Below are positions 1-64,000 of a DNA stretch of 64,000 nucleotides, piece by piece. Both the position numbers and the translations under genes were made by a program. Source of the DNA: Trichosphaerium sp. ATCC 40318 (lineage: Eukaryota; Protista; Tubulinea); contig JALMLS010000423.1 in NCBI GenBank assembly GCA_038496445.1, positions 1 to 64,000 of the forward strand, given 5' to 3'. Position 1 is the first letter of the stretch, and every line of letters begins with the position of its first letter. The notes beneath the pieces were generated by a model. That model was not told the origin of the DNA, made no database searches, and saw only the letters and a list, made by a program, of their open reading frames with translations.

Positions 1-1068
1 TTGTTGGTGTCAGTGGTATTTGAAACAACTGAAGCACCACCAACATTAGAAGCCTGAATGGTTGCCAAAGGTGCTAGAATAAACAAAGTTAGTGGGACAA
101 CTAGATACAATCGGGCGGCTAACAGCCATGCGCGTGTACCCGGCGGTCCGACGGAGGTTTTATTGGCACCGCCAACTGTCAATGTAGCAATCTTAATGTT
201 ACTTCTTTTGCTTTTCCTTCTTCTTGGAGATTTTGTTGTTGGCTTTGCTTTGGTTAAATCTTCTACATCTGTTTCTCCTGTTTTTTTGTTTTTGTGGCTT
301 CTGGCATTTTTAGTATTGCCACTTTTAACCTCTTTGAAATGGCTATAACTTTCAATCATCTTTTGCTCCAATGCATCCCCTGTCGAAAACGGGTCATTAC
401 AAACGATCGCGTGTGCGCGAACGGCGCTACTTAGTCGAATGAAATAAAAACCATCACTTACTGTTAGCTTTAACCAAGTTAGAGTCTGCACATATCATAG
501 CCTCCATTGCAGTGTGTGAAAACTGCAATTTGTCCAAGGAGCCCTTGATATTAAAATCATAGTACACTGCATCACTAGTCTTCTTTGGTGTGAACAATAG
601 CTCTGGATCATATACCAACAATTGCTTTAATATGCCATCAGACAACTCTGCTGCATATTCAGACAAAGACCATTCATCTTCAATATCAACAGGGGTTTCA
701 TCATCTATCATGTGGGTCCACCCAAGATTTTTCAGCTCTGTTAAAGCTTGTACTGTAAACTTTCTGCAAAGTTTATACCTGACAAAAAAATAGTTTTGTG
801 ATGTTGTAGGGTATAAACCATGTGTTATTGCTTTGCAAAACTATTCAAAAAAATAAGAGTTGGTGTAACTTTACCATGTGATACTTACAGATATTCTTGC
901 AGCCAGAGGTAGGTCATTCCAAGCACCATGACTAAAATGCCTGATAGTATATCCTGGTATGGTCTTACTTTGCTACAAAAACCATGAGCAACAGCTTTTT
1001 TTGACAAACAAGGAACTAAAAACCCACTTTTATAAAACAGATTTTCATAAATGTAATGCATGTAAAAT

Positions 1069-1257
1069 GGCGTTCCGAGCTCGGAGCGTACGCGAACATA
1101 CGTCATGCGTGTAGAAAGACGTTCCGATCTCGGAGCGCCCGCGAACATGCGCAATGCGTGTTGAACGACAGTCCGAGTTCGGAACGTCCGCGAACATGCG
1201 CAATGTGTGTTGAACGACGGTCCGAGCTCGGAGCGTTCGCGTACATACATTATGCGT
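1069..1257. repeat. Cluster of degenerate GTTCCGAGCTCGGA palindromic repeats (intronic)
   Basis: About 4 copies such as gttccgagctcggagcg...gcgaacat at roughly 50-nt spacing. Confidence 0.85.
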
Positions 1258-2689
1258 GTGTAAAAGGGCATAATAAATAAAATACACCTTTTTATCCACC
1301 ACAGAAGTCATTTGTGTCCTCACTATAGTAGGCACAGGCATGAAAAACAATCCAGATTTATGATCTCTGCTGTTTTGTTTCACTCAGGCCACCAAATTTA
1401 CCTACTAAACTGTCTTGTGTCTAATAATCAAAACAATTAGTTATGTCATTAGTAAAAAAAATAATGTTCAGGGGCTAATAAATGGACATACCAAACGTAT
1501 TAATTGTGTTTTATATTTAATAGACCTTGCAACACTCCACTTCCGTTTGTTTATCCTGTTGTCCTTAACCTTGGGATCTGCATGATAGTCATATTTCAGG
1601 TTAGCAAGTGTCATGAATGTCCCCAAGGCATATGCACTTATCCACCAATGTATGCTTTGTGACTCTGGTTTGGTCTTCATTCAGCTTGGAGCAATATGTT
1701 GATATGGCATTTAAACCCTTAAAAGGATTAAACCATGTCAACTGCTTTCCCAATTTAAAATTGCTGACAGAGTTGGTCCTGGCATGTGTTGGACTTGGTT
1801 TGCTAAAACAAAAATGTCAGGCAACTGTTGTGTATGGTCATGTGTCGCGAACGCCGCCGTACAAGCGTAACGTCTGTGCGACGGCGGTCGATCGTGACGT
1901 ACCAGAGAGCTGTCAACAAGCAATGAGCTCCATCAGCAACACCAAACCCAGGTGTTTTTACCCCATTATAGATCACAGGGTTATATGTTAATATCAAAGG
2001 TTTGAGATGAGTATCTTTCAGTTCCATCTTGTCCAAGATATTTCTAGTGTTTACTGATCTGACATCCATAAAACACAAATATGAGACATTTCATCAGCTT
2101 TTGGTTCAACATCCCCAGGAAGTAGTAGGTCTTCTACTTTCATGCCATCTTTAGCTGCTGTATGATTTAAAGCTTCTAGATCCTTTTTATCAATCAAACA
2201 CAGATTCATTGACTCATGTGCTTTAGTGCAACTAATATAGAAGTAAGTACAATATCAAAGAGTAAACGAAAATATACACATGCGGTCGGCATGTTCGTTC
2301 GGACGTACGACATGAATTCATCAAAATCAGCAGCTTGCTGAAAGGATAGTGAGTTTCTGGCATACACCATCAACAGTGCAGCATAGTATTCAGAATCTGT
2401 CAGATTTAATGCTGTGGCCTCATACAATTGCTCTGTCCAAATAACAATCTGCCAATATAATATTCTTTCCACACAAGTATTATACCAAGTCTGTTTGTCC
2501 ATTTCTCCATCATAGGCCATAGGCTCCCACCACTCAGAAGGAGCTTCATTAAAAGTATTTATCACTTTGTTTAAGAATGTTGCCAAAGAGTCTTTGGTAT
2601 CAAAGTGAGGAAATCTTATCTAAAAAAAACAAACAATGTCAACATCAACAATTCTGATAAATAAGTAGACTAAAAAGGCATGTGTGCTA

Positions 2690-2910
2690 ACCTTCCGAGC
2701 TCGGAACGCTACCGGACAAGAAAACGCGTGTAAGTATACGTCCCGCGCTCGGGACGTGCGTTTACATACATAGACCTGTTTGGATTTCGTTCCTAGCTCG
2801 AAACGCTATCATAAAAGAAAAATGCATGTTAACATTGGTCCCGAGCTCGGACCGCTATCACACAATAAAAACGCATGTAAGGTATAGGTTCCGAGACTGA
2901 GACCTACGTG
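2690..2910. repeat. Second cluster of the same palindromic repeat family (intronic)
   Basis: ttccgagctcggaacg, tcccgcgctcgggacg, ttcctagctcgaaacg, tcccgagctcggaccg, ttccgagactgagac. Confidence 0.8.
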
Positions 2911-3361
2911 ACAAGTGTGTGTTTATGAAAGGAAAATACATACCTTGAACAAATTTGATAGCTGCTCTGGATCATTCAAATCACATGCTGCAGCCAATGT
3001 ATTTGTAAAACTGAGTGAAAAACTATTGCTCAAAATATTTTCCAATTGCTCTAAAGGCATACTTCTGACATGTACTTGGGTAATATCTTTGTCTGGTAAA
3101 ATTGCTTCTCTAAATACATGTAAATAAAACATTGAAAGGAACAAAAGTATATGAGAATCTAACAAGCAACATACAAAAACCCAATGGCAATACCATCCTC
3201 TTCGCCCAACAGAGTGCCAATAGCTTTCTTCCAATTCAAGCGTGAATTTATATTTGCCAATATAAACCAGCCAATACCTTTGGGCTCTGGAACTAGTGTA
3301 AAAGTTAGTCATAGTCAACAATAAACAAGTTAAAATAGAAATATCAACTAAATATATAAAA

Positions 3362-3735
3362 CAATGTATGTAAACATACGTTCCGCGCTCGGGACGTACT
3401 CGAACAGGTCAACGTATGTAAACATACGTTCCGAGCTCGGGACGTACTCGAACAGGTCAACGTATGTAAACGTACGTTCCGAGCTCGGGACGTATACAAA
3501 CAAGTCAACGTATGTAAACGTACGTTCCGAGCTACCCAAACAGGTCAACGTATGTAAACGTACGTTCCGAGCTCGGACGTATCCAAACAAGTCAACGTAT
3601 GTAAACATACGTTCCGAGCTCGGAACATATCCAAACAGGTCAACGTATGTAAACATACGTTCCGAGCTCGGAACGTAATCCAAAAAAGTCAATGTATGTA
3701 AACACGAGTTCCGACCTCGGAACGTATGCGTACAT
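3362..3735. repeat. 48-bp tandem minisatellite (about 7-8 copies) built on the palindrome GTTCCGAGCTCGGAAC
   Basis: Unit caacgtatgtaaacatacgttccgagctcgggacgtactcgaacaggt; perfect 22-bp palindrome at 3656-3677; produces spurious 16-aa-repeat ORFs on both strands. Confidence 0.95.
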
Positions 3736-3956
3736 ACATTGACTTGTTGTATAATTAAAGTAAAAATAAACCCATCAAAAACACATATATGCCTGTACAC
3801 GATAAAGCAATAGCTAGCATTGATACACATAGAATATGTCCTCAAATGCTTTGCTATGGCGGCCTATCGTGACATGCGTATACATGTGCGACGAGGTTCA
3901 ACGAAAAACTTTCAAAGAAAAATTAGGGATTTAAAAAAACCCTTTAAAATCAAAAA

Positions 3957-4007
3957 AACCCCTTCCATTAGGCTTTATTTAATTAATAAAGCCTAATGGA
4001 AGGGGTT
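3957..4007. repeat. Perfect 23-bp inverted repeat with 5-nt loop (hairpin/cruciform)
   Basis: aaccccttccattaggctttatt-taatt-aataaagcctaatggaaggggtt. Confidence 0.95.
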
Positions 4008-4286
4008 AAAAAAAAAAAGGAGGAAGTTGGTACCTTTTTTCTGCTTGGGTATTCTCCTAGCATTTATAGGCTTTTCAGAGCCCTTAGATGTAGGAGAGTC
4101 TTCTTTGTTGTTGCTCATCCTGTGTTTTGATAAAGTCAAACTAAGACAATATCACGTGACGGCGATTGAATCACACATGCATATGTATGTCAATACCAGG
4201 GAACACCTACGTTCTTTGAAATTGATTAATAATTATAAAAAAAAAAAAAGTGTACATACATTGTTATTTATAAAATAATAAATAAA

Positions 4287-4446
4287 CATGCACTTTAGTT
4301 TTATTATGTCAATTTCATTGAATCTCTTCAAAGTTTTTATAATTCAAACATACACTTTAGTTTTATCAAGGCTATTTCACTGAATCTGCTTAAAGTCTTT
4401 GTAATTCAAACAAACACTTAAGTTTCATGCACAATTTCAAACATGC
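4287..4446. repeat. 62-bp degenerate tandem repeat (about 2.5 copies)
   Basis: Units start at 4287, 4349 and 4411 (ca..cactttagtttta...gaatct...aaagt....taattcaaa). Confidence 0.75.
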
Positions 4447-4645
4447 AATTGACATTGTTGATGACAATTGTGTATGTAGACAATAGTAAGAAAATAATGA
4501 GAAAAATGCAAAATTATGACAAGGACTAATCTTTATGACCCTTGTAACATACGAAAATTTCTACATGCAATAGCATGTGGCAAAATTAGCTCGAACGTTA
4601 CTAACAAGCAAATGTAAGGTTTGAAAAAAAAAATAGTAGCAGACT

Positions 4646-4850
4646 CCTAAACCCTAACCCTAACCCTAATTGGCTTCTAGGGTATAACCCTAATTGTTAT
4701 TTTAATCTATTAGGGCTAGGGTTTTTTCTGGATTGAAATTTACAATTTAGGGCTAGGGTTAGGTTTTCAACCCTAATGATTATTTTGCATCTGTTGTTTG
4801 CTAGGGTTAGGGCTAGGTTTCCAGCCTTATGTTGAATTAGGGTTAGGTTA
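4646..4850. repeat. Interstitial telomere-like repeats, CCCTAA followed by degenerate TTAGGG/CTAGGG
   Basis: cctaaaccctaaccctaaccctaa at 4646-4669, then tagggctagggtt and ttagggttagg blocks at 4712-4850. Confidence 0.85.
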
Positions 4851-5284
4851 TGTAAATTTTCCACTTTTCTACTTGCTTTACACCTTGTTTGTATTTACAA
4901 TTATGATTATATTTATTTATCTTTACTACTATTTGTAAGGCTTAATTTATTTGGGTTACTTGTTTTGGTTTTTTTGACAACTTACAGTTTTACAACCAAA
5001 ACCAACATTTGATTATTTTTGCTAGTTTGTTGGCATTGGTAACTTTTTTGCAATTTGGTTAGTTTTATATTTGTGTATTTTTATGTATTACTTTACATTA
5101 CCATAAAAGCAGAAAAACACATGTTACAATTGGAGTAGGCTTAATGTTACAATAAAAAGTATTATTTCAGGACAAATCCTATGGTTTTTACTTTCACAAC
5201 CATTTGCACTATGTGTACTCAATACCATTATGTATAAGCTCAGTAATAACCTTTATTGTACTGGCTTTGCAGGTTAGTTGATAG

Positions 5285-8200
5285 CTACTCATTACGTGGA
5301 AAGTCAAGCTCAAAATTGGGAGACAAAGGATCAACTTCTATTGTCTCATCAAATGCATCACCAATTTCTACAGTGGCATCATCACGCTTAAATGGATCAC
5401 CTATAACAACTAATTAAAAACCACAGTACAACATGCTAACCACATACCAGTGTAACAACCATTAGCCATTGCAAAGGCAAGTAAATCGCCCCAATTAGGA
5501 TCTCTAAATAGTACACGTGGATTACCAACAACAACAAGGAGCGACTACAGGCGAAAACACATTAATACAGCACATGCTGGGTAGTAGTACTACAAGTACC
5601 TTAGATCGAGTGATTGCCACATTGAACCTCTTTGGATTTTTCAGAAAGCCAAGATTGTGTTTGTAATCAAAGTCCATGTGATTGCTAGATGAGCGTACAG
5701 TTGTAATTATAATAACCTTAAATTCTCTTCCCTATTTAATCCGTTATGACATTAGTGTTTGTATACTTCAACGCACTTGAAATCTTTCTACAGAACCAAC
5801 TTCGACTTGATAGAATCCATTCTCATCAAGCAAAGCCTTGATACGTGCAACTTGTTTACGATATGGTGAAATTACTCCTTAAATATGTGTTAGCTTTATA
5901 GTAGGGAAAAAAAAAAAAAGGAGGTGAATGTACCAATATCCCTTGGCTGTGGGCCGTTTACTTTTATCGCGCAAAGTGCCTTGACATATCCCAGTACTTT
6001 GAGAGCTTCCACAGTGTTAAACCACGATGGACTTGTCCCTTCTCGCTCATCTTTTCTGGGATTAAGGTTAACAAAAAGAAACAATAAAGCGCCACCACTT
6101 ACCCGCTAGTACAGCCGTGGAATATTAATGGAATCCTTGGATTAGGTAAGCCACGCCATCCCAGTAGCAAGTTGATTGCTCTTGTACTTGCTTTTGGTAC
6201 AAGCTCGTCATCATAAAAGAGCCTAGAAGGTACACGCAGCAGAGCAGGATGTGATCTGTAATTATATAGTAGCTTGGTTATGTAGTACGGATTGTATCCT
6301 AACAACACACTTAGCCTACGATTATGTACTGTACTACTATGTACCAGTTGTAGGCGCATAAGGCGCAGAGGTGTACAAGCGCTCCATGAGGCTGGTTTGC
6401 AATCCCAAGTTAGTAGCAAGTTGTGACCGAATAATTGGACCTGTGCAAATATTTTAGCTTTCTTGTGGCACAATACTATTTGTTGAATCATGTACCTAGT
6501 TGCTTTGGATCTCCGGCAAGTACAAGTTTAGTGTCAGGATGTAACACCCCTGAGCCACAAGCAACCAAGAGCTCTGGTTCAGTGGCTTGGCCGGCTTCGT
6601 CAACAAATATATAATCAAAGAATCCTGCCCGGAGTTAATTGCAAACACATGCGCCCATAAACCACATACCCGGTTTAACACCAAGAGACCACAAGTAACC
6701 AGAAGATATGAGCGTGCTAATAACAACACGATACTCAAGGTTAATTTCTTCCACTTCAGGCACTTGGAATCGCTCCACAGAGCGTCTACCCCTGTTGCTG
6801 TATGTTTTGGAATGTTCCATTACTTTTGGAGATACCTATAAACACTAGGTGTAAATACATCGTAGAAGAACAAAAGGTATGATTACGTCTTTTGGATTCC
6901 TACACATGCCATTCAAGCGGAACAATTCCTCAGGAGGAATAGGAGTGTCTGACATCAAGTCAGTCGCTAGTGAGTAAAAAGAAATAGGTGTTGCACGTAC
7001 TTCTACTTAAACGCTCAATCAAGATGTCAGCGGCACTATTAGATGGCGTCACACATAATATACGCTTGCCCTATGCTCGGTGAGATTACATTTTCAGGTC
7101 ACTATAAATTAAGTACTCATACCATAGTGTACAACTGTTTGACAGCTTCGACCACAGTTACTGTTTTACCAGTACCTGGAGGTCCAAATATAATGTATGG
7201 CAACCTAGATTCATGTACCGCAATGTGGTTTACTGCTTTCTAAAAATTTAAAGTATTAAAAACCAACCCTATGAGTTGAGAAAACAAAAACACGTACTGC
7301 TTGCTGAGGGTTGTACTGTAAGTTTTGGTCAAAGAACTTGAGGTCAATTAGATCTCTAGGAGGTGCTTCTTCTTGGTAGAGCGCCGGATTTGCCCAGTGA
7401 GGTGGTCCCTAATGCAACGTTTTAGTGAAAACACAAAAAAAGATGAAGAAAAATGAATACGTACAGTGAGTGTTGCTATAGCACAATGCTGAAGCCTTAG
7501 AGGTGTTCGGGAGAATGTGAAGCGCACACATACTTTGCCGCCTTTATATTTGTTGTGGAATTGTCTATCAAACTTCAAAAAGACGTTTTGCTTTTCAGTT
7601 CGATGTATATAACCTTCCCACTCGTCATTACGACCTGCACAAACCAATGTTTAGTAAACCGTAACTCCAAACATAATACAACACCCACCTTGCCAAGACA
7701 CAAACACTTTATCACCATAAAGAAGTGATGGGCGCTTTTCTGCTAACCCGGGAACCACCAGTTGCAAAAAGCCTTCATTGCATTTTGTTAGTTTTACATC
7801 AATGAGATCAAACTGTCTAATGTCCTTCCAGGATTGAATCTAGTAATAATTGAGCTCATGTCAAAAAAGCCAGCAAGTAGTTACCTCTTCTATCCAAAGC
7901 AGTGTAGAAAACTTATCTTTATATCCTGCCATTGCCGGACGGAGTCTATCATACACTTGACTCATGCTTTCCGCAGTCTCCATTGCTTCGATTAACTTTG
8001 CTGGAACACGATACTCCTCCAAGCGACGAACGAAATTTAATTTTTCAAATCTATAAGCTATTAATAACAATCAATCTTTAAATTTTCTCATTACAATTAA
8101 AAAAATTACTGACTTTCTGTTCGAAAAAAAAACACACGTACTCGGGTCTTGGTCCTCGGATCAATCTTCCTTTTGGTAGTGGGCGTGCTTCACGTTTCTT

Positions 8201-8834
8201 AAAAGCACTCTTAGGTTTCATCTTTTCCATAGCACCTCCTTCATCCTAAATTACCTTAGTGTTAGAAAGTTCGACATCAAAAAAGAAAACCAATAACACC
8301 AACCTTCACAGTGGCTGTCAAAAACCGACCAATATTAAAAGAACCAAAATCAAACATGACAATGGCTCTAAACTCCCCAATTGCGCTTGGAGCAAAAACT
8401 ACATCAACTTGCAGGTTATCTTGAGGCTTAAGTACAACTGGAAGCTTCTAGAAATTAAAAGTAAATAAGTAGTTTTTAAATGAAGTAGCAAACGCACAAT
8501 CTTTTTGGCAACTTCAAACTCAGAGACAGCGCTGTCTAGAATAAATACACGCTTAAGAGTATGAGGCGTTTTGGCAGTGTTCTTCACATTAAAAAATTTG
8601 CCTGTGAACAATTCATGTTAGAAACAAGCTAATAACGAAAAAGAGCATACCACAGCGCTGTTTAACCTTATTGTTAGGAAAAGTGATCTTCGACACAACA
8701 ATTCCACTCTTGTCACTTTCTTTAATGTGCCACATGGGTTAGAGTGACATTTAAAGAGTGACAATAACTATGTCTTACCAATATCTTCACGTGTAATCTC
8801 ATCTTGTGTGCGTATCATTTTGGATTTGTCGATC
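5285..8834 (-). CDS. MOV10: MOV10/SDE3/Armitage-type UPF1-like SF1 RNA helicase module (predicted C-terminal part of a fusion with the upstream EXO1-like domain)
   Basis: Spliced motifs: [144 protein letters not shown]; stop TAG at 5285-5287. Confidence 0.93.
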
Positions 8835-8888
8835 TAAAACGCAATGAGAAACAGAACGACGTATTTTACCTTTGTGTTAAAAGCTTAC

Positions 8889-10259
8889 TTCATAAGGCTC
8901 TGATGTGATAGGATTTATAGAACACTCAATACAAGTCTTTAGTGCTAACGAGTCGCTCAGGCGAGCACCTAGGCATTCGAGGTCACTTCGATCAACATGC
9001 GCAGGTATTGGCCTATGACAAAAAAATATTAGGTTACAATTATGCTACGTAGATACCTAAGCAACATACGCTAATGGCACAATCTCCTTTGATCTTTGAT
9101 CGTATACCCAATGGTGCAAAAAAACAAGTTCTGCCATTTTGAATTTGTCCTCATATGAAGCATCATAGCCACGAATCAATACCGAAATTACCTTGGTTTT
9201 TATGTCACACAAAATACATGTTGTTTTATTACCTTGCTTCCACTCTTGTATTTGTTAATGTTCTGATAAGCGTTCATCAAGCCCATGCCTGGATCATTTG
9301 GCACAATGTCACATCCAGCGAGAATAAACATGTGCAACAACATGTGAGGTGAAAATCGCCCAAGCTGAGGGAACTGCCGATTGTCAACGAGCTTGTCGCT
9401 AGTGTACAATTTGCCACGACCCTTATTTGTAATCTTTAGTAGCACCTAAAGTCGTAAATGTCAGTTGTTTTACTCACAAACAAGCGCTACAATTACTTAC
9501 CTTTTTGGCACCATAAGCGATCAGATCTGTGCTGTCGGATATTATCGTGTCAATGAACCCCGTATTAGCCAAATGAACTAGTTGGGCATCTGCATCATAG
9601 GGTGCCACAATACATTGTACACGACGCTGCTTTAGTGCCTTTAAAGTACGCAATAAATCTAACGGGATCTTTTTGACATTTTCAAATTTTTTGTGTCAAA
9701 AAATGTGAACGCATTGTAATACCTCAATGAGTTGACGCGTCATGTCAGGTGTCACGACTACTGCTTGTCTGAAATGATTGGCCGCTCTAGAATCACCTTT
9801 TTTCATGAAGTCTCGCGCTGCCTTCTCATGATCGTCTTTGTCCCTATTTTACAAAAAACGCGGGTTAGTACAACAACATTTCAAAAAAAAACTTGTAATC
9901 AGTGATAACGCACATTTTACGCCTTTCATAGAGCTCTCGCTTCGCTGGCAGTGGAGCGCCATCAAATACCATCACTGGGATGACGCCACTTCGCTGAAGC
10001 ATGGCAATCATATTTATACAGTGATTTATATATCTAAAACAACACTTCAGCGCAAGGAGAAACCAAATCAATAAATTAAATGCCCAAACAAAACGCACTT
10101 TCTTGTAGGCTTACCGAGCACCAACTCTTCAGCGCAAGAATACGCGCCTTTGCGAAGCCAACCAGAGGCATCAACGCCGACTTTCTTCCCTTTGAAGTCT
10201 GCAATATTACAATTGCGCGTTATAGACAACAAGAACTTGAACAGCCCTTTGATACCCAT
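8889..10259 (-). CDS. EXO1: Exonuclease 1-like (XPG/FEN1 family) nuclease domain, divergent; predicted N-terminal part of a fusion with the MOV10-like helicase
   Basis: MGIKGL...VGVDASGWLRKGAYSCA; PVMVFDGAPLPAK; IVAPYDADAQL; IISDSTDLIAYG; ILAGCDIV (H2TH); VFLHHWVYD; LECLG...INPITSEPYE. Seven exons, all phases consistent. Confidence 0.9.
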
Positions 10260-10409
10260 TGTTAAAGGATCGGAAACGCTGAACTAGTGCTAACAGACCA
10301 AAACTTAAAGTCAACCACCCAAAAAAAAACAAATTTCGAAGGATTTATTACAATTTAGCGAAACCAAACAAGTGTCAAAACGGCGCAGGAGGTTTTTTTT
10401 TTTGAAAGC

Positions 10410-11457
10410 TCAAACGCGCTTTGAGAGCTCAACCGCCACTTGTGTGCCGAATTTAATGCTTGTGTATAGAATATTGTACAGTGGTGCCTACACGTCTTGT
10501 TATTAGAGTGCACACGTGGATACCAAACAAAAACGTTACCTTTTTGGAGTCATGCTCAATTGCAATGTCGTGATGCTCCATTTCATCATCTCGAAACTGT
10601 TTTACTACCTGTACAGTAAAAAAAATTAGGTAAGGGTCCAAAGGCAACACTATTTTCTCACCTTTCGCAATTGCTTATCCTCTGGGTCTACTTCTATAAT
10701 ACGCTTTAATTGGTCGTCGTAGTGTTCACTAATAGCAGATTCAACAGCTTCAGTGCATGCCATCGCCGCTTCTTTTCCTAGTAGGGCAGTACCATATCCT
10801 AAAGTTTATTTTACACATTTGTGTATATTTTTTGTCACAAACAATCTACCTGCTGCGTAGCCAAGTACTTCCCATACTGGATTTAAAGCAGTTGGCCGCA
10901 CGCGTCGTTCGTGCAAGAGCGTTTGGAAAGTCTCGTAGTGTTCCACCTCCTGATCCTTCATTTCTTTAATTTTATCTCCTAGAACACGTGGGACTTTAAG
11001 TACAAAGAGCACAAAAACACTGCCGCACCATAGGCTGATTTACCAAGTACTGCTAGTTGCCCATCGTATATTTTTTGTGCACCAAATTCCCCAGCGTGGT
11101 CCACTCTAAGGCTCACTGTCAAAAAAAATTTAAACGGTTTTTTTTTATGAATTCATAACAAACTAAACAATTGTTACCTAATAATCTCGTCCATGAGAGC
11201 CCTACGCTTGGCGTCGCCAAATATTGGAGAATATTTGCGTTTTAAGTCTCTGCCAGTAAAGTTAATCAAAACTGCCCTGGGGCTTTACGTACTCCCTATT
11301 GGGCGCGTCTTCACTAAACTTTGCAGCGTAATATCGTTTCGTATTATTTGCCTGAGGTCTAGCTAAACACGTCCTTACACATGTGTAGCGTTTAGTGGTA
11401 ACGCTACGGGCAAACATTGGTTGATTTAAACTCGATTTAGACGCCATACCTGAGCAT
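10410..11457 (-). CDS. COQ7: 5-demethoxyubiquinone hydroxylase, mitochondrial
   Basis: [65 protein letters not shown]; Arg/Thr-rich N-terminus like a presequence. Confidence 0.95.
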
Positions 11458-11789
11458 GAGGTGCTATTTGTTCCTGTACAGTGACAATTTAACAGCGAGA
11501 CCACACTGTGAGTTTAAGAAGTTGTGAAAAAACACTCAAGCAAGAATTTGCCCACAAAAACCCAGCACAAACTGCAGTGGCAGTTTAGTTTAGCTCTCCG
11601 TTTTTTACCGCTATTGCGCTGAATACTTGTCAATAAAAGTCACCACAACATTGGTACTAACACGTTTTTTTTTTTTGTTTTACAAGCAAAAAACGCCATT
11701 ACCTGCTTGTTCACTAAAGTTTTCTTTATTTTTTACAAGTCAGCAAACTATACCAGTTTTAGTGCGTTTTCGTAGCCACGTGTGCTCGC

Positions 11790-12710
11790 TTAGATCATGC
11801 CACGAACGCAGTTCTTTATCAAGGTGCGGGCGTATGGGATGTAGCTTAAAGAGTACCTGCGCAAACTGTCAAAATCTTTTTTGACACTTAAGTATACGTA
11901 CCATGTGAGTGCCAAGAACTGTAGTATGACACCAAGAATACATAATCCAGCATTTTTGAGCTAAAGAAGCAATCAGCAGCTGATTTAAAAACAATACAAT
12001 AACCGAGCACGCACCCAAAACGCAAAGGTGAGTGTCATAGCCATGGCGAGCAAAAACATGATTGTCGCAAATATACGAGTGTTTTTGAACATTGCTTTGA
12101 GCTGATATAGTGGTCCCATCAAAAACAGAGTACTTTTGGGGAAGTTGATTAGCTTATTGAAACACATCAAAGGTTTAAAGAAAAGAAAAAAAAAAAAAAA
12201 CCACTCCGTTTTCAACTAATAACAGGCAAAGAAGCTGTTCTTGAATTCTTGGGCATGAGTGACGCTTGTATAGTACCTGGAAAGGGCAACGATGTTTCCG
12301 GCAGTGTAGATAACCGCGAAAATAATAAAATTATTTGTAAACAAAGCGAAAGTTGACTAATAGCGGTTGTTAGATAAGATAACATATCCCATAGGCGAAA
12401 AAACGTACAAGAAAACTCATGGCGAAACCTAAAACGACACAAATAATGAAACCCCACAATCGCTAAACAAGGTGTCAATTAAAAAACCAACTGAACGAGC
12501 AACGATGTGATAACACGAAATACAACAAACCTGTTTTAAAAACAACAACGACAAAGCAAAAAAAACAATAAACCAAAACCTGTTTTCGAATCTACGTACG
12601 TATTTCCACGATAAACTGGGACAACTACTCTTGTTTTGAGTGAGCATGCCAATAGCCTGCTTGTTCTCCTTGGCTGATGAACCCGTTACCGCGCTTTTCA
12701 AACCCTGCAT
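11790..12710 (-). CDS. SFT2: Vesicle transport protein SFT2 (Got1/Sft2 family)
   Basis: CPSLSWK, STLFLMGPLYQLKAMFKNTRIFAT, QFLALTW, YSLSYIPYAR. Confidence 0.92.
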
Positions 12711-12855
12711 AGTTTTATATTTGTTTATGCGTTTTTGTCCGCTGCGAAAGCTATCAAAATTTGACTCAGCTTGTACTTTTTTTTACCACTGAGATTTTTT
12801 TTGTTTGAAACGCTCAGACAAAAATTGAGTCAGAGCGAAAAGCCTAGGTCGAAAA

Positions 12856-14018
12856 ATGGATAATTCACGCTACTCGTTTTCTTTGACGACGTTCAGTCCA
12901 TCAGGAAAATTGGTTCAAATAGAATACGCCCTTAACGCCGTCGCCAATGGCGCCACATCGCTTGGCATTAAAGGTACGTAGTCGCACGCGCATTCGTTAC
13001 TTCAAAGACAAGATAGCAAACCTGTACTAAGTTTTACGAAGCAAAGGATGGCGTAGTACTCGCAACAGAAAAAAAATTGCCGTACCTAAACGACGGTAGC
13101 ACAATACAAAAGATTTGCACCATCACAAGTACGTTTCTTTTGAGGATACACCCTATTGTTTTCCTAACGATCGCTCAAACAACAAGGGCAGAATGTTGGT
13201 TTATTTTATTTTTTTTTGACATTATTTGCGTTTTTTACATCGCCAAAGCAATTTGTTTGCCGTGTACTGACGTGAGGCGCAGAGAGCATTGGTTTGGTAT
13301 ACTCTGGAATGAGCCCTGACTTTAGAGTACTCGTGCGCAAAGGACGCAAAAAGGCGCAAGAATACAAAAGATTTTATCACGATCCTATCCCTGTACGTAT
13401 TTGAAGGTGTGAAGTTTGGCACAAGCACTTTTCAGATACTTTAATGTGTCAAATCAATTTTTTGAAGCCTCTTTTTTTTTTTTTTGTTTGTTTGTAACTC
13501 CATAGTAGTTGAACCAATTCGTAAAAGAGATGGCATACATCATGCAAGAGTTTACACAATCTGGTGGTGTGCGCCCTTTTGGCGTTTCGTTGTTGGTAGC
13601 TGGTACGTAGTTCATTGCTGTTAATTATAAAAAAAATCTAATATACAATTTGATAGGTTTTGATGAGCGCGGACCACAACTCTTCCAAGTTGATCCTAGT
13701 GGGTCATACTTTGCTTGGAAAGCCAGTGCCATTGGCAAGTCTATGACATCAGCAAAAGCTTTCCTTGAGAAACGCCATAGCGATGACAGTGGTCTTGAAG
13801 ATACCATACATAGAGCCTTGCTTACTCTCAAAGAAGGTGCGCTTTACCTCCTATACACTTTCCGTGTTGCTCCAGAGAAACTGTTACTCACGTTGTTAAT
13901 AGGGTTTGAGGGAGAAATGAACGAAAACAACATTGAACTTGGTGTTATTGGTGATGATGGTGTATTTAGAGTTATTCCATCTAGTGAGATCAAAGATTAC
14001 TTGGACGAGGTCGTGTAA
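12856..14018 (+). CDS. PSMA2: 20S proteasome subunit alpha type-2
   Basis: [73 protein letters not shown]. Confidence 0.97.
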
Positions 14019-14260
14019 ATCTGTTTTTTGCAATACCTTATCATGTAAAACAATAAAAAGAGGTGACAAACAACATTAATTTCTTACACAGTTTTCGGAA
14101 ACTTAATTGTTAGCAGTTTTACATCGATATGAGCGGCGTACTATTTCTTGTTCCCATTTTTTGTTGTACTAATTCTTTTTCTGGCTACCGGTGGTTTTAG
14201 TTTAAGTGCTGCTAAATTTACTTCAATCTGTTAGTGATCGAGTACACATCCACATACCTC

Positions 14261-16490
14261 ATGGAACGTGTATTCTTAGTGCTGCTAATGCTATGTGCAG
14301 CGCCAATTGCGGTTTAGTTTGTAAAACAATTTGACAACTACCTAACACTGACAGTTGATGCCCAAAATCGCCAGTTTGAGGTGTTTAGTAGCACAGGTTG
14401 TTCAGTTTGTACCCTACTCTCTTTTTTGACAACGGTAGCATGCTCGTGAACCTTGTACGTACTGTTTTAACTAAACAGCTACAGGTTTTGGGCAAGATAA
14501 AGATTTATTCAGCAATAATTGCTGTGGTACTGGTGTTGCCCGAGTAGAGGCGTTAGATACGATAGGAGGCAAAACTCCATTAAATTATGTGATAAGCGGT
14601 TCAGACGAGTTTGTTTTCACTGCCACGGTAAACGCAAAGGATTTCACACTGCTGCGATGGCGCTCTGGTGTCATATCAGAAATAGCGTTCAATTCCACTT
14701 CCATTTCTTGCATGTACAGAGATAGTGAAAACAATACGATCTATCAACTGAAAGCGTTACATTAGCAGACGATTTGTACATTGGATTTGATAGTAGTTAC
14801 CCTTGCGAATTTGTTTCTGTTGGAGCAAGTGTTTACTTTTCTGCAACAACTGCATTAGGTACATCACTGTGTGTTAAGAATGGTAGCAATCCTGCTGCAC
14901 CAGTCAGCCTTTTGGTACGCGTCATTAGTGGTCTGAGAAGATTTAACTTCTGTTAAAGGGAGTACCAGACCCCACGCCTACATACCTCGTTGCTATAGGA
15001 CCAATACTGTACTTCAGGTATCTGAAAATTTAATTACACCAATTTGTTTAACAGTCTATTCCGTAACAATTTTCAGTGCTCTACTCGATAACAGAGGAGT
15101 AGAACTAACTGCATATAATACAACAAGTGGTGAGGTATCTCAGTATGATATTAATGTAGGAGAAGCAGGATCAGTTCCACAGAATTTGTTGGAATTGAAT
15201 GGTGATCTGTATTTTATAGCAGATTCACCGAATATTGGTCTGTGGAAGTTTGACATTGCGAACAATACTCCCTCTCTAGTTACAACGGAAATAGCTTTCG
15301 GAGCATTGGTTGGTGGCGTTTACCCGTAATTTACATCTACACAATTGTACAAACTGACGGAATGCAGTCATGTGGCATTTCTGGTTCCTGATAATACTAT
15401 TGGAATTAACATGGCAGTGTATGATCTAAGTACAGGCCAGCTTGTAAGGCATCATATATCTCCAACTGTTTTGATTGCACATGGCCCAACATTTGCAGCA
15501 GTTGCGCCTAATCTAAGTTCCTCCAATATTTTTATCATAGACCCATGTGTCGTCACTCCTACAGAGTCTCCGACGCCTCCGGTGTCAGCATCACCTAGTG
15601 TTGCACCTACTCAAATGACTTTATTGGAATCTACAAAAGTATTTGTCTCATTTTTTGTAGTGTTTTGTCCACCTCAAGGCAAGCCTTAATTTACAGTTAA
15701 AATTGATTTGCTTATCCAAAATAGATTTGTTCGTTGATAGAATGTTTGCAGTGAACTTTTTGAGTAATTACAATATTGTAGGCTATTGTATAGCTGCTGA
15801 TTTACCTGGTACACAAATGAAGAATTACTGTAGATGGCTCCTGGTATGGACACTTACGTTGTATGATGAAGGTTAACACCCAGTAGAAAGTATGAGCAAA
15901 AAGTACTCTGTCAAGTCAGATATCTGGAGTTTTGGGTGTTTGTTGTGGGAATTAATCCACCGAGCAGAACCTCATGTCGACAAGGTTGATGATATGATGT
16001 CTATTGCAGTTAAAATTAGGTAATACCAATTCAATTTGTTCATGAACCAAAATAATATCTACCAACACACCTGTAATAAAAGGTGACTGCCCAAGATAAT
16101 GGTGTAAAATAATGAAATCCTGTTGGAGAAAAGATCCAACTACGAGGCCAACATTTGACGACCTGGCACAAGCTTTAAAGTTGTCAGTTGATTATAGTAG
16201 CAATATCTTGGTTGCACAGCAAAAGAAAACACAATTGTTCATTGCCTCTCCAAGATCAGAAATTAAGGCACGAGCTTTTGACATAACGTAGAATACTACA
16301 TACTTGCAGGTTTGTACCATATAGGCTACAGAAGCCATTGTAAAATACGACTACAAAGCAACAAAATGATGCTGAACTTTCACTTGTTGGTGGTCAAGAA
16401 CTAACAGTGATCTCAAGGGACACTGGTAAGGAAGGTTTTGTACAAGCAAAGATCTCTTCGGGTGAAGTTGGACTAGTTCCCTCCTGGTAT
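14261..16490 (+). pseudogene. Receptor-like TK/TKL kinase: signal peptide, ELWxxDGT-like beta-propeller, S/T/P stalk, kinase C-lobe, C-terminal SH3; 3' half broken or garbled
   Basis: MERVFLVLLMLC; repeats VGASVYFSA, IGPILYFSA...GVEL, LNGDLYFIAD; KYSVKSDIWSFGCLLWEL (15900-15960); CWRKDPTTRPTF (16120-16156); AIVKYDYKA...AELSL...GLVPSWY (16333-16490). No kinase N-lobe or TM segment could be recovered. Confidence 0.6.
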
Positions 16491-16629
16491 TTAAGCGGTT
16501 CACCAAAACTACCAATCTTGTAAAATACAACAACCGCTTAAATTCTATGGCGAATTTGTTTTTGGTAACACGTGGTTTTTATTACAACAATAATAATACT
16601 AGTACATCTTACTCCCACTTTGAGAGGGT

Positions 16630-18270
16630 TTAATCAGATGATTCATCTTCTTGTGCTTCTTCCAAAGTAGTGATGGTTTGAGTGAGTTGCTTCTTGCGTT
16701 GAAGCAGATCGTCATACTCAGATTGGCGTGGATTTGGAGCAGTGGATGATGATTTAGCACTTCGGGCTACAGAACCACTTCCTGCACTACCTCTAGTAGG
16801 TGCTGTAACACTTTTAGCAGTACCAAACATAGACATGTGCTCATCACCAAAGTAGACACTGTAGAGCTTAGGTAGGAACATAACACCAAGGGTAACTGTA
16901 CAAGAAAATTAGAAACAAAAAAAAACCCCACGTGATTTAGGTGTTTGTAAAACGTACGTGTAGCGAAAAACCAAATACCAAGTGCAAATACTAAGGATGA
17001 TACTTTCTTGGTTGAGCTTGAATTGACGATGAAGCCAACAATGCAAATAAGTACTGACCATACAAGAGCATTGTAAATGGCTACAGCAATGAAACGTGCT
17101 TCGTTAAACTGTGTTGGTACTTTACGAACCATAAAAGCACAAACGCATCCGAATACCATAATAATGGCATCGTATACAATGAGCACAATGACAAATGCCA
17201 AAGCCTTGTCAGATGAACACTCGTTGAAGGAGTTTAGTCCATCAATTTGGAGTCTAGACTCATTAGGAGATACAATACTCCATACAACTAATACTAGTGC
17301 TTGAATAGCGGCGGCACCAGCAATAATCTTGAGAAGATCCCAGACTGTAATTTTGAAGATTTCCAAACTCTTGATGGAGAAGATCTTCCAGATACGGTAT
17401 GTCTTTGCAAACAACGGACTAGAAGAGGTTGTAAGTCATTAAGAAGAAGATAAGTGGTTGCGACAGGATGGTACATACGTGAAAATCAAGATGTATGCAA
17501 TGAATGGGAGCCAGATACGAAGCTCACACACGATACGTGAGTCAGGAGGAGCAGCCCATACAATCATACCGATGTAACCGAGTATTGCTCCTGCAAGAAT
17601 AATTACAAGCATCTCTGGTGTTGACGCTTTGATAAGAGGGGTGCTCCTGTTTGAAAATGAGAAAAATGCTATCACGTGAAAGGAGTTTGTCGTACCAATT
17701 CATCAAAATAAGAATACAAACAGCGATGGCGAATGCAATACCGATAATGGCAGCGACCAAAATGATAATTGAGTATATATCAGTCCATGAAGCGCTCTCA
17801 ACACTACGTGTAATATCTAGTACTTCAATCATTACTTGACCATTCCTGGTTACAAGCTGAGCATTGAAAGGTGCGTTCACACTGACATATGTAGGCAAAG
17901 TGCCATCTAGAAGAATTGGTTAGTTGTATTAAATACAGAAGGTTCTTGTCTGCGTACCAAAGAGAGGGATGAGGGAACCGATTTCAACAAAGAAACTAGG
18001 AGAAACATCCAATTCTACGATACCAAGTGTAACAGATCTGTTGAATTGTACTCCACCTCCAGGGAGGAAGATCTTCAGTACTGATGTTTCATCGAAAAAC
18101 ACGTCAACATCAAATGTCACTTTGGTGTTCTCCAAAACATCGAGTTCACCGCCGTTTAGGAACTGTACTCTACTTTGATTACCAACGTCGATTATTGCGA
18201 CAGTGTCACGGATTACTAGAGACCCACTTCCTTCAGTTAAGATGAGGGATTGATTCAAAAAAAACGCTTG
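16630..18270 (-). pseudogene. 3' half of a family C (GABA-B-like) GPCR; duplicate copy that retains the native C-terminal tail
   Basis: 7tm_3 motifs IKASTPEML, CELRIWL, FAKTYRIWKIF, RKVPTQFNEARFIAVAIYN; near-identical to 20950-22425; no 5' exons. Confidence 0.75.
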
Positions 18271-18279
18271 TATTAGGAG

Positions 18280-19584
18280 GTCCTTGCTGCAATTAAGATT
18301 CGCGGGAAAATAAGCTCTTCCTTATTTTAAAATTCCAGCTGAACTTGCCGATAGAAAGAAACTATGTGCAAACGAAGTCTTATGTTGCAATAGCTGCTTC
18401 AACTGTAGTTGTAAGCTCACATGGACCATTTATTGCAATTCACAAGAAAAAGCCACCATTAAAATAACTGGAGTACATGATTTAGCCTCTTTCCATGTGA
18501 GAGCGTCTATTCCTGAAGACTTTTTTTATACTTGGTGCGTTTTGGTTTTATTTGTTTAATTTGTGCTAAATTTAGTAGGCACGTAAAAAGTTGATTGAGG
18601 AAGATGAATATGGTACTTCAGAACGTTATGGTCGTGTCAAGCCAAGTGACTTTGATGACACTTTACGAAAAATGAGACGTCAATTAAAGCGAGATAAATT
18701 AATTGTTGATGAAGAAGATAAGAAGTGGATAATTGATCAAAGCACAGTACATGACTGGCTCAAAAGTAATCAAAAGACTTCTCCGTAAGTTCCCCGAAAA
18801 CAACAAACTAAACAAACATTAACTCACACAAGGTCTGAAAATATCATTCAAGAGCTGCGCAATTTTCTACAGGACCCTGTTAACAAACCATACATTGTGT
18901 ACCCAGTTTTAGATGAATTTCAGCCCTCTGAAGACAAAAGCAACTTTGCAGTAGTTTTAGCTACAGCAGAGTCATTAAAACTGCTAGCCAAGTATGGCCA
19001 AGGCGTGATTGGCATTGAAGTGTGTACAAATTTAATGCGTACTCATTTCCAATCTGGGGTGTGGTTTGTGAAGAACCTAAAACAGGAAGAGGCATTTTGT
19101 GTGCTTTATGCATTGCATCTAGCAGTAAAGCAGGTAATATTGCAGCATTTTTGAAAGTGTTGAAAGATAAAATGGAACAACTGCCAAATGGTACGTAAAA
19201 CACGTCTAATAATTAAATAATTTATTGTACAGGCGTAAAAGAATGGAAACCAGTAGTTATGATCAATAAAGATAAGGCGGAGAAAAAAGCCATTTTGATG
19301 CTGGGTTTGGCGTTTATATTGTGTCAGTTCCATTACCATAGAACGTGGCAAAAAAATTGTATGTTTGTTCAAATACAGCCATGGCTCTAAAAATAGTACG
19401 TACTGTTTACTTTGCTTTCAAGCTGATAATTAGCACAATGATTAGGTGATGGAACAATTTTCATTCTTGAACAGAGCTACTAACTGTATAAAAACTTGAA
19501 TATCTAGAATGATATTTTAAAAAATGGTTCCAAAGAACGTACAAAATGATGGACTACGAATAGCATCAAAAAAAATTATTGAAC
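18280..19584 (+). mobile_element. Decayed Mutator/MULE transposase, catalytic region
   Basis: FAVVLAT...LLAKYGQGVIGI[D, frameshift]SVYKFNAYSFPIWGVVCEEPKTGRGILCA; WKPVVMI(N)KDKAEKKAI...FILCQFHYHRTW, typical of the MULE DDE core with CxxH. Confidence 0.7.
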
Positions 19585-20210
19585 CATTGCGAACAATACT
19601 CCCTCTCTAGTTACAACGGAAATAGCTTTCGGAGCATTGGTTGGTGGCGTTTACCCGTAATTTACATCTACACAATTGTACAAACTGACGGAATGCAGTC
19701 ATGTGGCATTTCTGGTTCCTGATAATACTATTGGAATTAACATGGCAGTGTAATCTAAGTACACCAGTTGTAAGCATCATATATCTCCAACTGTTTATTG
19801 CACATGGCCCAACATTTGCAGCAGTTGCGCCTAATCTAAGTTCCTCCAATATTTTTATCATAGACCCATGTGTCGTCACTCCCAGAGTCTCCGACGCCTC
19901 CGGTGTCAGCATCACCTAGTGTTGCACCTACTCAAATGACTTTATTCAATCTACAGATTTGTCTCATTTTTTGTAGTGTTTTGTCACCTTAAATCAAAAG
20001 CCACTTTACAGAACTGCATTTGAGAAAAAAGCAGTGAACTTTTTGAAAATGTAAGTATTTTATTTATTTTGTGTTTATTTAACTGGTTTTACACATCATG
20101 TGGAATTACTGTAGATGGCTCCTATGGACACTTACGTTGTATGATGAAGGTTAAACCTACAAAGTATGAGAAATCCTGTAGAGTCAGATATGGAGGGTGT
20201 TTGTTGTGGA
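19585..20210 (+). repeat. Duplicate of 15254-~15950 (kinase-gene segment), increasingly indel-ridden
   Basis: Direct sequence identity starting cattgcgaacaatactccctctctag at both 15254 and 19585. Confidence 0.9.
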
Positions 20211-20949
20211 GGCTTTAAAGCTTCTGGTAAAGAGTGTAAACACATTATTGCTGTTTCACTTTTTGAGCAAGATTATTCTGCTGAAACAATTGTACAAGAG
20301 CAAGCCATTCACGCTTTACATGGTAAGTAACATCAACAGTATATTTAATAATTATTGTAGAGCATGAAGAGAACATTCCTGAGTTAGACAAGGTAACAGC
20401 TCGTAAAAATGACACTCAAAAACGAAAACGTAAAAATAAGAGAAAAAGAAAGTCAAAAAAAGAGGAAGAACCTGCCTCTCCATCACCCTCACAAGAGTGC
20501 TCAGAGTCATCCAATTCAATCTATTCAAGCGAATCCATGTCTCAATTCTATGTCGAAGACAAAGTGTCAGGTGAACTATCTGAAGTGCCAATTGTGCTAC
20601 AAGTACAACAAGGTAAAAAACAATTGTTTTCATAATCTGTTCTCTGACTACTCTTAGCGAAGACATGCTCTACTTCAAAATTGTACAAAGCGATTGTTGC
20701 TGGACATGCTAAAATAACACCACGAAAAAGGACTCAAACACGTCGCTATGGACAAAAGTAAGAACAAGTACAAAAGTGTAATAAAAACCTAATTAAACGT
20801 CACACTGTCACAATAATGACACATGTGGGTCTTCTATCTATGTAAATCACAGCTATTGCAAGCGGCAATCAAAAAAAAAAGTAGCAGAGCAGGGAAATAT
20901 CCACCAGTTGGGATAATTCCCCAGAAAGTGAGGATATTTCCCACTCTGC
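20200..20949 (+). mobile_element. Probable 3' part of the MULE element: SWIM finger remnant, Cys-rich tail and terminal inverted structure
   Basis: VCCGGFKASGKECKHIIAV (SWIM-like) at 20200-20255; imperfect inverted repeat gcagagcagggaaatatcc...ggatatttcccactctgc at 20884-20949 abutting the GPCR exon. Confidence 0.55.
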
Positions 20950-23900
20950 AGTAGGTGCTGTAACACTTTTAGCAGTACCAAACATAGACATGTGCTCATC
21001 ACCAAAGTAGACACTGTAGAGCTTAGGTAGGAACATAACACCAAGGGTAACTGTACAAGAAAATTAGAAACAAAAAAAAACCCCACGTGATTTAGGTGTT
21101 TGTAAAACGTACGTGTAGCGAAAAACCAAATACCAAGTGCAAATACTAAGGATGATACTTTCTTGGTTGAGCTTGAATTGACGATGAAGCCAACAATGCA
21201 AATAAGTACTGACCATACAAGAGCATTGTAAATGGCCACAGCAATGAAACGTGCTTCGTTAAACTGTGTTGGTACTTTACGAACCATAAAAGCACAAACG
21301 CATCCGAATACCATAATAATGGCATCGTATACAATGAGCACAATGACAAATGCTAAAGCCTTGTCAGATGAGCACTCGTTGAAGGAGTTTAGTCCATCAA
21401 TTTGGAGTCTAGACTCATTAGGAGATACAATACTCCATACGACTAGTACTAGTGCTTGAATAGCGGCGGCACCAGCAATAATCTTGAGAAGATCCCAGAC
21501 TGTAATTTTGAAGATTTCCAAACTCTTGATGGAGAAGATCTTCCAGATACGGTATGTCTTTGCAAACAACGGACTAGAAGAGGTTGTAAGTCATTAAGAA
21601 GAAGATAAGTGGTTGCGACAGGTTGGTACATACGTGAAAATCAAGATGTATGCAATGAATGGGAGCCAGATACGAAGCTCACACACGATACGTGAGTCAG
21701 GAGGAGCAGCCCACACAATCATACCGATGTAACCGAGTATTGCTCCTGCAAGAATAATTACAAGCATCTCTGGTGTTGACGCTTTGATAAGAGGAGTGCT
21801 CCTGTTTGAAAATGAGAAAAATGCTATCACGTGAAAGGAGTTTGTCGTACCAATTCATCAAAATAAGAATACAAACAGCGATGGCGAATGCAATACCGAT
21901 AATGGCAGCGACCAAAATGATAATTGAGTATATATCAGTCCATGAAGCGCTCTCAACACTACGTGTAATATCTAGTACTTCAATCATTACTTGACCATTC
22001 CTGGTTACAAGCTGAGCATTGAAAGGTGCGTTCACACTGACATATGTAGGCAAAGTGCCATCTAGAAGAATTGGTTAGTTGTATTAAATACAGAAGGTTC
22101 TTGTCTGCGTACCAAAGAGAGGGATGAGGGAACCGATTTCAACAAAGAAACTAGGAGAAACATCCAATTCTACGATACCAAGTGTAACAGATCTGTTGAA
22201 TTGTACTCCACCTCCAGGGAGGAAGATCTTCAGTACTGATGTTTCATCAAAAAACACGTCAACATCAAATGTCACTTTGGTGTTCTCCAAAACATCGAGT
22301 TCACCGCCGTTTAGGAACTGTACTCTACTTTGATTACCAACGTCGATTATTGCGACAGTGTCACGGATTACTAGAGACCCACTTCCTTCAGTTAAGATGA
22401 GGGATTGATTCATGTAAAACGCTTGAACAGCAGCAGAAGCTGCCAAGTTAAGTTGTCCGCGAGCAATAATATCAACTTCACGCATAATTTGCTCTTCAGC
22501 TTCTTTGTTGGAGATGAATAAACTCTCGGATCCATTACGGAATGTAATGTTGTTAGGTACTTCGAAGATGCCCTTAAAAGAAACTGTTAGACGACTTTCT
22601 TTGTCTACACTAGGAAAAAAAGATGATTCAATGCAGTGGTTACCTCTATAAAACCCTCATTCCATGTGAAAGCGTTCACAATGTCCAAAGTAATGTTAGG
22701 GCTTAATGTCATGTGCCCGTTTTGCATAATTACACGTTCAATGGTGTGATCAGTCATTATGCCCATGTCACCTTGTATTCTCAAGTTGTCAATTTGATTT
22801 CCTAAAATAGGTATGTTAACCAAATGCCTTTCTTATATTGTTATACAACTGTACCTGAAAATACCTTGGCTTGGCCAAAGAAGGTAGGGACATTACTATC
22901 GCCAAAAAGGACGAAAGTAGAATCATATATCTCAGATTGTACGGAACCTTTGACATGATTGTCAGGTCCTGTAAAAGAGCAGTTTCTGACAACAACAGAA
23001 CCACCATCAATAGATCCTCCTTCAGCTGCACTGAATAAATTGTAAGAGAACATCAAATATGTGTTTTTAGCCTCAACGTACGTGTTATTAATAAAGGTAC
23101 AGTCTGTGTATCTATCAACTCCAGCTTCGGTGAATTGATCAAAGTTTACGCCAACACCTCCAAAAGTAGAAGTACAGCCAATGAATGTACACCTCTCCCA
23201 GCTATTCTGTGTGATACCACTTACAGTGTAGTGTACACCACCGAAACCTAAAAAGAATAAACTTGTTAGTTAAACAATCTTCAATAACTAAATGTTTGAC
23301 CGTACTTGGCGATGAGTTTTCGATAAAGGTGCAGTCCTCATACCTTTGGAACGCACCACTAATTTGCCACACAAAACCTCCTGCAAAACCGGATGTTGTA
23401 TTAACACTGGTCAGATTTTTGGCGTGGAAACCGCCTCCAAAATGCCATATAAATCCGGCAAAGACTGAAGCGTAGTTGTTCTCAGCGTAGATGTCTTCCA
23501 AGTACAAGTACGTGTGATCAGGGTTTTGGAACATATCTAAAACACCACCGAATCTACCAACGTTGTTCGTAAACGTAGAGCGCACAATAGTCGAGTTAAA
23601 CGAATTAAACGCTAGCAGCTGAGTTAACAATGATAACAGGGTGGGGGTCAAACGTGTTTCTGGATCTAGTGATTTTCTAACACATACCCAAATAGATGAC
23701 TCCGCCAAGCTCAGCAAAGTTATTGTTAAAAGTGCAATCAGCAGCATCAATATCAGAAAAAGGCAAGTATACTTGTCCTCTGCAACTGGCAAAGTTACAT
23801 GTGTTGTTGTCCATATGTACGCTAAAGCATGTATAAGCGTTTCGTTAATGTAAGTCTCAGCCCGTACTCGTTTAATGTTACGCCACCTGCTTCGATGTAC

Positions 23901-24947
23901 ATGATACCACCGTAAAGCTCTGGAGGAGTCTCTGACTCGTTCAAGGCGCTGCAGATGTGATTGTTGAATCGGACATGTGTCCAGTCTACTTGGCACCCAG
24001 ATTGTGCAAACATAACGGAACCACCGTAGTTGGCCTTAAAAAGCGCGTAAGTCCAAAAAAAACGTACAAGAGTATTTTGTAAACCGGCTTTAAAGAATTC
24101 TTACGAGTTGCTTGACGTCTCCATTGATAGGGTACATAGTTAAATCGCAACGACAGTTTTGAAAGGTGAGGTACTCGAACTGTGCGAGCTTCATTCTGTT
24201 CTCCTTAGGGATAAACTCTGACTCTGTTCTGTTGCACGAATCAACAAAGAACGTTTGGTAAGCATAATCACCGTCTATAAAAGTACTGTAGTCCGTTTGA
24301 CCTAAATCCCGAATTAGCTGGCTGTGCCAAAAGGTTTCGAAAAGGGAAACGGTGCGAAGTGGTAAGGGCGGCCTGTTTCATAGTTTATCGGGTTTAAAAC
24401 ACAAAAGTAAAGTACAGCCGAAAAATAGTAAACAACGGTTTCGAGAGTTACGCCGTTCTGGGCTAAAACGACCCTTTGAACGTTTAGGGATAAGAAAATG
24501 AAACAAAGTGCAGCATTTAATGTAGAAAAAAAGAATAACTCGGAGCATAACAACACACAAGGCTACGTACCTAAGAACTTAATATCATGAACATCTATGG
24601 TGTTATTCCAGAATATGCGCCTATTGCCTTCGCCTGCGGAAAACGTTAATACGAAAAAACAACCTTGCGGTTAGCTTATGTACCTCTGAATATACCGCTA
24701 GAGAATTGTATGGTATCACCAGTTGCTGCTGTATTGAATAACGCGTATTGAATAGTACCACACGCTGTACCCAACGTAGTGCAATCACCGGTATCAGCGG
24801 CTACAATAGAGTAAGAAGCGATAACGTTTACTCGCGAATAAACGATGTGAAAAACAAATCTGTACCTCCTGGTGTTAAATAGATTGTCTTGGCCGTAACC
24901 AGCGCCAAGAAGGCAACACATATAATGGTTACCCAAGTGATGCGCAT
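20950..24947 (-). CDS. Family C (GABA-B-like) 7TM receptor with a large pectin-lyase/Pmp-like beta-helix ectodomain; last exon interrupted at 20950
   Basis: Signal peptide MRITWVTIICVAFLALVTA; DTGDC...ACGTIQYAL; repeated FxxN and GG(A/V/S) motifs (TFTNNVGRFGGVL, CTFINN.AAEGGS); 7tm_3 motifs in 21000-21950. Confidence 0.82.
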
Positions 24948-25831
24948 TATTTGTGAGAGATAAATTTATGATTCGATAAGAAAAGAAGTTCCAAAAATAC
25001 TCACACAACAAATATGTGTAGCTTCCGAGTTCTTTTACAAGTTTTTCCTGTTGTGCAACTCAGTTGTAGAACAAACCTAGGGTCAATAGACACACCCATA
25101 GCTCAAGAAGTTCCCAACAAGTTTAAAAGTTCTGTGCAGTTACTATAACTTGATTTAGCATCACCAAATAAAGTAAGCGATGCGCACTGCACTACACTAC
25201 TAAAACAATCCTCTCGTAGTGGTACTATTATTGTTAGCCTTTTCCTTTCTCATTTTATATTCCAGACACCGTAGCCTTATTTGTAGTTCTAGAATGAGCT
25301 CTATACAAACAACTTAGCGTCGGCTGGCGGTATTCTAGGTTTTCGGCATTGTCTTCCGCTTCTGGATGTTTGTAAATTTAAAGCTATTTCGCGCATGGTA
25401 TACATAACCCTAGGCTATGCACTACTAAAATACCTCACAAACCAGAGCTAGTTTTAGAATTGCGTATTTGGAACTCACCTACGCCCAACAATATTTACGG
25501 CGCTCAAACTATAGTTTTACGCTTTGATCAACTTGGCATGTACTCTTGGAAGTGCTGTGCGTAGTGACAAATTAAGTAGAGATTTGTTTAAGAACGAAAC
25601 GCAAATATTTGTATTTCACAAAAAGGCAACCAATGTACCTAGAGCAAGCTCTGTAAACCCTTTTATGGTTAAGTCAGGGGTTGACGTCATGTGTACGCCA
25701 TAGCAGAGGTATTCTGTACAAGCTGAGAGTGGAGAAATTTGCGGATTTTCGTTCCATAGATTTCTCCCGGAAGCATCTAGAAGCATCAAATGTGGGTTGG
25801 TTTTACCATTTATTTGTCAGTTTTATACACA

Positions 25832-26793
25832 ATGAGCGCCGCAGAACCTACAACCCAACGTTTCCCAACTGCCTACATTCCACATGGTACATAATTCCAC
25901 GAGTCAACCGTTACGCTTATCACCTATGCATAGGCGGTGGTCCATGCTTCTTTATGGACCCACACCCTGTGTTTAATTTTGACACTGTAAAAGAATACCT
26001 CCTCAAGCTACCTAAGATGTTACCAACGCGCCCAAAGGCAATCTTGGTTATATCAGCGCATTGGGAAGAGAACGAGTTTACAGTACGCTAAAACATAACG
26101 AATAGTATTCTAAACGCCGACGCAGGTAACAACAAACCCAAAGCCGCCGTTAATCTACGATTACTATGGTTTCCCCGCTCACACTTACAAGCTCAAGTAT
26201 CCTGCACCAGGAGCACCAGAGCTCGCAAACCGCGTATGCGATCTTCTAAAGAAAGCCAACATCCCTTGCAACAAAGATAATTCCCGTGGCTTTGATCACG
26301 GTGTGTTCATACCACTCAAGGTAACTGATGAATCTTTACATGCTATTTATTGACATAGTATTTTTTCTTTAAGGTGAGCTATCCTGACGCTGATATACCC
26401 GTCATTGCGCTCTCTTTAAAGAAAGGGTTAGATGCAAAGCAACATATAGACGTGGGCAAGGCTCTTGAACCGTTAAGAAAGGAAAACGTTTTGATCCTTG
26501 GAAGTGGTATGTCGTTTCATAACTTGGGTGCTATGCGTTCAAGAGGAGGTTCTTTATCTATTTCAAAAGAATTTGATGATTGGCTTAAGTCAGCTTGTAT
26601 CGAGCCAGAGGAGAAAAGAAACGCCAAACTTACAAATTGGGCGTCAGCCCCAAAAGCACGTGATTGTCATCCAAGAGAAGAACACCTTATACCACTAATG
26701 GTATGTGCTGGTGCTGCTGGGAGTGATCTTGGTAGTGTACCTTTTAGCGGCGAGGCAGCAGGAGCTATCGTGTCTGCTGTTCACTTCACATAG
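25832..26793 (+). CDS. DODA/LigB-type extradiol ring-cleavage dioxygenase (4,5-DOPA dioxygenase/YgiD-like)
   Basis: YIPHGGGPC, ILVISAHWE, LIYDYYGFP, RGFDHGVFIPL, YPDADIPV, GSGMSFHNL, CHPREEHLIPL. Confidence 0.95.
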
Positions 26794-27126
26794 AAATAGA
26801 GTGTCCATCTTGTTTAATGAGATGTTGTAGTAGTAGTTGTAAAATTAGCAATAATAAATTCGCTTTGAATTTGTACAAATGCATTTTTCTCACTTTATTC
26901 TTGTGATGTTTACCTAGTTCTTGTAGTTGCAAAAACATGCTAACCAAAAAGTGAGAACAACAACTGCTTTATTACAACACCATCTACCTTTACAGGTGTG
27001 GTATTTTTTAAAAAAATTACAAGCCTAGCACTACCATAAACGTGTAGTGCTTGTTGTTCGTCGGCTGGTTCAACCCAAAAAAGGGTAAAATAAAAAACAT
27101 GTCAAAGTGTTTTCTTTTTTACAAAA

Positions 27127-30100
27127 TTAGTTTTTTCTCGATGTGCCGTTCATTGACAATCGTTTTTTCTTTGATTTCTTGGGCGTTGATTTCCGTGGTG
27201 TGGTAGATGAGACCCTTCGTTTTACGTTCTTACGATGGAATTGTGTTTCTTCATCGAAAACGATATTTTTAAACAATTTTCTCAATTCTTGGTATTCCGG
27301 TAACCCTGAGTAATTTTTAAATGATTCTCTATTGTCAATAGACCCATTCAAGTGTGGTAATGCATCCTAAATTATTATAAGACTTCAATACATCATATGA
27401 AAGGATCAAGATGAAGCAACAAAAAAAAAGATGAAAGCACGTACATCAAGAATTTCTTCGTCTTTTTTAACTGGAGGCTCTGGTTTTGCTGTACCATTTG
27501 GTATGGACTCCATATCAACATCCATGTTTTGTGGAATAGATACAGTTGTTTTAGGGAGCAATAAATCAAAGAAGGAGTCTAAACAAAATGTAAGAAAAAC
27601 AAAATCAAAACCAGTCAAAAAATACTAACCTCCAAATACTACTGGCGTGGGCATTGCATGAGTAGGTCCAGAAAATATCTTTGTATCGAATAATTCTTCT
27701 AGCACAGGTGTTGTTGCATCTACTTGAGCTACTTTGAGCTTATTTATTGAGTTTCGCCTGTTTTCATTGACCTTGTCCTAAACCAGAAAAAATGAGCTCT
27801 TGCTTTGTCAAAGTTCTCAAAAAGAAAATATTACTAAACCGTACACTTAAGCGAGAGTCTGCCAATACAGCGTTTTCAACAAGGGCGCTAGCTGCGTCCA
27901 TTTTGGCTTGTTTATCATCTTCTTCAATCTCACAAGTAGCCAAAACACGCCATGTTAATGAACTTGTCATGACAATAAGGCAGTTAGGTTTAAGACCAGA
28001 TTGACTCACTTTCCAAAAGAAAATCGCTACAACAAAGAGTAAGCAAAGAACTATTTTGTTGTAAGAGAATCATGATAGATACATACCTTTTATATCACCT
28101 TTCTGGAAAACAAGAGGTTTTGGGCTCTCAGCATCAAAAACAAACAAGCAATGTGTTTTTCCAGGTGTTCCACCGTCCATACGAGAATACACCGCAAAAT
28201 TATTACTATTTGGATCAACTGCAATATCTTCAATATTCTTAAGTGTGTGGCAGTATCTAGATGACACAATCAGTATGGTAAAGTCAACACAAAAACCACA
28301 AAATGACAACATACTTTTCTTTGTAGGAGAACATATCAAATACGTATAACCGCTTGTTTGATGCTACTACTAAGTACTTCTTTCCAACAAAAGCGAGTTT
28401 ATGTATTACTTCATCAAAATCTCGGACAATACGTAAAGTACGTCTTAGTGTGTTTTTGTAAGGATCCCAGAAAGTAAGCAACTAAAAACAAACTTAGAAC
28501 AAAAAAAAAATACAAAAAATGATTAACGTACTTGTTTGTATGCAATAACAAGCAAGGAGCAGTCAATTGAGAGTGCAGCTGCTGTAGCTTCTAGAGATTG
28601 ATAGTACCCGAAACTGTAGCATAACCAAGAATCAGCAGGCCAGTTAGAGCCTTCACAGAACAAGTTAGCAAACAATGATAACAAACCATAAAAAAAAATA
28701 GAAAAAAAGAAAAAAACTTCAAACCGTACCTTCACGTTCTTTCTCCTTGATAGGCGCCCACACATAATATCTTCCGTTTTTGTGTACAGATATAATTAAA
28801 GAATCATTTGTGTGTCCAAGAAGCTCAATAACGTCTTGACTTGGTAAAGGAATCTCGCAAGTTGGGTCATATTTGTAGTATCCTTTTGTTGGATTTCCTT
28901 GGTAAATAGCGAGAGTAGATTCGCCTGGTAATTTCTTGTGTTGTCGGACCTTTGTAGATTTTAGAGAACGATCAAAAATAAGAAAATAACGAAACGTACA
29001 AACGCCAAATAATGACCACGTTTTATCCATGTGAAGGCTTTAGCACATAACACAGGTTTCATGCTACTATCCCATGATTCTGTAAGTAAATTTTGGTTGT
29101 AAAGTTCATCCACACGAGGTTGTGACACTTTGATTGCATCCAAATACTTGTCACTAATGTTTAATTTAGTAATCGATTTCTTTAAGAGTGTTCGTTGTCG
29201 TACTTTAATGGATCCATCAAATGGATTGTGCCATGTAAACCTGAAAAAGCCACACAACCTTTAGAACCACAAACATACATTTTACTACCAGCTGACACTA
29301 TTATTGGCTTAGTGATTGTATGCAACGCTTGATAAAACGAAGAAACGTACTTGGTTCTGCAGAGCGAATAACTCCCTCAATACCTCGGGAATTAGACGAA
29401 ATTATGACAACCCTGTTATCTTGGAGGGATAAAGCAACATACTTTCCAGATCTTGAAGCAGATATACCTACAAAAAGTTACAACTATAAAAATTTTACGC
29501 AGTTTTTTTTTTGCTTTTGATTACGAGTTACATAACAGATACGTACGTGTAATAGAAGCACCCAACTTTGGTACAAAACGTTTTGTATTTTGTTGAACAT
29601 CAGTCATTACAAGAGTGAACTAAAACAAAGCCGTTAATGCAACTGTATTGTCAAAACGTAATAAAAAAAGAATACCTCGTAACCTCCAGAATAAATTACA
29701 CTACCATTTACGCCATACTTAAGACAGCGCACTGGACGACTGTGCCAATGGTCAGTGGATATATCAAAACAGTCAGCATATCTATAAAAACGAGTAAGTT
29801 AAGAAAACAAGACTCTGATAATGGTCAAAGGGGTACCTTCTCTTACTCTTGTCGTGGATACCACATAATCTCTCTGGGGATATAGTAAGACCTCTAATAG
29901 TTCTTGTTTGCCCCAATTCGTCTCCAATTACAAATGAATCTTCCCGTGGATGTACTGCTAGCGACACGATTTTATTTACAGCTTTGTGTTGTCGCACCAA
30001 ATTCATCCTAAATAATACAATCAAAAACAAAAAGTGGAAAAAAAAAGGGTAGCTTACCATAATGCTCTGTTTTGTTTAGGGCTGCACAACCAAACGCCTG

Positions 30101-31015
30101 TGCTTGTTGCTACAACTATCCAATTTCCTCTTGGTGCTGCTGCCATGTCTACAATACTACCAATTGTAGCATGAACAGAAAAAGTCATGTTCTTTACTGA
30201 CAGTACTCCCCTTTTAAGAATATCAATAAAAATCTTGGTTGTCAAAATGATCGATTTAACGGATAAACGAACATAAAAACGTACTGTTCAGGTGCTACAC
30301 GCTTAAATGTGCCTTTGCGCATGTTCAAGGCGTAAAATGTGCCGTTAAAAAGGACCACTCGGTGAATTTTCATATTTATTTCTACTGACTAATTTGTGAC
30401 ATGAGAAAAACAGTAGACGCTTGTTTGAATTGTAAATAATACGTACTGCTGCAATTTCGCCTGTCTTTACATCAAAAGTAATAACTTTTCCATTAGAGGC
30501 GAATGTGATAATCTATATAAGCTTTGTTAGTTCTATGGCTAATTTTATCAACTAGGACAACTTTGTAGAAACAAACAATCGAGTTTTGGCTTTTTTTCTA
30601 ATTTTCAACATCTATTTTCGTTCTCTACGCTTAATTTTATGCGTATAGTAGCGTTTTAACGCGATACGAGCGCAAAAAAGCAGAGTATTGGTCGGCTGTA
30701 GCTGTACCTTGTTTTGTTCCGTGGGGTGCAAAAATACGTATTTTACTTCGCTTGTGTGACCTGTGGCATGTCACGTATTCCGTTTTTTTACAAATAGGTC
30801 GTACCTTTGTAAATTTGTGTAATAGCGGGGTTTTTCACTGAGTAGCATCTAACCGTGTTCATACACGGGACAAATATGCTTCTGAAGAATGATATCAGAA
30901 AAATTTGTGAGTATCGCCTCAAAACGCACCGGCTGTCATTAGACCACTCTATATCGCACTTATTGAGGAAGCCACCAGACTCCCTTGTCTCCTTCCACCA
31001 ACTATTGGCGCTCAT
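27127..31015 (-). CDS. WDR75: WD40-repeat protein, likely WDR75/Utp17 (t-UTP, rRNA processing)
   Basis: N-terminal GG...IEWSNDSR.IFVPCMNTVRCYS; LAVHPREDSFVIGDELG; IYSGGYEFTLV...RFVPKVGASI; ALSIDCSLLVIA..LLTFWDP; C-terminal IFSGPTHAMP...DSFFDLLL. Confidence 0.7.
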
Positions 31016-31191
31016 GGCGCTAAGAACTCAAATAAGAGGCACCCAGCATTTATGGAGTGCTTTCTGATGAGAAATTAGAACGAACCAGACTATACAAACT
31101 TTCGCCACTTTTTTCTCACACAAAAACCACAAAGGCCCCTGAGGCGTTTAAAGGCTTCAGTAACAACTACTTATCGTTAATAGCGTACTAC

Positions 31192-32778
31192 ATGTTACTG
31201 GCACGCGCCCAAAGAGCGCAAATGCGCAGCACTCGTGTTTTTGCGCAGCGCACGCCAGCATACAGTCGGAATGTGCGTGGTGTATCTAACTACGCTACCC
31301 AAGCCGTTTGTAAGTGTCACTAAGTAAGATCACAATTAACGCTCAACTACAGTATCGGACAGGGAATTTAGACCGTTTCAGCTTACATCCAAATCTTTTG
31401 TAAACCACAACACTTCTGTATTTACATTTAAATTACAACCAGAAACAAGCTTGAACATACCAGCTGGCAAGCATTTAAACGTCAGGTACGTTTTTACGCG
31501 ATGCAAATGATTTACACTTGGTGTAGAGCTAAAATAGGAGATGAATTTGTCACACGGCCTTTTACGCCTATTACAGTACGTCACAACGCTTGTTGATTCG
31601 TAACAATATTGAAATACACCACTTCAAGGACCAAAACACTCCTGGACGCATAGATTTCCTCATTAAAGTACGTGAGAAGCATATTCGCGAAGCTTTATCA
31701 CCGTTGCTTCGTAGCAGCGTAAATTACCATCAACGTCATTTCAACCGTAAGAATGCAGGTTTACAACGCTGGTCTAATGTCAAAGCACATTGCTGATATG
31801 AAGCTTGGTGATCACTTGGAAATAATGGGTCCTACAGGCACTTTTAACTACCAGTCACAGAACTACGAACAGTATGGGTTAATTGCAGGCGGTTCTGGCA
31901 TTACGCCAATCCTACAGGTACGTGAGATTAGCGATTTTCAACAAAATTTGGCTGACATTTCGTGTTAATGTCAAAAAAATCAATAGGTGCTTAGAGAAGA
32001 ATTGAGGTCATCGCCGAATACCAAACTATCTATGCTTTACGCCAACGATCATACTGAGGATATTTTACTAAAAAGTGAGTTGGACACAATGTCAAAGGAA
32101 AATGATAGGTTTAATCTTACTTACGTTGTAAAGGAGGTATGCAAAGCAACGTACGCCATTAAGCTATACTAACGTTCTATGTGGCCAGGGAGAAACAGGT
32201 GAATCGTATGAGAAGGGATTCATTAATAAAGAGCTTATTCAGAAGTACATGCCTTCACCTTCAAAAGGCAGTAAAATTTTGATATGCGGTACATTTACAC
32301 GTTTAATGTAAGTTTGCTTGAAATTAATACATCTCAAAAGGTCCTCCAGCAATGGAAGCTGCAATTGTTCAGAGCTTAAAGGAGCTCAACTACGAACCAG
32401 ATATGTATTTTACCTTCACACAACTACAATCAAATGGAAACAAAGATAATGTTGCAAAAGAAAAACCAACATCAGAATCTACACCACGACTTACAATGAC
32501 AGAAGTCGCAAAACATAATAAAGAAACAGATTGTTGGATGGTTATTGATGGACAAGTTTATGACGTAACAAAGTTTGTTTACGAGCATCCAGGAGGCTTA
32601 ATGATAATGGTACGAATCCTTTTACTGCAGAATAAGGTAACACTTTGTTCTAATCGCCCTACTCTAGGATGGCGCTGGAGTAGACGCTACACAAATGTTT
32701 AATCAAGAGTTTCCTCACTCTGATTGGGCACGTGATTTATTACCACAATATCTACTTGGACCTCTAGAAAAAGAATAA
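31192..32778 (+). CDS. NADH-cytochrome b5 reductase fused to a C-terminal cytochrome b5 heme domain, with a putative mitochondrial presequence
   Basis: RPFTPIT, IKVYNAGLMS, IAGGSGITPILQV, LYAN..EDILL, CGPPAM, then EVAKHNKETDCWMVIDGQVYDVTKFVYEHPGG...DAT..F...HS. Confidence 0.92.
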
Positions 32779-33362
32779 AATATAAGTATGAAAACAAACG
32801 ACAAATTAGTTAAAACCAAAGTATTGAATACAATTTGTTATGTTTGTTTTTTATTTGGCAAGTTGTTTGGCCACGTGATCCAGGTGGATAGGAGTCATAC
32901 ATCACTTGCCGTGTTGTTAGAAAACACATCTGAGTGGATTTGTCACGAATACGTCCAATAGTTCCATTGTGTCTGACTAAGTAATCCACAGTGACCAACA
33001 ATTCGTATTGTGGGAGTAGTGCGAAATCCTGTACTACAACTCCACATTTATATTGATTTAGGTTACAGTTCGTACAAGGGATGCATGTCCAAAAACTTTC
33101 AAGAATAAGAAATGGAGAAAGATTAAATAAACTTGACGTTTGTTTATTGTAACTATTTTCTCTTTTTTTTCTGTTAATCACGTTGCTTTGGGGACCAAAA
33201 AACAGAGAGTTACTTTGCAAGAGCTTGTAATTCCAATTGAATAGCAATGGAGCTGCAAGTTGGCATCCAGCTCATGGAGGAAGAAAAACCCAATAAAACA
33301 AAAAGAATTGTTACAATTTGAAAGACTACTTATCAAAACTGCAAAGATTTATTTGGGACAAC

Positions 33363-34289
33363 TCATTTGTACACAATTACACCCTTATTTTTGAAGTCAT
33401 TCACACATTTTTCAGACACATTTTCACAACCTACCAACAATAACTTCTTAACACCTAAAAGAGGAGCAAGCCAGTCATCTGATACATTTGTATATGACAG
33501 GTCAATGCGGTATGCACTTGCTAGACTTTCCATACATGCTCTGGTTATATGTTTGCAACAGCTTAGATTAATTGAATGTACACCGGTTAGAGCTGAAACA
33601 CCTTTATCCGTTACTGATGTACTACTCAAAATTATGTTGTGAACACCAGCTAATGATGAGATACCTTCATCTGTGATGAGTTTACACCCACCTAAATTGA
33701 TTGTATGTACACCAGATAATTTGTACAAAACATCATTTGTAACCTTACTCCCTGGCACATGTATAGAAGGTACTCCAGCAAGAGCTTTTAATCCATCATT
33801 TGTTCCTCCAAATTCAGAAAGAAATATGAACTTGAGGTCCTTTACAATTGATTTTAAGCCTACGTCACTAATACCTGGACATCTACATATCACCAAGTTT
33901 TCAACACCACTGAGAGTCTTTATTCCTTTATCTGTAATATGTTTGTTCTTATAAAGGAATAAATATTTAACACCACAAAGAATAGATAAGTCTTTATCTT
34001 TTGCACCAGGGAATTTTTTGAAAAGTATTTTGGTGTTTTTGAGAAGTGGGCTTCCAGAAAGTAGTTCGCAACACTCACTTGATTTGACTTGGATAGAATA
34101 GTATCCAATGTTATACCGCACAATGTTAGATAATCGCATACAGCTCTGGGATGCACTAAATCGATCAGGCCTCTTCAAAAACTGCAGTAAGTGGGTAATT
34201 ATCTCTGTAGGTATATCCAAAAGCTCAATACTACTTGTTTTACCGGATATTTGGTGATGCGTAGATACCGCGTTTGTTTGGGTGTCCAT
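33363..34289 (-). CDS. Intronless F-box + leucine-rich repeat protein
   Basis: LLDIPTEIITHLLQFL (F-box); about 22-24 aa repeats such as LSGVHTINLGGCKLITDEGISS; 308-aa uninterrupted ORF. Confidence 0.9.
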   Translation of the reverse strand: MDTQTNAVSTHHQISGKTSSIELLDIPTEIITHLLQFLKRPDRFSASQSCMRLSNIVRYNIGYYSIQVKSSECCELLSGSPLLKNTKILFKKFPGAKDKDLSILCGVKYLFLYKNKHITDKGIKTLSGVENLVICRCPGISDVGLKSIVKDLKFIFLSEFGGTNDGLKALAGVPSIHVPGSKVTNDVLYKLSGVHTINLGGCKLITDEGISSLAGVHNIILSSTSVTDKGVSALTGVHSINLSCCKHITRACMESLASAYRIDLSYTNVSDDWLAPLLGVKKLLLVGCENVSEKCVNDFKNKGVIVYK

Positions 34290-34926
34290 TATGCTAGTTG
34301 AAAGATAAGAAAGCTATTTTATAACTTTTTAGCTTGCTGTTTGCTCTACACCCGTGTGGTAAAATGTATGTTTTTTTACCTTAGTCAGCTGTTAAGGAAA
34401 GGCAACACGTGCTTTTCTACGATTGCTCATTTAGCCAAAAGGGCGAACATGAACAATAAATCAATCACTGTAAAGATTAATAGCCAATATGTCGATCCCA
34501 AACCATAATGACCCAAAAATTCCATTTATTGTCCCGAGTTTCTACTTTTCGCTTGCAAGTGCCTTATCCAAAACAAGTTGTAACTCATCCTAAATGAATA
34601 CAATGTCATTTCTTCAAAACATGTTAAACCTCCACGCATGTCGTCGAGTATGCCACGAGGTTTTGCAATAGTCAACATACTTGCCTTTCGTAGCAGTCAA
34701 CTTTAAAAAACTGGATCTACGAAAAAAAAAGGAACGATTGCGAAGTACGTTTGAAAAAACGACAGAGAAAAGAAGATGTGAGTAACGGAGAAGGACAAAA
34801 CTAGGCGGTTATTGTGGTTGTATTCCAGTCTTTATCAGTTTATGTACAAGCTATTTTACAGTGTTCTCACAATCGGATAAAATCCGTTAAATTAATAATA
34901 ATACAACCAAGCGAGATTTGGTTTGT

Positions 34927-35433
34927 TTAGTCCATGTTATCATAGTCAATGTCCTCGTCAGCGACCTCTTCTTCTTCTAGGTCGAACTCGGTATCATTGA
35001 CTTCAGTGTCTGGGTAGCGGTTTCTGCGGGACCTGCGAGTGGCAGGAGCTTTGATAGAGCCTGCTTTATGCCAGTTACCGTAAATGAAACCGTGTTCTAA
35101 AAGAGCGGTTAAAAAGTCGAATTATAGCGTACACGAAACGAGGTGAACGTACCATCAGGAGCGGTTGTGCTGTTTGGTGGAAAGTGTCCGCGAATTTTGT
35201 TTTGCGCTAGGCGAGTGGAGCGGCGATCAGATTTATAGTCAGCTGAAGCGTTGTTGGCGATTTCGGCGAGTTGGCGAGACTATTAGGCGTTAGAAACAAG
35301 AACGCACTTACCCGTAACTACAGACTCGTAAAGAACTTACCCACGATGTTTTAGCTGGTCTCCTTCCTTTGACAGGGGAGCCGAGGCGGACAGTGCTCTT
35401 CTTACCCTTCTTTGTTGCTCTTCTGCTGGACAT
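34927..35433 (-). CDS. Small hypothetical protein with a basic N-terminus and acidic C-terminus (3 exons)
   Basis: MSSRRATKKGKKSTVRLGSPVKGRRPAK...; EHGFIYGNWHKAG...; EFDLEEEEVADEDIDYDNMD*; canonical GT-AG introns. Confidence 0.65.
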
Positions 35434-35643
35434 GTTGTTGTTACGTTGTTGTATGTTGAATAATGATAAATTGGAGGGAATGTACAATTTAACGGTCGAT
35501 TTTGACAGCTCAAAGTTTGTAGCGGTTATTACCGGTCGTTCTAGGAAAACGAAAGCCTATACTGAGTGTATTGATCGCCAGAACTGCGTTTACACAACAC
35601 ATTAGTTCCCAATTTACAAAACGGTTGTTTTGCTTTAAATCGT

Positions 35644-36784
35644 ATGACCGCTGCTACGTCAATCATCCAGCAATTTCATACGCGTGGTTATGTAGTTCTA
35701 GAAAAGTTTCTGAGGTGAGACATTTAAAACTCTCTTAGCAGCTAATAATGCGTAGTGATACCTTTATCCGCCAACTACGGATAGAATGCGCTAACGCTAT
35801 CAATGTTATGACGAGAGTTTCTAAGCGAACGCTTGCAAGCCACGGATGTGTTCTAGGTAGCGTTTTACGCGTTGGTTTTGATGGTTTTGATGTATACTTT
35901 AACCGCTCTACCTAACTCAAGGCGCAGAAATAAAAAGTTTCATGGCGCAAAACGGTACACTCATCGATGAATTCCAAAGCGCTGAGTACCTTGCTACACG
36001 TGCAAAGCTACTAGAAACAAATAATTCTTTTTTGACATCTGACACATTGCAATCACTACTACGACCAATACTTGGAGATAATATACAGATGGTGCCTTGT
36101 CCCTTCTACTTTATGGAATATTTACACTTACGCGGTGCTAGTTGAACGAACAGTTCATCGTCAAACCACCAAACAGTGGAGACAAATCATTATTTGTGTA
36201 TCACATGGATGTGAGTATTCTTATATTTTTAAGGGTTTTGAGTATCAATTCGTTCGTCTAGGGAGAGTATATGACGTCGTCTGACATGCCGTATATATCT
36301 TGTTGGATTCCTCTAGATGACGTATCTGAGGCATGCGTATCCGTTGATGTGTAAATGAACTCACACGCGCAGGAAAATGGAACTTTATGCTGCCTACCAT
36401 TTCCTAATAACTCGCCTCCCGCTCCAGTGAAACCGAACCTCCAAGCATTTAAACAACACCATACACGTATGGCAGAACAATATCCCAGTATTGATTCATT
36501 ACAAGAAGCAATTGTTAGTGGACAAGAAGTGGACAGTGAGGAACCTATTGTAGTACCTGCAGGTGCGTTGTTTTTGTAATTTAAAAGTACGTAGTTACTC
36601 TTAATGGTAACGATCTTGCAGGTAGCATTGTACTTATATCGTCCTATTGTTTGCATCGTAGCGGTGGTAACATTTCCTCAAAACATCGGCGGTATGACCT
36701 TCAGAGTATTGTAGTTCTAACGTACTTAGCGTTTACATGCCTCAGTTTTGCAACTGGGATCTTTCAGCGAGTTTGCCCGAGTAG
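35644..36784 (+). CDS. Phytanoyl-CoA dioxygenase (PhyH) family 2OG-Fe(II) oxygenase
   Basis: QFHTRGYVVLEKF, EQFIVKPP...YHMD, ISCWIPLDDV..ENGTL, VPAGSIVL....LHRSGGN...HRRVY. Confidence 0.88.
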
Positions 36785-37060
36785 CCGCTCGCTATTATAA
36801 ACAGTTGGAGAGATATTAATTGGTGACAACCATTCAGTTATAGGAGTAGAGGAGTAGGTGAAGTGGCGGCAACGTGGATGTAATGTTGAGCACGTAGGGG
36901 AAGAACTTTGAGAGAAATTTGACAGGATTCTAAACCCAAATCAGATTCTTACTATTTTGAGGTGTATCTCCATTCCACACGTGCACTTTACAGTGACGTC
37001 AAAATAATGTGCGATTATTAAACCTTTTTATTGTATTGTTACATTTTTTTTGTTTTTTCT

Positions 37061-38364
37061 TCATTTGCGTCTTTGGAGTATTCATCGCTTTGGTGTTGGC
37101 AAAGTCTTGCTTAGTATTTGATATCTGTCTTCCTGCTCCATATCTGGGATATTCTCTAAATACACGTTTAATAACATAGCACTATATTACGCTTTTATCT
37201 GTGATGCTTACCTGGTGATGTCTCGTCAGGCACATAACGGAGTTTTCCTCTGTAGAATTTCAAGGCTGAGTCATTGACTAAATACGTTTTAGTTTATCAC
37301 GTGCGTGTCATGAATGAAGGACTTCAAGTAGGTGTATTTAATTGAGTTTTCAGAATGAAAGGTATCGGCAAAGAAGTTACGTTCAGAAGCTTAGAATAAT
37401 TTTTAACATCACAAAACTTTTTTTCTATCTTATTTTTCTCTTCTTCTCGCATAGACAGCGAAGTAACGTACCAGAAAATACCGTCAATAGAATTGCTGAC
37501 ATCTTGTTTTTGTATGCCATGATCTCAATCAACTATAAAACATGATAAGGCCAAAAGGTTATCAAAAAAGAAGAAAAATTCTTATCAATAACAAAACAAA
37601 ATATGCAAAGCATGTGACGTTACCTGCATTAGGAATCTACCAAGACCTTTGCGTTGGTATTCTTCTACTATTTGGATCTCATAAAGATACAATACTGCGT
37701 CTTTTTTGGCTTCCTCCCAGATGTAACGATAGTGGACGAGTCCGACTGGCTTTTTGGCATCATCGTTTGTTGTGACAACAATGTACAATGCTTCGTCTTC
37801 CTTCATTTCTTCAATTTTTTCCTTGTCACTCCATCCCCACGTTTGTTTGTAGCTAGTACGAAGTTGTAAGTTTATTTTGTTTTACCAAACGATTTCGGGC
37901 TGGAACTATTATAAAACCATGCGCGAGGCGTAATAGAACACGTACAATTCTTCCATGTTCTTTTTAATCAAGTCGAAAGCCCAAGTAAATAGTTTTTCTG
38001 GAATATCAGCAACAGGGTAAATGGTAAGGTTCAAGTCGAGTCTGTAAGCGATTAGAGTTGAGAAAAATAAGTTTGATTTTGCAGAAATACAAAATCGCTT
38101 CGTACCCATTTTTTTGGTATGTACTCCATGTCTTGTAGTTATCCAAGTGATTTTCAACTTTGTAGGAGTTTTTTATAGCCTGTGTAGCAAGTTGTACAAA
38201 TTTTGTTTCCTACACGCATTCGTCAGTGACACTACGTCATAAAGATGGTATCGGCGTACTTCTTGACGCCTCAAGATCTTTGCTTTGACCTTATCGCTCT
38301 TTTTTCCTTTCCTCTGTTACTGTTAGAGCTGCAAGTATGTTGTGTATATTGTACGCACAGGCAT
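37061..38364 (-). CDS. NAA40: N-alpha-acetyltransferase 40 (NatD)
   Basis: WAFDLIKKNMEELY...WGWSDKEKIEEM, VLYLYEIQIVEEYQRKGLGRFLMQ, LTVF..N.SALKFY, DETSP. Confidence 0.93.
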
Positions 38365-38479
38365 GGTTTCTAGAGTGTTGTACTGGTGTCACTAAGCTAA
38401 GTTGTACTATTACAAACCTTAACTCTTCTTCGACCGTAAATTGCACCAACATCGCCAACGCTTGTTAACAAGTGTCAAC

Positions 38480-39256
38480 ATGGAGCGAGTTAAACGTATT
38501 TGTCTTGTTGGCGCAGAATCAACAGGTAATCAATATGACATAATGTACAATGTGCTTTTACAAATGGTACAGGCAAGACTACAATGTGTAAAAACCTAGC
38601 TGCGCATTTCAACTGTCAGTGGGTACCAGAATACGGTAGAGAGTACACTGCTAGTATGCTTGAACAAAATGGTGGCGATTTGGATACGTTGACATTTAGT
38701 ACGTAAAACTAGCAACTGAAATCTTACACGGCGCAGAGCCAAGTGATCTCATACATATTGCGAAGATGCAATGCGAGCGGGAAGACGCTCAAGCCAAATT
38801 AACTTCAAAACTTCTAATTTGCGATACCAACGCCATGATTACTAGAGTGGTACACTTTTCATGCGAAAAATAGTATAGGATAATAACTTGCGATGTAGTG
38901 GTGCCAGTTTTTGTTGAAACAAGTTCCAAAAGAGGTGTCACAGGTACATATTTTGACATGTGCTAGTTTTTCGCTACTAACGTATCACAGTTAGAAAAAG
39001 AGCGAGAGAAATCATATGATTTGTACTTGCTATTAGAGCCAAATGTAAAATGGGTTCAAGATGGAGAAAGGCTAGCACCAGATACACTATGGTTTCACAA
39101 AAGGTTACCTTGGTTTTATTTGCTTTTTTAACAAGTGTAAGGATTTCTGACACTGTGCAATCAACGGGAATGAAAGTATGCACTATTGCATCAAGCGATT
39201 GGAATGAGCGTACAAGACAGGCAATTGCTGCAGTTGAGGCTATTGCCAACGTATGA
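38480..39256 (+). CDS. NadR/Ttd14-type AAA_28 P-loop kinase (ribosylnicotinamide kinase-like)
   Basis: RICLVGAESTGKTT...LAAHF...VPEYGREY, IAKMQCERE, LLICDTN, YDLYLLL...VKWVQDG.R. Confidence 0.88.
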
Positions 39257-39545
39257 CGCAGTCACATTTGGCGATTTTTTGTGCAATCTTCTGCCTTCTA
39301 CCTAGAAAACGAATGCAATGGGCTGCTTCTAACTACGTACAAATGGCACTACAGCTCCCTCCAATATCGAGGTTTTTTATTCATTCAGAACACTATGGAG
39401 TTTAGGACTATGTCAACGCATTTTCAACTGTAGACATCTTTGTAAATAAGATCCAAAAAAAACCCCGACGTAACTTAAGAAAAATAGCGGTTAAGCATAC
39501 TCTAAGCATTCGAATAAACAAATTCAAAGAGCAGGTAGTCTTTCA

Positions 39546-42158
39546 ATGTCTGCAAAACGATCATCTAAAGTACGTACATTGAGATTGTTGTTACTTTAAC
39601 AACTCAGCAATTCATTAACTTACAATATTGTATAGCCAACTACAACTACCGAAACAACACCCACAAAGCGCCATCTTGGTAAGTAATAACTACTGAATTT
39701 ACAATAGAAGTTTCAGCCCGTACAACATTTCTTGCGCTATATTACGTGCTAAAGAACCAATACCCGGGACAATTTGTGTTTTTAGCACAATATTTCATAA
39801 CGCTAACATTTACTAATAGTATCAAAACCCTTCACAACACTCGATTCCACACATTTCAGTAGCGTAGTGTGCCTCAACGTTTTAGCCCATGTCGACTACA
39901 ACCAGAAAATGCAATGTCGCTCTGTATGCGTTAAATGGCGAGAACTGATTGCTGAGACGCTTTCGGAGCTTTTTTTGACCGTTTCACCAAAGTCTACACT
40001 ACCCCGCAATACTTTTCCAGCGTTGACGACACTCGTAGTCAGGTATGACATTGCACAGCTTTTTACAGGATTCAAGTATTCTTTTTCAATGGCTTTCAGA
40101 CGTTAAACTCCCACTCACTCCTTTTGTAATAGTTACGCGCGAACGCCATTACGCATGCAAATATGGGCAATGAATAACAAGTTAAAAACGTTTGTTCAGC
40201 GTCATACAAAAACACTTACAGAATTCATTGTTGAGGAGGTAGACACGATGCTTACACCTCCTGGTGGGTTGTTAGATGTAGATCCAAGCGGTGATGACGA
40301 GTACGTGCAAGAACCAGTGTTTTTCAAGAAAAAGATTTTATTTTTCACTGCTTTCCTCTAATTTACTTAGATACGTACTACGCGATGCGCTCACTACAGT
40401 AATTCCAGAACTGCGGTCACTAAAAACACTGTGGGTACCTCTTGTCGATTTCCCGACTTGTACGCTCATTCAGAGCAATACACTTCGTCAGTTTTCAATG
40501 CTGGAGAAGCTCACAGGCATGTACATACAAGATAATGACTTTCCAGAAGCCTTCAAAGAGCTGAAAAACCTAAAACACTTGGAACTTTCAGTCACTGAAA
40601 AATCAGGTTCGTATCGATTTCTTACAACCAGTAGTTTTTGCTTACGTCCTTTTTAGATCCTGTTAAGCTATCTTTCGTATTAAATCACCTCAAAAAGCTT
40701 GAATACTTCGAGTTATACAGCCTATTGTGCCCAGACGGTGTCAAATTGGATGAGAATAACAAACTGGATCTACCAAATTTAAAGCATCTCAGCATAGATT
40801 TGCGCTCCTTAGAGAGCTTAGATAAGACTATAGATAATTTAAACGGATTACAAGCACTCGTTATGTATGGTGCAGAACTAGAGAATGATCCTACATACCC
40901 AGAAGTACTTGCAAAGATGACAAACTTAGAATTTATGGATCTTTGCCCTGTACATATTTTACGTGGTATGTATTTTTGGTTTCTTTTTTCATAGTGTTCT
41001 ATGTCCACTAATGATATTTTTTAGACTGGAAGTCTGGTACCTTTGTTGTACCTGTTACATTAAATTTGGCTTCAATAGCACATCTGCGAATAAAGGTAAG
41101 TTGTAATCTTTTTACTTTTACTTTCTTTCAATACATAATCTTCTTTCCTGCTTACCTCATGTACTAGACACTGGAAATCTATGGGTATAGCACTGACAAC
41201 GTAGATTTGGCACCGCTTTCCAATACACCATCTCTCAAGAAACTGGCGCTAAAGCATTGCAATCAAAGCACGATAAACTTGGATAAAGTCGCATCGCTTC
41301 AAACTGTCAAATTATCTGCTGAAACAATTCCTCCTGCAAACTTGGCTAGCTTACCTGCACTTACTACCCTTGATGTCAAAACTGGCTCTGAACACTCTTC
41401 TGAATGGGTTAAAGTATTTACTTCATTGAGTGATCATCCTACGCTCACGTCGCTTCGGTTCGAGCAAGTTTTATACGACCCGTACGTTGAAAACCAAAAT
41501 TTCTTTTTCACGTTGCTAAGTTTTTATTCAATAGTGTAACTGAATCTGATTGGAAGCAAAGTGATTATAATAGTCTACTCTCTCTTACTAACCTTACTGA
41601 ACTCAAGATAGTTGTACGCAAGATAAGCTTTTATTAAAATAAGAACTGTAAAACTAACTATATTGTCAGAGTAATCAACAATTCTTGCTTGAACCAACAT
41701 TTGTGAAATCCTTGTCTATAAATTTGGTATCATTGACATCACTATCCTATGAACCAACGTCTTGCAAACCTTTAGAACCTAAATTATACCTACAGTACGT
41801 CCTGTTTTCTCGTTTTTATCGAAATACACTAAACATTATCTAACTTTTTCCCTTTTCTAGCTTCACCCGACTTGCAAATCTTAAGTCTCTTAAAATTCCT
41901 AGAACCAATAACGATGTCATGTCTAAGATTAAATCAAAGCTTCCTAATGTCAAATTCACAAAAACGAATAGACCATGTAGCAAAAATTTAAGCCGTATTG
42001 TAAATTGTGGTGGCGTAACTATAGAATTCATTGCGACTGATGGTAATAACGTTGATGATGTAATCATGCTTGATGACTTGGAGAGCTTATTTGGTACAAG
42101 CGGCTTATCTCAATGGGTTAGACCTACTATGCTTGTGGATGACCTACCGGATCTGTGA
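39546..42158 (+). CDS. F-box/LRR-repeat protein (multi-exon)
   Basis: F-box-like TLDSTHFSSVVCLNVLAHVD...CRSVCVKWRELI; many LxxLxxLxL repeats. Confidence 0.75.
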
Positions 42159-42746
42159 GTGCGTGTCTTTGCTCCACCTTCCTGTATTTATTTTGTAAAT
42201 AATGTAACTTTGTCAAATACAATGTATCTTATGTAATCTTGAAGCATTTTTTCTTGATAGATACTATTTATTTGTGTATATTTCTTAGGGTTTCTACTTT
42301 TTGTCTGAAAGCATAAAGATTGGATTGTGTTGAGATATTTTTACAAAAAATGGCGGTTATGTGATTTCATAGTCGGTTACAGGTAACAAACTGTATGCGT
42401 TGTGAGGAACCACCTGTGGCGATAATAATAAGATACAACAATGCAGCATTGTAGTAATGAAAAAGAGAACAACGGAATTTCGTTAGAGATTGCCACGTAG
42501 TAGAACATGCTTTAAATGGTTAAAAATTTAGTGTTATTTTTTGAAGTTCGTTAACAAACAGATTTTGTCATGTTTGCCCCGACACGATGAAGATCGCGAA
42601 AATGCAGTGGCGCATTTACCAGCATAAAATAAAAAAAACCGTAAGACATTCACGTGATTCTCGGAGTTTGGGTACCCTTTTTTCAAGACGATTTTGGTTG
42701 GCAATCTCTTCTTCATGTAAAGTAAACAAGAGCAGAGCAAACGATC

Positions 42747-44005
42747 ATGTCTGTTTGTAATGCCGTTGCGTACTTGGTATATGAGAAGTTACAAGAGAGG
42801 ATGGTAATAAACACGCTTAAATACAACACTACAATTTCTTTTTTGCTTACGTTTTGTTAAATTAGCAATGCGGTATGGAAGACAGTGCTGTAAATAGTGT
42901 ATTTCATCAATCCCAAAAACCACAGATTGAGCTAGTAGCGTACATGCAAAGGTGAGCAATAAAATTGTTATTTTAACCTCGTAACAATCTTATCTTAATG
43001 ATATAATATAGATTTGTACGTTATACAACCGTAAACGATGAAGTGTTCTTAGTTTCGCTGATCTACTTGAAACGCTTTTTGACGAAGAACTCGCGGTTTG
43101 TTCTAAACGAACATAGCGTACACAGGCTATTTCTGACATGGTAACGCCTTTTTATTTAACGAGCAGAAAGCCAAAACTTAACTTTGAAGAAGAAAAAAAA
43201 AAAAAATCTTTTTTGGTCGTTCTTGCTGACATTTTTTAGCGTACTTGCTGCATTGAAGTTTTGGGTTGATGGAGACTGTCGCTACGGTTTTAATTATTTT
43301 TCTCGGGTCGCTGGGGTAGATCCTCCGGTATTGCTAGCTTTGGAGACCAAGTTTCTTAACAAGATGTCATTTGACCTACATATCGCCCCGGACGAGTATT
43401 CTGCATGCAAAACAAGGGTAGACCAGGCAATTCTGTTTCTACCTGGTACGTTTTTTTCTCTTATGAAGATTTCTCGTCGTTTCTTCATTTGTAGACCTTT
43501 TTTTTGCCACAACACGTGGTAGGAACTAGCTCAGCGTAGTTTTGGTTTCAGATAATTCTTTTTTTTTCCAAACTGCGAGAAACATGTTCACTCACTATTG
43601 TTACTAGCAGATTGCAGTACCGACCTCACAACACCACCTACGGGCACGAAACCGACCTACAATGTTGCTAGGAACGCGTTAGCTGTGAGCCTACGTAAGC
43701 GTCAAGTCCGCCACTATAAGACTTTTAGCGCTGCTGTAAGTATTTTTGAAACCTGTCTTTTTTTCTGCACTTATCATTTACTGACTTTACGCGCTAGGCA
43801 AATGACGTTCCTATGCGTATACTTAAGATAAGGCAGTTTGGGCATTTTCAACGTTGCAGGACAGTGAAACGTGCATATTCCGCTCCTGGTGTACGTTGTT
43901 CTTTGTTCTCCTTACTTCTCTTTTTTTGACACGTGATTTTCTCAACTTATCTCATCTCCTTCCTAGGTACTCCGAAGATCTCCTGGAGCGCGTGTGCAGA
44001 GTTAA
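42747..44005 (+). CDS. PHO80/cyclin-U (P-type) cyclin
   Basis: FHQSQKPQIELVAYMQR, SLIYLKR, SVHRLFLT.VLAALKFWVD, FSRVAGV....LETKFL..MSFDLHI. Confidence 0.88.
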
Positions 44006-44476
44006 GACATAATATCTCCTATTAACGCACTTGTGTATTAATTCTGTGTGTTCAATTTTTTTTTATGGTTCGCGAGAAGAACGCGTGAAGAAATTATTTG
44101 TATTTTTATTCTCTCAAAAACAAAAAGTGTAAAGTCTGTACTATTAGAAAATACTTTTATTAAAATGTAGTTTAAACAACTTGTAGTACTATTGGTTTAT
44201 CTTACAGTGTTCTACATAAAAAAAAAGAGAGATGGAGTGTTTATGGGGAAGGTCAAAAGGCGCTTTTTGGACTTTTGTGAGCCAAACACATCAACTCGGT
44301 AAAGTAGCAGATGTCATTTTTCGTGGTTTTTCTATACTTTGTTTTACGAATAAATACGATGTACCTCCTCCAGCTGAAAATGTCATTTTGTTGAAGCAAA
44401 TCAAAAATTTTCGTCAGTTACAAGTTTAAGCTGCCTAGAGCGAATTCAATGCGTGTAAGCACTGCTTAGGTTTGTC

Positions 44477-46861
44477 ATGAGCTCGTCGAAACGCTCGCAT
44501 AAAGAGCCCGCCGATGACGTGGATAAACAAAACCTGTTTACGCATGTATCAGACTTTGTAGCGCTCTCTAGCTTTCTATTGCTAGGTTTATTATCTACAT
44601 TACACAACAACATCACTGATTGCGATGAAACGTTTAATTACTGGGAACCTACGCACTACCTTTCGTATGGAAGTGGTTTACAGACTTGGGAGTACAGGTA
44701 AGATAACATTTCGCTTTTAACGGTATAAACGATCATAGTAACTAGTGTTGTAGCCCAGTATACGCCCTACGCTCGTATTTTTATCTTCTACCAATGTCTA
44801 TTGCAAGCGACTTTTTAACGTCAATGGGCGTAGGGAAGGTACTCAGTAACGTTGTTATACGAATTTAACAACGTACAATACAGATTCTTATTTTTTACAT
44901 TCTGCGTGGTTGTTTGGGCGTTTGCGGATCTCTTAGCCTATGGTATTTCTACACTGGTGTCAAAAAACGTATTGGAAACTCTGACATTTGTGTCATGACG
45001 TTGATTTTCTTGGTTACAAGCACTGGTTCATTCATTTCAGTAACAGGTAATTAAAATGAAACAGTTGGATCATTTTGACGTTTGAATAGCGTTTATACCA
45101 TCTGCATTTGCGATGTATTGTATGGCTGTTGCGTATGGAGCATGGTTCCATGAGAATTACTTTATAGCAGTGCTTTCTGTGGCATGTACGATAAAAATAT
45201 CTTGTTTGAACGAAATGTTAATTTTTTTTTTCAAACAAGGTGGTGTTCTTGTTGGATGGCCTTTTTCGATTCTTGTTGCTTCTATACTCGCTTTAGATGC
45301 TATAGTTACACGTGGGTTTATAAGGATATTTTTTTATGGTGTTATAAGCTTAGTAGTATGGTTGGTAAGCCAAGTTTTATTGAAATGTATTTTCATATTT
45401 TTTCTTGTATTCCTTTTGGTTCTAACACCATTACTTAGGTGCCATCAGTACTAATTGATTGGCAATACTTTGGAAAACCAGTCATTGCATCACTCAACAT
45501 TGTATTATACAACGTTTTTCATCCTGTATGTCAGTTGTCTTTCTTTAAGTAATCTAACAATAAGTACAGGAAGCAGGCCCTGAGTTGTTTGGTTCTGATC
45601 CTTTCTACTTTTACCTGTTGAATGGATTTCTGAACTTCAACTTTATTCTACTCTTTGCATTACTTACGCCACTTGTACGCATATAAATCCATTCTATTTA
45701 TTCTAAGTGGTTTGTATAGGTTGTATTTCTGGCATCTAAAGCAAACACAAAAGCTTCACCACTTGAGATTTTAAAGTATTTAGGTGGCATGTTTATCCAC
45801 CTCGCTTTTTTCTCTTATGTACCACATAAGGAAGAAAGATTCTTATTTGTAATATACCCAATGCTTTGTTTATCAGGAGCAATTGGTTTAAAGAGTATTT
45901 TGGATATTGGGAGGTCAATACTTGCAAAGTGTTGTTGTTCGGTATTGTTTTTCTTTTTTTTTTCTTGCTCTAGTTAGCTTGCTAAGTCTTGCCTTAGAAA
46001 CCGCGTACTATTGTAAAAATACTCGCTTGTATTGCTATATTATTTATTGTGGTATTATCCATTAGTCGCACCACTGCATTACGTGTTAACTATGGCGCAC
46101 CACTTGATGTTTATGCAGAGTTTTCAAATGAAGAACTTGTAAAGTTGGACCCAAATGTTGACAGTACGCAACCTAATGAGCGTTTTGTGTTAATTCTTAA
46201 ATTGTATTTTAGTTGATATATGTGTTGGTAAAGAATGGTATAGGTTTCCTAACCACTACTTTTTTCCACATCCAAAACAACATCTTCGTTTCATAAGAAA
46301 TGCATTTCGTGTACGAAGAGACAAAACCGTAACACTCCTGACTAATGGTTATTAGGGATTATTACCTCAATACTTTGCTGAAAAAAATGGAACTATGGCC
46401 ATACCTGAGCATATGAATAACATGAATAGAGATGAGCCAGCGCTCTACGTAAGTTGTTTTTCTTCTTTCCAAAATCCAAAAAAAAAGTCTCTACTCTGTT
46501 TTGTCATTGAGGGTTTATCACTGGACAACCAATCATCCCCAGAACATGTAATTTGATATTTGGTGTTATTTGGAGCAAAATTCATCCACCTTACGTTTTT
46601 TGTTAATTCAACAAAGAAATATCTTTCTCATATTTTTCCTAGGTTAATATAGATGTTTGTGATTATCTAATAGATGTGGATCTACCTTCCCAAGTAGAGA
46701 ATCATTATCTTGGTCATAGTAACTGGACCACTATTGTATCAATGCCTTTTATTGATGGGTTATCATCACCTCAATTACATCGTGTATTTTGGACACCATT
46801 ATCAACAAAACATAATGTCTTTGGTCAATATGTAGTTCTAAAGAGAGTTAAGCAAACATGA
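44477..46861 (+). CDS. ALG9: Alpha-1,2-mannosyltransferase (GT22)
   Basis: ITDCDETFNYWEPTHYL..GSGLQTWEYSPVYALRSY, GWPFS, SLNIVLYNV, PHKEERFLFVIYP, CVGKEWYRFP, GLLPQYF. Confidence 0.96.
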
Positions 46862-47061
46862 ACACTAAATAATAATAATAAAAAACGTAAGTTCAGGTAC
46901 CCGTATAGAGTATGCAATCTCATCGTGTAATCGTTTAGTCGTTGAATAGGAGCAATTGCAAACGCACATTAAGTCAGTTTGTTGATTTAACCTTGCCCAA
47001 CTAAGTTAGGTTGGTTTCGCACTTAAAGGTTGCTTTGTAGCTTTGTTTCCAATAGCACATC

Positions 47062-48824
47062 ATGGCAACAGACCGAACTCGACGTTCTAGAAAGCGAAAG
47101 AGTACGACATTATGCGACAAGCGCCGTAAACGAGCCAAACAAGCCATAAAAGATAACAAAGAACAAAAGAAGTCTCTGTGGAGAGTCTTTCCACTCGTGC
47201 ATTTGGGAATTAGAGCTCCATACGAAGATTTTAAATCTAGAGGGTGAGAAAAACGTTGTTTTTGTTGTGCTCACTCTGACTACCACTTAGTTTCATATCT
47301 CCCCAAGGTGGTAAAGAAACGCTCCAAATCGCAAAATTTATGGACAGGCTAACGTTCGTGCATTTCTTTCATGACAAAAGAGAAAACTGCTTTACATCTT
47401 CTTTAATATTTGTAAACTGCAATGTTTTGTACTTGTTTGTTTTGTTCTTCATTGGTTTCTCTGATTTTTTGTCTATTAGATCAGTTAGAAAAAATGATAG
47501 AGTTAAACTGATGAGGAATCTTATACCAAACCAAGGTGATGGCTTTTATGCAACATTCAAGTATGTATCACGTGCATATGCTTCCACTACCAAAAAAATT
47601 TAGTACCTTGTTCTTCAAGATGGAAATAGGAGATGATGTAATTGTAATAGATCCACTGCACAAAGAATATATTCTTGGAACAGTAACTAGTGATGTAGAG
47701 TATGGTACAAACTTATTTTATTAACTCCAAACTGTAACTGAAATGTCAAGGTATTGATTGGATTTATGCAAAGGAGAAGGTCCCTTACAGACGTGTGAAA
47801 TGGACAAAAATTACCAAAGGTAATGAGAAAAGCCGGCCAAGCAACCCATGGGGAGGCTTACTGCAAGTGGTGCGACCACAAAAGGTTCTTACAAACCTAA
47901 GCTTACTTTTATTTAGATGGCACATGAAACACAATTTACAGAAGCCAGCCTAAGCAAAAGGACATTCAATAAGGGACAAACTATTCATAACTTCTTTAGT
48001 GGCAATACCACTAGCCAATTCAGAAAGTTCCTAAACAGGTCGTCAGTAGTACGTGACTTTACTTCTGAGGTACTGTTTCTGCAATGATTTAAACCAATGC
48101 TCAAACCATATTATAGGATGGAAAGCAATTTGACGAGAGCACTTGTACGGTTTACACTCCTGAGCAAATGTATAAGGTGAGGTTCTCACTCCTATATTCT
48201 CTAATCATACTCTAGGTTAAACACGGAGTTGATGTGCCATGGCTTCGGAATGAAGATGAGGAACATGAAGAAGCTTCCGAGGATACAGATTCTACTATCG
48301 TAAAACCAGAAAAACATATCTCTTTTGGCAGCAAGGTGAATACAGTATCAAAGATAATACCAAACAAAACAACAGAAAACGGTGATTTAAGTGATTCCGT
48401 TGTACTTACGTCAAGTTCATATGATGAAGGTGGGTTATATGTGTAAACACCTGTTGTATCTCACCTTCTTTTTCAGAAGAAATTGAGATTATCTTGACAA
48501 GCGATGATGAGGGTGAAGAGTTTGGTAACTATAGGCTAGAGAAGAATCCGTCAACACCACATGTAATACCTCAACATAATGAGGTAGTACCACAAACAGT
48601 GCCTTCAATTATGCAAGGTGAGAACTAAGCCCTTGCATCCTTCTTTTGTTTTGATTCTTACAAAACCTCTAGAATCGTATGACTCTCAAATACAAACTTT
48701 TCTTGATGATCAAATACAAGAAACTATAAAAGAGATACAACAGTTGAAGGAGCAGTTGAAAAGAAAAGAAGAACGCCTTAATACGCTATACAACTTCAAA
48801 GGCAGCAACAATAACAACAAATGA
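47062..48824 (+). CDS. Hypothetical nuclear protein with NLS, a domain resembling the N-terminal PUA/EVE-like region of bacterial Mrr/McrB-type proteins, and a C-terminal coiled coil
   Basis: MATDRTRRSRKRK...KRRKR; FFKMEIGDDVIVIDPLHKEYILGTVTSDVEY...PYRRVKW; acidic low-complexity linker; IQETIKEIQQLKEQLKRKEERL. Confidence 0.6.
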
Positions 48825-49121
48825 TCAACATTACAATTTCTTAAACTCATTAAACTTCTCACGTGAACACTCACTATTTTTTTTTGTCTATTTTTTGTAC
48901 TTTCTACAAAAAAGCTTTTGTATATATTCGATCGGATTAACTTGTGCTCAACTTAAAAAAAAATCGGACCTTGTCATACTTTATCAATGGGCGTACAAAA
49001 ACTACACCTAATGACAAAGACGCACTAGAGTGTAAAAACTAATACAACAAATTTGAAATCATTATTTGGCGCATTTATTCGAAACTTGTTCGGTTGTTTT
49101 GCCAGTGGCTACAGTCTCAAT

Positions 49122-50270
49122 CTAGATATCAAGATGCATACTCTTCCACCATCCGCCATTATTGAACATAAGAACATTATAGTGACCAGGGTTCTTTGAT
49201 TCGACTCTCGTCACGTGATCGTTCCATCCAATTTGCCAGCCAGCTATATAGCTGTCACCATTGTTTGTATCAACGAGTACCCAGTTATTATACTTAAAAG
49301 AGAATGTCTGAGAATTACCATTTGGATCAAGAGCGAGAAGGTGATTAGTATTTGAGTTGCTTAAATACGTATGATTAAAATGTCCAGCGATAAACCTGTT
49401 GTTTGGACCAAGTGTCCACGTGTTTCCAATTTTACCATTTGAACCGCCTGCGATGTACTGGAACTCCTTTGTTACTGTATTAAACTCCATCATGTGATGC
49501 CAACCGTTAGGGTTGATACACAAAAGTTGATCTTCTTGGTATCCTTTGAACCCACCAACAACGTATTTGTCGCTTGAAGTGTTAATAATCCACCAATATA
49601 TCCTTCCGTTTGACGAACTTGAGAGGATATCCCAGTTGAAAGTTATAGTATTAAACTTCATGACGTAGTGTCCAGATTTTTTTATGAGCACAACGTAGTC
49701 TCTACGAGGACTTATAGATGTGTCAAAGTTGCCAGAGATGAGAACATCATCAGCTCCAACATCTCCATTTGTTGCGTATTGAAGTTGTACAAATTCGAAG
49801 TTGTAGTTGAAGTTAGGAAGGGTCCCCGTTGTTATAACGTCTAGTTTGTATGTGGCGTATCTTCCATCAGGGTTTGAGATGAGTAGTTCCTTATGGTATG
49901 AAAAGAAGTGACCAGAAACGTATTGATCATCAGCAGAAGTCGGCCATGCTCCGATTTTATCGTCACCTTTGGCTTGGTATCTCCATTCACCATCAATATC
50001 TATCCACGCTAACATCCACTTCTGTCCTGGCTTAATGAATAGCGTGAACGCAGCAGTTGGGGATGATCCAATGAACTCCATCGGAATGAATTTATCGCCC
50101 GCTTCAATTGTCCATGTTTCGTATGTCCAAGGACCTCCGAATGTAAACATATCATCGCTTCGCTTTGCTGTGATATGGGTGGGTCCCCCAGAACCTGAGA
50201 AGACACCCCAATAAGCGTATGTGGAAATTGTAAAGAGCAAAAGGGTCAAGAGAAAGCGAGACATTGCCAT
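49122..50270 (-). CDS. Intronless secreted protein with FG-GAP/VCBS-like beta-propeller repeats
   Basis: Signal peptide; about 5-6 repeats of W-x4-5-D-K/Q-Y/F-V-x-G-x-F...L-L-x-I-N-P-x-G-W; 382-aa ORF. Confidence 0.8.
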   Translation of the reverse strand: MAMSRFLLTLLLFTISTYAYWGVFSGSGGPTHITAKRSDDMFTFGGPWTYETWTIEAGDKFIPMEFIGSSPTAAFTLFIKPGQKWMLAWIDIDGEWRYQAKGDDKIGAWPTSADDQYVSGHFFSYHKELLISNPDGRYATYKLDVITTGTLPNFNYNFEFVQLQYATNGDVGADDVLISGNFDTSISPRRDYVVLIKKSGHYVMKFNTITFNWDILSSSSNGRIYWWIINTSSDKYVVGGFKGYQEDQLLCINPNGWHHMMEFNTVTKEFQYIAGGSNGKIGNTWTLGPNNRFIAGHFNHTYLSNSNTNHLLALDPNGNSQTFSFKYNNWVLVDTNNGDSYIAGWQIGWNDHVTRVESKNPGHYNVLMFNNGGWWKSMHLDI

Positions 50271-51012
50271 CCTCGTGTACTTTAGAATATTGTGATTTTT
50301 TTTTCTAGCTAGAAGATTTTCCGGCGTTTGTGGGGTTGTTTCAGCAAAAACATCACACTACAAAACCGAAGAGGCATGAAGGGTCATTAGTAATTTCACA
50401 ATAGCTACGATAGTGAACTAGCGATAAAACAATTGTTTGTTCACTCAACATTACGTAAAGGGGTGATGCATGTTCCAGCCATGAAACTATTTTAATGGTA
50501 GCTAGAAAGTTTTCAGGCATCCTCACTATTAGGTTTTGTGCACATAAACTACTCACTCACTGTTAATTTTTAAAGAGTCTCACAGGTGTCCAAACAATAG
50601 CAATATGTACAACTAAATAAAAACTCTTAATAGGAATTTTTTGCGAATTACCTCACTCAGGGATTCCTTTGTGCATGATTCAGGAAACAAAAACTAATAC
50701 TTTTCAGTGGGTTCACCCTTATTTTGTTTCACGTGAAAAAGCGTGTTTTTTCGTGAGCTTGAAATTGTAAGAATGGGTAAAACCCAACTGACACCTTATG
50801 AAGGCGATACAAAATTTTTGGCTGAAACAAGCTACGTGGTGTTTCGTGACAGCAACATTCACTGATTTTCCGAAGTGATCTTTTTTGTAGACAAAACAGG
50901 CTTTTTTTTCAACCTCGTTTCTGGCGCTAAGCCAGTCAATTACTTAGTTGCTATTATCTTCAACAGGGCACCCAAAATCGTAGAGGAGCTACCTCCAGCC
51001 CAGGATGTTTAA

Positions 51013-51480
51013 TGGGGCAGCATCGCTTTTGAGGCTGCTTTGGAATTTCTTAAAAAGTTTCGAAAGTAGGGGTTTGCACTACTTTTCGCGAAATTGATTA
51101 GAGCCACGATTGACTAAACAACGTGCTGTTTTCTGCAAAAATGTTGTACAAAAAGCCTCCAAAAGAACAGATTTCGAAGAATACAACATGCCGCCAAATT
51201 TCGCGAAATGTAGTGCAAACCCTATGGAAAATTGTGATTTTTGATATTTACAGGATTTCACGACTCTTTAAGACGTTTTTACTTACCTCAGAACCATCTT
51301 ATCCTTCAATTGATACATTGAATATGTAGCCAGGATTCTACTTATGGGTATAAAAACTATTTTACGATTCGTTTATGCTGTGCCGAGGAAAAGTACCGAC
51401 AGTCAAAGCAAATAGTAAAAAAACACTATTTTTCAAATTTCAAAAATGTCTGAAACTGTCCCAAAAGCGATGCTGCCCCA
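51013..51480. mobile_element. MITE-like element with 19-bp terminal inverted repeats
   Basis: tggggcagcatcgcttttg (51013-51031) is the exact reverse complement of caaaagcgatgctgcccca (51462-51480); non-coding interior; no clear TSD. Confidence 0.7.
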
Positions 51481-51828
51481 GTGAGTTGGGAAACCAACTC
51501 CCTTTTGAAAGCGTTCAGTCTCAATCTTATCGAGACAGTATTTATTGGTATCTATTGCGAACGTGTGTGCCTTTATGAGCAACATTGTTAGAGGTTCGAC
51601 GTGTTGTTGACCGTCTCAGTGACAGGTGAATGATTAGAGGCCAGAAAAACTATTTTGGAGGCTATTTTGGAGGCTATTTATCGAAACAGTCCACCTTGTT
51701 CAATGAGTTAACGAAGTAACAACATCAACGCTTTTTAGCACTCACCAGTAGGAAAATCGTGACACTTTTGTACACAGGTTTTTTTCGACACGTGATTATT
51801 CGTGCCTTGGATACGAGGTCGTACTGCA

Positions 51829-53322
51829 ATGGTTAGGTGCCGTAATCTATCAATACACCCATCGCGATGCCTAATTTGTCAATTATCATTTTCTTGCCTC
51901 GTTATGTGGCTTGGCGTTGTATACGTAATGTCTAAAGTACGATTCCGAAAAAAAAAAACTGATTAATCCTAAGTCGACGTCATACTCGATAACTAACGTA
52001 AAACATAGTGGCATGATTTGAGTATAGACTATAGCGTACTAAAGAGCGATTTCGATACTATGAAGAGGCGCTTAGAGGAAGAACAAGATCGTATTACTCA
52101 TCTCCAGCATACAATTGCCAAAGCGTGCGTAGTATTTTCTTAAAAGTGTTTTCTGCCTACCAAAACACGTGATTTGTAACACTGCTGATATATCTGTTAG
52201 ACCTCAAATTTCTGGTCAAGGAGTAAACAAACCGCAGCTGAAGTGTGAGGTACGTTGCAAGTGCAATATACGGCTTATAGCGACTTAGCCAGAAAACAAA
52301 GAGTACATTGAAGCAGGGCGGGATCTTTTGGATTTTTATCGCTTGACACGCCTTGCAGGGCCAAGAAAGAAAATATGGGAAAAGAAGAATCTACTAGCTA
52401 TATCATGTGGTTCAAAAGGGATGCAACGAGTGAATGCAATTGTAGATAGATTTGGAACAGAAGACTTTGATATTATTTTATTTCATTATGATAAAAGTGA
52501 TTGGACAAGATTTGATTGGTTTGATAAAGTAACTCATGTTGTATCTCTTAAACAAATGAAGTTTTGGTTTGCAAAAAGGTTCTTATTACCTGATTTGGTA
52601 CATCGCTATAACTATATCTTCCTTTGGGATGAAGATCCGATATTGACAAAATCTTTTGATCCTTTGAAGTTTATTGATATTCTTGACAACAACAATTTGG
52701 AACTAGCAAGTCCTGCATATCCTAATTATGGATATCCTATCGTAACACCTCATTTCGGGTTATCTGGTAGATATACATCTTTTGTTGAGGTAGGATTTCC
52801 AGTATTTTCAACAACGATTTGGCCATGTGTTTGGCATCTAATGTTCTCAGGTTCGATTCAAACAAAAAAAAATCAACTTTTTGGACTGCACTTACTAAAA
52901 TACATTTTTAGACCTTGTTACTGGTAGTGGCATTGATAGAGTATGGAGAAACTGTGCTCTTGATTCAACGGGTATAGTTGATGGTATGCCTATACGTCAT
53001 GCTAGTCTTGGTTCATTTTCAAAGACAAAATACAAAAATATTGGTCTAGCTGAAGAAAAGTGGGTTGCAAAACGTATAAAGAAAAAATATCCAAAAAAGA
53101 ATCTATTATGGTCAAAGAATCCACATAAAACTTTTCGAGAGTTTACCTATGGGCCAAAATTTGTACGAAGTTAAAACTTCTTTGAAAAAAATGTTTTCTT
53201 TCAATACCTCCATAACTTTTTTCACTTTGTTTTTTAAGGGTAATGCAACACTCATAGAATTATGGCAAACCGATCCAAAACCTCCAAAGAAAATGCCAGA
53301 TGACATTGTTATCTACCCGTAA
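51829..53322 (+). CDS. DUF707 family type II membrane protein (putative glycosyltransferase)
   Basis: N-terminal TM plus coiled stem; IILFHYD...W..FDW, QMKFWFAKRFLLPDLV..YNYIFLWDED, FVEVGFPVFS...WPCVWHL. Confidence 0.9.
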
Positions 53323-53718
53323 AAAAAAGAATGTAAAAAAAAAAAGACATAAAAAAGTTTTGACAATCAGTTATGGCTTTTCATCATGATACATTAAAAA
53401 ATTGCGAACTTGAGTTGCTTGCATGATATAGTTGTAGCTCAGAAGCGCTAAGAGTAGTTCAAGTTCACTGTTAAAAAAGGCAAGAGCAGAATTAAAGACA
53501 CGTGATTTTGCAAGTTTGTCTAATCGCTTGAATGACGGTTGGAACTTGCTTTTATCTTTAGTACTCGATTCCTTACATGTCAAATCTATTAAAGTTTGCA
53601 ATTGAGTGAGATATGTGATGAACTCGCCAAAGATTATTCCTCCATAAAGAAAAGAACGAAACGAATCTACAAATAATTCAATCCTTTTATGTACAATTTT
53701 TTTAATGTTCTTTTTCGT

Positions 53719-56700
53719 TCAACTTCGGTTTCTTGGACACCTTCGCTTATCGTGACCTAGTTCCCATTAGTAGTTATAAAACAGTATAACTTAATTGAAT
53801 GAATGCTTACCTGGTTGCTTGCATAGACTACACTTCCGCGTGCCCACTTTTTTTTGAATCTTTTTAGGCGCACTTGATGCAAAAGAGTTCTTCCTCTTAT
53901 TGCCGTCACCAGAAAAACCTGAGTTATCCTCATCTCCCCAAGCAAAGAATCCACAACCATTACCATTACCATTACTTCCACAACGCCAAAAAGGTCGACC
54001 TAAACGAATATCAACCAACCAGTTTGAACGCACAAAAATCCAAGAAGGAGAAAAAACCTTCACAGAATTTGTTTGGTACCTTTGTTAGGAGACTCCTTTG
54101 TTACCCTTCTCTGGGCTGCTGGTTTACCACAGTCACAGTTAGGTACGTCATTAGTATTATTCATTTGTGACCCTCCATGTGGTGTAGATGCCCTTCGTTG
54201 AACATTACGGTGGGCGTTATTAAACCCAGTTGTATGGTATGCATCAGTAAAATTGTTAGCCCTTCCGTTATTCCCGTATCCATTGTTATTATTATACTTT
54301 GGTGTATTATTATTCATCCGTCTGATTCGTTAAGGAAAAAAAGTGAAAAAAATTCGTGGAGCCGCTTAGTGGACTTAAAAACAGAAAGACGGACTTAAAT
54401 GCTAATAATAAAAAAAATTTGCAAAGAGTTCGGATACACAGGTGCACGTTGTTGGACACTTTGCCTACTATTCCTAAATCAGCTGTGAGTAAATAGATTA
54501 CCGTTATAAACTCAAAAAAGGGAACATACCGCGCTTGATTTGGATTATTGAAAGAAACCAATCTTGTTCCTGCTTCAGCAAACATATCGTTAACTCTTCC
54601 ATCACAACCACCAATGCAACCCACAAACTTTCCAAGTGTTAGTAACACACTCAACACAACTGTTTATAACTCTAAAGAATGATACTTACTTGAACATCTC
54701 CTGGAGCTACATCACAAGGATCACATGAAAAGTGTAACTTTTTTACACTTCCGATAGTTCTTTGGCAAATGTTGCAATTTACTTTAGATGGTTTAACGCC
54801 TTTAACACTTTTTGGGAACCATACAATTGCGTTACAACCAGGATAGTTTGCACAACCTAAATAATTTATCAGAACTCTAGTTCTTCAAATAGAAATTTTG
54901 TAAAACGTACCAAGCATGTAGTTTCCTTTCTTTGTCTTTTTGAGTTGCATATTACCTCTACATTGTGGACAGCTTCTTATAGTTACTTTAGATTGTCCTC
55001 CAGCAAAAGCACAACTAGAGTGTGTACAAGAGAAGCAAGGCATAGAATTACCACCGGTAAAGTCTTCCTAAATAAAAACCAATGAACAAACTAGCAAGCC
55101 AAGTTGTCTTACAATGTCGTTAACAGGTGGATCTCCCCAACATTTTGGACAAAGTCTGTACGTCTTATCCTAGAAAAAAAAGGATTAATTTATGTGGTTA
55201 CAACCATGTTATCAACTCCTACTCACCGATTTGCTAGTAACCATCACAGTTTGGTAATTACAAATTGGACATCTCTGAGCACTTGTATCAGGATCATAAT
55301 TCTTAGATTTTGGAAGCTGCAGAACATCCTTGCATTGAACACAATACATAGCTGACGATCCCTATACATAGTACATAAGTGATGCTGTTAATCAAAACGT
55401 CTATACACGTACTTGTGGTGTCTTTACAAGTTGAAGATGATTGTCACATTTACCACATATGGCAGACTTCTCTTTAATTACAATCAAAGATTCGCCATCA
55501 CTCTCACCGTAGAACGCTCCAAGTGCCTTAGGAATGTTAAATAAATTATCGTGAACTGTATCCTAGTTGGATAGAGTGTTTTTTGACATACGTGTATAAG
55601 GTTCTTGACTTTTTTTTCAATCGTTGTAAAAATATTTGAATAATTCTGAAGATTCTCAACAACTACTTCATTCTTCGTTCTTTGTCCACGTGCAATAGCA
55701 TTCATATCAGCTTCCATCTAAAAAAAATAAACATATTAATCACTCTATGACACCAAAGGGCCAAACAAACAATAAAAGAAAGGTAGGCGTACTTGAGCCC
55801 TCATGTGAGCTTGAGATAATTTCCTCAATCCAATAAAATTATAACCAGCAATAAGTGCTTCTCCCAAAGTTGTTGGAGATAATCTGTTACCATTCTTAAC
55901 AATGTAACCTCTATCTTCTATTTTTTGTATATGCTGAGCAATAGTAGCGTCTGTTCCTATATTATTCTTATCCATAAGACTAACCAAGTCTCCATCAGTC
56001 AAAAGTGGCGGAGGCTGCGTTTTACTTTCTACAAGCTGAATAGACTAAAAACAACAAAGAGTTAAACCAATGCAAACACGTTAAACAAGAAATAAAGAGT
56101 AAAGAGGTAGTACCTTAGGCGTAATAATTTCGTTCATTTGAAGAGCAGGAATTGAGCCTAGGATGCAGTTATTATCATAACAGGTTATTAAACTACATAC
56201 CTTCTGTCCACTTATCGTATGGAAACACATCAAGATAATTTCTTGCTTGAATCGACAGTCCATTAGCATAAAACCGTTCCCCACCGATATCTACACCTAC
56301 AGTCTTTTTTTCTCCAATAGCATCCTGTTTTTGAAGAGTTAAGTCACGAGAAGTTGATTAAGTCAATAAATACCTTGGAACAACAAGCTAGGAAGTGTCT
56401 TGTAATGTATTCATACACCTTTTGATGTAGTGGTGAAGCAAAGGCGTTTGAGTATTTTGTAGGATGTATAGGTGGATGTGATTTATCATCGTTTCTACCT
56501 TTTCTTGGGTTTTGCCACTTTTCGCCTGTTATAAGCGAACGTGCGTAGTTTCCCCATCTAGGGTCACCAACTTGCTCTTGAATGAGGCTTTTTAGTTTAT
56601 TTGTATCATATCCGTTAGGGAAACCATCTGTTTCTGTCCTAGGGTAACTTATAAACCCTTGCTGGTACAAAGATTCAGCAATCTACAAAAAAGTTAGCCG

Positions 56701-58228
56701 AAAAAAAAGCAATCTTTTCACTTCAACTTTCTATCGCTACTCGCCTCCATTAGTTTATGAGCACTCATATGAAGCTTTCTAGTTGCTTGTTTTTGTAAAT
56801 ACACGGTAGTAAGAGGTAGTGGCTTGAACTTTGGTTGGCGTCTGATGGAAATTTTAGTTCGTCTTCAAACAGAGTGATATGTACTGTACGTACTTTGGAT
56901 TTGAAGCAGTGGTAACCTTTGCAACAGGATTCGCCATAACAAGTTGGTAAAGTGTTGAGCAAACCAATTTATCAAAAGTTCTGTTTCTCTCCCATTTAAA
57001 ATCACATTTAACACCTTCTTTCTCGATGACCACTCTATGGCATCGTATTAGCATATGCGTTCAACAAACATACAAATCTACTCACTTTATACTCCAGTAA
57101 TCTTCTGATACAAAGTGCTTGTTACGCCAGTATCTATCTACAACAAATCCTAACGTCGGAAACTGACAAGTACCTGAGAAAAGTCAGAAAAAACTTTCAA
57201 AAAAGAACAGCAAAACAATTAACAAACACTTGCCGAAGCTAACAATTGTCTTAGCCAGATCAATAAACTTTCTCTGGAATTGCATAGTTTGAAATCTTGT
57301 AAGTGCTGCACCAATACGAAGATCAAGTTCACATCTAGCGTCTACTGCTGCTGATAGTGCTGCATTAGGTGTTCTCAAGCTACTAATTGCTTTTTGAATT
57401 TCTCTATCGAGTACGCGTTAAAACAAGATTTAAAAACCAACACTCTAGCGTACCCTGCAGCAAGACTAGAGAAGTGAGCTCGATAAATACGCAGATTTTT
57501 ATTGGCCTTTACGCAGACTTCTATAACTTCAAAAGCAATATTTTCTCCCTTGAAATTGAATGTTATTCGGAGTAGAGTTCGAACACTGCTTCTGCTAAAC
57601 TACAAAAAGTACCTCACGATCACAATCAAGCCATAATACAAGCCAATCAGCTCTGCTACGTGTTAGAAATAAAATTGTAGATTCGTTAAAAAAGGCAGGC
57701 TACGCACTTTTTACTGAGCGTTTTAAGGTTCTTCGCAATGTTTGTCATACTCTTACATTACCCGTGTCAGTGTCAAAATATGCTCTTTATAAAATTGTAC
57801 CTTATTCACTGAGCGTATTACAGGCGTATTTTGAAAGTCAAAAAGCACCGAGGGATTTGTTGTTTGCCAGTTTTTAAACTGTGGCGGAAAATCGTGCTGC
57901 ATTAAGTGACCTTGTAAACCGTTAATATGTTACCCTGTTAACTGAGTTATCGATTGGCGTTGTTTTAAAAAGTTTAACGCCTGGTGTAACAAAACTTACC
58001 TGAAACTGACGTTACTAACATATTAGACCTCTTGCCCATAATGGTATGCTGCAATTCGTGAATAGGGTTGTATTTTGACGCGCTACGGGCCTGTGGCATA
58101 AATCAATTTCTGCGAAATGTCAGTAACCGTACATTGGAATAAGAGCCTCCACTAAGAACGTTGGAAATAGCTTTAGCGACTTTGGGCTTTTCAGCAACGT
58201 GAAGCGATGTTATTAGTCTACTACTCAT
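53719..58228 (-). CDS. TOP3A: DNA topoisomerase III alpha
   Basis: VAEKPKVA, TSVSGHL, WLDCDREGENI, ELDLRIGAALTRFQT, CQFPTLGFVV, GFISYPRTET, HPPIHPT, IGTDAT; C-terminal C4 zinc ribbons, GRF zinc finger and CCHC knuckle (RKCSLCKQPGHDKRRCP). Confidence 0.97.
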
Positions 58229-58324
58229 TTATGTAACATAGCGTTTAACCACACCGTTATTCTTGAAGCCAATAAGTAGATTTAGTCAAAATAATTCATA
58301 AAACTTGAAAAATTCGAAAATTCT

Positions 58325-58918
58325 TTATTCGTGTTTCGACACAGGCTTGCATTCTGCTTTCAAACAAGCTTCTGGAAGTGTGCCAACACTTGCTGGTACT
58401 CTCACGCCTGGAGTCCAACTTACTACGTCAAATTGAGCATCATCAAAGAACACCCACCGCACAGGTACAGAAGTGTCCGTGGTTTTAGTGTAGTAATGGA
58501 TGAAATATCCTGTATGTGGTGGCATAGCTGTTCCATGTGCCCATTCGTAACATTCGACGCCGTCTATTACCGTTGTACCAATGAAGGTGGCGTTTTCAAG
58601 CCAATTTCTCCGTAGTATACCAACAACCATATCAATGCATTTACAGCTATCGCTACTTGTATAGTAGTATGTACTTCCATTGTTGAACTCATTATCGAAC
58701 CGCGAAGGGCCTGCAGGGCTGGTAGGGTGAATATAATTTAAATTCTGTCCTGTCACCGAGTCATAGTATAAATCGACGACCGCAAGCCTGTTTGTTCTAT
58801 TTTGACGCATTACTGAGTGAAAACGCTCTGGCCATGCTGGTACTCTTGGGGAGGCGCCAAACGCCTCCACAGCACACAAAATAATACAAATAGCACAAAT
58901 TAGTCGGTTGGCGTGCAT
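58325..58918 (-). CDS. Intronless secreted At4g14100-like (ependymin-related fold) protein
   Basis: Signal peptide; WPERFHS...VDLYYD..TGQN.N.I, DNEFNNGSTYYY, C....VGILRRNWL..A.FIG...IDG..C..W, YY......PVRWVF. Confidence 0.8.
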   Translation of the reverse strand: MHANRLICAICIILCAVEAFGASPRVPAWPERFHSVMRQNRTNRLAVVDLYYDSVTGQNLNYIHPTSPAGPSRFDNEFNNGSTYYYTSSDSCKCIDMVVGILRRNWLENATFIGTTVIDGVECYEWAHGTAMPPHTGYFIHYYTKTTDTSVPVRWVFFDDAQFDVVSWTPGVRVPASVGTLPEACLKAECKPVSKHE

Positions 58919-60413
58919 TCTGTCTTCGTTAGAAAATTCCAGTACTATTTTTAACAAAAAGTCAATTGCAGCTTTTAGGAATTTACCCGTGCTACCTAAG
59001 TTGTTTTTCTAGCTGTCCTAGCTGTATATTGTACTGACGGCAACGAACTGATTGAACACGTGCTTCTAATATTGAGGTGGAGTATTTGGTTTAGATACAA
59101 CTTCAAAAAACAACCTGGTTTTTCAACAGATTGTTTCTTCAGTTGATGTCGTGCAAAACATAATTAAGTGAAACACTAAGTTCTCACGAAAAAGGTAGGT
59201 GTTGCCGTAGTGTCTGTCAAGAACAGTACTATGAAAATATCACTATGCGTCATTCTTCTGTTTTGTACCTCTCACTTCAAAGTTACGATTTTTAACTATT
59301 AGTTTATTGTTTGATAAAACAGAGCACGGTAGCGAGTCCACCAGGAAGTACCTTCTTCTCCTTTTTTAGATCAAATCCTACAGATACAAAGTATTGTATA
59401 ATACTTCCAACAAGGTTAAGTATTATCTCATCCATGTTTGACATTCCAAGCGTAAGAAAATAAGTATTGTTCGAGGACTTATGCTTGAAGGTTTCTTTTG
59501 TATTAAATGCTTCTTCCAAATGTGTTGATAGTGCTTTTAGGTAAGGTTCAGCTTGGGCAGATGCGGTGACAATGGTCTTTCTCCATGCAGGGCCTACAGA
59601 TCCATTGAGTATTATCTAACCGATTGAAGTTGCACGTACGTATACTAATGCGTACAACAGAAACAGTATTTGTTGATGAAGGTTGTGCAGTCATGGTGGT
59701 TGATAGGTGTTGTTTCTATTTGATGGCTTTCCAAATATTTGTGAATTCACGTAACAAAATTGGAAGCGTTAAGTGAACGCAGAAAACTCGTCCAAAAGTG
59801 TACTTGATATCTTTGCGAACATACTAGTATTGCAGAACACATAGGATACAAGTCATTGCATACATTGGTAGCGCTGAGCCCAGGTTTGGTTCTCAGACAC
59901 GCCTAATTCTGGACAGCAGTGGTGCTTTTGTTCAAAAATAGTAAAAATCTCACCTCGTGCTCTTGTATTTATATTATTCATAATAGCCACTATATATGTG
60001 TGTAAACACATGCTTGAGTTGCAAAGTCAAGGTGGAGTTTTTCAGTAAGAAAGGTGTTTTTAGTTTTCAGAAATATGGGCTTTTTTGCATTCCGAAACCT
60101 GCAATCGTGCAATAGTGCACACGCCCGAACTTTAAGGCTGCTAATACATGTGCTTGGAAGTTGCGTGACAGTGCTGTTCAGAACAGAAAAAAATGCTTTG
60201 AGGGATGCGGAGTAAAGGTGTTGGTATTTACACTTTCCATACCTAGTTTAAAGCGTGTGTATCTTCAATATCGAAGCTATACTACTGGGGTTTTTGTAAG
60301 GAGAAATACTATGCTAGATGTAGCAGCGAACAAGATTTGTTTTATTGTAAGGATGGACATTGCTAACCGCAACGAAATGACTTTTATTGTACTTTTTTTT
60401 TTTGTTTTTCAAA

Positions 60414-63400
60414 TTATTCGTCATCTGAAACAGCTGCTTTTCTTTCTTTTGCTTGTTGTATTAATGACTCTACTGTTTTTTTGTTTTGTTCAAAAACAGG
60501 ACCTTGTAAGGCTTCTGTATGGTGTAATAAAAACTGTGCACATTTATCCCTTAACTCATCTGCGCAGTGTGCATCCGCAAGCAAAAGTAAAGACACAGCA
60601 CTTTGTTCATCTATACTCATTGCCATAATCTATGAAACCAAAATAAGATACAAATTAAATAAACTACGTCATTGCAATGACAATATTTTATGTCTCCTGG
60701 CAACGAAGAAGCACTTATTTTGGGTTGATTTTTTTTAAGGATTTTTTTATCCATATAAGAAATTGTTTATTGTACCTCCTCTAGTTCTTTCTTCAACCTT
60801 GAAGTTTGATATAAGCTTGAAGCCTCATATAAATCAACGATATCCTCAACAAGTTCAAGGTCTACATCAAAACCTAAACCAAAAAAATTAACAAATAGTT
60901 CACCAACAAATCAAAAACCAACGTACCATACAAACTCCTAAGTAAGTGTTTGAACACGCCACAACTAACATCTTGTATTTTTATATTACTCTGAGATGAC
61001 TCTTTTAACCCAGACATGCACAATCCTCTAAAAAACATGCTCCTTGCACAAACTACATAGAAAAAGTTAGTCACATGACGATTATTTTATTTTGAAAAAA
61101 AAAAGCTGCATAGCAGAAAACAGTGTAGTATGTACCTATTGCTTTATGAGCAAAAAATTCTTGTCCCTTTGGTATGAGTAGTAAGTAATCTGACAGATTA
61201 TGTGATTAGTTTTGCTTACTTGTACTGTGAAGGTAACATCAGAAAGTTCTTCCTTGTTATAGAGTACTTGAAGGTTCTTGTTCATACTCGAAGGATAACC
61301 TTGTCGAGTCAAAACAAGGCACTCCATAATACGACGCGCATGTTGTGGAGCATATAAGCGAGCGCACATAATCTAGTAAGAACACTATCAATCGAAAAAC
61401 ATTGCACAAAAAAAGTGTGAAAAAAAAAAAGTGAACGGTTTTGTGGTTAACAACGTACGATATCTTGGGTATCTTCTCTTGAATTAACAAGTCTCATATC
61501 TACAACATCACTATATAAGTATTGTAATAAAACTCTATGAGCATTATATCCCCCTGGTAATTGTAAAGTTGTGCAGCTTGGATCAGCCAAAATACGCTCT
61601 TTGTAATATTCTGATCTAGCAACAAGTATTGCTTTTGATGCAAGTATACTCCTTCCTTCAGCAACCAAATTTATATCAGTAAGTTGCGGATGTTCGAATG
61701 CAAAGAATAAAGGATCATCATCTGTGCTTGTTGCTTCATAAAAGTCAGAAAACAAGAAAGATCAAAAAAAAATACGAGGTACTTACTGATTTGTAGTACG
61801 TCAATGTCCGACATGAATCGTCTACCGTCCCATCCTATACAAATTTAGATTTGGTTGTTTATTACTCAAGATAAATCACTTCTTTATATTATTTACGAAA
61901 GGCTGGGCGAACAAACACCAGTTTCTTAAATTTTTTTACAAAATTCTTACCTTGAAAAATCCACATTTGGTCGTTCAGCTCAACTGCTGCATGATTATTT
62001 CTTGAACGTGGTACTACCGAGTAAAATTAATACGCTATTCTTTAAAACGAAATAATATTACCTGTTCCAGCAAGACTTGGTTTCACCCAGCGAAGTCGCT
62101 TTTGTGTCTGTGCTTCTAGAATCCACAACTCATTTTTTTGTTCTCTATCCGTCCTATACACCATTTAGTAGTTCAAGTATAAAGGACAATGTGATAGTCA
62201 AAAGGGTTTGTGTCGGTTCTTATTTTAGTGGGGCCAAGGTGGAAATACGTACCATCCTCCAAAGGAGAGAAGTTTGTTGTGATAAGGAACAATTGTATTT
62301 TTTTGTACATGTTGACATTTACCAATTGCTTCAATACGTTCCCAAGATAGACAAGTATCATCTGATATATCTAAACGCCAATACTCATTACTTAATTTAC
62401 CTACAAGTAACAGAAAACCAGTCAACACCCAACCAAGAAAAATGTATATTGAATAATAAAATGGAGTTACCATCTAACTTATCTTTACCACTCCATAAAT
62501 ATACATTTTTACCGATACACCCAATATTAGGTGACTCTCTATAGATTAAGGTTAGGTTATCATCGTATTAATAATTTGGTATACGTACTTGCTAGGGTAA
62601 CGTGATACTTTAAGTTGCTGCATTGTGTATACTTCCATATCAAATGCGTAAATATCTCCAAAAGAAAAAATATACAACCTTTGACCTAAACATGCTCTAA
62701 GCGTATGCCTTTATCACGTGGACAAAAAAACACCTTCAACCAAATTAAAATACGACTGTACCTGAACGAATAGTAACTGCTTTTCTAGACATAGACAAGT
62801 ACAAAGACCCAGTGTTTGTTACAATTTTCCTCCACTCATTGCTCCCTAAATACACAACTTAGTCAAGTCTTCTCATGCTGAATTAGTTCATACCAGGGCT
62901 GTATAGATAAGCACCCATTGCAAAAGTACGTGTAGGTAGAACAATAATATCACTATTTGGATCTCCTTCATGTACAGTAAACATCTGGGGATCAGCGCAT
63001 ATTGGAATTTGTTTCGCGCTAAAAATTGTTTCCCCTAAATGTCCTTCTTTAGGAGGCTCTTTATCTTCATCTTCATCTTCATCCTCTTCACCTTCTTTAA
63101 GCAGCTCTGATGTTATAATATTACTGTTCTTAACAAATACACCATGACTCGCTAAGAACGCTTCAAAAAACGCAGTCTTAGCAGCATCAACACCTTCTCC
63201 TTCATCTTCTTCGTCAGAAGAACTGCTAATGCTGTCACTTGAGTCTAGAGGGTCCACTTTTTCTTCGTTTCCAGGAGCAGGTTTCTTTCTTTTAACAATA
63301 GGTCTTGGTTCAACTTTGTGCCACTGATAACTCACTATAGCAAAGAGTGAGTTAGCATATACCCACAGGTTGAACTACATACAAACTTCAAAATCAAACA

Positions 63401-64000
63401 AGAATGGTTCTTGGCCAAAGTTAGCTCTTAAAGACTCTCCTCTACTTCCAGTAGCGACACAAGGGTACCAATCAATGTCCATATCAAAATCTACGTACTT
63501 TTGTTAGTCAATAGATTATGAAGGGTGCTAATGGTACACCTTTCGTTGAAACGCCCAAGAATTGTCCGTTTTTGGTATAAAATACTTCAGCAGTGCTGAA
63601 AATCAGTCCACAACCAATAACGTCCCCAGTAGTATATGCAGGACCCCTTAGTTTTGTTGTCAATTAAAATCAGACCGAACTGTGATTGAAGACCTCTTTT
63701 ACGTACCAAGTTTGACCGCTTCCAGATTGCTCAAATATGTTACCATCGTCTCCATGGTACCCAACAGAATTCTTCTTCCATCTGTTCGAACAAGTCAGAA
63801 ACTAGTAAAAGCAACACTGTTTAAAGTTTGCTTTAACCGTACCCAGGATGGTCTGACGTCTTGTAATCCTTGTCAACAAGACCAACAGCTAAATATCTAA
63901 ATCATATTGTTCAGAAAATTATTCAATTAAGTACTCTCTTTTTAGTACCCATGTGCTCCACCATCTATAATAGTAACCTCAAAGTAACCTCCATCTATTC
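60414..64000 (-). CDS. SPRY-Kelch-BTB-BTB protein (LZTR1-like C-terminus); 5' end lies outside the window
   Basis: SPRY: YFEVTI, SVGYHGDDG, GPAYTTGDVIGCG, FYTKNG.FLG, WYPCV...ANFGQEPFLFD; Kelch: LLSFGGW, PRSRNNHAAV; BTBs: LTDINLVAEGRSILASKAILVARSEYY and LSDVTFTV...FFAHKAIVCARSMFF. Confidence 0.85.

Follow-up and report, generated by a model that had tools for sequence, protein, structure and literature searches.

The minus strand of the window, i.e. the whole stretch of 64,000 nucleotides from Trichosphaerium sp. ATCC 40318 analysed here, carries an EXO1-type nuclease core followed by a MOV10-type helicase, and sequence comparisons indicate that the two are probably encoded by one fused gene. 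The gene model (10259-5285; minus strand, as for all features of the window described below) has 28 exons and 27 introns and would specify 1158 amino acids: seven nuclease exons (10259-8889) are followed by a 55-nt intron and then by 21 helicase exons (8833-5285). Its exon joints were set by RNA joints and by homology with a diverged paralog located on contig C16; one intron (8141-8051) was picked by comparison with this paralog and is without RNA support. The single-gene fusion put forward by a sequence-only reading of this DNA is the better-supported model, given the paralog, an intron shared with EXO1 and a join that lacks a poly(A) signal, but it is unproven since the RNA coverage misses the join. 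When a haplotig or second allele of the region 8300-9500 was sought in the assembly, only the locus itself was recovered.

Nuclease core and active site

The nuclease core (8889-10259) comprises 333 codons distributed over seven exons (10259-10099, 10033-9914, 9843-9723, 9638-9501, 9445-9233, 9191-9070 and 9012-8889). Pfam searches with single exons of the window detected XPG_N (33.7 and 23.6 bits) and XPG_I (40 bits), and the nuclease exons were also matched in family searches within the genome itself. Human EXO1 is the sole PDB match of exon 9638-9501 (E value of 1.6e-9), and a nuclease exon of the paralog matches EXO1 at 4.8e-11 and FEN1 at 7.6e-7. Besides these domains and best PDB matches, the core resembles EXO1 by its conserved acidic residues, by the arch residues K85 and R92, which are present in the window copy, and by intron positions that it has in common with the canonical EXO1 of the same genome. 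The latter, which the sequence-only reading had recommended looking for, was found as a separate gene on contig C1, and its long tail is rich in Ser, Pro and Lys. The window gene, the paralog and this EXO1 have introns in common at CDS positions 161 and 281. In a tree that includes no FEN1 or GEN1 outgroups, both copies adjoin the canonical EXO1, albeit on long branches.

Two features set this nuclease apart from EXO1. First, as anticipated from the sequence alone, the disordered tail at the C-terminus, through which EXO1 binds the mismatch-repair proteins MLH1 and MSH2, is absent: the core stops at residue 333, where a linker and the helicase take the place of the tail. Second, the domain is fast-evolving (branch lengths of 1.7 and 2.5) and the window copy lacks the equivalent of D171. 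Six of the seven metal-binding acidic positions (D30, D78, E150, D152, D171, D173 and D225 in human EXO1) are kept in the window copy, which carries Ser at the D171 equivalent, Asp at E150 and another Asp at E170. All seven catalytic acidic residues are retained in the C16 paralog, which looks fully competent as a nuclease as far as its sequence tells. The window copy, whose active site is altered, may have reduced activity or a regulatory role.

A stronger version of this view is that the fusion is real and the window nuclease catalytically dead, in which case it would serve the helicase by binding 5' ends or flaps. XPG-like domains that bind without cutting are known from yeast Mkt1. The substitutions at D171, E150 and E170, the departures of the window copy at other columns whose conservation in the EXO1 set is at least 93% (Y32S, H36R and E89Y) and its long branch in the tree are consistent with a loss of activity. 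However, the six remaining acidic residues together with K85 and R92, the Asp that adjoins the lost D171 position and the complete set of catalytic residues in the C16 copy argue for a nuclease that still cuts, and we regard a dead enzyme as possible but doubtful.

Helicase part and expression of the locus

The helicase exons start with a 55-nt linker exon (8779-8833) encoding 18 residues and including an in-frame ATG (8818-8816). They continue with exons for a probable Ig-like domain, the MOV-10 N-terminal beta-sandwich (8304-8719: 8719-8651, 8601-8498 and 8447-8304), and with a basic linker, a helical domain and the MOV-10 beta-barrel, or 1B domain (7465-8245: 8245-8142, 8050-7885, 7839-7689 and 7634-7465). 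The last 13 exons (5285-7408) encode a UPF1-like SF1B helicase core that ends at a TAG stop (5287-5285), and a probable poly(A) signal (AATAAA, 5252-5257) lies 27 nt past this stop. In Pfam searches, the MOV-10_beta-barrel (PF21634) scored 42.1 and 28.2 bits on two exons, AAA_11 44.1 bits and AAA_12 45.1 bits on single exons; in the search of the own genome, PF21634 reached 61.2 bits for a cut-off of 23.6 bits. Exon 8447-8304 alone scored 25.7 bits with MOV-10_Ig-like (PF21633, model positions 75-125), for a cut-off of 27.4 bits, and the short exons upstream of it gave no Pfam match when submitted singly. SF1B motifs I, II and VI are intact in the translation, including NVAITRSK. These domain matches and motifs agree with the claim that a complete MOV10-type helicase follows the nuclease. 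Its probable Ig-like domain and its helical, 1B beta-barrel and SF1B core domains are in the same order as in MOV10, SDE3, Armitage and MOV10L1; the window gene differs from all of these by the nuclease core of ~333 amino acids ahead of the Ig-like domain.

Parts of the locus are present in two RNA runs only (X1 and X2), in which both the nuclease half and the helicase half are expressed and spliced at a similar low depth. Spliced RNA contigs confirm 12 of the 27 introns: one in the nuclease part (9722-9639, run X2), one in the Ig-like region (8650-8602), one in the beta-barrel region (7688-7635) and nine in the SF1B core (runs X1 and X2). In the Ig-like region, an RNA contig also spans 8303-8443. 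Coverage by RNA contigs is absent at 8720-9440, so the junction splice falls outside the confirmed introns. A pseudogene was considered and rejected, since neither copy has a broken frame and both expression and splicing are seen for the window copy.

The join between the two halves

The end of the nuclease frame (...INPITSEPYE) at 8889 and a GTAAGC donor at 8888, both reported by the sequence-only reading, are indeed read in the sequence. The canonical intron that it described there is also present as a GT..AG intron, but spans 8888-8834 instead of 8888-8835 and measures 55 nt instead of 54, TTTTAG ending at 8834. As read from the sequence, this junction intron (GTAAGC...CTCAT...TTTTAG) is in phase 0, and its length is exactly the median of the 27 introns of the gene. 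The exons downstream (8833-8779, 8719-8651, 8601-8498 and 8447-8304) are in phase, as had been stated. Under intron retention, a stop had been predicted near 8877, and the frame does read EVSF and then TAA (8877-8875).

The C16 paralog has the same domain order, strand, intron positions and phases as the window gene, and the nuclease CDS is exactly 999 nt long in both copies. The exons around the join, from the last nuclease exon onwards, measure 124, 55, 69, 104 and 144 nt in the window and 106, 40, 69, 104 and 150 nt on C16. Hence, the Ig-like exons of 69 and 104 nt have the same size in both copies, and all length differences are multiples of three. The 40-nt linker exon of C16 (VDIKNVEVNASDL) is in the same phase as that of the window and has no ATG, the junction intron and linker exon together offering no usable one; the exon matching Ig-like model positions 76-107 begins only ~42 residues after the first in-frame Met. 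Since this Met occurs so late, a separate C16 helicase would lose approximately the first 30 of the 126 Ig-like positions. On C1, a 124-nt EXO1 exon ending in ...CFE is followed by a 51-nt phase-0 intron (GTATGC..AG), which has to be removed for the EXO1 tail to be translated. Since this intron is located at the exact homologous codon, the junction donor is an ancestral EXO1 splice site.

These features bear on a two-gene layout, in which a tail-less nuclease would end at TAA 8877-8875 (...EPYEVSF), a helicase would start at ATG 8818 and the tightly packed pair would have been duplicated as a unit to C16. Such a layout is formally possible at the window copy because the in-frame ATG 8818 precedes the Ig-like domain, by 13 residues from its predicted first strand, and because a stop is met four codons into the intron. 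Furthermore, the join falls in the RNA contig gap, so a transcript across it is not seen, and same-strand neighbours in compact genomes are often fused by gene predictors. However, no ATG is available in the paralog before the Ig-like domain is entered, the three EXO1-like genes all retain strong GTAAG/GTATG donors at a shared codon, where one of them is obliged to splice, and the exon-length differences keep the frame on both sides of the join. For the frame to fit by chance in both copies, with 27 stop-free codons before the C16 Met, we infer a probability of ~0.01-0.02 as a rough estimate.

The signals for 3' ends point in the same direction. AATAAA is found 16 nt past the helicase stop on C16 and also after the upstream COQ7-like gene, but neither copy has one in the ~160 nt that follow the stop a separate nuclease would use. 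Moreover, two genes would be separated by 56 nt, compared with ~200 nt to the upstream neighbour, and a 3' end and a promoter would have to share these 56 nt. We therefore consider two separate genes unlikely. It also seems unlikely that both forms are made, with a regulated coupling between a fused mRNA and either a nuclease-only product (intron retention) or a helicase-only product (start at ATG 8818): the early stop in the intron, a window ATG that may be a former MOV10 start codon and an RNA contig depth that is somewhat greater for the 3' helicase exons than for those of the nuclease, albeit a poor measure, would fit this, but the internal ATG is missing in the C16 paralog, so this could apply to the window copy only.

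Relatives, origin and putative function of the probable fusion

Database searches with single exons, an EXO1 proxy or the helicase halves as queries recovered no fused relative from another organism. The helicase is absent from all of the 264 nearest EXO1-like database proteins, and BLASTP of both helicase halves against these 264 proteins gave no real match. With the 114-aa nuclease exon of C16, HMMER returned no close relatives across the whole library (best match 40% identical), and the ten proteins scanned with Pfam contained XPG domains only. When residues 1-300 of P0003 served as an EXO1 proxy in a word-index search, the best 120 of the 4801 matches likewise carried XPG domains only, so that fused relatives, if any, would rank lower. 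Single exons submitted to the ESM Atlas retrieved just fragment clusters, with XPG_I or MOV-10/UPF1 1B domains. JGI metagenome and metatranscriptome contigs, in which the organism may be absent, contained 0 exact matches to the spliced 26-mers from either the window gene or its paralog. Literature searches found no description of an EXO1 core joined to a MOV10-type helicase, in agreement with the earlier impression that this architecture is undescribed, and the MOV10-like candidates listed in an amoeba review are stand-alone only.

Several known systems associate a helicase with a nuclease. The known MOV10-type helicases act together with nucleases or decay factors encoded separately, such as Zucchini for Armitage, and we know of no member described with a built-in nuclease. 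In humans, LINE-1 is countered by MOV10 together with RNase H2 (PMC5829647). The closest layout is that of Dna2, in which an N-terminal nuclease is fused to a UPF1-like SF1B 5'-3' helicase in one chain that acts on 5' ends and flaps (PMC4716839). However, the nuclease of Dna2 is a PD-(D/E)XK enzyme that contains an Fe-S cluster and a tunnel for threading, whereas that of the window gene is of the XPG_N/XPG_I type (Pfam), with a helical arch in its FEN/EXO1 fold. As the helicase modules are not orthologous either, Dna2 provides an analogy of layout and the window gene is not a member of its family. RNA helicases are also coupled to nucleases for RNA destruction in UPF1 with SMG6, in herpesvirus vhs with eIF4A/eIF4H and in HELZ2 (helicase-RNB), and vhs and SMG6 have PIN/FEN-like folds. 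Unlike the window gene, these are mostly non-covalent partnerships or involve other nuclease folds, and to our knowledge an EXO1-type core is not linked to a MOV10-type helicase in any of them.

Judging from the gene structures, the fusion most likely arose by exon replacement at a pre-existing EXO1 intron: the exons after the phase-0 intron would have been replaced by those of a MOV10-type gene. The fused gene would then have been duplicated, giving rise to the window (C63) and C16 copies, while the original EXO1 persists on C1. With the ancestral EXO1 still in the genome and an older intron at the fusion point, this would be a clean case of exon-level domain shuffling. The predicted product consists of an EXO1 catalytic core devoid of the repair-protein-binding tail, a charged linker of ~20 residues and a complete MOV10/SDE3/Armitage-type helicase. 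The helicase would load on a single-stranded 5' region and travel 5' to 3', and the tethered flap/5'-exonuclease would cut the 5' end or 5' flap exposed by unwinding. The substrates are likely to be RNA or RNA:DNA hybrids, for instance retroelement intermediates or RdRP products. We infer from this arrangement a processive 5'-3' unwind-and-cut enzyme of Dna2-like layout, which might serve small-RNA biogenesis or anti-transposon defence. For the window copy, this reading is weakened by the Ser at the D171 equivalent. We tentatively suggest that the only MOV10-type helicases detected in this lineage might be fused to an EXO1-derived 5' nuclease as a self-contained enzyme that destroys RNA or hybrids, in RdRP/Argonaute-linked silencing or in retroelement restriction.

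MOV10, SDE3 and Armitage have central roles in pathways that deal with transposons, viruses and small RNAs, and the nuclease that acts on the strands they unwind is debated and varies between systems. A natural fusion can be viewed as a 'Rosetta stone', from which a direct link in function between its parts is predicted; here, such a link would connect a MOV10-type 5'-3' helicase with an EXO1-fold 5' flap/exonuclease. If true, the Dna2 layout would have been invented a second time independently, possibly for RNA or hybrids, and one protein would combine tasks that animals divide between MOV10 and separate nucleases. Moreover, the paralog pair, with one complete and one altered active site, constitutes a natural experiment on function. 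Piwi-domain and several RdRP loci are also present in the same genome.

A probable nuclease-helicase gene and its join

The gene lies on the minus strand of the window (38% G+C) and has short introns with strong branch points. Its model, built by dynamic programming and corrected by RNA-supported splice joints and homology to a paralog, extends from the ATG at 10259 to the TAG at 5287-5285 and comprises 28 exons (1158 codons) and 27 introns of 41-91 nt (median 55 nt). Pfam domain scores, taken on single in-frame exons, place on this strand XPG_N in exons 1-2, XPG_I in exon 4, MOV-10_Ig-like, scoring slightly below its cut-off, at 8447-8304, MOV-10_beta-barrel at 7839-7465 and AAA_11 and AAA_12 in the 3' exons. 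In the translation, helicase motifs I (GPPGTGKT), II (DEAGQ) and VI (NVAITRSK) are all intact. The gene probably encodes a nuclease-helicase fusion. Upstream, a COQ7-type di-iron hydroxylase-like neighbour was recognized by eye only (10460-11120, minus strand); some 200 nt separate its stop from the ATG of the nuclease. Past the stop of the helicase, at a distance of some 420 nt, degenerate CCCTAA-like (telomere-type) repeats occur at 4800-4870.

The nuclease frame reaches ...SEPYE at 8889 and is followed by a phase-0 junction intron of 55 nt (8888-8834, GTAAGC...TTTTAG); the sequence-only reading had described this join correctly overall, its intron being one base off. If the intron is retained, the nuclease frame ends after EVSF at a TAA (8877-8875), and an in-frame ATG is found 3' of the intron, at 8818.

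Parts of the locus are present in two public runs only (X1 and X2). The contigs of both runs are spliced and therefore derive from RNA. Their splicing confirms twelve introns (5401-5447, 5545-5599, 5732-5776, 5878-5933, 6056-6102, 6299-6344, 6441-6495, 6836-6886, 6949-7000, 7635-7688, 8602-8650 and 9639-9722), and the contigs show transcription of the helicase part and, over 9537-9830, of the nuclease part. Their coverage leaves out 8720-9440 and hence the join. Neither the spliced junction of the window gene nor that of a paralog on contig C16 gave an exact match in metagenome contigs. One X2 contig matches the window only over 33 nt of the P-loop exon (7158-7190), flanked by 65 and 89 unrelated letters; it probably comes from another helicase transcript or another organism rather than from this gene.

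It is likely that a single gene encodes the nuclease and the helicase. A mixture of isoforms, given the stop met on intron retention and the ATG at 8818, is intermediate in probability. Two strictly separate genes, nuclease then helicase, could use the same stop and ATG but are unlikely: the 3' end of the first and the promoter and 5' UTR of the second would have to fit into 56 nt, compared with about 200 nt in the upstream intergenic gap. Furthermore, AATAAA is found 27 nt past the helicase stop, 16 nt past that of the C16 paralog and also 3' of the COQ7-like gene, and there is none within about 160 nt of the would-be nuclease stops of the window gene and the paralog.

Paralog, canonical EXO1 and origin of the probable fusion

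Family searches of the 70-Mb assembly of the same strain, followed by modelling of the locus, revealed a paralog on C16 (307253-312657, plus strand; L012 1754-7158). XPG_N, XPG_I and MOV-10 beta-barrel matches lie there on one strand in the same order as in the window gene. The whole gene encodes about 1249 aa, a few introns of the helicase part being uncertain in the model. Identity between the two proteins is 37% for the nuclease, 31% for the linker and Ig-like region together and 53% for the remainder, so the duplication is old. Their C-terminal ends are alike (...FNRNE* in the paralog, ...FPRNE* in the window gene), and their nuclease CDS are both exactly 999 nt. Exon sizes around the join (124/55/69/104/144 nt in the window, 106/40/69/104/150 nt in the paralog) all differ by multiples of three, with intron phases 0, 1, 1, 0 in both.

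In the paralog, the nuclease ends ...SFSLVK and is followed by an intron of 51 nt with the donor GTAAGA; the next exon, VDIKNVEVNASDL, contains no ATG. The two ATGs within this intron both read into stops. About 42 residues separate the first in-frame Met (...VFEKMKEG...) from the exon, farther 3', that matches Ig-like model positions 76-107, and a helicase begun at this Met would miss some 30 of the 126 domain positions at the N-terminal end. The whole Ig-like domain of the paralog is encodable solely through the fused frame.

A separate canonical EXO1, which the sequence-only reading had proposed looking for in the genome, was found by the same searches on contig C1 (about 632036-633720, minus strand; L015). 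This gene retains almost all of the residues whose conservation across 70 EXO1 sequences is 93% or higher, and its core is followed by a long Ser/Pro/Lys-rich tail; at the 3' end the model of this gene extends into downstream sequence. Its last core exon (124 nt, as in the window gene) ends ...VLDPFTKQCFE and precedes a 51-nt phase-0 intron (GTATGC..AG). Read-through of this intron meets a stop after 16 codons and therefore the tail is reachable by splicing only. All three genes have a strong donor at one common codon, and three intron positions are common to the C1 gene and the fused genes, namely CDS positions 161 and 281 and the junction intron. Since the C1 EXO1 must splice there, the junction intron of both fused genes is an ancestral EXO1 intron, and this comparison speaks for the GT at 8888 being a functional splice donor. 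The ancestry of the intron suggests that the fusion originated by replacement of the exons downstream of it with exons from a MOV10-type gene. A tree of 73 nuclease domains, built without FEN1 or GEN1 outgroup, pairs the two fused copies on long branches adjoining the C1 gene (98/84 support).

Novelty, active site and possible role

Among 1.84 billion representatives, the best matches to the paralog nuclease exon are canonical EXO1s (40% identical). The helicase part is absent from the ten Pfam-scanned proteins matching this exon, from all 264 EXO1-like proteins compared and from the best 120 of 4801 EXO1-like matches, in libraries without this genome's own proteins. Full-text literature searches yielded no description of an EXO1-MOV10 architecture. 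The probable fusion falls within a known class of helicase-nucleases and represents a new pairing of two well-known modules.

EXO1 and MOV10-type helicases share 5'-3' polarity, and EXO1-fold enzymes require a free 5' end or flap beneath the helical arch. If tethered, the two could bind a single-stranded 5' region, and unwinding from there could expose a 5' end or flap for the nuclease to cut. Dna2 likewise has its nuclease ahead of an SF1B helicase (PMC4716839).

According to alignment with human EXO1, the window copy retains D30, D78, D152, D173 and D225 as well as arch residues K85 and R92. It has Asp in place of E150 and Ser in place of D171 (SDSTD versus TEDSD in EXO1), and Y32S, H36R and E89Y affect further conserved positions. 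Because of these changes, the window copy may be a weakened or non-cutting version. As judged from the residues, this is a point against the unwind-and-cut mechanism for this copy, not for the family: all seven acidic residues are present in the C16 paralog.

Human MOV10 and RNase H2 together remove LINE-1 RNA:DNA hybrids (PMC5829647), and MOV10 is tied to Argonaute complexes (PMC8799784). The fused genes could plausibly act in silencing or in the control of retroelements. The RNA-silencing gene set of the genome is rich, with at least five RdRP loci (two paired on C29, two paired on C6, others on C81 and C93) and one or two Piwi-domain loci (C37, C549). MOV-10 beta-barrel matches in the genome are limited to the two fused genes and an isolated 23-residue stretch on contig C213 (16910-16978, plus strand), 87% identical to the window gene's beta-barrel exon. 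This fragment, with nothing else of the nuclease-helicase gene within 17 kb, may be a remnant or an exon that was captured.
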